Position numbers and translations under genes: made by a program
The notes under the pieces: model-generated
Told to the model about the DNA's origin: nothing
The model's database searches: none
The model's input: the letters and a program-made list of their open reading frames with translations, nothing else
Assembly (NCBI GenBank): GCA_046350815.1
Contig: JAXLZO010000001.1
Coordinates: forward strand, 750,001 to 782,000
DNA: 32,000 bases
Source of the DNA: Candidatus Saccharimonadota bacterium
GTDB taxonomy: Bacteria > Patescibacteriota > Gracilibacteria > BD1-5 > UBA2023
Direction: 5' to 3'
Shown: piece after piece, positions 1 through 32,000 of the stretch
How positions within the stretch are numbered: the stretch's first letter is position 1
Layout: the number at the start of each line of letters is the position of its first letter

Positions 1-1
1 C

Positions 2-1591
2 ATCAAAGCAAAACCGATCAAGATATCACTCTCGAGTCTGAGTCAGCATCAGAAGCAGAAAGATCCAGAACGTCTCTATCAAGAAAAGGAAGAGGCACTT
101 GGAAAGATATTTGGTGAAAGTATTCCTCAGACAGGAGCTGATAGTCAAGATGTTTGATCAGGTGAAATGATTGATGTCATTCAAACAATTCCTCAAGAAA
201 CCAAACTTCTTGAAGAAGGAGGAAAACAGATTGAATCAAGTATTCAAGAAAATCCTATTGTATCTATATCAAGCATACCAGATCAGACTGATCTGGTAAG
301 TAGCTCTCAAGAAGACAGAGCAATACTCAATGAGGTGCCACCTGTAATTGAGTCTCAATTTGTAGAGCCAATATCCACCAAGAATGAGGGTAGTGCAGTG
401 GAAAATATGACGACACAGGAGAGTGTAAATACCCAAGATTTGCAACGTGATACCCTTGAAAATACACTTGAAAGTAGCTCTCAATCATCAAAGGATACGA
501 TTTCAGCAAGCTGAATAGCAATATCTCCACAGGCAGGTTTCTTTCCTGAACTTTCATTTATTACGCCAATCAGTATTTCAAAACCAGAAGATCTTTGATC
601 GGATGTTGCCCCAGGAGAGAATGATACTATCATTTCAAATGAGTCAGTTACTCCTCTGATTGATGCCACCCCACTACAAGAAGCAGTCACTTTGGGTGAA
701 CAAGAGCCTCAGGAGGTGCTATCTCATTCTGAAGTTGCTCTTACAGAGATAGCTTCACCAATCGAGTGATCACAAAGCAGTTCTTCTGATGAGGTTTCAG
801 TGCTCTGAGAGGCTGCAGTGATGCCTCAAGATATCAGTATATCTGAAACAGTAGAATGATCATCAGTTTTGGCTGAAGTTTCTCCACCAAATGAAACACC
901 TCCACAGGAGAGTGGTGCTCAAAATCTCCATGAAACAAATAAAAAATCGTTGCGTTGGGTGATATCTGGAGTTGTGGTTATGTTGCTTACACTTGGTTGA
1001 GGAGGTTTTTATCTCTGGAATAATCAATCACAGATATCTGTCCCAACGCCGAATAATGAAACAGATGAAACAATTATAAATATTGCTGATCTTCCGAAAA
1101 ATCCTTCGTCAACATGAACTCTTACCGGTGCTATCATGACATGATCGATATTAACTGGTACAACGATTGAAACAACAGGATCAACGATATTGATAGGAAC
1201 ATGAATGATGAATACAAGCTCTGGCGTGCTTATTGGATCGGGACTGATGTCTTCAAGTGGTGGTATCTCTATGAGCGGAGTGACATCTACCTGAGTACTC
1301 GTACAAAGTGGCACTATCAAGCCAACTCCCTCATCAGGAAGTGGTACAGTTGGAAACTCTTGATCTCTTGTATCAAATACCTCAACCGGAAAAGTTATCA
1401 CATCAACATGATCAAATACCTCGACTGGAAAAACTGTAACCGGAACTGGATCAAGCACCTCAAAGCCAAATACGAGTACTGGATCGACCGTGATAACACC
1501 AGCTGTGACTCCTCCAAAATATATTGAAGGTCGAGATTATAGAGTATACGGTGGTGGGTACAAACTTATACGAACAGTAAAAAAGAAATAA
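2..1591 (+). CDS. 5'-truncated acidic Ser/Thr/Gly-rich membrane-anchored protein, function unknown
   Basis: Frame 2 is open from the window edge to TAA 1589-1591 when its 13 in-frame TGA are read as Gly. One hydrophobic segment (KKSLRWVISGVVVMLLTLGGGGFYLW, ~950-1017) separates an acidic N-part from a Gly/Ser/Thr tail. Track ORF 167..514 is a fragment of it; 1201..1527(+) and 1024..1458(-) are off-frame shadows. Confidence 0.6.
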
Positions 1592-1595
1592 ATTT

Positions 1596-1877
1596 ATGAT
1601 GTTCTTTTGGAAAAAACGTACCAGCTTGAGTCAGCAGTGGTGTGACCGATTTATCTAATTTTTTGGAATGATCTGATCAATCATGACGCTACCGTAAATA
1701 CAAAAAATATGGTATGAGACGAATATAGATAGGGTTTCAATTATCTCATGGTCTACCTATCTCATTACCAGTTGTGTTTGGCCATTGTATGGCATATTCC
1801 ATAATATCTTTACGAACTTTCTTTGAATTCTTGCAAATGGTATGATTGTTATCGGAATATTGGTGCATGGATCATAA
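1596..1877 (+). pseudogene. SemiSWEET/PQ-loop-like small membrane protein interrupted by two in-frame TAA
   Basis: Frame 3 from ATG 1596 to TAA TAA 1875-1880 reads MMFFWKKRTSLSQQWCDRFI*FFGMIGSIMTLP*IQKIWYETNIDRVSIISWSTYLITSCVWPLYGIFHNIFTNFLGILANGMIVIGILVHGS. The TLP[Q]I..K, W..YG and ..AN.. spacing matches 3-TM SemiSWEET proteins. TAA occurs at 1656-1658 and exactly at the Q of the PQ motif (1695-1697). Confidence 0.45.
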
Positions 1878-1886
1878 TAATCCTTA

Positions 1887-2639
1887 GGGTCTAAACCAGT
1901 TACGGGTTATATTGACGAAGTAACTTTAGCACTTCCTTATAAATATCTTTTCATTGAATACGACAATTATATCTGAATTCAGATTCTTTCAAAAAATAGT
2001 AGAAGTAGACTTTCTTGATTCCATTGAATTGAGAGAGTCTTCTTTTGGTATAACTCCAAAATGACTCTATTCAATTAATGTGTTGAGTTCATCTTGCAAA
2101 TTCATTTGCTCCGTGATGAACACGGTAGTGTTTCTCATATCCAATATCTACAAGCCCATCATAAGCTCACCATCCATCACTGTTAATCTCAGACTCTTCT
2201 ATACGAAGTTTTCATCGAATGATTGGCACGAGAGTCCTTGCTTTTACATCAGGAACTATCTCAGTATATACTTTTCAGTTTCTTTTGAGTAAACCAAAGA
2301 CTATTGTCTTCATACCAGCTCACCTTCCTCTCTTTCATCGGACTCTTGTTGGTCAGAAGTAACTCTCATCTATCTCAACATTTCCAGTCCATATTTCATT
2401 CTTTTCTCTCTCACAGAGAAAGGCTATCGCCTTTCTGATATATCTATACCAATCCTGTGTTGTTTTTGGATTGAGACCTGTTAATACCGCTGTTTTATCT
2501 GAAGTAAAATCCAGAGAAAAATATTTCACAATTTCTCTTATTTTTGCATCTCAAATTCGTGATTTTTTCCTATAGGTAGTTTTACTGATCATAGAGCCAA
2601 GTTTATGGGATAATTTATCCTGTCAACTGGTTTAGACCC
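1887..2639 (-). mobile_element. compact IS1595-family (ISXO2-like) insertion sequence
   Basis: Perfect 15-bp terminal inverted repeats GGGTCTAAACCAGTT (1887-1901) and AACTGGTTTAGACCC (2625-2639) enclose a single transposase ORF. A 7-bp direct repeat ATCCTTA (1880-1886 and 2640-2646) flanks the element as a target-site duplication. Confidence 0.85.
1900..2592 (-). CDS. IS1595-family DDE transposase (ISXO2-like domain), 230 aa
   Basis: With TGA=Gly the frame is open from ATG 2592 to TAA 1900-1902. Translation contains VEIDESYFGPTRVRGKRGRGAGMKTIVFGLLKRNGKVYTEIVPDV...IIRGKL...DGWGAYDGLVDIGYEKHYRVHHGANEFARGTQHINGIESFWSYTKRRL, the hallmark ISXO2-like motifs. All 10 in-frame TGA fall on glycines conserved in that family. 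Confidence 0.9.
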
Positions 2640-2687
2640 ATCCTTATTATTGTTGTTGATAGGGTTGGGACTTAAATCAAGATGATT

Positions 2688-2732
2688 AGTACTTAAAAAA
2701 CATATTCCCTGTGAATATGTTTTTTAAGTACT
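2688..2732 (-). terminator. intrinsic terminator hairpin downstream of the CHAP gene (bidirectional shape)
   Basis: Perfect 19-bp inverted repeat AGTACTTAAAAAACATATT / AATATGTTTTTTAAGTACT with a 7-nt loop and A/T runs inside both arms. It lies 24 nt past the CHAP stop. Confidence 0.6.
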
Positions 2733-2755
2733 TTAGAGTGATACGATATCTAATT

Positions 2756-3328
2756 TTAGAGGAGCGGTTCTCTTTCATTGTTTTTAAGGCGATTGATTTT
2801 ATTGGTGCTGTCTGCGACGAGAGGGTCTCCTTGTAAATTGGGTGGTGTGTTGAGGGGTAACTCTTCTCGACTTGCAACGGTACTTGTTTTGCTGTAGCGA
2901 TACCATCCGAGGCATTTTCCTCTTCATTTGGTCGCTGAATACCCAATACTTCTTAAGACAATAGCATTATCTCAGAGCCCGTCTCATGCACCTGTTCACC
3001 CATTCTGATCGATTACGTTGAGTCGAGTCAGATTTGATTTTTCATCGACAATAGCCACATGACCGTATGGATTGGTTGGGGTTGCATCGAAGAAGAGAAT
3101 ATCACCGACTCTCGGTATCGAGAGGAGGCTGTTATTAATTTTGGTCCATCATGACCCAAATGGAGATCCGGATTTCCATGCATTAATAGCTGATCCTGAG
3201 AATCAAAGAAGCGGTATATTCAAGAGTTCACAATATTTCTTTACCCATGATACGCACTGATAGCCAAATTGGGGATCTTCTTGATACCTGGATCCGATCC
3301 ATTGAGAGAGAATTTCTTTGTGAGTCAT
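2756..3328 (-). CDS. CHAP-domain peptidoglycan hydrolase (amidase/endopeptidase), 190 aa
   Basis: ATG 3328 to TAA 2756-2758, checked triplet by triplet. Catalytic-type motifs FGYQCVSWVKKY (Cys) and GDILFFDATPTNPYGHVAIV (His), then NVIDQNGGTG, are typical of CHAP domains. Several in-frame TGA read as Gly. Confidence 0.8.
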
Positions 3329-3337
3329 AATTGTAGA

Positions 3338-3898
3338 TTAAATCATAAGAAAACTACGGAACCCTCGAGAACCATAATACGAATCAGCACCGTTATGGTA
3401 GGTAAAGACAGTATCATAACGACGATCACAGAAGAGTGCACCGCCGAGCTTTCGAATATCATTTGGTGTTGTTATCCAGCTTGATGTCTTGAGGTCGAAC
3501 TCTCAGAGTTTCTGCAGATCTCTGTATTGTTCCTCTGTTAGGAGCTTTACTCCCATAGCATTCGCTATATCAAGAGCTGTATTTTGTGGTTTGTGTTCCT
3601 TTCGTGCGTCGAGCGCTTCACGATCATAACAGATACTTCGACGACCTTTTGGTGTCTCGATCGAGCAATCACAGAAGATATATTGACTGGTTTTCGCATC
3701 GTATCCGACCACATCCGGTTCACCACCCGTTTCCTCCATCTGAGAGAGTGACCATAGTTTATCATTCTGTGCTTCCAATTTGGTCTGTATATCTTTCCAC
3801 ACAAGATCTTTGTGGCGATTGGAATGTTTTTCAAAACGTGCTTTTAAGAGAGCTATAAACTCTGTACTCTGTTCAGATGTGAGTTTATTTTTGTGCAT
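3338..3898 (-). CDS. DUF4256-family protein, 186 aa
   Basis: Track ORF 3503..3898 continues through TGA 3503-3505 to TAA 3338-3340. The full product (...WSLSQMEETGGEPDVVGYD...CSIETPKGRRSICYDREALDARKEHKP...LGEFDLKTSSWITTPNDIRKLGGALFCDRRYDTVFTYHNGADSYYGSRGFR) matches the DUF4256 pattern as I remember it. Confidence 0.75.
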
Positions 3899-3989
3899 AT
3901 TTTTATTTCAAAAAATAGAATACCCGTATAACTCTCAGAGTATATATGAATGTTTACTCTTTTCCAAATCAATGCATCTGGGGGTCTTC

Positions 3990-5000
3990 TTACTCCAGTA
4001 ATTGGTTGTATGTCTTGATGATAATTGGGAAAAACTCATCATGCACATAGAGGAGAAGATAATCAAGAAACTTGTCTCTCTCCGTTGGTGTCATTGTTTG
4101 ATTACCCCAACCATTTTTGAGCACATCTTGAAGATTATATTCCCCAACCACTTCTAATCTTCTATCGATAAATTTCTGAAAGAGTCGCAAGAAATCTTGG
4201 TCGATTTCTTCATGTCCTATGCACTCACCATTATGCATTTGGATACATCGAAAGACTTCCTGAAATCTTTCCACCATTTGATTATCTGGTATCCGCACAC
4301 CACTGTTGTCACTTTGGAAGAATTCCTGAATCTCTTTTCATTCATCCAATATAGATTCTTTGATACGATCCGAGTGAATAATGGGAAATCATGCGAGCAT
4401 ACCACTTGGGTCAATATCAACAAATGGGAAAAACTGAGCAAGTCATGGTCAGAGTATTTCTATACTCGAATAGAGTTGGCTTCCCCAATATTTTTCTGCC
4501 GTATCGACGAAATTTGCATAACTGATTGGGTGATATGCACTATCATTCTGATCTTGCAAAGATGGATGAGGTCGATCTGAATGAAACTCCCTCATATCTG
4601 GATCGAGTATTTTGTGTCCAATACGGATTACATTGGTAAATCAAACAATATCTGGACTCTCCCGATCTTGATAGACTACATAATCATGTTCAAAGAGTCA
4701 TCATTTCGCTTGAAACTCACGTATAATTGGATGCTCTTTGAGAATAGTATAGACCCGTCCGCAGATGATATGGCAATAACCTCTCGGATATTGTCTCGGA
4801 TCCATAGTGCTATATTGGGGAAGAGGGGAGTCTTGATATTCATAGCACCCATGAAAGATATCCTCAGAAAAACTCGGATCTATGAGAGTGTGTATCGCTT
4901 CAATCGTTGCCTGAACAAGCTCCTGTTCACCTTTTGGGAGCAGTATATCTTCATAGAGTGTTCGTTGATCAGAAGATATACTTCCATTGAGGGATTTCAT
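3990..5000 (-). CDS. hypothetical protein, 336 aa
   Basis: Track ORFs 4701..5000 and 3990..4298 lie in one frame. Every triplet in between was checked and the only stops are TGA, including a TGA-TGA doublet at 4698-4703 (reads ..AKGGLFEH..). No recognisable domain. Confidence 0.65.
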
Positions 5001-5075
5001 CTTTTATAGGGTCAATTTCTCCAAGCATACCATATTTTTCAGACGATTGCAAAATACAACCACGTTACTCCTTAT

Positions 5076-6158
5076 CTATTTCCCCGATTTCGTCCTATTG
5101 CAATTCTTACAGAGCATCTGACAGTTTTCAGCCGTTGTTTTCCCTCCCTCGTGCCACGGAGTGATATGATCTGCTTCCATCTCTTGGATTGCAAACTGGA
5201 GGCGACACTTCGTACAGATACCTTGCTGCCGCTCATAGGATTCTCTCTTTTGTTTCTCAGTGAATGCGCGGATACTCAGATATTTCTCATTCCGAGTCAG
5301 GACATATTCGTAGATACCGGACTTTTTCGTGACATCTTCATCTTGCATAAGTTTTGTGATTTCTCCCTCGAGTTCTGCTGCATCGTATTCCTGATCTTTG
5401 AACTGATTATAGAGTATTCACCATCCACCACCTTTCATTTCTCTTCGATAGTTTGGGAACACGGCCCGTACCCAATTGATCACACTCTGAAAGTAGAGCC
5501 AGAGCTCATTCGCATTCGGTTTATGCTGATGAGTCGCCATATATTCCTCGATAGTATCATCACTGATCCATGAGAGAGCTGTCTCAAGATATTCTTGGCG
5601 TATGGGAGATCCATTCAGATAGTCACTTCCGATATTATAGGTAGGACATCATGTCTTGCTGAAGTACCGCTTTGCATCCGTGAGCCATGTTCCCGTATAG
5701 ACAGCATTTCGTAGCTCTTGTTCGGTGAGTTTCTCACCTGCAATATTGATCGTCTTGAACCAATCAAGCTTCTCACGATCATTCCCCTCGCAGATATAGA
5801 CCATGAGTTTATAGCTCAGGATCTGTTCTCTCTCCACATCGGTGAGATTGTGAAAATACTGAAAATCAAGAGAGAAATTCCCACTCACATATTCACAGAT
5901 ACTGATCGTTCGCTGCTGTCCATCGAGTACCTCATAGGTTCCATCTTCATTTTTCACCCAATACATTACATTGAGCGGGAAATCCTTACGAACTGTCTCA
6001 ATCACAGAGTTTCTCTGCTTATCTTTATAGACGAACTCTCGCTGGTACTTCGGGCGAATATTGAGTGCTCCACTATACCCGATCACACCATCTTCTTGAT
6101 TGTTGATATATCCGGCTGCAACTTCACGGATCATGATTTCTTGGAGTTTGATTTTCAT
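5076..6158 (-). CDS. fused DUF262 (ParB/GmrSD-N-like, DGQQR motif) - HNH endonuclease, 360 aa
   Basis: Track ORFs 5649..6158 and 5076..5348 are joined in frame through TGA codons, with the intervening triplets checked. The N-terminus has FPLNVMYWV...YEVLDGQQRTISI (DUF262). The C-terminus has CTKCRLQF...ADHITPWHEGGKTTAENCQMLCKNCNRTK (HNH with CxxC pairs). Stop is TAG 5076-5078. Confidence 0.85.
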
Positions 6159-6167
6159 AGGGGAGAG

Positions 6168-7127
6168 TTAAGAATGTAATTTTTTATTTTGGATAATAAT
6201 GCGAAAATATGGACATTTTCCATTAATACTTAAATCTTTCTCATCGTTGCCTTTGCGAAACTTGATAATCTCAAATTGATCTGGATTAAATTTATCAAGA
6301 AAAGTAATTGGAACACCTATGTGACCTGTATAATCTATTGGAATATCTTTTGTTTTATCTACGTTGATTGCATCGTAGTTGTCATACTTTGGATATTCAC
6401 TTTTATTTTCTCTATAAACTTTATAGAGGATTAAATCTTCATGTCGTTCCTTGTAATCGATATTCGTGAACCAACGAACTCATTTTACTCGAATGTATTT
6501 ATTTCACTCCGCATCGACTCTGCTTCAGGCAGCGAGAAGTGGGTAGTGTTCTGGAACTCTGAATTCTCGATCCCCACTATGAATGCTTTTTCAGAACCAA
6601 ACTCGATTTTCCTGAATGAGTTTGAAAAAATCTTTATACGTTATCGCGTTTTGGTTTCCGATGATGATGAATTTTTTCTCATATTCGAAGAGTTGAGCGA
6701 TATATTCACGAAAGAGTGAAAATGGGGGATTGGTGATGACAATATCTGACTCTTTTAGTATCTCGATACATTCAGGACTTCGGAAGTCACCGTTTTGTTT
6801 GAGTGGAGTTTTCACCGTATCGAGCTTGTTGATTTTTCCATCGCCATTGATATCGGCGATAATCTCGAGCTTGTACGATGGTTTGTCATAGTCAAAATGA
6901 GTCGATACGAGCTTTTTAAGTCCGAGAAATTCAAAATTCTCAGAGAGATATCTCCAGAAGTGACTTTCTTCAGGATCATCACAATTGCAGAAGATAACCT
7001 TGTCTTTAAGATGCTCTTTATAGTTTTGTATCTCTTTCTCGATATCAGATATCTGTGTGTAGAACTCATCATTCTTTCCTCTGATAGCATTATGTAAATT
7101 CCTATTTCAGGACTTCTTTTCGGACAT
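6168..7127 (-). CDS. N6-adenine DNA methyltransferase, EcoRI-methylase-like family, 319 aa
   Basis: ATG 7127 to TAA 6168-6170 in one frame with TGA=Gly. Motifs NDEFYTQISDIEKEI, VIFCNCDDPEESHFW, DIVITNPPFSLFREYI (NPPF catalytic motif), KKFIIIGNQNAITYK and GVPITFLDKFNPDQFEII. The stop lies 9 nt before the DUF262-HNH start. Track ORF 6812..7177(-) is an off-frame shadow. Confidence 0.88.
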
Positions 7128-7360
7128 AAAAAATGGCAATTAAATATAATTGCCGAGTTTTTCGGTGTTGTAAGCAAACAAAAACGGGTGATTTTATCGA
7201 CCTATTCTAGTTTGCTTACAACGAGATTTCCGTAGCTTTTATATAAAAGGACGGGCGGTGATAAAATCACCCGACTTGTTTATAAAAACCACAGAAAAAT
7301 TGTGTTTGAAAATCTCGGTTGTAAGCCCGAGCACTATATTGGAAATACGATTGAAGGCAA
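7128..7360 (-). promoter_or_regulatory. putative promoter plus ~200-nt highly structured 5' leader of the methyltransferase/nuclease operon (candidate cis-regulatory RNA)
   Basis: On the minus strand TTGCCT (7355-7360), 16 nt, then TATAGT (7333-7338). Downstream elements: hairpin CTCGG/CCGAG (7314-7332) with loop TTGTAAGC; 13-bp helix 7168-7180:7210-7222; 14-bp helix 7185-7198:7260-7273 interleaved with it; palindrome CTTTTATATAAAAG (7236-7249); and hairpin GGCAATT/AATTGCC (7134-7153) plus a U-run abutting the ATG. Confidence 0.4.
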
Positions 7361-7430
7361 GAAAACTATTTTAGTCAGTATTTGCACTGTTCATCAGTGT
7401 GTGTATCATATGTTTTAATCGTTTTTTACT

Positions 7431-7958
7431 ATGGCTTGAAGAACTAACTGTCTTGAAAGGGCATGACACATAGTTATACTCATCAATTGGATACAATGAC
7501 GCTTGGTTGATTTAATTATTTTTAAAAAACATCCAAGAGCATTGAATCATTTCGTAAAGAATAATAGCTCTCCGACTGTAGGCAAGGAAAGAAGGAGGTA
7601 TTGGAAGAAGAATTTTGCAGACATAATAAAAGAATTTTCTGATCTTTTCCCCAACCTTCCATTGAATTGGTTGCCATTACTTAAAGATTTAAATATAAAA
7701 AGAGATATGATTGCACATTGAAATATATCTCTTTATCGTGATTATATTTTCTATCAACCAGATGATAATCATGCGAAAAAGAAGCTGAGATTAATTCGAA
7801 ATACTATTGATGGAAAAATAACCAAGATGACATGCTTCAAATTATCTTTTGATGATAACAATTATGAAGATATTCTGAGTAGTATTCTTCAGTTTGATGA
7901 AAAGCTATTTCCTCATCTTGCACGAGAAATGGGTTTTGATTATGAACGGATAAGATAG
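7431..7958 (+). CDS. small HEPN-motif protein (putative Abi-like RNase), 175 aa
   Basis: Frame 3 is open from ATG 7431 to TAG 7956-7958 with 4 TGA read as Gly, extending track ORF 7503..7721. It contains LNIKRDMIAHG, an R-x4-H HEPN-type motif. A possible promoter is TTGCAC (7382-7387), 16 nt, TATCAT (7404-7409). The start codon choice is uncertain. Confidence 0.45.
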
Positions 7959-7966
7959 CAAAAACC

Positions 7967-8022
7967 AGACGTATAAAAATAATTCCTTCTTATCAATAAG
8001 AAGGAATTATTTTTATACGTCT
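7967..8022. terminator. very long perfect hairpin, bidirectional terminator between convergent genes
   Basis: AGACGTATAAAAATAATTCCTTCTTA (7967-7992) and TAAGAAGGAATTATTTTTATACGTCT (7997-8022) form a perfect 26-bp stem with a 4-nt loop and internal A/T runs. Confidence 0.7.
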
Positions 8023-8109
8023 ATACTATAACTCACCTTCAACGCCCCATCTTTCATTTTTATCTTCCGGATTTCCATCGGTCCAAGAAATACGAAACAG
8101 AAACAAAAA

Positions 8110-8131
8110 GAACACCTTCCAAAGGTGTTCT
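8110..8131 (-). terminator. canonical rho-independent terminator
   Basis: On the minus strand GAACACCTTTGGAAGGTGTTC is followed by TTTTTGTTTC. It starts 6 nt after the TGA that ends ORF 8138..8602. Confidence 0.7.
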
Positions 8132-8137
8132 CATTTT

Positions 8138-8602
8138 TCATACTTCCCCCTCCTTCAGTTTACGCAGATAAACTGAGATAAATTGATGATTTTTTGTGGT
8201 GCACCAGTTGGCGATTTGCCAGTACACACCGAACAGAATAATGGAAACACTGACGACCAGCTTGATGGCAGATTGGTCTGATATATGTGGGCTGATCAAT
8301 TCAATTATTATGACCAGAATACCACAAATCATTATGTCGAAAAAGACCATCAACATACGAAGCATACCCATATGATATTGAGTATTCATTCTCATACCTT
8401 CCTCAAGATTTGCTATCGTCGTCTTATTCCCCCAGCAAGCAGCGATCCTCACCGATTCTTCCTCTCCAAGATATGCTTGGAAAGTTTTTTGTGCTCTCTC
8501 CAATACACCTTTCACTCCGATTTGCACTGCTAAGATGAAAACAGCTATGATGATGCCGAATCCAACCATAACCATCCCCACTACCCATTTTTCCACAGTC
8601 AT
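8138..8602 (-). CDS. small multi-pass membrane protein, 154 aa, apparently terminated by TGA (standard-code gene)
   Basis: AGAGGTG lies 5 nt before ATG 8602 (MTVEKWVVGMVMVGFGIIIAV...). There is no in-frame TGA. The ORF ends at TGA 8138-8140, directly followed by a terminator. Under code 25 it would run on 26 codons to TAA 8060-8062. An own promoter-like TTTACA..TATACT lies upstream. Confidence 0.55.
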   Translation of the reverse strand: MTVEKWVVGMVMVGFGIIIAVFILAVQIGVKGVLERAQKTFQAYLGEEESVRIAACWGNKTTIANLEEGMRMNTQYHMGMLRMLMVFFDIMICGILVIIIELISPHISDQSAIKLVVSVSIILFGVYWQIANWCTTKNHQFISVYLRKLKEGEV

Positions 8603-8761
8603 GATACACCTCTTTTTTTGTTTATGACTTCGTATATAGTATATAAATTTCAATATTTGTAAATAATCGAATATACATTCATGATAAAAGCCCCGTTTCC
8701 TTTTGGGATTTGGGGCTTTGATTGTATCGCAAGATGGTCCCTTGCGAGGATTTGTCTGCGA

Positions 8762-9754
8762 TTATTGGTTGAGAAGCTCCAGTAGTCCTTCAGATTCCTG
8801 CAAGAGGTTGCTGAAGAATTTTACATTTCCGTACCAGCTCGGACCGGATGTGCAGGCGATCGCCACACAGTCTTTTTCGAAGTATTTGGCAGCATCGTCG
8901 CCAGAGAAGATCCCGCCGCATCCGACGATATCCATGTGAGCGGTCAGACCATTCATCACCAGCTGATCGATCAGATTCAGGTTATGATGGCGGAGGATTG
9001 TTCCGGAGAGTCCACCGCGGTTGTGCTGTGTACTGCCATCAGGGTTTTTGACGACGAGAGCATCACCGTAGCTGACATTTGGTATGGTGTTGCTCATGAC
9101 GACTGCTTGGATCGTCGTGGCATGTTTGATGAGTGTTTCCGTGAGCTCATCGATGAACCAGTCCGAAACGGTGGGTGTATGGGTGAAATCCAGATGCGGG
9201 TGATCTTCGGCGAACCATGCAAGCTCGCACGGAGACATGTACGGCGACAGTTTCAGCCAGATCGGCTTATCGAATTCAACTTTCTTGATCTCCTCAAGGA
9301 GGTAATCAAGATCATCGATCGCATACGCCACCGGAAGATGCCCGGTATTCGGGCAGCCACCATTGATTTCAACACCTGCGATGCTCTCATTGCCTTTCAG
9401 CATGTTCAGCATTTCGATGTACTCACTCGCCTTGAATCCGGCGATGGAGATGATTATCGGTCGTGTCGGATTGGATGGGAGCAACTTGATTGCTTCGGTG
9501 AGGCCAATGTTCGGCATGCCGAGTGCGTTCAAGCCAAAACCTTCCTGGGTGAGGCGACCAAAATCTTCCGGCCAGACCAAGTTACCTTGATTCCCGAGCC
9601 TTTCCTGTAAAGTGAACGAACCCAACACAACAGCTCCTAACTGTGCATCGGGATGAAGAAATTGCTTTGCTTGAAGCGGATGTTTTGCAACACCGGCACC
9701 AAGAATCAATGGTATCGACATTTTGATACCGCCAACTATGATTTTCTCTGCCAT
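8762..9754 (-). CDS. dihydroorotate-dehydrogenase-family (class-1-like) flavoenzyme, 330 aa
   Basis: Uninterrupted 330-codon ORF with no TGA and stop TAA. GGAG lies 8 nt upstream of the ATG. Motifs GFGLNALGMPNIG, IIISIAG, VEINGGCPNTGH (N-x-x-C-P-N active-site type) and DIVGCGGIFSGDDA are typical of DHOD-like TIM-barrel enzymes. Hand-counted 100-nt samples gave 42% and 56% G+C, against 35% in the methyltransferase gene. Confidence 0.8.
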   Translation of the reverse strand: MAEKIIVGGIKMSIPLILGAGVAKHPLQAKQFLHPDAQLGAVVLGSFTLQERLGNQGNLVWPEDFGRLTQEGFGLNALGMPNIGLTEAIKLLPSNPTRPIIISIAGFKASEYIEMLNMLKGNESIAGVEINGGCPNTGHLPVAYAIDDLDYLLEEIKKVEFDKPIWLKLSPYMSPCELAWFAEDHPHLDFTHTPTVSDWFIDELTETLIKHATTIQAVVMSNTIPNVSYGDALVVKNPDGSTQHNRGGLSGTILRHHNLNLIDQLVMNGLTAHMDIVGCGGIFSGDDAAKYFEKDCVAIACTSGPSWYGNVKFFSNLLQESEGLLELLNQ

Positions 9755-10015
9755 GGACTTTCTCCGGTTTTCGACCTTGGAAATTGGGAATGAAACCGAT
9801 TGATACCGTAGCGAATAGGTTGCCCTACCACCACGATAACTAATTATTTATATACAAATAATATACTATGTCAAATAAAGAAAATTTTCTGTATAGCGGA
9901 TTAAATACAAAGTCATCCCATAAAATACACCAGACTTAATTTCTACTTTTAATGAAATGCTATACAATAAGGATATCTACAATATACAACCTTTCATTCT
10001 TTTTCTTGCGCTATT

Positions 10016-10552
10016 ATGAAATATTTATGCCTCATATTCTTCACTCTTTTTATTTCTGCGTGTAGTACTTCTGAGATGCGAACCACACAGTCCACGGAGA
10101 AATCTGCTCGTTCTTCCGGAACACTCTCTGATCCATATGAGATAGGATCAGTCGATACAGCATTCAAGATTCTCTGACCAGATCATAAAATAGAGGTAGG
10201 ATGAGTGCCAGATCCAAAAGTGAGTGGAGTTACATGCTTTTATAGTCGAGCCAAGAAGGGTGGTGTAACTGGTGCTGTTGGTATAGCTGAAGATACGAGC
10301 GACGCATCAGTCGCATGTCGTCAAACCAGTGATATTGCCTTCAAAGAAGCTATTGAACCAGTTGAAGAAATATGGAAAGAATCCACGAGTTTCTTCTTTA
10401 AAAAACTCCGAATCATCCGTTTCTACGATGCTAACTCCAACAGTCTGATTTATCTTGTCTATTCCGATAAGCTCATAGATGGATCTCCTAAAAACAGTAT
10501 ATCTGCTGTTCCACTGAATAGTATAACACCTCAAATGAAAGAGAGTAAATAA
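10016..10552 (+). CDS. creA: CreA-family lipoprotein, 178 aa
   Basis: ATG 10016 to TAA 10550-10552, extending track ORF 10205..10552 through two TGA codons. Lipobox LFISAC, then [62 protein letters not shown]...RFYDANSNSLIYLVYSDKLIDGSPKNSISAVP, which closely parallels E. coli CreA. Confidence 0.8.
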
Positions 10553-10736
10553 TAGGTTTTTTAATATTTCTTATCAGAATAACCTGGAAAAAACACCAGA
10601 AAATATTCAAAATCCAGAGAAGAAAAAAATCTGAAGACCAAGAAAACAGCATCTTTAAGCTCCCCGAAAAAGTTCGATTCCTACCTGCTATGCAGTCAGA
10701 TCATCACAGAAATATATATCATGACTACAAAAATAC

Positions 10737-10780
10737 ATAAATAAAGGGATTCTCCAAATATGGAGAATCCCTTTATTTAT
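10737..10780. terminator. bidirectional intrinsic terminator
   Basis: A ~20-bp perfect stem ATAAATAAAGGGATTCTCCA / TGGAGAATCCCTTTATTTAT with loop AATA lies between convergent creA and the repeat-protein gene. Confidence 0.65.
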
Positions 10781-10897
10781 GTGGAAAACGCACATTATGT
10801 GAAACGCAGGTTTCAAGGTCTGCGAGCTCGGTTTTATATGGCTGATAGTTCTCGAAGAAGTTAGAGACTCTTTCCTCCTCACTTCTCACTTAAAGAT

Positions 10898-12142
10898 CTA
10901 GTGTTTATATGTCCAAGGTACAGAAATCTTTCCTTGTCTCCACTTCCTACATCCATCGAGGGGATCCGAAATATTATTCACCGCAAAATAAAGCTTCACC
11001 CCTCTCCCAAAATTCTCTCGTACTTCCTCAAGTGTAATTCAGAGTTCCTTCATAATCGCTTCATCACTCAAAGTCTCATCAAGGTGCTTCTTCACTCTGA
11101 GAATCGCCCCCATAGGATCTCCTATATTATTCACCGCAAAATGAAGCTTCACCCCTCTCCCAAAATTCTCTCGTACTTCCTCAAGTGTAATTCAGAGTTC
11201 CTTCATAATCGCTTCATCACTCAAGGTCTCATCGAGGTGCTTCTTCACTCTCCGAAGTGCCCCCATAGGATCTGAAATATTCCCAACAGCAAAATGAAGC
11301 TTCATCCTTCTTCCAAAATTCTCTCGTACTTCCTCAAGTGTAATTCAGAGTTCCTTCATAATCGCTTCATCACTCAAAGTCTCATCAAGGTGCTTCTTCA
11401 CTCTCTGAAGCGCCCCCATAGGATCTGAAATATTCCCAACAGCAAAATGAAGCTTCATCCTTCTTCCAAAATTCTCTCGTACTTCCTCAAGTGTAATTCA
11501 GAGTTCCTTCATAATCGCTTCATCACTCAAAGTCTCATCAAGGTGCTTCTTCACTCTCTGAAGCGCCCCCATAGGATCTGAAATATTCCCAACAGTAAAA
11601 TAAAGCTTCACCCTTCTCCCAAAATTCTCTCGTACTTCCTCAAGTGTGATTCCAAGCTCTTGAGCTATCATGGAATCATTTGAGAAGTATTGAGCAATAA
11701 AATCCTCATCCCAGAATTGTGCTATTCTGGAGGTATTTTTCTCATTTTCCATCTTATTTGATCTCATATATAGTCGTATACTCTCATAGTTACAGACAAA
11801 TGCTTCATAGAGAGCCGTAGCATCCTCAGAAGAAAGTTCTGATTTGGTATACTTCTTATATTTTTTACAAAAATCTTGAAAAGCTTCTCTCATTTCACTC
11901 TCTATTTCCTCTTGTTTTCCTTTCATCCAAGAGACACTCTGAAAAGAGTGTTTATGAATAATTCATTGAACATCTGCTTGTATCTTTGGAAGATTTCATC
12001 CATTCGGTTTTCCTTGCTCAGTATTTTCTCTCATACCCTCTCGCATAGCTTCTTGAGAGGTGTGGAGTGCCCTCATTGCTTCTTGTTTTTGATCGAGTAT
12101 ATTTGTCTCTCCTTGGGAGACAGGTGCATTGTTGGCATTCAT
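10898..12142 (-). CDS. tandem-repeat protein with five 51-aa HTH-like modules, 414 aa
   Basis: One frame is open from ATG 12142 to TAG 10898-10900, with all triplets 10898-12190 checked. Track ORF 11498..11926 is the middle piece. The repeat unit is ELGITLEEVRENFGRRxKLxFAVGNISDPMGALQRVKKHLDETLSDEAIMK. Confidence 0.75.
10961..11659. repeat. tandem direct repeat, period 153 bp, about 4.6 copies, coding
   Basis: The landmark AAAATTCTCTCGTACTTCCTCAAGTGT recurs at 11009, 11162, 11315, 11468 and 11621, an exact 153-bp spacing. The copies are near-identical. Confidence 0.9.
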
Positions 12143-12367
12143 AGAATTGCTTTGATATATGTTAGAGTTATTTCTATCACTGTTATGTTAGCATATAAAT
12201 AATATATAGTCAATATTAATAATTCATATTCAATACAAACAATCGATAGTCAATCTCTACTATCCAATATAAATGAATACTACATACTATGTTATATACC
12301 CATACTCCAGGTTCATATCCAAAACACCCTCCTCTCAATAAATCACTCAAACCTATAAAACCATAAA

Positions 12368-12403
12368 AAGAAAGAGTTCTCCTACAATGAAGAACTCTTT
12401 CTT
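12368..12403 (-). terminator. intrinsic terminator downstream of tRNA-Gln
   Basis: 13-bp stem AAGAAAGAGTTCT / AGAACTCTTTCTT with a 10-nt loop, followed on the minus strand by CTTTTTATGGTTTTAT. Confidence 0.5.
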
Positions 12404-12497
12404 GAAATATATCTTTCTCTTGATTGGTATCTTGTTTTTTAGCTCTCCACTCATTTTCTAAAACAAGCACTGCTCAAAGAAGATTTTGTATGTTATA

Positions 12498-12571
12498 TGG
12501 CTGGGATACTAGGATTCGAACCTAGGATGCCGGATTCAGAGTCCGGAGCCTTACCGCTTGGCGATATCCCA
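12498..12571 (-). tRNA. tRNA-Gln (anticodon CUG), CCA encoded
   Basis: The reverse complement is TGGGATATCGCCAAGCGGTAAGGCTCCGGACTCTGAATCCGGCATCCTAGGTTCGAATCCTAGTATCCCAGCCA. It has a 7-bp acceptor stem, anticodon stem CCGGA/TCCGG with loop CTCTGAA, and T-arm GGTTCGAATCC. It closely parallels E. coli tRNA-Gln. Confidence 0.95.
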
Positions 12572-12750
12572 AAATAATGCCCGATAGCGAGTGAATTGTA
12601 TACAAAATGAACAAAACGCAAGTGAATTCTTTCTGAATAATTCGACAAGTTTCAATATGGGATTATCATAGCCCCACTTTATTTGAATGATTCTTTTCAA
12701 AGATTTCTTGCAATGAATTTTTTGAGAAAAGATCCTTTCTTCTTGTATCT

Positions 12751-13053
12751 ATGTTTGAACGAATTATTCTGAGTCTCCTCGGTTTTGCAGCAGGGGTTGC
12801 TCTGATGAAATACAGAAAGCAAGTCTATGACTTCACTGGTCCATTTGGATGGGCAGAACGATATATGTGATCTGGTGGTACTGCGACCGCAATCGTACTT
12901 TTTGGGTTTGCGAGCATTGTTCTCTCAATCCTCTATCTTTTTGGATATTTTCAGGTTGGTATGCCAACTGATATGCAAAATCCAAGCACTCCAACTCAGA
13001 ATTCTGTATCGAACCCAATTTCATTCCTTTCATCTCCCTCTCTTTTTATCTAA
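12751..13053 (+). CDS. small two-TM membrane protein, 100 aa
   Basis: ATG 12751 to TAA 13051-13053 with one TGA read as Gly (..AERYMGSGGTATAIVLFGF..). The stop overlaps the start of the next gene (TAATG). Confidence 0.55.
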
Positions 13054-14624
13054 TGCCTTCTTTTTCACGTATCCTTGCGTCAACCGTTTCTATCGTTTTT
13101 GTTACGGTATCTCTATTTACCCCGATTTCTGGTCTTCAAGCAGCTGAGATACGGGCAAAAAGCTTTGAGCAACCAAAAAATATAACAACCCTATATAGCG
13201 CCCGTCATGGAAATATGTCGGTCGAGCAATTCTTGATTGCTTACTATGAGATTCTTGCAGAGAATATCAATCTCCCAAAGAGTTCTGAATTTATCAATCT
13301 TAAAAATAATCAAGCAAAGCCCGATACACCACTCTATCGCGCACTTCAGAAAGGTGTGATGATGGGTATTGTCAAGAATCAAGATACACAATACAGCCTC
13401 AAAGCAAGGATGAAACAAGATCTATTTGCTCGAATGGTTGAGAGGGATCTTGGGAGCAAACTTAATATCACCAAGTGAGCACCGCTTACTTATGGGATGC
13501 TTACTGATACGCTTATAGATATCATCGTTCCAACTGACACGATCGCAAATCATACATCTTCGAATACGGAATGATCTCAAAAAGATGATACACCACTTTT
13601 GACCAAAGTTCGTTCTATTTTAAAGTCAAGTTACTATCATGCTCAAGATGTATCGGATGATAAAAAATTGGAACATGATGCGATTCGTGGTATTGTTGAC
13701 GGATTATGAGATCCATACAGTGATTTTTATGAGTGAGTGCAGAATACAAATCTCAAGACACTGCTCGAGGGAACACTTGTTGGAGTTGGGATGATCATGG
13801 AAAAATGAAATCAATATTATCGCGTCAATCAGGTTATCAAGTGATCACCTGCAGAGCGCGCTGGAGTCATCGCTGGTGATCTCATTAAGAAAGTGGACGA
13901 TGTTGATGTGAATATCAAAGCGTTCACTATGGAAGAGGTAGTTGCGAAAATTCGAGGAGAAGAGAACACTTCCGTTCGTATTGAATTTGATCGTGCTGGA
14001 GTTACTCTCGCAAAAACCATTATCCGAGCAAAAATTGAGGTACCAAATGTGTCATCCAAGGTTGTTAATGACTCATTCGGATATATTGATATTCGGATGT
14101 TTCCTATGGATATTCATACCAATGAGGTCTCATCTGCTCTTGAGCAATTCAAAACAGGAGGAATCAAAAAAATCATCATTGATCTACGTGGAAATCCAGG
14201 AGGAAGCATCGAGAGTTATCGGAGTATTGCATGACTTTTTGTTGTGGAAGATACGATTATCAATCATTTTATAACGAGACAATGAACACAGACGTATACA
14301 TCGAATGGTGATGGTCGATTTGCAAAAACATTTAATAAAATTATCATTCTTGTGGATAAGAATACAGCATCTGCTTCTGAAATGCTCTCACTGACACTTC
14401 GAGAATACTTAGGAGCGATCGTAGTAGGGGAGAAAACCTATGGAAAATGAGTTGCTCAGCAAATCATCGATCTTCCGGATGGTACCACATTTAAATTCAC
14501 TTTTGCAGAGTGGCTCTCTGGAAAAAAATCTACATCTATTAATAAGGTTGGTATCCTCCCTGATATTGTAGTACCAGTTGTGAGTGGTGAGGATAGTATT
14601 CTTAAAAAGGCTCTCGAACAATAA
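13053..14624 (+). CDS. ctp: carboxy-terminal processing protease, peptidase S41 with PDZ domain, 523 aa
   Basis: Track ORFs 13053..13478 and 13893..14234 are joined in one frame, every triplet checked, ending at TAA 14622-14624. Signal peptide present. Motifs DPYSDFY, GVGM, PAERAGVIAGDLI (PDZ), IIDLRGNPGGS, TASASE and GEKTYGK[TGA]VAQ, with the TGA on the conserved Gly of the S41 G-K-G motif. Confidence 0.9.
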
Positions 14625-14647
14625 TAGTTTTCTTATTTCCCATTCCC

Positions 14648-16246
14648 ATGAAAAAAATTCTCGCGATTCTGGCATTAGCATCTCTTGCATTTAGCTCGAC
14701 TGCACAGGCGGCTATTTCTTATGAGTCAAGCCAAAAAAAATATGATTATAAATCTATTGATTGACTCCCTCAGGAGGCTATCAATTACTACGAATATATT
14801 GATCAGGATCTCAAAGTACAATATAAGAGTCAATCCATCCGTGATCGTTACTACAAGGAGGCACAACAACTTGCACACTCTGATAAGAAAAAAGAATTTG
14901 TCATCTCAAAGGAAGATCGTGCCATCGTAGAGAAGGATATTCTTGCTATTCAGACAGATATTGCTCAGACTCTTGAGAGTGCTCTCGAGAGTACCTCAAA
15001 AACTCTGACATCAGATAATATCAAGCAAACTGGAAAATATAGCTTTGCCATCACATCACCGTATGGTGTTCTCGATATGAAGCTCAATCCTGTATCTACC
15101 TATCTCTCCCGTGTAAAATGAGAACTTAGTTTTGAATCGACGATGAAAACTGAGCTCAAAATCCCAAACAAAAGCATCAATGAAATGGCGAGTTCTCTGA
15201 GCCTTACTGGTTCACCTCTTGCTAGCGATGGTCTCACACAGATAAATGTATTTGTAGAAATGAGCATGCTTATCAAGGGTGATAATATCTATATGACGAT
15301 CAAAAATTTTGATCTCACGAGCAGTGATCCTCGTATCAAATCTCTCATGCAGTATGTGACACCGTACGTTGGTACGACCTATCATGCGACTGGGGGAAAA
15401 CAGGCAATGCGATCAGCTCAGGAAGTAGATGTACAATCAATTACTAAGGATCTTCGGCTGATTCTTGATGGAATGAAAACAAAGCCCTATCTTGTTCCAT
15501 ATCGTAAGGTCGATGCGAATACTTTTGCACTTCGTGGAAATGCAAGCGAGTGGAAATCTCTGCGAAAAAAGATTGTTAATCGTGACCTTCGAGAGCTTGT
15601 CCCAAGTGCAAATTTTCATGATTATAACAATCTTGTTTATACCAAATGAGCAATACTCATCAAGCCCCCAAAAGGATCAAAACTTCAATGATCACTCAGT
15701 CTTTCGCTCGATAATGATCAGCACGCTGTTCTAAAGGGTTTGCTTACACAAAATACAAAGAAATCAAACAAAAAAAGTTATGAGAATAGTTTTCAAGTAG
15801 AAATTTCGCATAAAGTATTTTCTCTCAATCTACACTCAGATGAAGTCGATGCTCGAATCAAGAGTGATTACAAAGTCATCGATGGGTCTATCACGACGTA
15901 TAATATTTACTGATCTCCTCGAGCTATCGATCAATCCATAGTAATCACGGGAAATATGTCATATTCTCATGGAGTAAGTCATTTTGATATGAGTGTTTCG
16001 AATCAAGACAATATCCGTGGATCTCTCCGGTATGATATGGCATCGAAGAATGAAAAAAATCAAGTCAATACAACGATAACATTTGATATCCCAGCAGCAG
16101 CATTCACACAATACGCTGAGTATATGTCAGAATATGCTCATGCGAATCTTCCGAAAGATATCCATTTTGAATCCGTATCGGAGTGGATCGAAGAAGTGAC
16201 AACTATGATAATCGAAAAACCGAAGTCATACGTTGAACTCAACTAA
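14648..16246 (+). CDS. secreted hypothetical protein, 532 aa
   Basis: ATG 14648 with signal peptide MKKILAILALASLAFSSTAQA. Track ORFs 15143..15649 and 15956..16246 are in the same frame, and the gaps contain only TGA. Stop is TAA 16244-16246. Confidence 0.65.
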
Positions 16247-16282
16247 AAAATTCCTTACTCTTGCAAGAGTAAGGAATTTTTT
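16245..16282. terminator. bidirectional intrinsic terminator
   Basis: AAAAAATTCCTTACTCTT / AAGAGTAAGGAATTTTTT forms a perfect 18-nt arm pair between convergent genes. Confidence 0.7.
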
Positions 16283-16296
16283 AGTCTATGCTTGTG

Positions 16297-16998
16297 TTAT
16301 GGTCGTATGGAGCAAAACTCTACAAATGGGCTTGCTGCATTTCGTAATTGTATCAGATCATCGTGAGAGAAACTCTTTCCATAAAAATGAGGATCGAGAA
16401 TTTTACCAGTTCGAAAATTTTGTAAGATATATTTTTTCGCTCAATGTATGTTTTGCGCAATCACTGCTATATCATCAGGAGTATGTACTCATTGAATAAC
16501 AGTGGTTCGAAACTCATATTCCATCTGCGATCTTATGATGAGGCTAATACTCTCACTGTATTGCTTGATCGGTATGCTGACATTGGTTATTTTACCATAT
16601 TGTTCAAACGTATGTTTGATATCCATAGCAATATAGTCCACGAGTTTTTCCTGTATGAGATACCTGAGCATGGTAGAATTACTCCCATTGGTATCAAGCT
16701 TGATGAGGAGTCAGAGGTCTTTAATTTTTTTCGCAAATTCTGGTAGATCTTTGTGAAGGGTTGGTTCACCACCACAAATAACAACCCCGTCAATAAAACT
16801 CTTTCGTTCCTCAAGAAATGCAAAAAAGTTTTCTTCGGGAATAAGATCATCCATCCTCTTTTCTACTTCGTTCGGAAGAACAAATTCTGGATTATGACAA
16901 AAACCACAACGAAGATTACAACCAAGAGTAAAAATAATGGTTGCAACTTTGCCTGGATAATCTAAGAGCGTTGTCTTCTTGATTCAGGATATGAGCAT
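16297..16998 (-). CDS. nrdG: anaerobic ribonucleoside-triphosphate reductase activating protein (radical SAM), 233 aa
   Basis: ATG 16998 to TAA 16297-16299, all triplets checked. Motifs TLGCNLRCGFCHNPE (CxxxCxxC), VVICGGEPT and KLDTNG. Four TGA read as Gly. The start lies 1 nt after the nrdD-frame stop. Confidence 0.9.
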
Positions 16999-16999
16999 A

Positions 17000-17215
17000 T
17001 TAGATGGTAGAACTTTGTTCTTTTATTGGTCCAAATTTTTGAATGAACTGAGAATTGAAGCTCACTGATTCACAGAAATAATTGCGTGAATAGAATTCTG
17101 ATTTCTTGCCATTATTAAATTGGCTCACAGGGCGATAGTATCACATAACTCGGGTGTATATTTCACATTTTGTGCGAGTTATTTCTTGTCATTGATCGTT
17201 GATAAATGGTTGCAT
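17000..17215 (-). CDS. glycyl-radical C-terminal module of NrdD, separated from the main ORF by an in-frame TAA (71 aa if started at ATG 17215)
   Basis: Same frame as nrdD. MQPFINDQGQEITRTKCEIYTRVM[G]YYRPVSQFNNGKKSEFYSR carries the class III RNR glycyl-radical motif RV.GY.RPV. Ends at TAA 17000-17002. Whether it is translated separately, by readthrough, or not at all cannot be told from sequence. Confidence 0.45.
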
Positions 17216-17242
17216 AGGAGTGAAAGTAAAAAAGAATAACTC

Positions 17243-19423
17243 TTATTGAGATGATTTGTTTGTATAGTGGGACCGTAGCTCATTGTCAAAAAGTACATCA
17301 CCAGTATATCAGATTTCTTCATCGCATCGTGGGCAATAGTCATGTTCTCATATAAGATATCCATGTTTTGGGCAGACTGAGAATGTGGGAGTGATGGTTA
17401 TATACGGGAGTTGATACTGGGTAATAACTTTTTTGACGAGCATTTTGCATGCCTGAGCATCAGATATACGTTCACCCATATAGAGATGTAATACAGTACC
17501 GCCTGTATATTTGCACTGCAATTCATTTTGATATTCCAATGCCTCGAAGGCATCATTTGTAAATTCAACTGGAAGTTGTGTGGAATTGGTATAGTAAGGA
17601 TTCTCTCTCGTTCCAGATTGAATAATATCAGGAAGTTGTTTCTGGTCCTCTTTGGCAAATCGATAGGTAGTTCCTTCAGCTGGAGTTGCTTCAAGATTAT
17701 ACATATTCCCTGTTTCTTCTTGGTATTCTTTGAGGATTCATCGCATTTCATCGAGGATTTCAAGAGCGAATCCCTTTCACCAATTGGTGGATATATCCTC
17801 TTTCCCACTTGTGAAATTCAAGATTGCTTCATTCATTCCATTAATACCAATCGTGGAAAAGTGATTGCGAAATGATTTGAGGTATCGATATGTATATGGA
17901 TAGAGTCATGATTTGAGCCACTCCGTGAGTACCTTTCGTTTGATCTCAAGAGAAATCTTTGCAAAATTCATCAGATGTCGAATTTGTTTTTTAAATTCCT
18001 CAGCATTTCCTTTATGGTTGTACCCGATTCTTGCCAGATTGAGAGTAACAACTCCGATTGATCCTGTCATTTCTGCAGATCAGAAAAGTCCATTTCCACG
18101 CTTGAGAAGTTCTCTGAGGTCAAGCTGGAGACGACAACACATCGATCGCACCGCTCATGGTTGATATGCTTCTTGATTTCGTATTCTGGTGATGCTACCG
18201 TCCGATGCTCGTAGCGTCTTGTATTGTGATCCAATGAAATTTTGAAAATAGGGGAGTCCATATTTTGCAGTCATTTCGAAGATCCTATCGACTTCTGGAT
18301 TATCCCAATCAAAATCTTCAGTAATATTGTAGGTTGGTATCGGAAAAGTGAAGGCTCTTCATTTGTAATCCCCTGCGAGATAGACTTCAATAAGAGCTCG
18401 GTTGATAATCATTCGCTCCCAATCGAGTTCTCCATAAGTTCGACAATACTCTCATCGTTCGTACCCACCTAGATGAAGTGCTTTATTTTTAAGGTCTTCA
18501 GGACATGTCCAGTCAAGTGTGATATTGGTGAATGGAGTTTGAGTTCCCCATCGAGATGGGACATTGAGTCCGAAGATAAAATTTTGCATTTGCTGAAGAA
18601 CATATGCATACGTTTTTTCATCGAGGAATTTTTTTTCATCCTCGCTATTTTTAAAATGAAGATGATATGTTCCATTATCGTTGGCAAGTTCTGTTCGATA
18701 TTTATGGACAAAAGGAGCAAGATATGTATCAAATGATGAAAAAGCTTGTGCTCCAGCCCATTCGTTCTGGAGGGTTCCGAGAAAATTGATCATCTGATTG
18801 ATAGCTGCTTGAAGGTTTTTGGGTGGCGCTGACTCTATTCTATTCGGCATACCATTGAATCCTTCCTCTAGGAGTTGTCTCAAGCTCCATCCAGCACAAT
18901 AACCAGAAAACATATCAAGATCATGAATATGATAATCCGCATTTCGGTGAGCATTTCATACCTCCTCAGGATAGATATGTGATAGCCAATAATTTGCAGT
19001 GATTTTTCCAGAAGTATTGAGTATGAGGCCACCAAGTGAATATCCAGAGTTTGCGTTTGCATTTACTCGCCAGTCGGATTTTTCAAGGTATTCCTCCATT
19101 GTTTTTCCAACTTCTACAACCACGTTTTTGGAGGATCGAGCTTCCGACCGATTTTTACGATAAATGATGAATGCTTTAGCAAGAGTATCATGTCCATTTT
19201 TGATGAGTATTTCTTCTATCGTATCTTGAATCACTTCAATATCGGGAATTTGCATATTGCACGATTGCTCCATATGCTTGATGACTTGATCGGTCAAAGA
19301 AGTGACATGAGAAAAATCATCCCCTCCAACTGATTGGATCGTTTGCATAATTGCATGTTCGATTTTGGTTCGATCAAATGTCTCGATCGAACCATTCCTT
19401 TTACGCACTTTATAGATAGCCAT
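17243..19423 (-). CDS. nrdD: anaerobic (class III) ribonucleoside-triphosphate reductase, large body with ATP-cone, 726 aa up to the in-frame TAA
   Basis: Track ORFs 18956..19423, 18452..18913 and 17348..17704 share one frame. All triplets 17705-18451 were translated and contain only TGA. Motifs FTFPIPTYNITEDFDWD, RSMCCRLQLDLRELLKRGNGLF[TGA]SAEMTGSIGVVTLN and TPTFSVCPKHGYLIGEHDYCPRC. The frame meets TAA at 17243-17245. Confidence 0.85.
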
Positions 19424-19663
19424 ATTGTCTCAAAAGATCACAAAATAAAAACAGACATAAGTATGAATTTTTCATTCAGCTTCGCCTGTTTTTACTGTTT
19501 ATTGCATTAATAAAAACAGAGTTGAAATCGAATGAAAAATTCGAAAACATTTGTATACCCTGTTTTTAAGAATTGCTATCTTCTTAAAAAACGATTGATG
19601 ATGTATATGACATGTGCTGGCTTGAATTACACGCAATTCAAAGCATGATTTCCACTCGTCATA

Positions 19664-19714
19664 TGTTATGTGAGATAACAATATTAAAATATATATGATT
19701 TGAGAAGATTGCAA
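19664..19714 (-). promoter_or_regulatory. putative nrdD promoter with overlapping palindromic operator
   Basis: On the minus strand TTGCAA (19709-19714), 17 nt, then TATTTT (19686-19691). It is followed at once by the inverted repeat TGTTAT-N5-ATAACA (19664-19680). Confidence 0.3.
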
Positions 19715-19794
19715 ATTTTTGCCCCTCGACATTCCTTATTTTTTCATCAATTATTGATCGATATATTGTAAGGTAGTAGATGGGGGATGAATTT

Positions 19795-20664
19795 TTACAA
19801 ACTTCACTGTTCGTTATTTAATTTCCGAGCAAGATTTTGGAGATCATGGTAGCTCATTCATCCAGAATAGTACGTTTTGATTTCATTTTGTAAGCTAGGA
19901 TCAATACGGTTAGAGCTCTTCTTAAGCCTCTGAAAAATCAAAAATATCTCGTATAATATTGCTCCATAAGATGGATTGGTATTTGTGTCTTGTGTAGAAT
20001 AGATATTCTCTTTTTGCCAGTCGTCAAACATGAGTCAATATCGAAAAAGAATTTCATCTAGTTTGTCATTTTCTTGAATGGTTTTGAGCATAAACTCATT
20101 TGCCTGAAGGTGTATGAGTTGTTGATCTGGTGGAAGATCTTTCCACCAATCTTGTGATATGGTGCTTATGTATCATTCGGGATTATACTGCTGAATAGCG
20201 ATAAAGACTTGATAATGTTCATACACTTTTTTGAGTGTGATGCGAGTACTATCAAATGGGGAAGCAGAAAGGTATATCTGAAAGTCTGGCAGTGCTTCAA
20301 AATATTCAAAAAAATCTGGAGATATGCAAAACAGGGATTCTATTTTTTGTATTTCTTTTATTCTTGTGAGAAGGATTCATTCATTGATACCACGAGAGGC
20401 ATTGTATTGGTACCATGGCATACTCATGAGACGTGTACGCAGGGTTGTATCCGATCGAATGATAGCATTAATTTCGGATGAGTCATATCACTGATGAAGT
20501 GAAGAGGAGATTTTCTCTCGAATATCTTTTCGGATCGGATGCGGATTAGTTTGTGTTTTTGAATATTCTGATCTCTCTCTATCTGCTTCGTACGTCTTTG
20601 ACCCTGTATAGAGGAGTGTTGCAGATAGACCAAGATTCAATACTATCACTCCTTTCTTAAGCAT
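19795..20664 (-). CDS. hypothetical membrane-anchored/secreted protein, 289 aa
   Basis: The frame from ATG 20664 to TAA 19795-19797 was checked across all 290 triplets, with only TGA interruptions. Hydrophobic N-terminus MLKKGVIVLNLGLSATLLY. Track ORF 20424..20633(-) is in a different frame and was rejected. Confidence 0.6.
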
Positions 20665-20788
20665 ATATCAATATAATGAACTGATATTGATATATCATAT
20701 TCAAGAGAAAAATCAACTTTCTATTTGAAAAAATATTTTTTTATAGATAATAAATGTATACGAATCCAAGAAAGAAGGGGGTTGGAGT

Positions 20789-21151
20789 ATGGTTATTCGA
20801 CAGATGCTTAAATCGGCAGCCAGCAAGCTGCTCAGGACGGACAATGATAGTGAAGAGAGCGAAGACATCGTCACTCATTGTGCGTGGTGTGGTAAGGAGA
20901 TTCATGAGGGTGATCGCATTACCCTCTTCACGGATCAGGCCATGTCACCGCGATTGCCCATGGCCAATACAGTTTTGTGGCGACGAATAACACCATATAG
21001 TGCTATCTACGTGGGGTGTACTCGTCCATCGTGCTGTGAAAGCAGCACGGATGCATGTGCTACATGGACACATCAGCAAGTCATGGTTGATGTATATCGA
21101 GGAGAATCTTCATGCCACACCATGACGTCTGCAAGTGCTCGCAAGGAATAG
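20789..21151 (+). CDS. Cys-rich hypothetical protein, 120 aa (GC-richer, SD-led)
   Basis: GAAGGGGG lies 8 nt upstream of ATG 20789. No in-frame TGA; stop TAG 21149-21151. A hand-counted 100-nt sample is 49% G+C. A CxxC (HCAWCGKE) is followed by further Cys residues. A terminator follows. Confidence 0.55.
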   Translation: MVIRQMLKSAASKLLRTDNDSEESEDIVTHCAWCGKEIHEGDRITLFTDQAMSPRLPMANTVLWRRITPYSAIYVGCTRPSCCESSTDACATWTHQQVMVDVYRGESSCHTMTSASARKE

Positions 21152-21173
21152 ACTATCTTGTGCGAGCAAAATC

Positions 21174-21197
21174 AAACCCCTCCTTGGAGGGGTTTTT
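21174..21197 (+). terminator. rho-independent terminator
   Basis: AAACCCCTCC TT GGAGGGGTTT followed by TTCTT. Confidence 0.7.
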
Positions 21198-21290
21198 CTT
21201 AGAAATACTTCGATATTTCTTATCTCATCTATATATTCTTTTTGCCCAACTGAAAAAATTTCTATAATACGTCCATCTTTTTCTTTTTTC

Positions 21291-23519
21291 ATGATTGCAC
21301 ATATTACTGACCGACAAAGTCCGACTCTACAGGAGATCAAACATTCTTTTTCTATTGATCGAAGGGAATGGACATTTTCCAGTGGTCGATTGGCTCGACT
21401 CTCCCCAGGATCGGCAACAATTTCTGATAACCAAGGGAATGTGCTGCTTACAACTGCTGGTATTGGGAATGCTCGTGAAGGTATAGATTTTTTCCCGCTT
21501 TCAGTGGATTTTGTAGAGAAATATTATGCTTCAGGAAAAATTGGTGGCAATCGATTTCAGCGCAGAGAGGGGAGGCCGAGTGAACAGGCTATTCTTACTT
21601 CTCGTCTGATAGATCGTCCGATTCGCCCACTTTTTCCAGATGGTACAACGAGCGAGGTGCAGATTATCTCGACGATTCTCTCAGCAGCGAGTGCTGGTGA
21701 TTTTGGATTCGCAGGTATCACAGGGGCATCGCTCGCCATTCTCCTCTCCAAGACTCAGGGATTTGAATGACCGGTTGCTGGAGTGCGACTTGCTCTCAAG
21801 AGCGAAGATGGATCATTCCTCTTTGACCCATCATTTGAAGAGCTCGCACAATCACCGCTGGATCTGACTCTCGCGGGAACACTTGACGCTATCATGATGG
21901 TGGAATCAGAAGCAAAAGAAGTATCGAGTGAGATGATGATGCGAGCATTCGAATATGGACATGAGCTTATCAAGCAAATATGCCGTGAGCAGATTGCTTT
22001 CGTAGAACTCTACAATAAGCAGTATGAAGTCCATGAAATAACTCTCGACCGTCATGCTCTTTGTGATGATCTTCTAAGGGAAGCATCAGAATTTCTCTCA
22101 CAAGAGTGAAGAATGGATCGTCTCTATGATATAGGGAAGAAGGATTTTGAAAGTGTCTATGATGATCTTGTTGATGATTTTATACGCGAATACCGAGAGC
22201 AGCACCTTTCTACAGGGACTGATGATCTGCAGAAAGATACGGAAGAGACGCCAGGTGACAAAGATCTCAAAAAAGCTATCCATCATGCTATCAAGTGACT
22301 CATGAGATCGAGAGTTGTTACTCAGAAGAGAAGACTGGATGGCCGACGTCCAGATGAAGTTCGTCCTATTCTCACAGAAACTGGGTACCTACCACGAACT
22401 CATGGTTCAGCAATTTTTGAACGCGGTCTTACACAGATTCTCTCGGTTGCAACGCTTGGTGGGCCGAGCGATGCTATGACCATCGATGATATGTTCGAAG
22501 AAGAAGAGAAACGATATATTCATCACTACAACTTTCCTCCGTATGCAACAGGTGAGACCAAGCCACTTCGTGGTACTGGGCGACGAGAGGTAGGACATGG
22601 CCGTCTCGCAGAGAAGGCTCTGCTCGCCGTACTTCCGAGCGAAGAAGAATTTCCATACATTATTCGTGTCGTCTCTGAGACACTTACCTGTAATGGTTCT
22701 TCAAGTATGGGATCCGTTTGTGGGTCTTCTCTTGCTCTCATGGATGCTGGGGTGCCGATCAAGGCAAGTGTTGCAGGTATTGCTATGGGAATGATCTATG
22801 ATGAGACCACTCTTCAATATACGATTCTCTCAGATATCCAGGCTCAAGAGGATTTCCTCGGAGATATGGATTTCAAGGTTGCGGCAACCAAAAATGGTAT
22901 CACAGCACTTCAGATGGATTGTAAAATTGCTGGTCTCACAACAGCAATGGTACGTGAAGTTTTTCATCAGGCAGAGGAGAGTCTGAAGGTGATCCATGCT
23001 GGCATGGATGCTTCGATTACTATGCCTCGTTCAACACTTTCTTCTCATGCTCCTCTCCTCAAGTGCCTCCAAGTTCCAGAGGATAAAATGCGCGATGTGA
23101 TTGGGCGCGGGGGAGAGATGATTCAGGGTATTGAGAAGAATTTTGAAGTGGAGGTGAATCTTGAAGATAATGGATTCTGTACCATTACATCGCGTTCACA
23201 AGAAAATGGTCAAAAGGCGTATGAATTTATTCTCTCTCTTATTAAGGAAGTTGAGATCGGCGATATTTTTCATGCACCGATTATCAAGATTCTTGATACA
23301 GTAGGTGCGATCGTCGAACTTACTAAATGAAAAGAAGGAATGGTGCATATATCGAAATTCGGTATCAAGGAACGAGTTGCAAATGTGAACGATATTGCAA
23401 AAGTTGGTGATATTCTTGAAGTTCGAGTCTATGGTATCGACAAGGAGAAAGGAAGAATCCAACTCGAGAAGGTCATCAAAGAAGAAGAAAAGAAAGCAGA
23501 AGTAAATATTATTCTCTAA
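21291..23519 (+). CDS. pnp: polyribonucleotide nucleotidyltransferase (PNPase), 742 aa
   Basis: Track ORFs 21135..21770, 21783..22109, 22113..22298 and 22302..23330 plus the S1 tail are one frame broken only by 4 TGA. Examples: GFE[TGA]PVAGVRLAL; RLDGRRPDEVRPI; FPPYATGE..RREVGHGRLAEKAL; GSSSMGSVCGSSLALMDAGVP; DFLGDMDFKVA. KH and S1 domains lie at the C-terminus. Stop is TAA 23517-23519. Confidence 0.93.
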
Positions 23520-23526
23520 CAAATAG

Positions 23527-23550
23527 AATCCATATCCTCGGATGTGGATT
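23527..23550 (+). terminator. weak intrinsic terminator after pnp
   Basis: AATCCATAT / ATGTGGATT forms a 9-bp stem with one G-U pair and a 6-nt loop, followed by a T-rich tract. Confidence 0.45.
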
Positions 23551-23567
23551 TATTTCATATTTCTTGT

Positions 23568-24260
23568 ATGAATATTCGATTTATCATGAGTTATATCTTG
23601 AGTTTTTCTCGAGCAAATATATGGATTTATATTATTTTTCTCGTATGACTCGCTGTTATCGGATTTTCCAATAAAGGCAATCTTTTTGCTATCTCAGTTA
23701 TTTTTTTCTCTCACTGTGCGGCAGATATTGCCATGATGATGATGGGTGATCTGGATGGTAGAGGCAAGCATCGAGATGCAAGAATCGCACAAGGTGTCTC
23801 TTTTTTGATTTTTACAGCTATTGGTATTGCAGCAATTATCACCAAGGGTGAATGGCAGTATATGCTTCCGCAAATTCTCTATGGGATGTCAGCTGTATAT
23901 GCCTATCAAAGAGATAGAAGCAAAATCGAGATCACACCGTTGCGGTGGGGTATCTTTCTTGGTGCAACCATGTTGATTATTGGATGTATGTGGTACTATC
24001 AGACATTTATGAGTATCACTTCCTTTCTCCAAGCAGTCGGATTCTTGATGATGCCGACGGTGCTTCTCTTTGAGAATACAAAAGAGAGAATTTTTGGTCT
24101 CATTATAACACTTGGATGCATTATCCTTGGATCATTCTTCGCATGTATCTGATCTTGGGCACTCGGAGATATTAGTGGATATCAGATAAGTTATTTTCTC
24201 CTTCCATTGACGGTATTTGTATTCTTCTTGAGAAATTTTCGATTACTAACAAACCAATAA
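23568..24260 (+). CDS. polytopic integral membrane protein, 230 aa
   Basis: ATG 23568 to TAA 24258-24260. This extends track ORF 23733..24152 at both ends through TGA codons. It has about 6-7 hydrophobic segments and no domain I can name. Confidence 0.6.
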
Positions 24261-24284
24261 AAAAACTCCATATGGAGTTTTTTT
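24259..24284. terminator. bidirectional intrinsic terminator
   Basis: AAAAAACTCCA TA TGGAGTTTTTT lies between convergent genes and overlaps both stop codons. Confidence 0.65.
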
Positions 24285-25596
24285 ATTGGTTTGTTTTTTT
24301 GCGCAAGATACTATATTTTCCTGGATCATGGTCAATCGGCATCCATATGTCAAAACTTCATCCATGTGCTGCAGTTTTTGTATTGTTTTCTGGATCATAT
24401 ATTTCTCGAACTTCGTATATTTCTGCAGTTTCTGGTCCGATGAGTCTGAGTGCGTCACCGAGATCGAATCGATTCTTCACCTCCACTCTCATTCGTCCAC
24501 TCAGTTCATCATATTCGCGAATAATTCCGACAAAATCTTCTTCTTTGAGCTCTGCATTTTTATCGTAGTGGATAGCATTTGCACCTGGATCGCCAACGAG
24601 AAATCATGGAGTATAACCTCGATTGGATATAGCAAAGAGTTCTCGAGAGAGTGTCTCGCTGTCGTATGGTAGATCCTGTTCTACTTTATCGAGAGCATTT
24701 CTATATGCTCGTCCAACTCATGCGAGATAGTTGATAGTCTTGCTGCGACCTTCCACCTTGAAGCTGATAACTCCAGCATCTTTCATCTCTTGAAGATAAT
24801 CGAGGAGGCATATATCTCGTGAGTTCATAATATAGGTTCCGTATTCATCTTCATCGATTGGAAGGAGTTCCCCAGGGCGTTCCCGCTCTTCGAGGTAGAA
24901 CTCTCCATCGAGTGGTATGTAGTCTTCGGGTCTTCCCGTAGAATCGTAGAGCTCATCTTCGCTCGCATCTTTCTTGAAGACTTTGTATTGCCAGCGACAA
25001 GAGTGGGCACAGGTACCTTGATTAGGATCTCTTCGTGAGAAGTAATTTGATAGTAGACAGCGACCAGAATATGCCATGCATATAGATCCATGTACAAAAC
25101 ACTCTATCTCCATATCTGGACATTGCTCATGTATCTCGCGTATTTCTCGTAGAGAGAGCTCACGAGAGAGGATCACACGCTTAACACCTATCTTCTGCCA
25201 GAATTTTACCTGTGCCCAATTGGTATTATTTGCTTGTACTGAGAGGTGAATCTCAGCCTCAGGATAGGATTCTCGTACGAGGGATATGAGTCCTGGATCA
25301 GACATGATATAGGCATCTGGTTTCATTGCCTGCATCTTTGCAAAGGCCGCCATAAATGGTTTGATCTTGATATTATGGGCATAGATATTTGCAGTGAAAT
25401 AGATTTTCTTGCCCCGATCATGACAGTAGGTGACTGCCTCAGCAAGACTCTCCCAAGTAAATTGATTTTCACGGGCACGTAGTGAGAACATCGGAACCCC
25501 CGCATAGACCGCATCCGCACCATAGGCGATGGCGTATTGCATTTTCTCGAAATTGCCAGCAGGCATGAGAAGTTCGAGTTTGTGTGAAGAGAACAT
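24283..25596 (-). CDS. peptidase U32 family protein (collagenase-like / RlhA-TrhP-type), 437 aa
   Basis: Track ORF 24718..25596 continues through TGA 24718-24720 and 3 further TGA to TAA 24283-24285. Motifs GADAVYAG, RVILSRELSL, ECFVHGSICMAYSGRCLLS, DPNQGTCAHSCRW and ISFKVEGR. Confidence 0.88.
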
Positions 25597-25604
25597 AGAA
25601 CAAA

Positions 25605-25815
25605 ATAAAAAACCGAAATAAATTCATCTTTCGGTCTCTTGGTGGTGCTCTGTATTGTATGGGTTGATGGATAAGGTTTCATACAACACACAAACGATCC
25701 ACTCAAGAGAGAAAGGAAAGTTTCAGAAAGTGTGTGCACTATTACCTCCGAACTAGATTCTATTCTATAGAAGAGTGTGATAAATTCAATAGAAGGTGTT
25801 TTTGGTGCTCCCATG
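25605..25815 (-). promoter_or_regulatory. possible structured leader ending in a terminator hairpin just upstream of the U32 start
   Basis: On the minus strand ACCGAAA..TTTCGGT (25612-25635) plus TTTTTT ends about 10 nt before ATG 25596. Further upstream are the stem 25651-25661:25680-25690 (10 of 11 pairs), complementary CACACA/TGTGTG segments and the palindrome TTCTATAGAA. No known riboswitch motif was recognised. Confidence 0.3.
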
Positions 25816-25875
25816 AATCTTTACTTTTTTGAAGAAAAAATAATATATACATATTGTCAATAAAATTAAATATTT

Positions 25876-26838
25876 ATGAAGAATTTTTTTATACAGGAGA
25901 AAATACAATCATCTTGATGGCAAGCTATTCATATAGCATCCCCCGAATGAGTTGCCACAAAAATTGCCTCGATACGTGAGAATGCACTTGCGGTCATTAC
26001 GGATTTTGACCGTACAATGACGACTCACTTGGTTAATGAGGAAGAGCGACCATCACTCATATCAACTCTACGATCACATAATATTCTCAGTGAAGAGTAT
26101 AGTGCCGCTGCTTATGCAATCTTTAATCATTTTAATCCTATTGAAATAGATACAAGTCGTACTATAGAAGATAGGTCTCATGAGATGGATATTTGGTGGC
26201 ATGCCCATCTTGATCTCTTGACAGGGAAGATGACGTATACTTAACTCAAGCAATTGACCGGAAAATCACTCCCGCATACTGGATCTGATGAAGATTTGAT
26301 ACCAGTTGAGCTCCGAGTGGATCACATCGATCAAGCAATTAATTCGGGTATTATTGAACTACGTCCTCGAATGTGAGAATTCCTCGATCTTCTTGAGCGA
26401 GAATCGACACCACTTATTATTTTCTCCGCAAGTGGACTTGGTGGTGATTCTATTCGATCCTATCTTGAATTTCACCATCAATTCAAACCAAATATTCATG
26501 TGGTATCAAATACCTTTACATGGAATGAAGATGGAGTTGCAAATGGTCGATTGGAATCAGTAATCCATGTTTTTAACAAAGAAATAGGAGCTATTCGATC
26601 ACAACCAGAGGTATATAATTTTATTCGTTCGAAGAGAGATATTATTCTTCTGGGTGATTCCACGGGTGATTCACATATGGCAGATGGTTATGATGCTGAT
26701 ACGGTCCTCAAGATCGGATTTCTTACCAAGAATCCCGAGAAAAATCTACGAGAATATATGCAAAAGTTTGATATTGTTCTCGTGGGGGATGGTGATATGG
26801 GCGTGGTGGTAGATATTTTGAAAAATCTCCAAAAATAA
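25876..26838 (+). pseudogene. pyrimidine 5'-nucleotidase (UMPH-1/HAD family) with a single in-frame TAA
   Basis: Frame 1 from ATG 25876 to TAA 26836-26838, checked triplet by triplet. Motifs AVITDFDRTMT (HAD motif I), IEID...DIWWHAHLDLL, PLIIFSASGLG, IHVFNK, ILLGDSTGDSHMADG and LKIGFL...FDIVLVGD parallel human NT5C3. TAA at 26242-26244 separates motif I from motifs II-IV. Confidence 0.65.
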
Positions 26839-26855
26839 TCTCGCTCTTTTTCCCT

Positions 26856-26892
26856 AAAAACACAAGGTATCTATTTTATATCTTGTGTTTTT
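26856..26892 (+). terminator. intrinsic terminator
   Basis: AAAAACACAAG / CTTGTGTTTTT forms an 11-bp stem with a 15-nt loop and a T-run. Confidence 0.55.
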
Positions 26893-26962
26893 TCTTGTGC
26901 TGAGAATATAGAATCTATTTTGTGGTAAAATATTTGCTTCCAGAGAAAAAATAGGATAGCAT

Positions 26963-27751
26963 ATGCATCGTGAACTTATTTTCCTATTTTCTCCTATGTC
27001 TCATATAGAACTCTCTAAGCTCAATACACGAGCTCCTGATAATGTCGATCGTAATGAAATTGAAGCAGAATTTGAACAAATCCGTGAAGAAATTATAGAG
27101 CTACAACAAAAATTCTATGCTGATGGACGTCATTCGCTTCTCATCGTGCTCCAAGGTATGGATGCATCTGGTAAGGATGGCACTGTACGCCATGTGTTCT
27201 ACGGAGTCAACCCGCTCGGTATTCGAGTGTATCCATATGGTAAGCCAACCGATGAAGAAGCAAAACATGATTTTCTCTGGCGACTGCACGTGAATACTCC
27301 AAAGAAAGGTATGATCTCTATATTCAATCGCTCCTACTACGAGGATATTCTTGTGCCAACCGTTGAAGGGTATATTGAAAAGGATATCATCGAGCGTCGC
27401 TATGATCATATCAACAACTTTGAAGAAATGCTTCGTGACAATGGTACTATTGTATTAAAGTTCTTCCTTCATATGTCCAAAGATATGCAACGCGAACGTC
27501 TCGATGAGCGAATGGAAGAGAGGAAGAAGAATTGGAAGCATCATGCTTCTGATGAAGTGGTTCGTAAAAAATGGGAAGACTATATGGAAGTCTACGAAGA
27601 CGTATTCAAGAAGACAAATACAAAACATGCTCCATGGCATATCATCCCAACAGATGATAAGTGGTACAAAGTTTATCTCGTTGCGAAGACGATCCGTGAT
27701 ACACTCAAAGATCTCGATCTTGAGTGGCCAGAGCTCAGTGATGCGGTATAA
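26963..27751 (+). CDS. ppk2: polyphosphate kinase 2 family protein (polyphosphate:nucleotide phosphotransferase), 262 aa
   Basis: Intact ORF in the track. Motifs LLIVLQGMDASGKDGTVRHVF (Walker A type), DFLWRLH, ISIFNRSYYEDILV, LKFFLHMSKDMQRERL and APWHIIPTDDKW. An extended -10 like TGGTAAAAT lies at 26923-26931. The start could instead be ATG 26996. Confidence 0.88.
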   Translation: MHRELIFLFSPMSHIELSKLNTRAPDNVDRNEIEAEFEQIREEIIELQQKFYADGRHSLLIVLQGMDASGKDGTVRHVFYGVNPLGIRVYPYGKPTDEEAKHDFLWRLHVNTPKKGMISIFNRSYYEDILVPTVEGYIEKDIIERRYDHINNFEEMLRDNGTIVLKFFLHMSKDMQRERLDERMEERKKNWKHHASDEVVRKKWEDYMEVYEDVFKKTNTKHAPWHIIPTDDKWYKVYLVAKTIRDTLKDLDLEWPELSDAV

Positions 27752-27760
27752 AAATAATAA

Positions 27761-27781
27761 AAAACCTCCATCGGAGGTTTT
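27761..27781. terminator. bidirectional intrinsic terminator
   Basis: AAAACCTCC ATC GGAGGTTTT lies between convergent ppk2 and the 721-aa gene. Confidence 0.65.
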
Positions 27782-27794
27782 CTGTTTGATATTT

Positions 27795-29960
27795 CTACGC
27801 TGCTTTCGCCATTGATTCCATAGTTGGATTTGGTGTATGCAATATGTGTATGATTTCATTACGTGGTATGCTTGATACGAGTGGCTGCCTGAACACTTCT
27901 GCTATTATATCTGGATTGAGTGTATGTATTGGAGATCCAAGAGATTCTGTTCTATGAGGAGTCTGCTTTGTGGTAATCTGTGCTAAGACATCCCCATATT
28001 TCCATTGTTTTGATGGCAAGAGTTTCCATTCTCATGTTGTGCGTGATTCTTCAAATATATATCCAGTGAGTTTTCCCTCATGGAGAGCATAGAAAGCTAT
28101 ATGATCATTTTTTGCTCCATCCATAGCACGCACTCTGTTACTGAGATAGACAAGACTGCCATTACCAAGGTCAATTTTTGTAGTAGGTGTAAATCTGGAG
28201 ATATTTTTGATTCGCTCTGCAATAGGGTCAGATCGCATATTGTTGATATCTTTTTGTACAAAATAGGGACTCATAGTATGACCGATATATCATCGTCAAA
28301 ATAATTCTCTCTGAGCAATAGTATCTGTAAATGCATCAAGTTCCTCGAGAAATGTATGGGTGTTTGTGTTTTTGTAGGTGGTGCCATTATTACGAAGTTG
28401 ACGAACAATGCCACGAATTTCATATTCGAGTACATCCCAGGCTTCTTTTTTCATTAATTCGCGAAGAGCTTCTACTTTCTCTACACGTAATTCGGGATTT
28501 TTTTCAAGTATGGCATCAAATGCATCGATAGCCCGTCGTGCATTTGTCCTCCAGCGTTCTTGTTTATAAGGTTCTTGCTTTGTTTTTAGCTTGTTTGAGG
28601 GTTTATTTACTGGTGGATCAACTTTTTTTGGATCTGTATTTTCTGGTATTTGTTGAGGTTTAACGATGATTGTTTTGAGTCGTTCTGTGACAATATCCGA
28701 TGAGAGATTAGTATCTTCTTGTATCTCTTTTGGGGATGACTTCTTCTGAAAAAAGTCTGTGAATTTTTGACGCCAGGTTTTTTGTGGTTCTCTCTGATAC
28801 GTGTCCTCTTGGATATTCGGCTTTTTGAGAGGATCTGTTCCAACTCTCGGATCGTCTACTTCTCATCGAATCTCTTCAAGATTTTCACGGAGTCGCTCAC
28901 GAGCATCATTCGCTGATCATTTTTTAGCGAAGAATTTCTTGCTCCATCATACAATACGATCGAACCCATGAGAGATCGAGCGTGGTAGGGTCTTTATTTT
29001 CTTGCGAAAGGTTATACCGAGTCATGCGAGGACAAGCCAGTATGCACTCAGTGAAAGATCATGAGTTATGGTCTGTGTGAAATGCACGTCACTGGATATA
29101 TGTGCTCCTTGTTTTCCCTCGAGATGGTCTGAGAGAAATTTGTCTGTCTCTTGTGAGAACTTTTTCCCAAGATGATGTTCTCGTATGAGGTTTTTTGTCG
29201 TTGTTTTTACTTGTTTTGCATATGTCTCAAGTTGTGATTGTTCTGCGTCGGTGAGTGTGTTTGTTTTGGGTGTGTCTATTAATATGGTTATTTTTTCTTG
29301 ATGATTCGTATCGAGGAGATCGCGTATATACTGTCCACGATTTGCAGCGAGAGAACTATTCTTTGCTTGATCTCATATAAAAGATGCGCTCCCAGTAATA
29401 TTGCTAGTTCGACCATCGATACGTTGTGCTATCTTAGGTTCGGTAAAGATCGAGACAAGTTTTGCAACACCCTCAGGATTGAGAATATTATTCTGTGCTT
29501 GTTGTGATAGATCAGAGCGAAGCTGTTGAGATATCTCCTCCTTGAAGCTATTGATATCTTGTTGGATAGTTTCTTGCTGTTCCTGAGTTATATCTATCTT
29601 ATATACTGGAGCGTGAGGCATCTTGATAAATGACTCATGATGTGATGTTTGTTGATTTTTTACCTCGGATTGATAGTGAATTCTTGCTCACAAAATCTCC
29701 TCGATATCAGAGAGATCAAGTTCTCAGCCATCGCGGTCTACTATACTCCATTCACTAGATGAAGATACATGGCTTCCATAATGAGTATTAGATTCATTTG
29801 AGAGAGCATTTGCCCCTCCGGCAATCATACCCATAGCAAGAATTGCTTTGGTATTCTTTTTGACGGTCTCAGCAATTTTGTGAGTGCCCTTCTGGAGTGA
29901 TGCTAGGGATGGTGCAATTTTTGTTTGAATACGATTATATATTCACGATTTCAATTTCAT
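27795..29960 (-). CDS. large hypothetical protein with one central TM segment, 721 aa
   Basis: Track ORFs 29373..29621, 28032..28274 and 27795..28019 share a frame. All triplets from 30026 to 27795 were translated: TAA at 30024-30026, ATG at 29960, only TGA in between, and TAG at 27795-27797. Track ORF 28607..28843(-) is off-frame. No recognisable domain. Confidence 0.65.
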
Positions 29961-30124
29961 ATCATTTTTAGGACTGTAAATATAGTTGATACATATGTTT
30001 TGTCAATATTTCTTCGGTATTTTTTAGATGGTGGATATTTTCTCTGTGATTATTGGCTTGACTTGTTGCACCTTTTTTCTATGATATCGGTCCCTTCCAT
30101 TGAGAATAAAAAAAGGAGCTCAAT

Positions 30125-30517
30125 ATGAGCGTGATATTTACACTTGAAACGACAGGAATTTCCCAAGGGGATGCTGAGGAGATACTCAGGGAGTTCCATC
30201 AGACGATTGTCTCTCATGCTCAGTCTCTGGGTACGGGCTCTACTATTGTCATCAAGGGGCTTCGATTTCAACGCACAGGTGAACTGCAGATGTCGCCGAT
30301 CAACTTGCTTCGGTCTTCTTCGTTTTTCTCACAAGATTCATATTGTGGAGAATCCATCATGACGAATCTTGATGTGCAAATTATAGCTGAGACACTTCGG
30401 GAAATTCTTGTTTATCACCATGCACTTGGTGGTGGTTGGATCAAGATTGTCGGACAGGAACCATTTAAAAAAGGTGCCGGTTGGCTTCTCTACGAGTCAT
30501 CACCATCGGTGCTGTGA
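30125..30517 (+). CDS. hypothetical protein, 130 aa, SD-led and apparently TGA-terminated (standard-code gene)
   Basis: A perfect AAGGAG lies 7 nt before ATG 30125. Thirteen Gly codons, none of them TGA. It ends at TGA 30515-30517, followed 16 nt later by a terminator. A 100-nt sample is 46% G+C. Confidence 0.5.
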   Translation: MSVIFTLETTGISQGDAEEILREFHQTIVSHAQSLGTGSTIVIKGLRFQRTGELQMSPINLLRSSSFFSQDSYCGESIMTNLDVQIIAETLREILVYHHALGGGWIKIVGQEPFKKGAGWLLYESSPSVL

Positions 30518-30533
30518 AATTTGGTTTCGAGTC

Positions 30534-30570
30534 AATCCCACCGCTTGTGGTGGGATTTTTCTTTGTTTTC
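30534..30570 (+). terminator. canonical rho-independent terminator
   Basis: AATCCCACC GCTTGT GGTGGGATT followed by TTTCTTTGTTTT. Confidence 0.7.
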
Positions 30571-30607
30571 GCTATACTGAGAGTATATCCCTTACCTACT
30601 TTTCTCT

Positions 30608-31516
30608 ATGGCAAAGACATTTCTTCCCTACGCATATCTTCGTGGAGAATTCCTCCCATTCCAAGATGCTCATATTTCAATCGCTACCCATGCTCTTCAC
30701 TATGGTACTGCTGCATTTTGAGGAATACGAGTAGCAATTACGGATGAGTGAAATGCACTCTTCTTTCGTCTCGATGATCATGCAAAGCGACTCTCTCGCA
30801 GTGCTCATTATCTTGGGTATGAAATTGATCCTGATTTTATACGATCGCGTCTCATAGAGTTCGTTCAAATGAACAAGCCAACCACTTCTATCTACATTCG
30901 GCCTCTCGTCTACACGAGTGACCTCGATATTAGTCCGAGACTTCATAATATCGAGAAAGATTTTCTCATCTACGGTATCGAGCTTGGTGACTATCTCAGT
31001 GCAGATGGAGTGAGTGCGACGATCAGTTCTTGGGTTCGCCAGAGTGATGCATCGTTTCCACTGCGTGCGAAGATCTCTGGTGGTTATATCACGAGTGCTC
31101 TTGCTAAGAGTGAAGCGGTTGAGCGATGATTTGACGAAGCGCTCATGATGAACTCAGCTGGTAAACTCTCCGAAGGAAGTGGAATGAATGTATTTCTTGT
31201 TCGTGATGGCACCATTATCACTCCTGGAGTTACTGAGGATATTCTTGAGGGGATCACTCGATCGAGCGTGATGAGTATTGCACGACATCTCGGATATGAG
31301 GTGGTTGAGCGAAGTGTGGATAAGAGTGAGCTTTTTATCGCTGATGAGGTTTTCTTGACTGGTACGGCCGCTCGCATTACCCCAATTCATAAGATTGAAC
31401 AGTATCATCTTCCGAGTGATCGTCCGGTTTTCTCAACGATTAAGTCCTATATGAATACTATTTTCAATCAGGAAGCGACCCCATTTTCTCATTGGATCGA
31501 AGAAGTGAAAATCTAG
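30608..31516 (+). CDS. ilvE: branched-chain amino acid aminotransferase (fold-type IV PLP enzyme), 302 aa
   Basis: ATG 30608 to TAG 31514-31516. Track ORFs 30869..31129 and 31145..31516 are in frame. Motifs HYGTAAF[TGA]GIRV, IYIRPLVY, RAKISGGYITSALAKSEAVER[TGA]FDEALMM, SEGSGMNVFLV, PG..ILEGITR and DEVFLTGTAA parallel E. coli IlvE. Confidence 0.9.
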
Positions 31517-31603
31517 AAGATTTTGGGGTTGCATAAATTCCGCTCTGTTGGAGGTGTGCTCGTAGGGCTGGGTGGTTTTATTTGTATCGTATCGAAAAAG
31601 AAG

Positions 31604-31635
31604 ATCCTGAATCAAGTTCAGGATGACGATTTTTT
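31604..31635 (+). terminator. possible intrinsic terminator after ilvE
   Basis: ATCCTGAA TCAAG TTCAGGAT, then GACGATTTTTT. Confidence 0.5.
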
Positions 31636-31760
31636 CATCTCGACCATAGGGAGATAAGCATGAGTAATCCAGTGAATCGCATAGACGCGATGAGTCATGA
31701 ATCTCTTATACTTAACGTTCGGTGATTCGATCTTATGTAAGAGATCTCTCGTTCATCGAG

Positions 31761-31938
31761 ATGACAGTTTTTCCCACTCTGTCATTCCCGCGGAGGCGGG
31801 AATCTCGTTGATGGATGGTAGAATCAAGAGGAAATCTCAGTAGTAGATCCCCGCCTCCGCGAGGATGACAAATTAAATTAATAGGAGGATGATAGAGGAT
31901 GACATATTTGATACGAGAAAGCCCCCTCAATGAGGGGG
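31761..31938. repeat. cluster of GC-rich palindromic (REP-like) elements
   Basis: GTCATTCCCGCGGAGGCGGGAATCT (31781-31805) has an inverted near-copy AGATCCCCGCCTCCGCGAGGATGAC (31845-31869), and each has an internal CCCGC..GCGGG hairpin. Also ATGACAG..CTGTCAT (31761-31785) and CCCCCTCA A TGAGGGGG (31922-31938). Translated, they give the SRLRGND-type pseudo-ORF seen in track ORF 31733..31999(-). Confidence 0.6.
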
Positions 31939-32000
31939 AGTAGAACAGGAGAGATTTCATTCTCTTTATAAGGATAAGGGGGTTATACTCTCTCTCCACT

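What the first reader, a model, noticed from the sequence alone, without database searches (positions are those of the whole stretch)
7128..7332. About 200-nt leader with interleaved perfect 13-14 bp helices (pseudoknot topology) upstream of the methyltransferase-nuclease operon
Seen: GTTGTAAGCAAAC (7168-7180) is perfectly complementary to GTTTGCTTACAAC (7210-7222). CGGGTGATTTTATC (7185-7198), which lies inside that hairpin's loop, is perfectly complementary to GATAAAATCACCCG (7260-7273). The order is a-b-a'-b', that is, mutually interleaved. A third hairpin, CTCGG-TTGTAAGC-CCGAG (7314-7332), displays in its loop the same 8-mer as the first helix arm, so it can compete for GCTTACAA (7214-7221). 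A 14-bp palindrome CTTTTATATAAAAG (7236-7249) and a terminator-like hairpin GGCAATT/AATTGCC plus a T-run (7128-7153) abutting the methyltransferase ATG complete the region. A minus-strand promoter-like TTGCCT-16-TATAGT (7333-7360) would transcribe all of it as the 5' leader. Inference: a cis-regulatory RNA with alternative pairings (attenuator or riboswitch-like), or a small ncRNA, that gates expression of a restriction-modification-type module. I recognise no known riboswitch or RNA family here.
Basis: partly seen in the sequence, partly recalled or inferred. Interest (0 to 1): 0.65.

Follow-up and report, generated by a model that had tools for sequence, protein, structure and literature searches.

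The report
Structured RNA leader of restriction-modification operon
The roughly 200 bases in front of a restriction-modification gene pair encode a conserved, previously uncatalogued folded RNA whose strands can pair in mutually exclusive ways and which ends in a terminator-like hairpin touching the start codon, so it looks like an RNA-only control device for a potentially self-toxic gene pair.

Summary
The helices are real, apart from two off-by-one coordinates. They belong to a conserved RNA, read on the minus strand. It runs from a sigma-70-like promoter (7333-7360) to the ATG (7127) of an EcoRI-family methyltransferase followed by a GmrSD_N/HNH nuclease (a Type II R-M pair).

The same architecture occurs in 11 distinct loci, in seven sequence families, all of Gracilibacteria/Peribacteria type. 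One of these loci was held out of model building. The sequences differ but the pairings are kept. Every helix shows compensatory changes, and G·U pairs occur almost only on the methyltransferase-sense strand, so the structure is RNA rather than DNA.

The 5'-terminal strand pairs with the central strand (P1, 12-16 bp). It also pairs with the stretch overlapping the base of the terminator-like hairpin (P0). In all six families tested, predicted folding of the growing transcript goes P1, then the hairpin a:a', then P0.

Best reading: a cis-acting leader or attenuator that works by programmed refolding. The structure is shown; the regulation is inferred. There is no Rfam match, no conserved ligand-binding core and no leader peptide. 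Very close orthologous gene pairs carry a helix-turn-helix controller gene or a different structured leader in the same position. The role of the 14-bp long-range helix and the input signal, if any, remain unknown.

The parts
7333..7360 (-). sigma-70-like promoter: TTGCCT (7360-7355), 16-nt spacer, TATAGT (7338-7333). The transcript should start about 7326-7332.
   Evidence: Called by the pattern scan. A TTGC(C/T/A)(T/A)-N15-18 -10-like hexamer lies at the same distance from the first helix strand in all 11 loci. Homology between modules starts at 7339.
7314..7326 (-). a'' : the 5'-terminal strand GCUUACAACCGAG. It is the 5' strand of the long-range helix P1, and it has the same sequence as strand a'. 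In this lineage it can also be held in the small hairpin 7314-7331.
   Evidence: The duplex with 7214-7225 is 12 bp, -15.8 kcal/mol. The helix is 12-16 bp in every family, with 13 of 16 positions compensatory. RNAalifold picks it on a structure-blind alignment. 8 of 9 pairs change on both sides, and 0 of 500 shuffles reach this.
7308..7318 (-). P0 5' strand (CCGAGAUUUUC). It pairs with 7153-7163.
   Evidence: Duplex of -12.6 kcal/mol, z = -2.5. An equivalent pairing of the 5' segment with the stretch overlapping the terminator base occurs in all 10 leaders and in the held-out L253.
7232..7292 (-). Px stem (5' arm 7281-7292, 3' arm 7232-7245) capped by the local hairpin Hb (b 7260-7273 with b'' 7252-7261).
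   Evidence: Px is 12 bp including 2 G.U on the sense strand (-10.5 kcal/mol sense against -2.9 antisense). All 12 positions are compensatory across families. It is part of the MFE in every family.
7260..7273 (-). b: CGGGUGAUUUUAUC. It pairs either locally (Hb) or with b' at 7185-7198.
   Evidence: 14 bp perfect here and 14-16 bp in all families. There are 10 G.U pairs on the sense strand against 1 on the antisense strand. Cognate duplexes average -21.4 kcal/mol against -10.0 for non-cognate.
7210..7225 (-). a : the central strand CUCGUUGUAAGCAAAC. Nucleotides 1-12 pair with a'' (P1) and nucleotides 4-16 pair with a' (the hairpin), so the two pairings exclude each other.
   Evidence: The growing-transcript MFE switches from P1 to a:a' once a' is made.
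7185..7198 (-). b' : GAUAAAAUCACCCG, in the loop of the a:a' hairpin. It is followed by an invariant U-tract (7180-7184).
   Evidence: The U-tract and the preceding CCC are invariant alignment columns.
7167..7179 (-). a' : GUUUGCUUACAAC, the 3' strand of the a:a' hairpin (13 bp).
   Evidence: Perfect Watson-Crick pairing in all 11 loci (7-13 bp). 9 of 11 pairs are compensatory on the model-guided alignment, and 0 of 500 shuffles reach this.
7153..7163 (-). P0 3' strand (GAAAAACUCGG). Its last two G are the first two bases of the terminator-like stem.
7128..7154 (-). T : hairpin GGCAAUU-AUAUUUA-AAUUGCC (7154-7135), then A + U6 (7134-7128), directly followed by the AUG.
   Evidence: Called terminator-like. 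Hairpin + U6-7 + AUG has the same spacing in all 11 loci. 5 of 8 stem pairs are compensatory.
6168..7127 (-). EcoRI-family adenine methyltransferase, 319 aa, read with UGA as a sense codon (5 in-frame UGA).
   Evidence: Pfam PF13651, E = 3e-128. PADLOC MTase_II, full length. Codon table.
5076..6158 (-). GmrSD_N (DUF262) + HNH nuclease, 360 aa, starting 9 nt after the methyltransferase stop codon.
   Evidence: Pfam PF03235 + PF01844. PADLOC REase_II, full length, E = 5e-142. The conserved module ends at its stop codon.

Best explanation
The region encodes the 5' leader RNA (about 200 nt) of a two-gene Type II restriction-modification operon, transcribed on the minus strand from the promoter at 7333-7360. 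The leader is a set of competing helices. The 5'-terminal strand a'' first pairs with the central strand a, forming P1, which closes a domain holding the Px/Hb hairpin. When the copy strand a' is transcribed, it takes a away from a'' to form the more stable local hairpin a:a'. The four a nucleotides (AAAC) that P1 leaves unpaired would serve as a toehold. The freed 5' segment then pairs with the stretch that overlaps the bottom 2-4 nt of the last hairpin T (pairing P0). T plus U6 sits directly against the AUG. I infer that the outcome of this refolding race sets how much polymerase reads through into the methyltransferase and nuclease genes. If P1 persists, T forms fully and transcription stops. 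If a:a' and P0 form in time, the base of T is withheld and transcription continues. The paired or free state of the 5' end may also affect how long the mRNA lasts. In effect this is an RNA-only counterpart of the controller proteins used by other R-M systems. Shown: the helices, their strand, their mutual exclusivity and their conservation. Inferred: transcription start and stop, the effect on expression, and any input signal. The function of the long-range helix b:b' is not explained.
For: Gene context: the MTase and REase are identified, and the promoter and terminator-like site are called. Conservation: the same order of elements occurs in 11 distinct loci, always directly 5' of the orthologous MTase ATG and in the same orientation. 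Homology between modules runs exactly from the -10 box to the nuclease stop codon. Covariation: cognate arms pair far better than arms taken from other families (a'':a -18.6 vs -6.4; a:a' -13.0 vs -5.0; b:b' -21.4 vs -10.0; Px -7.4 vs -0.7; T -8.7 vs -3.7 kcal/mol). Positions with compensatory changes: 13/16, 9/13, 12/16, 12/12 and 8/9. On a structure-blind MAFFT alignment, 0 of 500 shuffles reach the observed covariation, and slid controls collapse. The same holds on the model-guided alignment, and RNAalifold independently returns a'':a. Strand: G.U pairs number 10 sense vs 1 antisense in b:b' and 8 vs 3 in Px, and sense energies are always equal or better. The held-out L253 repeats this pattern in all five helices. 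Alternative pairing: a'' and a' share the same partner. Forcing a'':a costs 2-10 kcal/mol relative to the MFE, which always contains a:a'. The MFE of growing transcripts goes P1 -> a:a' -> P0 in all six families, except that in the window's own leader P0 enters the MFE only together with T. P0 is present in all leaders, engages 2-4 nt of T, and has z = -2.5 to -4.6. Regulatory role: orthologous M-R pairs with MTases 77% identical to the window's carry an HTH gene (L164) or a different structured leader that buries the AUG (L165/L167/L170) in the same place. The element is therefore an exchangeable control module, not a cofactor of the enzymes.
Against: There are no transcript data, so the start site, the 3' end at U6 and readthrough are all inferred. 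P0 overlaps T by only 2-4 nt. In three of six families the predicted equilibrium still has a full T, and a first search for a classical antiterminator found nothing. No sensor is identified: there is no leader peptide and no conserved unpaired core. The b:b' helix has the best evidence for RNA pairing, yet it has no role in the model and never appears in nested MFE structures. The sample is small (seven sequence families, one clade). The folding series is equilibrium thermodynamics, not kinetics, and the pseudoknot energies are rough sums.
Confidence: 0.58

Rival explanations
1. It is a free-standing small RNA of about 195 nt that ends at T. It acts in trans or binds a protein, for example by titrating or inhibiting the nuclease in the manner of a type III antitoxin, or by feeding back on newly made leaders. 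The two genes would be expressed only by leak-through of its terminator.
For: A promoter, a highly structured RNA, a canonical-looking hairpin + U6 and then the genes form the same layout as ToxIN-type loci (own knowledge). T has no strong competitor. Because one of the identical strands a'' and a' is always unpaired, a 9-13 nt single strand is always on display.
Against: Very close orthologous enzyme pairs do without this RNA and carry an HTH gene or another leader instead, so the enzymes do not need it. There are no tandem direct repeats. No other match to a or a' with fewer than 2 mismatches exists in the window, and none of the weaker matches lies in the operon, so there is no target there. 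The spacing of T-U6-AUG is fixed in all loci, which an independent gene would not require.
Confidence: 0.17
2. It is a static, non-switching structure that only protects the 5' end, sets mRNA half-life and damps translation start by placing a hairpin next to the AUG.
For: The predicted ground state is a compact fold in which the 5' end is paired (P0) and T abuts the AUG. Other lineages of the same methyltransferase also have a hairpin at or over the AUG. Genes in this genome mostly lack Shine-Dalgarno sequences.
Against: A static fold gives no reason to conserve, by covariation, two partners for strand a (a'' and a'), two for a'' (a and the pre-T stretch) and two for b (b'' and b') in seven families.
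Confidence: 0.15
3. It is a metabolite-sensing riboswitch (for example for SAM or SAH, the methyltransferase cofactor and product). P1 would close the aptamer and a:a' would be the expression platform.
For: A P1 helix whose 3' strand is shared with a downstream hairpin is the classical riboswitch layout (own knowledge), and the downstream gene uses SAM.
Against: There is no Rfam hit, even at E <= 10, other than noise. The domain inside P1 is one long hairpin plus U-rich linkers whose length and sequence vary. Invariant positions are confined to helix ends and U-tracts.
Confidence: 0.06
4. The repeats act as DNA: as operator or recombinase sites, or as leftovers of a mobile element.
For: Inverted repeats near a promoter of an R-M system are typical controller-protein operators (review PMC12707154). 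The a:a' and T arms contain no strand-informative G.U pairs.
Against: The G.U/A.C asymmetry favours the sense-strand RNA in b:b', Px, a'':a and P0. The arms are interleaved and 30-60 bp apart. No DNA-binding regulator is in the module. No extra copies occur in the window, in 252 loci or in the plasmid and phage collections.
Confidence: 0.03

Closest known systems
Intrinsic-terminator attenuators and riboswitch expression platforms (helix switching between a P1 stem, an alternative hairpin and a terminator)
   Same: It lies in the 5' leader on the gene's strand. One strand is shared between two mutually exclusive helices. It has a hairpin + U-tract before the ORF. The folding order is set by the order of transcription.
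   Different: No ligand pocket, leader peptide, tRNA-binding or known protein-binding element was found. The competitor of the terminator overlaps only its bottom 2-4 nt. The U-tract runs straight into the AUG. There is an additional 14-16 bp long-range helix (b:b') with no counterpart.
Controller (C) proteins and other HTH regulators of Type II R-M operons
   Same: It occupies the same position (immediately upstream of the operon). It is exchangeable with the leader between near-identical M-R modules (L164, L084 and L085 against the window). The presumed task is the same: limiting or timing expression of a self-toxic pair.
   Different: Those are proteins that bind DNA operators. Here there is no regulator gene at all, only RNA structure.
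hok/sok-type killer mRNAs (sequential refolding with a 5' metastable hairpin and alternative long-range pairings)
   Same: The 5'-terminal sequence has successive alternative partners. There is a transient structure during synthesis and a compact closed final fold. Both are associated with an addiction-type module.
   Different: No antisense RNA gene and no 3' processing signal were found. It controls an operon leader rather than a toxin reading frame. This resemblance rests on my own knowledge and was not tested.
Type III toxin-antitoxin loci (ToxIN): promoter, structured RNA, terminator, toxin gene
   Same: The linear layout is the same, as is the idea that a terminator sets the ratio of RNA to protein genes.
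   Different: There are no tandem repeats, no processing endoribonuclease, and the RNA is dispensable in orthologous modules.
Aca1/Aca2-bound RNA motifs in acr operon 5' UTRs (PMC13551039)
   Same: Both are structured 5' UTR motifs that start right after the transcription start of a defence-related operon and were found by covariation.
   Different: Those are single hairpins bound by a co-encoded HTH protein. No such protein is encoded here.
Rfam 23S-methyl motif (RF01065)
   Same: It is a leader of a methyltransferase gene with hairpins and a terminator, and it gave a weak hit at 7168-7298.
   Different: It scores 16.8 bits against a gathering score of 50, with E = 9.5, so the window is not a member.

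Membership tests
Terminator-based transcription attenuator | It lies between the promoter and the first gene, on the same strand. | tested here: met
   The promoter is at 7360..7333 and the ATG at 7127 on the minus strand. The arrangement is the same in 11 loci.
Terminator-based transcription attenuator | An intrinsic terminator (G+C-containing hairpin followed by a U-tract) lies upstream of the ORF. | tested here: met
   The pattern scan calls it. Hairpin + U6-7 is conserved with compensatory changes. Actual termination was not measured.
Terminator-based transcription attenuator | An alternative helix excludes the terminator. | tested here: inconclusive
   P0 engages 2-4 nt of the stem base in all leaders. 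However, a full T coexists with a shortened P0 in predicted equilibria of three families, and no larger overlap was found.
Terminator-based transcription attenuator | A defined sensor (leader peptide, tRNA, protein or ligand). | tested here: not met
   There is no conserved ORF, and three leaders have no ATG at all. There is no conserved unpaired core. Protein binding is not testable here.
Metabolite riboswitch | A conserved aptamer core, or membership of a curated class. | tested here: not met
   Rfam 15 gives no hit at gathering score in the window or in 18 related loci, and only noise at E <= 10. Invariant columns are restricted to helix ends and U-runs.
H-type pseudoknot | The two interleaved helices are both selected at the RNA level. 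| tested here: met
   Both a:a' and b:b' covary. b:b' has sense-only G.U pairs.
H-type pseudoknot | The two helices form at the same time. | not testable with these tools
   Rough sums put a:a' + b:b' within a few kcal/mol of the nested MFE before any pseudoknot penalty. b:b' competes with Hb and Px. Structure probing is needed.
C-protein operator / DNA-level inverted repeat | Symmetry at the DNA level (no strand preference) and a cognate DNA-binding protein. | tested here: not met
   G.U pairs are 10 vs 1 and 8 vs 3 in favour of the sense strand, and the same pattern holds in L253. The module has no HTH gene.
Type III toxin-antitoxin RNA | Tandem direct repeats of the antitoxin RNA upstream of the terminator. 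| tested here: not met
   No tandem or long direct repeats occur in 7000-7700.
MITE / repeated mobile element remnant | Multiple dispersed copies, independent of a given gene. | tested here: not met
   The covariance model finds it only directly 5' of the MTase ATG, in 1.5 Mb of related loci and the window. There is no blastn match in the plasmid or phage collections.

The most novel reading that the evidence does not exclude
A Type II restriction-modification operon is controlled with no protein regulator, by a self-timing RNA. The leader first folds into P1, possibly locked by the b:b' pseudoknot, and terminates. It lets polymerase through only after a programmed strand exchange (a' displacing a'', then the 5' end capturing the base of the terminator). 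This refolding, or feedback by the accumulated terminated leader or by the enzymes themselves on it, would supply the delay and homeostasis that controller proteins supply elsewhere.
Probability: 0.3. Interest if true: 0.75.

Novelty: new variant of a known kind. Interest (0 to 1): 0.62.

Why it matters
Known control of restriction-modification genes relies on controller proteins, methyltransferase autorepression, promoter methylation and antisense RNAs. A 2025 review of the field mentions neither riboswitches nor attenuators. A conserved multi-state leader RNA that replaces the controller gene in near-identical modules would add an RNA-only mode of control for a self-toxic, horizontally mobile gene pair. 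It occurs in candidate-phyla-radiation bacteria, where almost no regulatory RNAs are described. It is also a compact natural example of programmed strand exchange: three copies of one strand plus a second toggle. It could be tested directly in vitro, and it provides a new covariance model for annotating these genomes.

Tried and rejected
1. Known RNA families. Rfam at gathering score on the whole window, at E <= 10 on 6900-7800, and at gathering score on 18 related loci returned only tRNAs and noise. ARAGORN found one tRNA-Gln far away.

I reached it through the homology search instead.

3. The metagenome scan and the viral scan with the methyltransferase alignment gave 160 loci but no new leader of this type. 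The genome scan gave five.

4. Classical antiterminator. The best upstream partners of either arm of T were inconsistent and no better than shuffles. P0 emerged only when the stretch just 5' of T was included.

5. The helix CCGAG-UUUUC: GAAAA-CUCGG, taken as a general feature, is significant only in the window's lineage and L006. It turned out to be that lineage's version of P0.

6. Pairing of the 5' end (UCGGGC) with the start-codon region (GUCCGA) is seen in the window's MFE. It is present in six leaders (weaker in L006), always with the same sequence, is absent in four, and shows no covariation. I treat it as lineage-specific.

7. Leader peptide: none conserved.

8. Internal promoter for the methyltransferase between a' and the ATG: none called.

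9. DNA-level and mobile-element readings were rejected on the G.U asymmetry and the copy number.

10. The 14-bp palindrome as an operator: it is simply the 3' arm of Px in this lineage and is absent elsewhere.

Full report
**Naming.** I describe the RNA 5' to 3' on the minus strand, the strand of the operon.

**What the window is.** Long reading frames appear only when UGA is read as a sense codon, so this is a code-25/4 organism. Its closest relatives among the fetched loci are labelled Candidatus Gracilibacteria. The finding lies directly upstream of two minus-strand genes:
- An EcoRI-family adenine methyltransferase (6168-7127; PF13651, E = 3e-128).
- A GmrSD_N + HNH nuclease (5076-6158), starting 9 nt after the methyltransferase stop.

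PADLOC's REBASE-derived models match both proteins over their full length as a Type II MTase and a Type II REase.

**Checking the observation.**
- Two coordinates are off by one: the a' arm is 7167-7179, and the small hairpin ends at 7331.
- The pattern scan calls the minus-strand promoter TTGCCT-16-TATAGT (7360..7333) and the hairpin + U-tract at 7154..7135.
- The sense strand folds with z = -8.9 against dinucleotide shuffles, compared with z = -5.7 for the antisense strand.
- Neither long arm recurs in the window.
- No Rfam family matches.

**Related loci.** The methyltransferase has thousands of homologues. I fetched 253 loci in total, by exact look-up of the closest homologues and by scans of the genome, metagenome and viral collections.
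- Eleven distinct loci carry the same leader architecture directly 5' of the orthologous ATG: the window, L002, L003, L006, L007, L011, L017, L078, L168 (= L169), L172 and L253.
- These 11 fall into seven sequence families.
- The labelled ones are Gracilibacteria, Peribacteria and 'Altimarinus'.
- Nucleotide homology between modules runs from the -10 box (7339) to the nuclease stop (about 5076) and no further. The leader therefore travels with the two genes.

**Architecture.** The order along the transcript is:
1. Promoter.
2. a'', at or within 6 nt of the predicted 5' end.
3. A U-rich linker.
4. The 5' arm of stem Px.
5. b, with a local partner b'' (hairpin Hb).
6. The 3' arm of Px.
7. a.
8. 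A 5-11 nt spacer.
9. b'.
10. An invariant U-tract.
11. a'.
12. A 12-27 nt linker.
13. Hairpin T.
14. U6-7.
15. AUG.

Strands a'' and a' have the same sequence, and both are complementary to a.

**Covariation.** The helix sequences differ between families but complementarity is kept.
- Cognate arms pair far better than arms swapped between families. This holds for a'':a, a:a', b:b', Px and T, but not for the generic G-rich Hb.
- Counting base pairs in order from an anchor, positions with double-sided changes are 13/16 (a'':a), 9/13 (a:a'), 12/16 (b:b'), 12/12 (Px) and 8/9 (T).
- On a MAFFT alignment made without reference to structure, a'':a, b:b', T and a:a' exceed all 500 column shuffles in covariation score and percent paired. 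They collapse when the partner is slid by 1-3 columns.
- RNAalifold on that alignment returns a'':a on its own.
- A covariance model built only from the 3' half (a:a' and T) finds nothing else in 1.5 Mb of loci plus the window.
- That model did find one leader that was not in its training set, L253 (50 bits).
- L253 has all five pairings with new sequences, including the three that the model does not encode.

**RNA or DNA, and which strand.** G·U pairs are tolerated only in RNA, and they become A·C mismatches on the opposite strand.
- b:b' has 10 G·U pairs on the methyltransferase-sense strand and 1 on the antisense strand. Px has 8 against 3.
- Sense duplex energies are always equal to or better than antisense.
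- L253 adds sense-only G·U pairs in a'':a, b:b', P0 and T.
- This, the fixed orientation, and the absence of any DNA-binding gene in the module argue against operators, recombination sites or a decayed mobile element.

**Alternative pairings.**
- Strand a pairs through nucleotides 1-12 with a'' (P1) and through nucleotides 4-16 with a'. The two helices exclude each other.
- Strand b pairs either locally (Hb, within Px) or with b', which sits in the loop of a:a'.
- A further conserved pairing, P0, joins the 5' segment to the stretch immediately 5' of T and includes the first 2-4 nt of T's stem. In the window's lineage and L006 the 5' strand of P0 is the CCGAG-UUUUC flank of a''. In the other families it is a'' itself.
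- P0 is present in all leaders, at -10 to -16 kcal/mol and z = -2.5 to -4.6.
- The nested MFE of every full leader contains a:a'. Forcing P1 costs 2-10 kcal/mol.
- Folding transcripts of increasing length gives essentially the same series in all six families tested. P1 is present as soon as a is made. It is replaced by a:a' when a' is made. The 5' segment then takes the pre-T stretch (P0), although in the window's own leader P0 enters the MFE only together with T. T then forms, in full in three families and shortened to 6 bp in three.

**Mechanism proposed.** The conserved features fit a leader whose output depends on a strand-exchange race. If P1 persists until T is transcribed, T forms down to its G-C base next to the U-tract, which is the configuration expected to terminate. 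If a' has displaced a'' and P0 has formed, the base of T is withheld. The paired or free state of the 5' end may also affect stability. The steps I infer rather than show are that transcription starts and stops where predicted, that the overlap with T matters, and that something biases the race.

I found no sensor:
- There is no conserved leader ORF.
- There is no conserved unpaired core.
- There is no larger antiterminator.

The b:b' helix is strongly supported as RNA, yet it is energetically equivalent to Px + Hb and never appears in nested predictions. Whether it locks P1 as a pseudoknot, forms with a:a', or acts as a pause or terminator-like stem before its invariant U-tract is unresolved.

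**Why a regulatory role is likely.** Orthologous pairs whose methyltransferase is 77% identical to the window's have one of two alternatives at the same place:
- A small XRE-type HTH gene, in L164. The MTase homologs in L084 and L085 (69-73% identical; downstream gene not examined) have one as well.
- A different structured leader whose last hairpin buries the AUG, in L165, L167 and L170.

Bacteroidales relatives have yet another leader with a hairpin abutting the AUG. The enzymes therefore do not need this RNA. It is one of several interchangeable control modules. A 2025 review lists controller proteins, methyltransferase autorepression, promoter methylation, antisense RNAs and hairpins at start sites as the known R-M controls, and does not mention riboswitches or attenuators.

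**Comparison with known systems.**
- It works most like a terminator-based attenuator or a riboswitch expression platform. It fails the sensor criterion of those classes, and its antiterminator overlap is minimal.
- It resembles hok-type sequential mRNA refolding, and it shares the linear layout of type III toxin-antitoxin loci. It lacks their defining antisense RNA and tandem repeats.
- It is not a member of any Rfam family. The 23S-methyl hit is noise at 16.8 bits against a threshold of 50.
- It has no similarity in the plasmid or phage collections.

**Verdict.** The region is a real, conserved, sense-strand RNA structure with programmed alternative pairings in front of a Type II R-M operon, and it is not previously catalogued. 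That it attenuates or gates expression is the best-supported reading (about 0.6) but is untested. The 'pseudoknot' and 'riboswitch-like' labels are not established.

Noticed in passing
window, whole (e.g. 12672-14624 +, 17243-19498 -, 20991-23519 +): Long ORFs exist only if UGA is read as a sense codon, so this is a genetic code 25/4 organism with 39.5% G+C. The methyltransferase itself has five in-frame UGA codons, one of them at codon 7.
   Followed up: partly
L165:2997-3175, L167:1758-1935, L170 and L171: There is a second, different structured leader ('type B') in front of near-identical M-R pairs. A 16-bp helix formed by the 5' end closes a three-way junction. A last hairpin contains the AUG in its 3' arm, with an upstream GUGCC that could compete for it. 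There is no Rfam match.
   Followed up: partly
L158:230-371, L042:3860-4000, L016, L022, L067, L097, L105, L133, L137, L156: Bacteroidales relatives of the methyltransferase share a third leader. It has a terminator-like AGAAAGG...CCUUUCU-UUUU hairpin followed by a GAUUGAUAG...CUAUCAAUC hairpin ending 1-3 nt before the AUG. There is no Rfam match in the loci scanned.
   Followed up: no
L164:4779-4994; upstream of the MTase in L084 and L085: A 71-aa XRE/HTH_3 gene sits immediately before the methyltransferase homolog (a controller-protein-like arrangement), in the place that the RNA leader occupies in the window.
   Followed up: partly
L001 (= window 4493-7148, 100% identical): A public assembly contig of the same sequence stops inside the loop of the terminator-like hairpin, 21 nt upstream of the ATG. 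This could be low coverage, or strain heterogeneity at the leader. It is not resolved.
   Followed up: no
window 10962-11652 (ORF 10898-12187, minus strand): There are 4.5 tandem copies of a 153-nt unit, 94% identical, encoding a repeated 51-aa segment (…LSDEAIMKELGITLEEVRENFGRR.KLHFAVGNISDPMGAL.RVKKHLDET…) in a protein with no family assigned.
   Followed up: no
window 1900-2631 (minus strand): An IS1595-family (ISXO2-like DDE) transposase gene lies about 2.4 kb beyond the end of the R-M module. Between them are CHAP-domain and DUF4256 genes and a 336-aa protein with no Pfam match.
   Followed up: no
L011:774-1091, L017:1270-1989, L168:158-228, L042:766-839; window 12498-12571: tRNA genes lie 2-3 kb upstream of the R-M module in several loci, and a tRNA-Gln(CTG) lies 5 kb away in the window. 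This is compatible with island-like insertion next to tRNA genes.
   Followed up: no
L076:3770-3997: A Clostridia-labelled relative has a reduced version of the leader. A 16-bp helix joins the 5' end to a downstream strand, followed by a small hairpin, a U-tract, a strong terminator-like hairpin + U5, and then a Shine-Dalgarno sequence and the AUG 20 nt further on. This hints that the last hairpin acts in transcription rather than in translation start.
   Followed up: partly

What the first reader, a model, noticed from the sequence alone, without database searches (positions are those of the whole stretch)
8023..9861. Islet 1: two genes with standard-code hallmarks (SD, higher GC, no internal TGA, TGA stop plus terminator) embedded in a code-25 genome
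Seen: the DHOD-family gene (8762..9754) and the membrane-protein gene (8138..8602) differ from their neighbours in four independent ways. (a) Composition: hand-counted 100-nt samples gave 42% and 56% G+C in the DHOD gene versus 35% in the methyltransferase gene, with CTG/CCG/GCC/GGC-type codons. (b) Both have canonical Shine-Dalgarno sites (GGAG, AGAGGTG). None of the roughly 20 native starts I inspected has one; they are preceded by T/A-rich sequence. (c) There are 484 codons without a single TGA. (d) The membrane gene ends at TGA 8138-8140, followed 6 nt later by a textbook terminator (8110-8131). Inference: recent acquisition from a standard-code, SD-using donor, possibly a host or prey of this CPR organism. 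In the recipient the donor's TGA stop would be read as Gly, adding 26 residues through the terminator hairpin to TAA 8060-8062. An 8-nt direct repeat TATACTAT (8022-8029 and 9862-9869) brackets the islet but is not statistically compelling in AT-rich DNA.
Basis: partly seen in the sequence, partly recalled or inferred. Interest (0 to 1): 0.75.

Follow-up and report, generated by a model that had tools for sequence, protein, structure and literature searches.

The report
Standard-code-style pyrD cassette in a code-25 genome
In a bacterium that reads TGA as glycine, a pyrimidine-synthesis gene and a small membrane-protein gene are written as if TGA were still a stop. The pyrimidine gene belongs to a self-contained operon cassette that shows the same foreign signature in every TGA-recoded genome where I found it.

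Summary
The window is a TGA=Gly Gracilibacteria MAG.

**pyrD-like gene, 8762..9754(-):**
- It has the highest GC3 in the window (.58, z 4.8).
- None of its 32 Gly-type codons is TGA (native rate .23).
- It has a GGAG Shine-Dalgarno (SD) site; only 1 of 19 native starts has one.

**Membrane gene, 8138..8602(-):**
- It is an orphan with a strong SD.
- It ends in TGA plus a terminator.

**New findings:**
- The islet is two separate modules.
- Module 1 is a pyrC-less copy of a complete expression cassette: promoter, conserved structured leader, SD, class-1A-type pyrD (±pyrC, pyrE, pyrF), conserved 3' hairpin and terminator.
- Across nine recoded contexts (21 genes), none of about 584 Gly-type codons is an in-frame TGA, all genes are SD-led, and 11/21 use TGA as the apparent stop. 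Host GC ranges from .23 to .48.
- Near-identical strains carry divergent or mosaic cassette alleles, so recombination with an outside pool keeps it unameliorated.

**Interpretation:**
- The foreign, standard-code-style origin is supported.
- A host or prey donor is not supported. All close relatives sit in other recoded genomes, and the next closest are standard-code CPR bacteria.
- The reservoir is unknown.

The parts
9846..9874 (-). Sigma-70-type promoter of module 1: TTGACA (9869-9874), 14-nt gap, TATATAAAT (9846-9854); the -10 hexamer inside the conserved 9-mer is not assigned
   Evidence: Read from the sequence. The same TTGACA / TATATAAAT-type promoter precedes the cassette in L001, L018, L020 and L083.
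9755..9845 (-). 5' leader RNA. It holds a conserved hairpin (9804-9837, inner stem GGUARG-N4-CYUAUY), a pyrimidine box TTTCATTCCCAAT (9783-9795, equivalent to TTAACAWTCTCAAT in relatives and complementary to the SD), and the SD GGAG (9762-9765).
   Evidence: RNAalifold gives 13 pairs, 5 with compensatory changes. The fold z-score is -2.9. Covariance model R1 finds it only upstream of pyr units in recoded loci, including a second copy before pyrD in L018. There is no Rfam family match.
8762..9754 (-). pyrD-like gene: class-1A-type dihydroorotate dehydrogenase, 330 aa, TAA stop, no TGA, GC3 .58 (NCBI MFO0763970.1)
   Evidence: Pfam DHO_dh 1e-29. The best solved relative is L. lactis DHOD A, with the CPN active-site Cys aligned. 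In relatives it lies in an operon with bona fide pyrC, pyrE and pyrF. dN/dS is .18 against allele L014.
8727..8761 (-). Conserved 3' hairpin (loop motif TCCTCRYRAGGGA) directly after the stop codon
   Evidence: A homologous element follows the pyrC stop in L001, L016, L005, L018, L083, L017 and L086. The outer stems differ in sequence but pair in each. The automatic alignment recovered only the inner stem.
8686..8719 (-). Intrinsic terminator of module 1 (GCCCC...GGGGC + T-run)
   Evidence: The fold z-score is -3.9. It is 94% identical over 34 nt to the terminator that follows pyrC in L001/L022, while the CDS is only 71% identical.
8636..8663 (-). Promoter of module 2: TTTACA (8658-8663), 16 nt, TACTAT (8636-8641)
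   Evidence: Promoter scan. Strain L015 diverges from the window at about 8654, so module 2 starts here.
8138..8613 (-). Orphan membrane-protein gene with SD AGAGGTG (8607-8613), ATG 8600-8602, 154 codons, and TGA at 8138-8140 (NCBI MFO0763969.1, annotated as 180 aa)
   Evidence: It has no Pfam or NCBIfam match. Its only homologues are its own 90% cluster. The TGA is kept in all 8 strain variants.
8101..8132 (-). Intrinsic terminator 5-6 nt after the TGA of the membrane gene
   Evidence: 11-bp stem, z -5.1.
8060..8137 (-). Code-25 read-through extension (26 codons through the terminator to TAA 8060-8062)
   Evidence: The extension is not conserved between strains (P0043 diverges after the hairpin). 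Similarity to strains L014 and L024 ends at 8023.
7971..8018 (.). A 48-nt AT-rich perfect palindrome, a bidirectional terminator-like hairpin. It would end transcripts that read through to TAA 8060.
   Evidence: 20-bp stem.

Best explanation
The region holds two independent, horizontally exchanged modules inside a variable part of a TGA=Gly Gracilibacteria chromosome.

**Module 1 (8686-9874, minus strand).**
- It is a truncated copy of a self-contained pyrimidine-biosynthesis expression cassette.
- Its parts, in order, are a sigma-70-type promoter, a conserved structured 5' leader whose pyrimidine box can pair with the SD, the SD, a class-1A-type dihydroorotate dehydrogenase (pyrD), a conserved 3' hairpin and an intrinsic terminator.
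- In relatives the same unit carries pyrD-pyrC, and often a second leader-led pyrF-pyrE unit. Together these make UMP from carbamoyl-aspartate.
- In this lineage pyrC has been lost, so the 3' elements follow pyrD directly.

**Origin of the coding sequences.**
- They were shaped where TGA is not a sense codon: no in-frame TGA, frequent TGA stops, SD-led starts, GC3 about .4-.6.
- They stay that way in recoded hosts because they are continually overwritten, by recombination and whole-allele replacement, from a pool of divergent cassette alleles outside the resident genome.
- The pool has not been identified. The pyrD lineage itself is CPR-type, not host-type.

**Module 2 (8023-8663).**
- It is an orphan membrane-protein gene with its own promoter, SD, TGA stop and terminator.
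- It is present in some strains only.
- In this host its TGA is read as Gly. Either the ribosome runs through the terminator to TAA 8060, or the transcript ends first and carries no stop codon.

**Shown:** the anatomy, statistics, recurrence, phylogenetic placement and strain mosaicism.
**Inferred:** the regulatory role of the leader, loss of pyrC, the direction and source of transfer, and the fate of the TGA-terminated product.
For: **Window statistics.**
- GC3 z is 4.8.
- 0/32 Gly-type codons are TGA (P 3e-4).
- SD is present against 1/19 native starts.
- All native stops are TAA or TAG.

**Recurrence.**
- I examined nine recoded contexts: window, L001, L005, L016, L017, L018, L020, L083, L086. 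Host GC is .23-.48.
- Long-ORF coverage rises from 0-.69 to .83-.98 only when TGA is read as sense.
- In 21 cassette genes, 0 of about 584 Gly-type codons are in-frame TGA. All 21 have an SD (20 by the regex, and L017 pyrD by eye).
- The apparent stop is TGA in 11/21 genes, and in 7/8 for pyrC. Beyond it, non-homologous sequence runs 3-129 codons to the next TAA/TAG.
- In L017 native GC3 is .06-.14 and TGA is 74% of Gly-type codons, while the cassette has GC3 .41-.46 and 0 TGA.
- TGA=Gly is confirmed by TGA<->GGA/GGT orthologous substitutions, 7 of 10.

**Function.**
- The gene matches DHO_dh with the class-1 catalytic Cys conserved.
- The partner genes pass the NCBIfam equivalog cut-offs for PyrC (homodimeric type), PyrE and PyrF.

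**Unit character.**
- The promoter, leader and 3' hairpins are conserved.
- The covariance model hits only pyr units in recoded loci.

**Turnover.**
- L017 and L086 have flanking proteins 88-99% identical at the same locus, but PyrD is 74% and PyrC 47% identical. The break lies at the CDS limits.
- Window against L015: 2 mismatches in 800 nt of native flank (CreA 537/537 identical), but about 70 in 1200 nt of the islet, in patches (Fisher 8e-14).
- The membrane module is absent in L015.
- pyrF is of two non-orthologous types in different cassettes.

**Loss of pyrC.** The window's 3' UTR is homologous to the post-pyrC UTR of L001.

**Selection.** dN/dS is .18 for pyrD and .30 for the membrane gene (syn vs nonsyn P .02).
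Against: **No donor found.**
- No standard-code genome carrying this cassette type (leader + SD + TGA stops) was found.
- All ten or so contexts of the cassette clade are recoded.
- The standard-code lineage nested in the pyrD tree (L085/L088) lacks the SD, leader and pyrC neighbour.
- A pool confined to recoded genomes would not by itself explain the absence of TGA or the retained TGA stops.

**Composition is partly intrinsic.**
- The gene is also somewhat GC-richer than its background in standard-code CPR genomes.
- In one Saccharibacteria genome the nucleotide-metabolism genes are SD-led while housekeeping genes are not.
- So part of the signal may belong to this gene class.

**No mobility evidence.**
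- No integrase, transposase or target-site duplication bounds the module.
- No copy lies on known phages, plasmids or viral contigs.

**Limits of the data.**
- The tree is neighbour-joining without support values.
- The rest of the 1.28-Mb genome was not available, so whether pyrC, pyrE and pyrF exist elsewhere is unknown.
Confidence: 0.6

Rival explanations
1. The cassette is kept compatible with the standard code by selection. Either it shuttles regularly between code-25 bacteria and standard-code cells (other CPR, hosts, or an unsampled mobile element), so only TGA-free versions persist. Or UGA still ends translation in these organisms in the special context of the conserved 3' hairpin 9-19 nt downstream.
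For: - There are 0 in-frame TGA among about 584 Gly-type codons across hosts. This includes higher-GC recoded hosts where the cassette is not compositionally foreign (L016 .42 vs .45).
- The TGA stop of pyrC is kept in 7/8 alleles, although the tail length varies and one allele is only 47% identical.
- A conserved hairpin follows the stop.
- There is a precedent in Gracilibacteria phages that lack in-frame TGA (PMC10746230).
Against: - No cassette copy was seen in a standard-code host, phage or plasmid.
- The dual-code phages avoid TGA as a stop, whereas the cassette uses it.
- Gracilibacteria are reported to lack RF2 (PMC6851277), so UGA termination has no known agent.
- The hairpin is also present after a TAA stop (window, L005).
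Confidence: 0.17
2. pyrD is a native, vertically inherited CPR gene. Its composition, SD and lack of TGA reflect protein composition, expression level and leader-dependent translation, not transfer.
For: - The family is CPR-specific and nested among Moraniibacteriota and Saccharibacteria.
- The pyrD-pyrC pair also occurs in a standard-code Saccharibacteria genome.
- The gene is GC-richer than its flanks in 7 of 8 standard-code loci.
- Nucleotide-metabolism genes are SD-led in L089.
- The SD is needed if the leader works by SD sequestration.
Against: - The GC3 contrast lies at third positions.58 vs .34 here, and .45 vs .10 in L017.
- Near-identical strains carry 74%/47%-identical alleles.
- The window and L015 are identical in CreA but patchily 5-13% different in pyrD.
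- The cassette sits at different loci in different genomes.
- Other native enzymes, including NrdD and NrdG, use TGA freely.
- TGA stops followed by junk extensions are not expected for a long-resident gene.
Confidence: 0.12
3. The genes were acquired directly from a non-CPR host or prey bacterium.
For: - The genes show standard-code hallmarks, SD sites and GC near 50%.
- The cassette's PyrC is the homodimeric type common in Proteobacteria, about 50-52% identical to Gamma- and Betaproteobacteria.
Against: - PyrD has no non-CPR relative above about 28% identity.
- The cassette clade is separated from everything else by a long branch. PyrC drops from 77-85% within the clade to <=67% outside it.
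- The same pyrD-pyrC pairing exists in Saccharibacteria.
- The membrane gene has no homologues at all.
Confidence: 0.05
4. The islet is an assembly chimera or contamination that joins standard-code DNA to a Gracilibacteria contig.
For: There is an abrupt compositional change within about 2 kb.
Against: - The same junctions occur in independent Logan and ENA assemblies from other samples (L014 spans CreA-pyrD-membrane and beyond; also L015 and L024).
- Eight cluster members come from NCBI, Logan and ENA.
- The same phenomenon appears in eight other recoded contexts.
Confidence: 0.01

Closest known systems
Class 1A dihydroorotate dehydrogenase (PyrDa, Lactococcus lactis; PDB 1dor, 1jrb)
   Same: - It has the same fold family (Pfam DHO_dh).
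- The active-site loop with the catalytic Cys is aligned (NaGCPNtghlP vs nlsCPNvpgkP).
- It is of similar size, has no PyrK partner and no membrane anchor.
- In relatives it sits in an operon with pyrC, pyrE and pyrF.
   Different: - It is very divergent: 87 bits against NCBIfam equivalog cut-offs of about 270.
- It has a 20-30-residue insertion region around residues 175-215.
- It forms a CPR-restricted clade.
- Its electron acceptor is unknown.
Code-11-compatible phages of Gracilibacteria and Absconditabacteria (Liu et al. 2023, mBio, PMC10746230)
   Same: Both are genetic elements associated with code-25 hosts whose genes lack in-frame TGA, so they can be read in either code.
   Different: - Here it is a chromosomal metabolic operon, not a phage, and there are no viral hits.
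- It uses TGA as the apparent stop in about half of its genes, whereas those phages are reported to rely on other stops.
Compositionally atypical horizontally acquired genomic islets / one-way permeability of a genetic-code barrier (standard code into a TGA-sense recipient)
   Same: - GC and codon usage are atypical.
- Presence and absence vary between strains.
- It lies in a variable region next to an IS1595 transposase, a GmrSD/HNH nuclease and an EcoRI-like methylase.
- The donor's TGA stops become read-through extensions.
   Different: - There are no integrase, tRNA-site or direct-repeat boundaries in the window.
- The same cassette recurs across many recoded genomes and is replaced in situ within its own non-coding frame.
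- No donor lineage is visible.
Leader-mediated control of pyr genes (E. coli/Salmonella pyrC and pyrD 5' hairpins that sequester the SD; Bacillus PyrR attenuators). Recalled from established literature, not tested here.
   Same: A short 5' leader with a hairpin and a sequence complementary to the SD sits ahead of pyrD/pyrC and pyrF/pyrE units. It is repeated before each unit.
   Different: There is no sequence or Rfam match to the PyrR element or any other family. The ligand or protein, and whether control is transcriptional or translational, are unknown.

Membership tests
Dihydroorotate dehydrogenase, class 1A (PyrD) | DHO_dh TIM-barrel domain over the full length | tested here: met
   Pfam PF01180 scores 1e-29, 104 bits against a cut-off of 27. 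A profile of the family hits class 1A structures best, at 6e-26.
Dihydroorotate dehydrogenase, class 1A (PyrD) | Catalytic Cys in the CPN active-site loop (Ser in class 2) | tested here: met
   C134-P135-N136 are invariant in 21 family members and align with the L. lactis DHOD A loop.
Dihydroorotate dehydrogenase, class 1A (PyrD) | Score above the curated NCBIfam equivalog cut-off | tested here: not met
   The best score is 86.9 bits against a cut-off of 269. It is a divergent subfamily, so enzymatic identity is inferred from context.
Dihydroorotate dehydrogenase, class 1A (PyrD) | Genomic association with other UMP-pathway genes | tested here: inconclusive
   This is met in relatives: pyrC is adjacent in 8/8 other recoded contexts, and pyrF and pyrE are present in L017 and L018, all above equivalog cut-offs. 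In the window itself pyrC is missing, and the rest of the genome is unseen.
Dihydroorotate dehydrogenase, class 1A (PyrD) | Dihydroorotate oxidation activity and electron acceptor | not testable with these tools
   This needs an enzyme assay or complementation of a pyrD mutant.
Horizontally acquired genomic islet | Composition and codon usage deviate from the resident genome | tested here: met
   GC3 z is 4.8, and 0/32 Gly-type codons are TGA against a native rate of .23. The same holds in eight other recoded hosts.
Horizontally acquired genomic islet | Presence/absence or allele polymorphism among close relatives | tested here: met
   The membrane module is absent in L015. There is patchy divergence in pyrD beside an identical flank. 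The allele is replaced between L017 and L086.
Horizontally acquired genomic islet | Identifiable donor lineage or phylogenetic incongruence with a named outside group | tested here: not met
   The nearest relatives are other recoded contigs. The nearest standard-code relatives are CPR at 35-53%.
Horizontally acquired genomic islet | Mobility machinery or insertion scars (integrase, tRNA target, direct repeats) | tested here: not met
   There is none at the module ends. TATACTAT is a promoter -10-type box found at each module's promoter and in other cassettes. An IS1595 transposase lies 5.4 kb away. In L005 the cassette lies between tRNA-Lys and tRNA-Trp.
Dual-code-compatible mobile elements (as described for Gracilibacteria phages) | No in-frame TGA | tested here: met
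   0 of about 584 Gly-type codons in 21 genes. There is no W/X at conserved Gly columns in 33 PyrD and 16 PyrC database members.
Dual-code-compatible mobile elements (as described for Gracilibacteria phages) | TGA avoided as a stop, with other stops used at gene ends | tested here: not met
   TGA is the apparent stop in 11/21 cassette genes and in the window's membrane gene. The next TAA/TAG lies 3-129 codons further.
Dual-code-compatible mobile elements (as described for Gracilibacteria phages) | Phage or plasmid backbone | tested here: not met
   There are no relatives in IMG/VR, INPHARED or PLSDB beyond ordinary DHODs at <=28%.
Known pyr-leader RNA families (PyrR element and others in Rfam) | Match to a curated covariance model | tested here: not met
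   There is no meaningful hit at E<=10 in 9700-9950, and none at gathering score in eight loci.

The most novel reading that the evidence does not exclude
A whole metabolic operon (pyrD-pyrC, pyrF-pyrE, with its own promoter, leader RNA and 3' hairpins) persists across the TGA=Gly clade in a form that is deliberately readable in the standard code. One possibility is that it is regularly exchanged with, or used in, standard-code cells such as the hosts of these epibionts. The other is that UGA followed by the conserved 3' hairpin still ends translation in bacteria thought to have lost UGA termination.
Probability: 0.15. Interest if true: 0.85.

Novelty: new variant of a known kind. Interest (0 to 1): 0.62.

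Why it matters
Genetic-code change is often described as a firewall against gene exchange. Here a functional-looking biosynthetic operon with standard-code grammar sits in at least nine different TGA=Gly genomes. It is overwritten so often that it never adapts to its hosts. This gives three things.

1. A concrete, repeatable case of one-way (or two-way) gene flow across a code boundary.
2. A natural test of what happens to TGA-terminated genes in a host that reads TGA as glycine: read-through through terminators, stop-less transcripts, or context-dependent termination. This is checkable by proteomics and 3'-end mapping.
3. A candidate new cis-regulatory RNA for pyrimidine genes in CPR bacteria. 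These bacteria mostly lack nucleotide synthesis, and their dependence on hosts is a central open question.

Tried and rejected
- **Greedy ORF calling.** With TGA as sense it picked the wrong strand over the islet (8734..9843 +, 20 TGA), because TGA-free GC-rich genes leave long open frames. I fixed this by homology.
- **Confirming TGA=Gly from a PDB alignment of NrdD.** This was uninformative, since the aligned X positions were not conserved. I settled it from NCBI's own translation, from PNPase motifs read by eye, and from TGA<->GGN orthologous substitutions in L017/L086.
- **Target-site duplication (TATACTAT).** Rejected. It is a promoter box present at each module and in other cassettes.
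- **Phage, plasmid or viral carrier.** No hits.
- **Known RNA family for the leader.** None.
- **Integron-like cassette.** Rejected, because each unit has its own promoter and no integrase or attC-like site was seen.
- **High-GC recoded Gracilibacteria as a sufficient reservoir.** This is unlikely. Even there, native TGA use (roughly 5-9% of Gly-type codons, my estimate from the codon counts) predicts several TGA per cassette, and it would not explain the TGA stops.
- **Automatic alignment of the 3' hairpins.** It misaligned the outer stems, so covariation there rests on single-sequence folds only.
- **Taxon names for outgroup PyrC clusters.** None were available.
Full report
**1. The window and its genetic code**

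Open reading frames of at least 150 aa cover 34% of the window under the standard code. They cover 91% when TGA is read as sense. Making TAG or TAA sense gives only 49-54%. The exact proteins of the two genes are in NCBI as MFO0763969.1 and MFO0763970.1, from a 'Candidatus Gracilibacteria bacterium' MAG contig of 1.28 Mb. NCBI translates the TGA of the membrane gene as Gly.

**2. Check of the observation**

*The pyrD-like gene, 8762..9754(-).*
- It encodes 330 aa and matches Pfam DHO_dh at 1e-29.
- Its GC is .50 and its GC3 is .58. The 22 native genes of the window have mean GC3 .34 (sd .05, max .475), giving z 4.8.
- The GC profile peaks here at .52, the window maximum.
- None of its 32 Gly-type codons is TGA. 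In native genes 23% are (17% in conserved enzymes), so P = 3e-4 to 3e-3.

*The membrane ORF, 8138..8602(-).*
- It is less extreme: GC .42, GC3 .47, and 0/12 TGA (P .045).
- It has a strong SD (AGAGGTG).
- It ends in TGA, followed 5-6 nt later by an 11-bp hairpin and T-run.
- Under code 25 it runs 26 more codons, through that terminator, to TAA 8060-8062.

*Native genes.* Only 1 of 19 native starts has any SD-like tetramer within 20 nt. All 19 native genes in that set end in TAA or TAG, as do all 22 native genes listed.

*Assembly.* The junctions are reproduced in independent Logan and ENA assemblies (L014, L015, L024), so this is not a chimera.

**3. What the pyrD-like gene is**

- It belongs to a small, distinct family. 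There are 33 close members among 5.8 billion proteins.
- The catalytic Cys-Pro-Asn loop is invariant.
- The best solved relative is class-1A DHOD of Lactococcus lactis.
- It falls far below NCBIfam equivalog cut-offs. Its role is therefore best supported by context.
- In eight other contigs it is followed by a homodimeric-type dihydroorotase. In L018 and L017 it is accompanied by pyrF and pyrE. All of these pass equivalog cut-offs.
- In the window the sequence after the pyrD stop (8686-8761) is homologous to the sequence that follows pyrC in L001. The terminator is 94% identical over 34 nt, while the CDS is only 71% identical. The simplest reading is that pyrC was lost from a pyrD-pyrC unit.

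**4. The same signature recurs in every recoded host examined**

With the cassette masked, the contigs L001, L005, L016, L017, L018, L020, L083 and L086 all gain long-ORF coverage specifically when TGA is sense. Coverage goes from 0-.69 to .83-.98. Their GC ranges from .23 to .48. In L017/L086, TGA is exchanged with GGA or GGT in 7 of 10 orthologous substitutions, so TGA = Gly there too.

Across these nine contexts, including the window, there are 21 cassette genes:
- They contain about 584 Gly-type codons and no in-frame TGA.
- All 21 have an SD, often CCAAGGAG.
- In the standard reading 11 end in TGA, and pyrC does so in 7 of 8 cases.
- After that TGA comes non-homologous sequence of 3-129 codons before the next TAA/TAG.

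The 47 native genes with reliable calls behave differently:
- Only 1 has an SD-like site.
- TGA makes up 23-74% of their Gly-type codons.
- Every stop is TAA or TAG.

The contrast is starkest in L017. Native GC3 there is .06-.14 and TGA is 74% of Gly-type codons. The cassette has GC3 .41-.46 and no TGA.

**5. The cassette is a complete, conserved expression unit**

*Upstream.* Each unit is preceded by these elements, in order:
- a TTGACA / TATATAAAT-type promoter;
- a leader of roughly 90-110 nt with a 13-bp hairpin, in which 5 pairs show compensatory changes among 5 sequences;
- a box TTAACAWTCTCAAT, whose UUCUC is complementary to the SD;
- a T-run;
- the SD.

A covariance model built from five leaders finds further copies only in front of pyr units in recoded loci. 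These include a second copy before pyrD inside L018. It finds nothing elsewhere in the window or in standard-code relatives (motif searches). Rfam has no match.

*Downstream.* After the last gene there is a conserved hairpin (loop TCCTCRYRAGGGA) and then a terminator of conserved form.

The window has all of these parts (coordinates).

**6. Turnover**

*L017 versus L086.* They share the locus, and their flanking proteins are 88-99% identical. Their PyrD is only 74% identical and their PyrC 47%. Nucleotide identity falls from about 95% to 30-80% exactly between the SD/start of pyrD and the stop of pyrC.

*Window versus L014/L015.*
- CreA is identical over 537 nt.
- The 800-nt native flank has 2 mismatches.
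- The islet has about 70 mismatches in 1200 nt. They are arranged in patches, and a 300-nt central block has only one (Fisher 8e-14).
- L015 lacks the membrane module altogether, with the break near 8654.
- Similarity of L014 and L024 ends at 8023, and L014 lacks 6188-8022.

*Other signs.*
- pyrF is of two non-orthologous types in different cassettes.
- dN/dS between the window and L014 alleles is .18, so the gene pool is under purifying selection.

Frequent recombination with divergent alleles explains why the coding sequence never takes on host composition or acquires TGA codons.

**7. Where it comes from**

*PyrD phylogeny.* In a neighbour-joining tree, the window and P0001-P0030 form one clade. 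Its sister is a standard-code metagenome contig (L025, 46%). Beyond that lie Moraniibacteriota, Saccharibacteria and 'Bdellovibrionales'-labelled MAGs at 35-43%. One sub-lineage inside the clade (L085/L088) looks standard-code. It has no SD, no leader and no pyrC neighbour.

*PyrC.* The cassette's PyrC is 77-85% identical within the clade, with one 67% relative of unknown context (P0084). It is 52-59% identical to a group that includes a Saccharibacteria genome with the same pyrD-pyrC pair, and about 50-52% to Proteobacteria.

*Mobile carriers.* No relative lies on phage, plasmid or viral contigs.

*Conclusion on source.* The lineage is CPR-type, not host-type, and the standard-code reservoir that the hallmarks imply has not been sampled. 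The alternative is that the cassette is kept standard-code-readable by selection. The closest precedent is the report of Gracilibacteria phages that lack in-frame TGA (PMC10746230), although those phages avoid TGA stops. The papers I searched do not describe TGA-free pyr genes in these lineages. Sieber et al. only note that most pyrimidine synthesis genes are present in one Gracilibacterium and uncommon in CPR (PMC6851277).

**8. The membrane module**

- The 154-aa product has about three predicted helices.
- It has no family match and no homologue outside its own 90% cluster.
- All eight strain variants keep the TGA. Sequence after the terminator differs between them.
- dN/dS is .30 on 15 changes (P .02).
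- It has its own promoter.
- In this host the TGA must be read as Gly. If the terminator works, the transcript carries no stop codon. If the ribosome melts the terminator, translation ends at TAA 8060 and transcription probably ends at the 7971-8018 palindrome. Which of these happens is untested.

**9. Verdict**

The core inference, genes written in standard-code grammar inside a code-25 genome, is supported and generalises.
- The donor guess (host or prey) and the picture of a single recent insertion bounded by an 8-nt repeat are not supported.
- The best explanation is a truncated copy of a recurrent, self-contained pyr cassette, plus an unrelated orphan module. Both are maintained by ongoing exchange with an unidentified pool (confidence about .6).
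- The main open question is why the cassette stays TGA-free, with TGA stops, when it has so far been seen only in recoded hosts.

Noticed in passing
window 9755-9845 (-); L001 7341-7443, L018 454-548 and 2310-2405, L020 961-1071, L083 140-235: A candidate new cis-regulatory leader RNA sits in front of each pyr transcription unit. It has a 13-bp hairpin with compensatory changes and a box complementary to the SD. There is no Rfam match, and it is found only in the recoded loci.
   Followed up: partly
window 8727-8761 (-); after the pyrC stop in L001, L005, L016, L017, L018, L083, L086: A conserved 3' hairpin (loop TCCTCRYRAGGGA) starts 9-19 nt after the stop codon and lies ahead of a terminator of conserved shape. 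The outer stems differ in sequence but still pair. Its function is unknown.
   Followed up: partly
L017 2100-6520 vs L086 3124-5980: Two genomes about 96% identical in flanking proteins carry PyrD alleles 74% identical and PyrC alleles 47% identical at the same locus. Identity breaks at the CDS limits. L017 also has a duplicated terminator-promoter-leader module followed by pyrF-pyrE (5044..6469), which L086 lacks.
   Followed up: yes
window 6188-8022 and 8023-8654: Strain-level indels. L014 lacks the EcoRI-like methylase plus the 175-aa ORF segment (6188-8022). L015 lacks the membrane module. The left flank (1900-7958) is a variable region with an IS1595 transposase, a CHAP protein, DUF4256, a GmrSD_N+HNH nuclease and an EcoRI-type adenine methylase. 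All of these use TGA codons.
   Followed up: partly
L089 (Saccharibacteria MAG CAYWEW010000001.1) 2700-12000: In a standard-code CPR genome the nucleotide-metabolism genes (dCTP deaminase, two DHFR, ThyA, Tmk, pyrD-like, pyrC, His_Phos) have SD sites and slightly higher GC3. Neighbouring housekeeping genes (SecE, NusG, L11, ArgRS, IleRS, RecO) do not.
   Followed up: no
L038 (Ga0307959_1000288) whole locus; also L035-L040: A more distant DHOD-like gene (32% identity) sits in contigs where 11 of 12 long ORFs have no TGA in frame and end in TAA/TAG. The only TGA joins the SD-led DHOD gene to the next ORF. This may be another lineage that avoids or reassigns TGA and shows the same pattern.
   Followed up: no
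L005 9701-9777 and 12205-12279: In this higher-GC recoded contig the pyrD-pyrC cassette lies exactly between tRNA-Lys(CTT) and tRNA-Trp(CCA). An HTH_17 (excisionase-like) gene lies just upstream. pyrD ends TGATGA, overlapping the pyrC start.
   Followed up: no
window 26963-27751 (+): The PPK2 gene has no TGA (0/10 Gly-type codons) and is the only native-looking start with an SD-like AGGA. Its composition is otherwise native (GC3 .38). The TGA result is not significant on its own.
   Followed up: no
window 10898-12142 (-): A 414-aa protein has about five tandem copies of a roughly 50-residue unit (ELGITLEEVRENFGRR.KL.F.VGNISDPMGAL.RVKKHLDETLSDEAIMK). It coincides with a strong negative GC-skew stretch.
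   Followed up: no
L085 and L088: In a probable standard-code relative with RNase Y-HU-pyrD-like synteny, TATAAT boxes sit 6-10 nt before many start codons. This suggests largely leaderless mRNAs.
   Followed up: no

What the first reader, a model, noticed from the sequence alone, without database searches (positions are those of the whole stretch)
17000..17245. In-frame TAA separates the NrdD catalytic body from its glycyl-radical tail
Seen: the nrdD frame is intact for 726 codons (ATP-cone, catalytic core, CPKHGY...CPRC zinc motif), meets a single TAA at 17243-17245, and then continues in the same frame for 80 codons to TAA 17000-17002. That tail encodes KCEIYTRVMGYYRPVSQFNNGKKSEF, the glycyl-radical motif without which the enzyme is inactive. 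I checked every triplet: there is no other TAA or TAG and no frameshift, and nrdG immediately downstream is intact. An ATG at 17215 could start a 71-aa stand-alone radical-domain peptide. Inference, three options: (i) a very recent nonsense mutation or a sequencing or population variant (for example CAA to TAA); (ii) programmed readthrough; (iii) a genuinely split glycyl-radical enzyme whose radical domain is a separate polypeptide, conceptually like the GrcA/YfiD spare part for pyruvate formate-lyase. Option (iii) would be new for class III RNR. The TAA lies in a linker that I believe is variable in length among NrdD proteins.
Basis: partly seen in the sequence, partly recalled or inferred. 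Interest (0 to 1): 0.7.

Follow-up and report, generated by a model that had tools for sequence, protein, structure and literature searches.

The report
Naturally split anaerobic ribonucleotide reductase
The stop codon is real and conserved: in this bacterium, and in many others from Gracilibacteria to Pseudomonas, Ralstonia and Cupriavidus, the anaerobic enzyme that makes DNA precursors is encoded as a large catalytic protein plus a separate peptide of about 60 residues carrying the essential glycyl-radical site, an arrangement I could not find described in the literature.

Summary
nrdD (minus strand, ATG 19423) runs 726 codons to TAA 17243-17245. The same frame continues 80 codons to TAA 17000-17002 and contains the TRVMGYYRPV glycyl-radical motif.

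It is not a recent mutation, an artefact or a readthrough site. All 120 closest NrdD homologues stop in the same linker and lack the motif. Hundreds of stand-alone 50-120 aa proteins carry it. In sister contigs (about 96% nt identity) the body ends TAA TAA and a 1-nt indel puts the tail in another frame. The tail still evolves at dN/dS about 0.07.

Among 83 informative related loci, 75 are split, with the tail in frame 0, +1 or +2 at near-random frequency (p 0.23). In GC-rich genomes 47 of 53 tails have their own Shine-Dalgarno plus ATG. Six loci are fused.

The split occurs in complete or cultured genomes: Ca. Absconditicoccus praedator, Pseudomonas, Ralstonia solanacearum, Thiobacillus denitrificans and Cupriavidus necator pHG1.

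Conclusion: a genuine three-gene operon, nrdD body, radical-domain peptide and nrdG. Databases already list the small ORFs. I found no paper describing a split class III RNR, and a 2026 review states that stand-alone radical-domain proteins are known only for formate lyases.

The parts
17243..19423 (-). nrdD 'body' CDS: 726 codons plus its own TAA stop (17243-17245). It holds the ATP-cone, the catalytic barrel and the zinc ribbon, but no glycyl-radical motif.
   Evidence: It is identical to NCBI protein P0001, named 'ribonucleoside triphosphate reductase'. NF006126 scores 1024.7 bits against a cut-off of 548. The top 36 Foldseek hits of the AF2 model are all class III RNR structures.
19145..19411 (-). 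ATP-cone domain (aa 5-93)
   Evidence: Pfam PF03477, E 1.1e-17.
18134..18139 (-). Finger-loop cysteine pair C429-C430 within SMCCR, the site of the thiyl radical that the glycyl radical must reach.
   Evidence: Invariant in the alignment of 32 bodies. Its role follows from established NrdD biochemistry; the double-Cys motif is discussed in PMC9669993.
17324..17374 (-). Zinc-ribbon motif C684-P-K-H687 ... C697-P-R-C700. It stays on the body.
   Evidence: C684, H687, C697 and C700 are invariant. The motif aligns with the T. maritima NrdD C..H...CPVC site. The CPxH form is present in all 76 split loci parsed.
17246..17323 (-). C-terminal extension of the body after the zinc ribbon (aa 701-726). 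G705 and R717 are invariant, G708 and T721 nearly so. The end is variable in length.
   Evidence: for the conserved residues. Bodies of relatives end 703-746 aa. Extension length has a median of 34.5 aa in code-25 genomes and 16 aa in standard-code genomes.
17216..17242 (-). 27-nt T-rich intergenic spacer between the body stop and the tail ATG.
   Evidence: It is the most variable stretch between the window and its sisters, with substitutions plus a 1-nt indel. No structure is predicted (z +1.25) and there is no Rfam match.
17000..17215 (-). Stand-alone glycyl-radical-domain gene: 71 codons plus TAA, starting at ATG 17213-17215.
   Evidence: The exact protein is NCBI MFO0763977.1. There are 465 homologous clusters, and the best 120 are all 50-121 aa. 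The start Met and the MxxF(I/V)(D/N)xxGxE N-terminus are conserved. dN/dS is about 0.07 against sisters.
17075..17176 (-). Conserved core of the tail, R14-F47: RTKCEIYTRVMGYYRPVSQFNNGKKSEFYSRNYF.
   Evidence: 17 invariant columns in the alignment of 48 tails. The core matches positions 531-562 of the Pfam NRDD profile and residues 611-648 of T. maritima NrdD.
17141..17143 (-). Codon of the radical glycine (tail G25). It is a TGA codon.
   Evidence: Sequence. The sisters also have TGA here. The AF2 tail model puts G25 at the tip of a beta hairpin, strands 20-23 and 26-29.
16297..16998 (-). nrdG activase (233 aa; CxxxCxxC radical-SAM motif). Its ATG starts 1 nt after the tail stop.
   Evidence: TIGR02495 NrdG2 scores 201.3 bits, cut-off 131.

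Best explanation
The TAA at 17243-17245 is the true stop of nrdD. The locus is a three-gene operon. It comprises nrdD-body (726 aa: ATP-cone, catalytic barrel with the Cys finger loop, zinc ribbon), a separately translated 71-aa glycyl-radical-domain protein, and nrdG. This is an ancient, conserved gene fission at the linker between the zinc ribbon and the radical loop. It is the prevailing state in the NF006126-type branch of class III ribonucleotide reductases.

**Shown here:** the two ORFs are separate cistrons, both are conserved under purifying selection, and the arrangement recurs across phyla.

**Inferred:**
- The small protein binds non-covalently in the position the C-terminal domain occupies in fused NrdD, with its Gly hairpin inserted into the barrel next to C429/C430.
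- NrdG installs the radical on the small protein.
- The holoenzyme is therefore a body-plus-tail heteromer.

**Speculative rationale:** after oxygen cleaves the backbone at the radical glycine, only a 6-8 kDa peptide has to be replaced, not an 80-kDa enzyme.
For: **Recurrence**
- 0 of the 120 closest bodies (67-100% identity, 703-746 aa) carry the Gly motif.
- All 239 listed small proteins from two tail searches (48-121 aa) carry it. The searches found 465 and 1624 clusters.

**Sister contigs**
- Contigs from four independent samples have TAA TAA plus a frame-shifting 1-nt indel in the spacer.

**Selection**
- The tail shows 10-11 synonymous against 4 non-synonymous changes, dN/dS about 0.07.
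- Codons 1-48 show 8 synonymous and 0 non-synonymous changes, and the two control frames show the reverse pattern.
- The last 1268 nt of the body give dN/dS 0.04.

**Independent translation**
- Tail frames relative to the body stop are 18/29/28 (chi-square p 0.23).
- 47 of 53 GC-rich split loci have an SD-preceded in-frame ATG, against a 12% background.
- Several starts overlap the body's 3' end by 4-32 nt.

**Complete or cultured genomes with gene calls**
- Ca. Absconditicoccus praedator: 723 aa, then 80 aa, then nrdG.
- SR1 RAAC1.
- Ralstonia solanacearum: 685 aa and 58 aa with an ATGA overlap, then nrdG.
- Cupriavidus necator H16 pHG1: 676 aa and 66 aa, then nrdG.
- RefSeq entries exist for Pseudomonas, Ralstonia and T. 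denitrificans tails.

**In vivo function of a split member**
- The pHG1 nrdDG system is required for anaerobic growth and denitrification in C. necator H16. This is Siedow et al. 1999 as cited in PMC2864759. From my own memory of that abstract, not verified here, the reported 76.2-kDa NrdD fits the 676-aa body.

**The tail keeps every element of the canonical radical domain**
- It matches the Pfam NRDD C-terminus and residues 611-648 of T. maritima NrdD.
Against: - No protein-level evidence was available. No proteomics, Ribo-seq, EPR or complex data were found.
- The tail-alone AF2 model is only moderately confident (pLDDT 67, pTM 0.24).
- In low-GC genomes, including this window, no SD precedes the tail ATG (3 of 24). 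The nrdD and nrdG starts in the window lack one too.
- One relative (Holosporaceae, L023) has a body with no tail within 3.7 kb downstream.
- The 'cheap replacement after oxygen damage' rationale is untested.
Confidence: 0.85

Rival explanations
1. Programmed stop-codon readthrough, or another recoding event such as bypassing or frameshifting, produces a single 807-aa NrdD.
For: In this window, and in L002, the tail is in frame with the body and separated from it by a single stop.
Against: - Sisters at about 96% identity have two tandem stops and a 1-nt indel that puts the tail out of frame.
- Frames are spread over all three registers in 75 split loci.
- Gaps reach about 300 nt and contain many stops.
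- Tails in GC-rich genomes have their own SD plus ATG, and some overlap the body.
- There is no stimulatory RNA structure (z +1.25), no Rfam element and no suppressor tRNA in the window.
Confidence: 0.03
2. The stop is a recent nonsense mutation, a population variant or an assembly error, leaving a pseudogene in decay.
For: None beyond the bare presence of the stop.
Against: - The same split is found in all 120 nearest homologues.
- It is also found in contigs from four independent samples.
- It is present in complete genomes.
- dN/dS is 0.04 for the body and 0.07 for the tail.
- nrdG is intact.
Confidence: 0.01
3. The two pieces are rejoined after transcription or translation, by an intron, a split intein or trans-splicing.
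For: RNR genes are frequent hosts of introns and inteins. T4 nrdD carries a group I intron (PMC3653736).
Against: - The spacer is only 27 nt here and ranges from an overlap to about 300 nt elsewhere. It is unconserved.
- There is no Rfam hit.
- Neither the body end nor the tail start carries intein blocks. The Pfam and NCBIfam hits are NRDD only.
- The tail is only 50-80 aa in total.
Confidence: 0.02
4. This is a functional sub-hypothesis of the best explanation, not an exclusive rival. The peptide is a consumable, exchangeable radical cofactor (a 'fuse') rather than a permanently bound subunit. NrdG activates it free in solution, it docks into the body, and it is discarded and replaced after oxygen cleavage.
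For: - Many hosts of the split form are facultative anaerobes or denitrifiers exposed to fluctuating oxygen. Examples are Pseudomonas, Stutzerimonas, Ralstonia, Cupriavidus, Achromobacter and Thiobacillus denitrificans.
- There is a precedent in YfiD/GrcA, which PFL-AE activates and which then replaces the damaged PFL domain (PMC13450708).
- The fission point has been kept open for a very long time despite occasional re-fusions.
Against: - This is purely inferential and no turnover data exist.
- Six fused relatives live in similar settings.
- Translational coupling (ATGA overlaps) suggests roughly stoichiometric synthesis rather than an excess of peptide.
Confidence: 0.35
5. The body works without the tail, using another radical source or serving a non-RNR role, and the tail ORF is a conserved relic with a different role.
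For: One relative (L023) has a body with no nearby tail.
Against: - The tail keeps every invariant residue of the NrdD radical loop, including the Gly.
- It is almost always sandwiched between nrdD and nrdG.
- The body keeps the finger-loop cysteines and the zinc ribbon, whose known role is to position that loop.
Confidence: 0.03

Closest known systems
Canonical single-chain class III RNR (NrdD of phage T4, E. coli, Thermotoga maritima, Prevotella copri, Streptococcus thermophilus) with NrdG
   Same: - It shares the ATP-cone, the barrel, the finger-loop Cys, the zinc ribbon and the RVxGY radical loop followed by the FNxGKxxE segment.
- nrdG is adjacent.
- The body model matches all solved NrdD structures at Foldseek E 1e-15 to 1e-23.
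- The tail aligns with the last 38 residues of T. maritima NrdD.
   Different: In the canonical enzymes the radical loop follows the zinc ribbon after about 11-16 residues on the same chain. Here the chain ends after the ribbon, and the loop lies on a separate protein of 50-80 aa with its own start codon.
GrcA/YfiD (E. coli) and Y06I (phage T4), autonomous glycyl-radical 'spare part' proteins for pyruvate formate-lyase
   Same: Both are small stand-alone proteins that carry a glycyl-radical loop homologous to the C-terminal domain of a large glycyl-radical enzyme. Each is presumably activated by the cognate activase and inserted into the large protein.
   Different: - GrcA belongs to the PFL family (Pfam Gly_radical), whereas the tail here matches only NRDD.
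- PFL keeps its own radical domain and GrcA is a backup encoded elsewhere. Here the body has no radical domain, and the peptide is the only one, encoded between nrdD and nrdG.
- The 2026 review PMC13450708 states that formate lyases are the only GRE class with identified spare-part proteins.
Split class II RNR NrdJa + NrdJb (Pseudomonas aeruginosa; Thermus phage)
   Same: It is an RNR whose C-terminal functional domain is encoded by a separate adjacent gene, while related enzymes are fused (PMC5704485 and PMC9669993).
   Different: - It is a different RNR class that depends on B12.
- The detached piece is a 150-220 aa Cys-rich reductant-shuttling domain, not the radical-bearing cofactor.
Genes-in-pieces NrdA of Aeromonas phage Aeh1, and the fragmented nrdD of phage phiAS4
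   Same: These are RNR catalytic subunits encoded in two or more pieces. Aeh1 NrdA retains function (PMC3653736).
   Different: - Those are recent, lineage-specific disruptions. Aeh1 nrdA was split by a homing-endonuclease insertion. phiAS4 nrdD is broken at other positions, and the uninterrupted nrdD of phage 25 is 97% identical to it.
- The split here is ancient, lies at one fixed domain boundary, has no inserted mobile element, and is shared across phyla.

Membership tests
Class III ribonucleotide reductase, NF006126 (PRK08270)-type NrdD | The whole protein scores above the curated cut-off of the family model | tested here: met
   The body scores 1024.7 bits against a cut-off of 548. The model is 684 positions long. 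The body covers it to about position 651 and the tail matches positions 649-682, so body plus tail together equal one family-model length.
Class III ribonucleotide reductase, NF006126 (PRK08270)-type NrdD | NrdD fold: ten-stranded alpha/beta barrel with a finger loop | tested here: met
   The AF2 body model has pLDDT 70 and pTM 0.67. The best 36 Foldseek PDB hits are all class III RNRs, including 9d3x, 8p2c, 4u3e and 1h7b. The finger loop itself (aa 430-454) is modelled with low confidence.
Class III ribonucleotide reductase, NF006126 (PRK08270)-type NrdD | Conserved finger-loop cysteine(s) that form the thiyl radical | tested here: met
   SMCCR with C429 and C430 is invariant in 32 bodies.
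Class III ribonucleotide reductase, NF006126 (PRK08270)-type NrdD | C-terminal zinc ribbon | tested here: met
   C684-x2-H687 ... C697-x2-C700 is invariant and aligns with the T. maritima site. Metal binding itself was not tested.
Class III ribonucleotide reductase, NF006126 (PRK08270)-type NrdD | Glycyl-radical motif RVxGY on the same polypeptide as the barrel | tested here: not met
   The motif is absent from the 726-aa body and from all 120 nearest bodies. It is present on the 71-aa product of the next ORF. The system as a whole has it; the single chain does not.
Class III ribonucleotide reductase, NF006126 (PRK08270)-type NrdD | A cognate radical-SAM activase, NrdG, encoded alongside | tested here: met
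   TIGR02495 NrdG2 scores 201 bits against a cut-off of 131. The gene starts 1 nt after the tail stop.
Class III ribonucleotide reductase, NF006126 (PRK08270)-type NrdD | Glycyl-radical formation and NTP reduction | not testable with these tools
   This needs anaerobic biochemistry and EPR.
GrcA/YfiD autonomous glycyl-radical cofactor (spare part for PFL) | Homology to the PFL C-terminal domain (Pfam Gly_radical PF01228; RVSGY motif) | tested here: not met
   At E up to 0.01 the tail hits only PF13597 NRDD in Pfam, and only NrdD models in NCBIfam.
GrcA/YfiD autonomous glycyl-radical cofactor (spare part for PFL) | It coexists with a full-length enzyme that has its own radical domain, which is what makes it a backup | tested here: not met
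   The partner body lacks any radical domain, so the peptide is the sole radical domain.
GrcA/YfiD autonomous glycyl-radical cofactor (spare part for PFL) | A small stand-alone protein carrying the activatable Gly at the tip of a hairpin | tested here: met
   The ORF is 71 aa. G25 lies between strands 20-23 and 26-29 in the AF2 model, which has moderate confidence. The Gly column is nearly invariant in 48 tails; the exceptions are W, which I read as TGA translated under another genetic code by the gene callers.
Programmed stop-codon readthrough or recoding site | The downstream ORF is kept in a fixed frame relative to the upstream ORF across relatives | tested here: not met
   Frames are 18/29/28 over 75 split loci (p 0.23). 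Close sisters differ from the window by a frame-shifting indel.
Programmed stop-codon readthrough or recoding site | A conserved stop-codon context or stimulatory RNA element | tested here: not met
   The stop moves by one codon between the window (CAA TAA) and its sisters (TAA TAA). The body stop is TAA, TAG or TGA among relatives. Folding of the region gives z +1.25.

The most novel reading that the evidence does not exclude
A large, phylogenetically broad branch of class III ribonucleotide reductases is an obligate two-polypeptide glycyl-radical enzyme. It spans code-25 Gracilibacteria/Absconditabacteria and other CPR lineages through to Pseudomonas, Ralstonia, Cupriavidus, Achromobacter and Thiobacillus. 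The radical cofactor sits on a free 6-8 kDa subunit supplied in trans. This would be the first such case outside the PFL/GrcA repair system, it has so far gone unrecognised in the literature, and the peptide may act as a cheap replaceable part after oxygen damage.
Probability: 0.55. Interest if true: 0.85.

Novelty: new variant of a known kind. Interest (0 to 1): 0.75.

Why it matters
Glycyl-radical enzymes are taught as single chains whose C-terminal domain carries the radical. The only known stand-alone radical domain is GrcA/YfiD, a repair part for pyruvate formate-lyase. A 2026 review lists whether other glycyl-radical enzymes have such proteins as an open question (PMC13450708).

A natural, widespread NrdD whose only radical domain is a separate peptide answers that question in an unexpected way. 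It also provides a ready-made system for several problems:
- how an activase recognises a radical domain;
- how the domain enters and leaves the barrel;
- whether radical domains can be exchanged after oxygen damage.

It matters practically as well.
- Surveys that filter RNR sequences by length, or that require the Gly motif, will misclassify this family as truncated or inactive.
- The small ORF is variously named 'hypothetical protein', 'oxidoreductase' or 'anaerobic ribonucleoside-triphosphate reductase'.
- Genetic work on nrdDG in Cupriavidus, Ralstonia or Pseudomonas should take a third gene into account.
- Several hosts are genetically tractable, so the idea can be tested directly.

Tried and rejected
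- **AF2 of the conceptual body-plus-tail chain.** I submitted it with an MSA of bodies.
- **Combined MAFFT alignment of bodies and tails (A3).** The short tails were scattered over the body, so I discarded it.
- **Tail-alone AF2 model.** It gave pLDDT 67 and pTM 0.24. Its Foldseek search against the PDB gave nothing below E = 5, which is uninformative.
- **The look-up of encoding contigs for the exact 726-aa body.** It is not on record. The first look-up for P0041 failed and was repeated.
- **Two key papers are not held.** Wei et al. 2014 (N. bacilliformis NrdD, PMC4246965) and Siedow et al. 1999 (A. eutrophus nrdDG, PMC93980) could not be read. I could not check whether either noticed a separate ORF.
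- **Nine literature searches** used varied wording (split, separate gene or polypeptide, stand-alone, small ORF, truncated, autonomous glycyl radical, locus tags). None found a description of a split NrdD radical domain.
- **Other scans of the window.** The Rfam scan of 16800-19700, the RNA fold of the junction and the tRNA scan all found nothing relevant.
- **T4 gene-60-like bypass.** I considered take-off at CAA before the TAA and landing at a downstream CAA. I rejected it because the sisters have TCT TAA TAA and a different frame.
- **Pseudomonas aeruginosa.** I could not establish whether it carries the split. The listed Pseudomonas tails are from the fluorescens, chlororaphis, putida and stutzeri groups.
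Full report
**1. The observation**

Reading the minus strand with table 25, nrdD starts at ATG 19423. It runs 726 sense codons, 10 of them in-frame TGA, to TAA 17245..17243. The same frame then continues for 80 codons (2 TGA) to TAA 17002..17000.

Pfam places an ATP-cone at aa 5-93 and the NRDD domain at aa 123-702 in the body, covering profile positions 2-531 of 562. The 80-aa continuation matches the remaining positions 531-562.

The CPKH...CPRC motif is at aa 684-700, and the motif TRVMGYYRPV lies in the continuation. An ATG at 17215 opens a 71-aa ORF.

nrdG follows 1 nt after the second TAA (16297-16998, 233 aa). It scores 201 bits on TIGR02495 NrdG2.

One addition: the radical glycine itself (17141-17143) is a TGA codon. 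That is a neat internal proof that TGA means Gly here.

**2. Is it an accident of this genome?**

No.

A search with the conceptual 807-aa product returned 120 best hits at 67-100% identity. They come from Gracilibacteria, Absconditabacteria/SR1 and 'Altimarinota' and are 703-746 aa long. All cover only about 90% of the query. All of them end in the same linker after CPxCDxE(I/L)GYxGxxFDxxxRxxYT. None contains the glycyl motif.

The reciprocal search with the 71-aa ORF found 465 clusters. The best 120 are all stand-alone proteins of 50-121 aa (median 64), and all carry the motif.

The exact 726-aa and 71-aa products are already GenBank entries on one 1.28-Mb Gracilibacteria contig. The 71-aa product is MFO0763977.1, named 'anaerobic ribonucleoside-triphosphate reductase'.

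**3.

Four contigs from independent samples carry the same locus at about 96% nucleotide identity. They differ in two informative ways:
- The body ends TCT TAA TAA, where the window has TCT CAA TAA. The sisters therefore have a double stop, one codon earlier.
- The 27-nt spacer carries a 1-nt insertion that puts the tail in frame +1.

Readthrough cannot yield a fused protein in the sisters.

The tail ORF is nevertheless conserved. There are 10-11 synonymous against 4 non-synonymous differences, giving dN/dS of about 0.07. The first 48 codons show 8 synonymous and 0 non-synonymous changes. The two other frames show the opposite pattern. The last 1268 nt of the body give dN/dS 0.04.

Both genes are therefore under purifying selection, and the spacer is not.

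**4. The split is a property of the whole family, not of code-25 bacteria**

A scan of GTDB representative genomes gave 80 loci. I added loci from complete genomes and plasmids.

| State | Loci | Source |
|---|---|---|
| Informative loci in total | 83 | |
| Split | 75 | |
| Fused | 6 | |
| No tail found | 2 | |

Of the two loci with no tail, one contig ends 138 nt after the body stop. The other, a Holosporaceae MAG, has no tail within 3.7 kb.

Relative to the body stop, the tail lies in frame 0, +1 or +2 in 18, 29 and 28 loci. A chi-square test against uniform gives p 0.23. The body stop is TAA, TAG or TGA. The distance to the tail start ranges from a 32-nt overlap to about 300 nt.

In genomes with at least 50% GC, 47 of 53 split loci have an in-frame ATG upstream of the motif that is preceded by an AGGAG-like Shine-Dalgarno sequence. 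The background for any ATG in the same loci is 12%. Typical examples are Pseudomonas GCAAGGAGCTTCATCC-ATG and Ralstonia CCAAGGAGTCTCCGC-ATGA.

These are the hallmarks of an independently initiated, often translationally coupled cistron.

Gene calls in complete or cultured genomes agree:

| Genome | Body | Tail | Note |
|---|---|---|---|
| Ca. Absconditicoccus praedator | 723 aa | 80 aa | followed by nrdG |
| SR1 RAAC1 | 735 aa | 86 aa | a UDG gene lies before nrdG |
| R. solanacearum megaplasmid | 685 aa | 58 aa | followed by nrdG |
| C. necator H16 pHG1 | 676 aa | 66 aa | followed by nrdG |

RefSeq WP_ entries exist for many Pseudomonas, Stutzerimonas, Ralstonia and Thiobacillus denitrificans tails. 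A Pseudomonas tail retrieves 1624 clusters, and the listed best hits (119 sequences checked) are all 48-91 aa.

**5. Fused relatives**

The six fused forms have 11-41 residues between the CxxC and the radical Gly. In a rough neighbour-joining tree of the bodies they are scattered among split sequences. The domain boundary has therefore been opened or closed several times.

The family model NF006126 is 684 positions long. The body fills it to about position 651 and the tail fills positions 649-682. Body plus tail equals one canonical NrdD.

**6. What the pieces are**

The body:
- It keeps the finger-loop cysteines (SMCCR, C429/C430) and a complete zinc ribbon (C684, H687, C697, C700), all invariant.
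- The ribbon aligns with C..H...CPVC of T. maritima NrdD. In that enzyme the radical loop follows after only about 11 residues.
- An AF2 model of the body (pLDDT 70, pTM 0.67) matches every solved class III RNR and nothing else at comparable scores.

The tail:
- It has a 34-residue core with 17 invariant positions: R14, C17, R22-V23-M24, Y26, R28-P29-V30, F33-N34, K37-K38, E40, Y42, R44 and F47.
- Its N-terminus is moderately conserved as MxxF(I/V)(D/N)xxGxE.
- Alone it is modelled with moderate confidence, with the Gly at the tip of a beta hairpin.

After the zinc ribbon, the body of the code-25 clade has a roughly 35-aa extension with G705 and R717 invariant and G708 and T721 nearly so. This is a candidate docking surface for the tail N-terminus. 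That is my inference.

**7. Mechanism**

Shown here:
- The locus has three cistrons.
- Both NrdD pieces are selected.
- The arrangement is conserved across phyla.

From established knowledge:
- In NrdD the C-terminal Gly loop inserts into the barrel beside the finger-loop Cys.
- NrdG generates the radical using SAM.
- Oxygen cleaves the chain at the radical Gly.

Inferred:
- The small protein occupies that same position non-covalently.
- It is the substrate of NrdG.
- The active enzyme is a body-tail heteromer.

That split members work in vivo is indicated by C. necator H16. Its pHG1 nrdDG system is required for anaerobic growth on nitrate (Siedow et al. 1999, as cited in PMC2864759). That locus is split. 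From my own memory of the 1999 abstract, NrdD was reported as 76.2 kDa, which fits the 676-aa body. I could not read the paper.

A speculative rationale is economy of repair. After oxygen damage only a 6-8 kDa peptide needs replacing. This would suit the many facultative or denitrifying hosts.

**8. Rivals**

- *Readthrough or bypassing* is excluded by the frames, the double stop, the SD-plus-ATG signals, the overlaps and the lack of RNA structure.
- *Pseudogene or sequencing error* is excluded by recurrence and by dN/dS.
- *Intron or intein rejoining* has no support. The spacers are short and unconserved, and there is no Rfam or intein signal.

**9. Comparison with what is known**

| System | How it compares |
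|---|---|
| Fused NrdD | The closest enzyme; the system is a class III RNR in every tested respect except that the radical motif is not on the barrel chain. |
| GrcA/YfiD | The closest concept, but membership fails on homology (NRDD, not PFL-type) and on logic (sole domain, not spare). |
| NrdJa/NrdJb (class II) | The closest evolutionary analogue. |

The held literature gave no description of a split NrdD radical domain in nine searches. [quoted passage not shown]

The limits of that statement matter:
- The library lacks most subscription papers.
- Two key papers could not be read.
- The ORFs themselves are already in the databases under uninformative names.

**10. Verdict**

I rate it a new variant of a known kind.
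- Interest: 0.75.
- Confidence that it is a genuine two-gene split enzyme: 0.85.
- The assembly mechanism and the 'replaceable radical part' idea remain to be tested.

Noticed in passing
window 17141-17143 (minus strand): The catalytically essential radical glycine of the tail (RVM-G-YY) is encoded by TGA, here and in the sister contigs. An invariant Gly written as a reassigned stop codon is direct internal evidence for genetic code 25.
   Followed up: yes
L083-L086 (sister contigs); window 17179-17364 (minus strand): Gene callers using other codes report a spurious 121-aa protein (P0121 and cluster mates) in the sisters. An out-of-frame ORF overlapping the body's 3' end runs straight into the tail there, because of the 1-nt spacer indel. 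In the window the same alternative frame is the 61-aa ORF at 17179-17364.
   Followed up: yes
L087 (SR1 RAAC1, CP006913) 5585-6244: A uracil-DNA-glycosylase-like gene sits between the tail ORF and nrdG. The tail stays next to nrdD rather than next to nrdG when the operon is interrupted.
   Followed up: no
L023 (Holosporaceae MAG, JAIRMS010000013): This NrdD body ends after the zinc ribbon, but no glycyl-radical ORF is found anywhere in the 6-kb locus. A permease-like gene follows instead. The tail may be elsewhere in the genome, or the system may be decaying in this endosymbiont lineage.
   Followed up: partly
L001 (Gracilibacteria STA_21, JAQTLR010000005) 4001-6205: The nrdD body of this Gracilibacteria MAG has no in-frame TGA in 734 codons. 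Other members of the clade have 4-26. It also has a 222-nt spacer full of stops before the tail.
   Followed up: no
L088 (C. necator H16 pHG1) 771-3144; C. metallidurans CH34 (L089): RefSeq gives the gene symbol nrdD to the 66-aa ORF and no symbol to the 676-aa body. The CH34 genome paper lists NrdDG as Rmet_5137 and Rmet_5139, silently skipping Rmet_5138, which by position I presume is the tail ORF. Small tails are elsewhere named 'oxidoreductase' or 'hypothetical protein'.
   Followed up: partly
window 18062-18136 (body aa 430-454): In the AF2 model of the body alone, the finger-loop region that would contact the radical loop is among the least confident segments (pLDDT below 50). This could reflect the missing partner or just the shallow alignment.
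   Followed up: no
tail residue C17 (window 17165-17167) and equivalents in all loci: A cysteine eight residues before the radical Gly (RxxC-E-[IV]-[WY]-TRVMGY) is invariant in split and fused members of this family. T. maritima NrdD has Val at this position. Its role is unknown; redox or metal bridging to the body are possibilities.
   Followed up: partly
window 12498-12571 (minus strand): The only tRNA gene in the window is tRNA-Gln(CTG). No tRNA-Gly(UCA) or suppressor tRNA lies within these 32 kb.
   Followed up: yes

What the first reader, a model, noticed from the sequence alone, without database searches (positions are those of the whole stretch)
30100..31516. Islet 3: a TGA-terminated foreign-looking ORF that code 25 would fuse in frame to ilvE
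Seen: ORF 30125..30517 has a perfect AAGGAG SD, 13 glycines none encoded by TGA, and about 46% G+C. It ends at TGA 30515-30517 followed by a strong terminator (30534-30570). It lies in the same frame as ilvE (ATG 30608), and the 90-nt spacer contains only one further TGA and no TAA or TAG. Under the host's own code the reading frame is therefore uninterrupted from 30125 to 31516. Inference: either ribosomes read through and make an N-terminally extended IlvE fusion from any transcript escaping the terminator, or the terminator is what keeps the two products apart. This is a concrete, testable consequence of moving a gene across a genetic-code boundary.
Basis: partly seen in the sequence, partly recalled or inferred. 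Interest (0 to 1): 0.7.

Follow-up and report, generated by a model that had tools for sequence, protein, structure and literature searches.

The report
TGA-ended orphan gene upstream of ilvE
A small, real but uncharacterised gene in a Gracilibacteria genome (where TGA means glycine) still ends with TGA, so on paper it runs straight into the next gene, ilvE. Relatives show that this fusion is an accident of one lineage, but the whole gene family oddly behaves as if TGA were still a stop.

Summary
ORF 30125-30517 has an AAGGAG Shine-Dalgarno (SD) site and 13 glycines, none coded by TGA. It ends in TGA, a strong terminator follows, and it shares its frame with ilvE, with no TAA or TAG before 31514.

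The window comes from an NCBI 'Candidatus Gracilibacteria bacterium' MAG that uses code 25. The ORF is a genuine gene under purifying selection (dN/dS 0.09-0.25). It belongs to an orphan family found only upstream of ilvE in related code-25 genomes, as six divergent allele classes. It is a self-contained cassette of promoter, SD, ORF and 3'UTR (about 30008-30533), and recombination swaps it as a unit.

The in-frame fusion is not conserved. Other alleles stop after 8 or about 19 extra codons, or run out of frame into ilvE. One allele has TAA exactly where the others have TGA. So the protein's real end is at about residue 130, and the fusion is incidental to this lineage.

The unexpected part is that no allele ever uses TGA for glycine (0 of 45 class-collapsed Gly sites, against 17-20% in neighbouring genes). 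Five of six classes keep TGA at the stop position, and this is the only gene in the window with a strong SD. Most likely this is a standard-code relic that is tolerated, but residual or conditional stop function of TGA is not excluded. The protein's function is unknown.

The parts
29979..30006 (-). Promoter-like site (TTGACA-16-TATATT, 11 of 12) for the divergently transcribed 721-aa orphan gene (27795-29960). It marks the left edge of the swappable cassette.
   Evidence: The conserved flank ends at window 30007 in the comparison with L015.
30008..30533 (+). Swappable cassette: promoter, 5'UTR with SD, ORF and 3'UTR. In lineage E it is replaced as a block by a 42%-identical allele, while the flanks stay 97.4% and 91.2% identical.
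   Evidence: blastn breakpoints 30007 and 30534.
30058..30085 (+). Sigma-70-like promoter TTGACT-16-TATGAT for the ORF. The -35 TTGACT is kept in alleles A, B, C, D and F. Allele E has TTGACA-17-TACAAT.
30113..30118 (+). Shine-Dalgarno AAGGAG, 6 nt before the ATG. It is the only strong SD among 26 genes in the window, and it is kept in all six allele classes (allele C has AAAGGGGT).
30125..30514 (+). 130-codon ORF from an orphan family. It is under purifying selection, has no TGA sense codon, and is predicted to fold as alpha-beta-beta-alpha-beta-beta.
   Evidence: (dN/dS 0.09-0.25).
30515..30517 (+). TGA at the family's stop position. Allele E has TAA at the homologous position. Under code 25 it is read as Gly.
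30534..30570 (+). Intrinsic terminator: hairpin AATCCCACC-GCTTGT-GGTGGGATT plus a T tract. The core CCCACCGC...GGTGGG is invariant in all lineages, the loop varies, and there is one compensatory base-pair change.
30573..30578 (+). Conserved -10-like hexamer (TATACT here, TATAAT in B, C, F and A3), a possible ilvE promoter element. In the TATAAT variants it supplies the in-frame TAA that ends the read-through tail. Here TATACT followed by GA gives the second in-frame TGA (30578-30580).
   Evidence: No full sigma-70 promoter was called here.
30608..31516 (+). ilvE, a class IV branched-chain aminotransferase of 302 aa. It has three TGA (Gly) codons and no SD. It is identical to NCBI MFO0763986.1.
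   Evidence: (Aminotran_4, E=2e-47).

Best explanation
The 130-codon ORF is a real, lineage-restricted small protein gene. It sits in its own expression cassette (sigma-70-type promoter, strong SD, ORF, short 3'UTR), placed between a divergent neighbour promoter and the terminator that precedes ilvE. The family's true C-terminus is at about residue 128-130, and that position holds a stop-type codon in every allele: TGA in five allele classes and TAA in one.

The host reads TGA as glycine, and according to the literature has no RF2. Its ribosomes should therefore overshoot the ancestral end. How far they go depends only on where the next TAA or TAG happens to lie:
- 8 codons in allele B.
- About 19 codons in alleles C and A3, ending in the TATAAT box.
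- Out of frame into ilvE in alleles D and F.
- In frame into ilvE in this genome and its closest relatives, because the spacer is 90 nt and its -10-like box reads TATACT rather than TATAAT.

The intrinsic terminator is what normally separates the two products. Transcripts that end there carry no in-frame stop, so the ribosome runs off the 3' end and must be rescued. Only read-through transcripts could yield the 463-aa ORF-IlvE fusion. IlvE itself is probably made from ATG 30608, like the other SD-less genes of this genome.

The fusion is therefore an incidental, tolerated by-product and not a designed protein. The standard-code features of the cassette are read here as the legacy of an origin under the standard code that selection has not erased.

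Shown: the anatomy, the coding status, the code of the host, the conservation pattern, the cassette swapping and the lineage-specificity of the fusion. Inferred: read-through at TGA, non-stop rescue, the efficiency of the terminator and the origin of the cassette.
For: - Anatomy.
- Code 25: long ORFs need TGA to be sense. About 20% of Gly codons in the window are TGA. GGN and TGA swap in ilvE between lineages. The source is an NCBI Gracilibacteria MAG annotated with TGA read through.
- RF2 is absent from BD1-5 genomes (PMC6851277). Proteomics showed UGA read as Gly and found no peptide unique to a UGA-stop reading (PMC4032931).
- Real gene: dN/dS is 0.09-0.25, with codon-patterned substitutions.
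- Family and synteny.
- True C-terminus: allele E ends ...YESPPL-TAA and allele F ends ...YESPPL-TGA, with a near-identical 3'UTR. Conservation stops at this codon in all alleles.
- Variable tails and frames.
- The terminator is conserved in all lineages.
- PGAP annotated IlvE as the 302-aa protein. The 463-aa fusion is not in the protein collection.
- An engineered analogue exists. In RF1-deleted recoded E. coli, genes ending in the unassigned stop are resolved by suppression, frameshifting and tmRNA/ArfA/ArfB rescue (PMC6207430).
Against: A pure relic should decay, but three features have persisted across allele classes whose synonymous sites are saturated (dS >2).
1. TGA is kept at the stop position in five of six classes, although the one or two codons before it vary and carry indels.
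2. There is not one TGA among 45 class-collapsed Gly sites, 18 of which are GGA, one step from TGA. Over less divergence, the adjacent ilvE and PPK2 do gain and lose TGA.
3. The SD is kept in a genome whose other genes lack one.

A gene whose terminated transcripts mostly lack a stop codon (A, A2, D, F, probably C and A3) would be expected to be poorly expressed. Yet it is under clear purifying selection. None of the expression steps has been observed.
Confidence: 0.6

Rival explanations
1. TGA keeps a stop-like function at the end of this gene. One version is context-dependent termination or ribosome release at a UGA placed 15-27 nt before a terminator hairpin and the mRNA 3' end. Another is termination only under some condition, such as depletion of tRNA-Gly(UCA) or an RF2 brought in by an invading element. 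On this view the family is selected to be readable under standard-code rules.
For: - TGA or TAA sits at the homologous stop position in all six allele classes, with a direct TAA/TGA swap between E and F.
- No sense TGA in 45 class-collapsed Gly sites, while neighbouring genes turn TGA over.
- Purifying selection holds even though most alleles would give non-stop mRNAs under strict code 25.
Against: - prfB was not found in any BD1-5 genome (PMC6851277), and RF2 loss is described as a hallmark of such reassignments (gTranslate preprint).
- BD1-5 proteomics found no peptide unique to the UGA-stop reading (PMC4032931).
- ilvE, 90 nt downstream, uses TGA as Gly at conserved positions.
- TGA usage varies widely between genes in the window (0-60% of Gly). 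At the lowest native rate, 7.6%, the avoidance has P of only 0.03.
- Only about three independent 3'-end types carry the TGA.
Confidence: 0.1
2. The ORF-IlvE fusion is a functional, selected product: an N-terminally extended aminotransferase created by the code change.
For: The frame is open and shared in three sampled sub-lineages: window/L001-5, L018 (NCBI GCA_964536125.1) and L019.
Against: - A close sub-lineage (A3, L022) has a TAA in the spacer. Alleles B and C stop before ilvE, and D, E and F are out of frame.
- The spacer peptide is not conserved. It is simply the terminator and the -10-like box translated.
- A strong, conserved terminator lies inside the supposed coding region.
- The ORF and ilvE have discordant phylogenies.
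Confidence: 0.03
3. The ORF is a long leader whose translation controls ilvE by attenuation. Ribosomes that read through TGA enter the hairpin and block termination, so ilvE transcription depends on decoding at the TGA.
For: - A promoter, a translated ORF and a terminator lie directly upstream of a branched-chain amino acid gene.
- No full promoter was called between the terminator and ilvE.
- The TGA lies 15-27 nt before the hairpin in all TGA alleles.
Against: - At 130 codons under purifying selection over its whole length, it is not a leader peptide, and there is no run of Ile/Val/Leu codons near the end.
- Allele E has TAA 25 nt before the hairpin, and allele B has TAA immediately before it.
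- There is no Rfam leader or T-box match. The best hit scores 27 bits against a threshold of 55.
- A conserved -10-like box follows the terminator.
- Sensing Gly-tRNA has no obvious logic for ilvE.
Confidence: 0.07
4. The gene was recently transferred from a standard-code donor, and its TGA stop, SD and lack of TGA codons simply have not had time to change.
For: - It is TGA-free and has a strong SD.
- G+C (45.8%) and GC3 (0.43) are slightly raised, and its codon-usage fit is below average.
- The window does hold a clear recent import, the DHO_dh-like gene at 8762-9754 (50.5% G+C, 0 of 32 Gly as TGA).
Against: - There are six allele classes at 37-78% amino-acid identity with saturated dS. All lie in code-25 genomes at the same locus.
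- No homologue was found anywhere else.
- G+C matches the neighbouring native ilvE (44.4%).
Confidence: 0.05
5. The ORF is not a gene. It is either a chance open frame or a conserved RNA leader.
For: It has no Pfam, NCBIfam, PHROG or PADLOC match, and it appears to be unannotated in the NCBI record.
Against: - dN/dS is 0.09-0.25, with third-position and synonymous Arg (AGG/CGT) changes.
- The start, SD and length are conserved in six allele classes.
- The AlphaFold model reaches pLDDT 72.9 from only six sequences.
- There is no Rfam family match.
Confidence: 0.02

Closest known systems
Genes ending in a stop codon that the host no longer recognises, as in the RF1-deleted recoded E. coli of Ma et al. 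2018 (PMC6207430)
   Same: A gene ends in a codon for which the host has no release factor. The outcome is read-through to the next stop, or arrival at the mRNA 3' end followed by ribosome rescue. The arrangement is discussed as a barrier to gene transfer across codes.
   Different: - There the codon is unassigned, whereas here it is assigned to Gly by a dedicated tRNA.
- That case is engineered and acute. This one is natural, chromosomal, and has been kept under purifying selection through deep allelic divergence.
- No expression data exist for this case.
Phages of Gracilibacteria and Absconditabacteria that are compatible with code 11 (PMC10746230)
   Same: Genetic elements associated with code-25 hosts whose genes lack in-frame TGA.
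   Different: Those phages are reported to rely on stop codons other than TGA, so they read the same under both codes. This cassette uses TGA at the stop position in five of six allele classes, so it reads correctly only under the standard code. It is also chromosomal, and no relative was found in IMG/VR.
Context-dependent stop codons in eukaryotes (ciliates such as Condylostoma; Blastocrithidia nonstop, PMC12153298)
   Same: This would be the analogue if TGA acts as sense inside genes but as stop next to the mRNA 3' end.
   Different: Those are eukaryotic systems that retain a release factor able to read the codon. Code-25 bacteria are reported to lack RF2. Nothing here shows termination at TGA. 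This is a resemblance only, drawn from my own knowledge and one abstract.
Phage 'morons' and other autonomous promoter-ORF-terminator modules
   Same: It is a self-contained transcription unit with its own promoter, SD and terminator. Its expression signals differ from those of its neighbours, and it is exchanged as a block.
   Different: There is no prophage context and no viral homologue. The terminator belongs to the conserved flank and not to the swapped block.
Histidine-kinase HATPase_c domain, C-terminal half
   Same: There is a short motif resemblance, TGIS-x-DA-x-(I/L)-x-EF, to the G1/F-box region of a Planctomycetia kinase.
   Different: - No Pfam hit in any of the five alleles scanned.
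- No PDB sequence hit.
- hhalign gives 64% probability over only 34 columns.
- Foldseek finds no GHKL-fold match.

It is not a member on present evidence.

Membership tests
Code-25 (UGA=Gly) genome, Gracilibacteria/BD1-5 | In-frame TGA in conserved genes at positions that are Gly or GGN in relatives | tested here: met
   ilvE columns 13, 38 and 190 alternate between TGA and GGA/GGG/GGT among lineages. Columns 48 and 174 are TGA in all. About 20% of Gly codons in the window are TGA. The NCBI record names the organism Candidatus Gracilibacteria bacterium.
Code-25 (UGA=Gly) genome, Gracilibacteria/BD1-5 | Absence of prfB (RF2) and presence of tRNA-Gly(UCA) | not testable with these tools
   Only 32 kb of the 1.28-Mb contig is available, and the only tRNA in the window is tRNA-Gln. 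The absence of prfB rests on the literature (PMC6851277).
Protein-coding gene under selection | dN/dS well below 1 and a conserved start, length and frame among homologues | tested here: met
   dN/dS is 0.09-0.25 for all unsaturated pairs. Six allele classes are 128-141 aa long.
Rho-independent (intrinsic) terminator | G+C-rich hairpin directly followed by a T tract, conserved in relatives | tested here: met
   A 10-pair stem plus TTTTCTTTGTTTT. It is part of the MFE fold. The stem core is invariant, the loop varies, and there is one compensatory pair in six lineages. Activity was not measured.
Translational fusion / bifunctional ORF-IlvE protein | Shared frame and absence of stops conserved among relatives, with linker sequence under selection | tested here: not met
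   In frame only in window/L001-5, L018 and L019. A stop or a frame shift is present in A3, B, C, D, E and F.
Leader-peptide attenuator or T-box of branched-chain amino acid operons | Short leader ORF rich in regulatory codons, or a T-box RNA fold upstream of the terminator | tested here: not met
   The ORF is 130 codons and is constrained along its whole length. No Rfam match reaches threshold in 29900-30700.
HATPase_c (GHKL ATPase) domain | Profile match to PF02518, with N, G1, F and G2 boxes and the Bergerat fold | tested here: not met
   No Pfam hit at E<=10 in five alleles. The PDB profile search found nothing relevant. hhalign gives only a 34-column partial match at 64%. Foldseek finds no GHKL hit.
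Recently transferred foreign gene | Close homologues in other taxa, and atypical composition relative to neighbours | tested here: not met
   No homologue outside this locus in code-25 genomes. G+C is 45.8% against 44.4% for ilvE. Codon fit is low but within range.
Known anti-phage defence or phage protein families | Match to a PADLOC or PHROG profile | tested here: not met
   PADLOC gave no hit for alleles A, E and F. PHROGs gave only E=0.06 and 0.28.
Class IV aminotransferase (downstream gene ilvE) | Pfam Aminotran_4 above the gathering score | tested here: met
   PF01063, E=2.1e-47, 162 bits against a cut-off of 28.5. NCBI names it a branched-chain amino acid transaminase.

The most novel reading that the evidence does not exclude
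The cassette is under selection to be read by standard-code rules inside a code-25 bacterium. Three versions are possible:
- UGA still ends translation in a special context, next to the hairpin and the mRNA 3' end.
- The gene yields its correct 130-aa product only when UGA termination is restored, for example by an invading element that brings an RF2 or removes tRNA-Gly(UCA). That would make it a sensor of a 'code switch'.
- The gene is meant to be expressed in the standard-code host cell of this presumed episymbiont.

Any of these would explain why the family never uses TGA for Gly, keeps TGA or TAA at the stop position, keeps a canonical promoter and SD that its neighbours lack, and is shuffled as divergent alleles.
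Probability: 0.08. Interest if true: 0.9.

Novelty: new variant of a known kind. Interest (0 to 1): 0.5.

Why it matters
Code-25 bacteria are assumed to read every UGA as glycine. Little is documented about what becomes of genes that still end in UGA.

This locus is a natural, well-delimited test case. It is a selected gene whose stop position is UGA in most alleles and UAA in one. It lies next to a terminator, and in one lineage it is in frame with an enzyme gene. A single proteomic or ribosome-profiling experiment could tell apart read-through, fusion, ribosome rescue and termination.

- If UGA is simply read through, the locus shows how much C-terminal 'overshoot', and even non-stop translation, selection tolerates after a code change.
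- If UGA is not read through, code 25 is not absolute.

The case also shows that standard annotation misses such genes. Under code 25 the ORF merges with ilvE and appears to be unannotated in the NCBI record. Under code 11 ilvE is broken into fragments.

Tried and rejected
- **Function by sequence.** Pfam, NCBIfam, PHROGs and PADLOC gave nothing, and a PDB profile search gave nothing.
- **Function by structure.** The first AlphaFold model, from 5 sequences, had pLDDT 46 and was not searched. The second, from 6 sequences, had pLDDT 72.9, but Foldseek found nothing with E<0.07 in PDB or BFVD. The top PDB hit, the immunity protein EsaG, had E=0.13 and TM 0.22, which is not meaningful.
- **HATPase_c lead.** This came from the single GTDB hit, L010, the C-terminus of a Planctomycetia histidine kinase. 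Only a 34-column motif match supports it, so it was dropped.
- **T-box or riboswitch leader.** No Rfam match reached threshold.
- **Phage origin.** There was no hit in IMG/VR.
- **tRNA-Gly(UCA) or tmRNA near the locus.** None was found in the window or in related loci.
- **A second example in the window.** Gene 8060-8653 has a single TGA followed by a 25-aa tail. It has no homologues outside its own cluster, so its true end cannot be judged.
- **A general excess of TGA near gene ends.** Among the 25 other genes in the window nothing is evident, and the sample is too small.
- **Co-variation with the 721-aa neighbour.** They vary independently: A against E changes only the ORF, and A against B changes only the neighbour. 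A toxin-immunity style pairing is therefore not supported.
Full report
**1. The observation.**
- The ORF runs from ATG 30125 to TGA 30515-30517 and encodes 130 aa. Its 13 glycines are coded by GGT (7), GGA (3), GGG (2) and GGC (1), and none by TGA. G+C is 45.8%, against 39.5% for the window.
- AAGGAG lies at 30113-30118, 6 nt before the ATG.
- A 10-pair hairpin at 30534-30557 is followed by TTTTCTTTGTTTT, and it forms in the minimum-free-energy fold.
- The ilvE ATG at 30608 is 161 codons downstream of 30125, in the same frame. The only stop-type codons in that frame before TAG 31514 are five TGAs, at 30515, 30578, 30719, 30749 and 31127. Under code 25 the frame is 463 codons long.
- I add a sigma-70-like promoter, TTGACT-16-TATGAT, at 30058-30085.

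**2. The host and its code.**
- Long ORFs throughout the window need TGA to be a sense codon. About 20% of Gly codons in 26 gene models are TGA, and all other genes end in TAA or TAG.
- Exact-sequence look-ups place the window in an NCBI MAG named 'Candidatus Gracilibacteria bacterium', on a contig of 1,283,673 bp. IlvE is MFO0763986.1 (302 aa), PPK2 is MFO0763984.1, and the DHO_dh-like protein is MFO0763970.1 (U0518_03900). The neighbouring U0518_03895 is annotated with its TGA read through.
- Only one accession lies between PPK2 and IlvE, which I take to be the 721-aa gene, so the 130-aa ORF appears to be unannotated. This is an inference. The 463-aa fusion sequence is not in the protein collection.
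- Direct evidence for TGA=Gly comes from the ilvE orthologues. Three Gly columns alternate between TGA and GGA/GGG/GGT among lineages, and two columns are TGA in all of them.
- The literature reports no prfB in any BD1-5 genome (PMC6851277). Proteomics showed UGA read as Gly and found no peptide unique to a UGA-stop reading (PMC4032931).

**3. What the ORF is.**
- It matches no family in Pfam, NCBIfam, PHROGs or PADLOC and no PDB sequence.
- It does have homologues. Searches of 5.8 billion clusters and 1.84 billion representatives, plus metagenome contigs, returned six allele classes:
  - A: the window, with sub-lineages A2 (L018/L019) and A3 (L022).
  - B: 77-79% identical.
  - C: 60%.
  - D: 59%.
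  - F: 58%.
  - E: 42% (BLASTP 38%).
- Every copy lies in the same place: after the divergent promoter of a large orphan gene and before the same terminator and ilvE. In every one of those genomes ilvE contains in-frame TGA.
- Nothing was found in IMG/VR. The only GTDB hit was a chance-level motif match to a histidine-kinase C-terminus.
- The substitution pattern is that of a protein under purifying selection. dN/dS is 0.09-0.25 for the unsaturated pairs, and the three deepest classes are saturated at synonymous sites.
- With six sequences AlphaFold gives a moderately confident alpha-beta-beta-alpha-beta-beta model (pLDDT 72.9). Foldseek finds no significant relative in PDB or BFVD.
- The protein is real, and its function is unknown.

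**4. A swappable cassette.**
- Lineage E is 97.4% identical to the window up to position 30007 and 91.2% identical from 30534 onward. Between those points blastn finds no similarity (alignments).
- The left break abuts the -35 of the neighbour's promoter (30006-29979). The right break is the first base of the terminator hairpin.
- The ORF tree, (A,B), (C,D), F, E, disagrees with the ilvE tree, in which A pairs with E (dS 0.33) and B with C (dS 0.30).
- E and F share a 3' end although their ORF bodies differ.
- The unit of promoter, SD, ORF and 3'UTR is therefore exchanged by recombination among related genomes. The 721-aa neighbour is also replaced in lineage B, but independently of the ORF.

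**5. The fusion is incidental.** Under code 25 the sequence after the terminal TGA differs by allele:
- B: 8 codons, then TAA just before the hairpin.
- C and A3: about 19 codons, ending at a TAA supplied by a TATAAT box after the T tract.
- D and F: out of frame into ilvE.
- E: a genuine TAA at the stop position.
- A and A2 only: in frame into ilvE, because the spacer is 90 nt and the box reads TATACT.

The tail peptides are just translations of the terminator in whichever frame applies. The terminator itself is highly conserved: the stem core is invariant, the loop is variable, and there is one compensatory pair. Transcripts ending at the terminator would lack an in-frame stop in A, A2, D and F, and probably in C and A3. 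That inference assumes release within the T tract.

**6. The unexplained part.** Conservation of the protein ends at the same codon in all alleles, and that codon is TGA in five classes and TAA in one. E and F differ there by a single transition within otherwise near-identical sequence.
- No allele contains a sense TGA. After collapsing related alleles this is 0 of 45 Gly sites, 18 of which are GGA, one mutation from TGA. P is 4e-5 to 2e-4 at the local usage of 17-20%. Fisher tests give P=0.0015 against ilvE and 5e-5 against the window.
- Over less divergence, ilvE shows three gains or losses of TGA. PPK2, which is TGA-free here, has a TGA in L018 and L022.
- The ORF is also the only one of 26 genes with a strong SD. 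The SD and a canonical promoter are kept in all allele classes.
- Taken together, the family evolves as if it were read under the standard code.

Three caveats apply. TGA usage is very uneven among genes in the window, and at the lowest native rate (7.6%, PNPase) P is only 0.03. The terminal TGA sits in about three independent 3'-end types, and the last 10 nt or so of the 3'UTR are shared with the flank. No expression data exist.

**7. Explanation chosen.** I consider it most likely (about 0.6) that this is a standard-code-style gene end stranded in a code-25 genome. On this view the TGA is read as Gly and the overshoot is tolerated. The terminator keeps the ORF and IlvE apart on most transcripts, ribosome rescue deals with stop-less transcripts, and the fusion arises only from read-through transcripts in this lineage. 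The engineered analogue is RF1-deleted E. coli, where genes ending in the orphaned stop are resolved by suppression, frameshifting and tmRNA/ArfA/ArfB rescue (PMC6207430).

The rivals are:
- Residual or conditional stop function of UGA, or selection for standard-code readability (about 0.1 in total).
- An attenuator role (0.07).
- Recent transfer (0.05).
- A functional fusion (0.03).
- Not a gene (0.02).

**8. Comparison with what is known, and novelty.**
- Code-11-compatible phages of Gracilibacteria also avoid in-frame TGA, but they are reported to use other stops (PMC10746230). This cassette does the opposite at its end.
- Context-dependent stops are known in some eukaryotes (PMC12153298 and my own knowledge), but they depend on a release factor that code-25 bacteria reportedly lack.
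- I rate this a new variant of a known kind: a gene that ends in a reassigned stop codon, unusual for its persistence, its standard-code features and its allelic shuffling.
- Interest is moderate at 0.5. The fusion itself is a curiosity. The family-wide pattern is a genuine anomaly, and the peptides and end-mapping experiments listed under next steps can test it.

Noticed in passing
window 8762-9754 (-): A DHO_dh-like gene of 330 aa (Pfam PF01180, E=1e-29) with 50.5% G+C and GC3 of 0.58. None of its 32 Gly codons is TGA, it has the worst codon-usage fit in the window, and it ends in TAA. It is a clear candidate for recent import from a standard-code donor. NCBI lists it as U0518_03900.
   Followed up: partly
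window 8060-8653 (-): Hypothetical membrane protein U0518_03895. It has a single TGA at codon 172, followed by a 25-aa tail, and its codon usage is atypical. It may be a second case of a TGA at an old stop position, but it has no homologues outside its own cluster, so this cannot be judged.
   Followed up: partly
window 26963-27751 (+); L018 58-846; L022 1-629: The PPK2 gene is TGA-free in the window but carries one in-frame TGA in closely related lineages. TGA Gly codons are therefore gained or lost on short timescales in this clade.
   Followed up: yes
window 27795-29960 (-): A 721-aa orphan protein with 11 TGA codons and no Pfam or PADLOC match, transcribed divergently from the ORF. In lineage B it is replaced by unrelated sequence, yet it is 97% identical in lineage E. 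It is a second, independently variable segment next to the cassette.
   Followed up: partly
window 10962-11652, inside ORF 10898-12142 (-): A tandem repeat of 4.5 copies of 153 bp (94% matches). It encodes repeated 51-aa units (ELGITLEEVRENFGRR...) in a 414-aa protein, and each unit contains a TGA Gly codon.
   Followed up: no
window 1900-2592 (-): An IS1595-family transposase (PF12762) in which 10 of 20 Gly codons are TGA. This mobile element is fully adapted to code 25, in contrast to the TGA-free cassette.
   Followed up: no
window 5076-7139 (-): A GmrSD_N+HNH endonuclease (only 2 of 23 Gly codons are TGA; GC3 0.48) sits next to an EcoRI-type adenine methyltransferase. This looks like a restriction/defence pair that may be of foreign origin.
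   Followed up: no
window 20789-21151 (+): A 120-aa, Cys-rich, TGA-free ORF preceded by AAGGGGG and ending in TAG. It lies just upstream of the PNPase gene and overlaps a doubtful minus-strand ORF (19795-20967) in which 13 of 21 Gly codons would be TGA. It has no Pfam match.
   Followed up: no
window 31780-31805 / 31845-31870 and 31600-31633: A 26-nt G+C-rich inverted repeat (88% complementary) and other short elements lie downstream of ilvE. Pieces recur at about 90% identity downstream of ilvE in lineages B and C, so they may be conserved small structured or repeat elements.
   Followed up: no
window 25876-26244 and 26254-26838 (+): A UMPH-1-like (pyrimidine 5'-nucleotidase) gene appears split into two ORFs by a TAA. 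It may be a pseudogene or a two-part gene.
   Followed up: no
window, all 26 gene starts: Apart from the 130-aa ORF, essentially no gene in the window has a recognisable Shine-Dalgarno sequence. Weak partial matches occur mainly before the TGA-free genes, PPK2 and the DHO_dh-like gene.
   Followed up: partly
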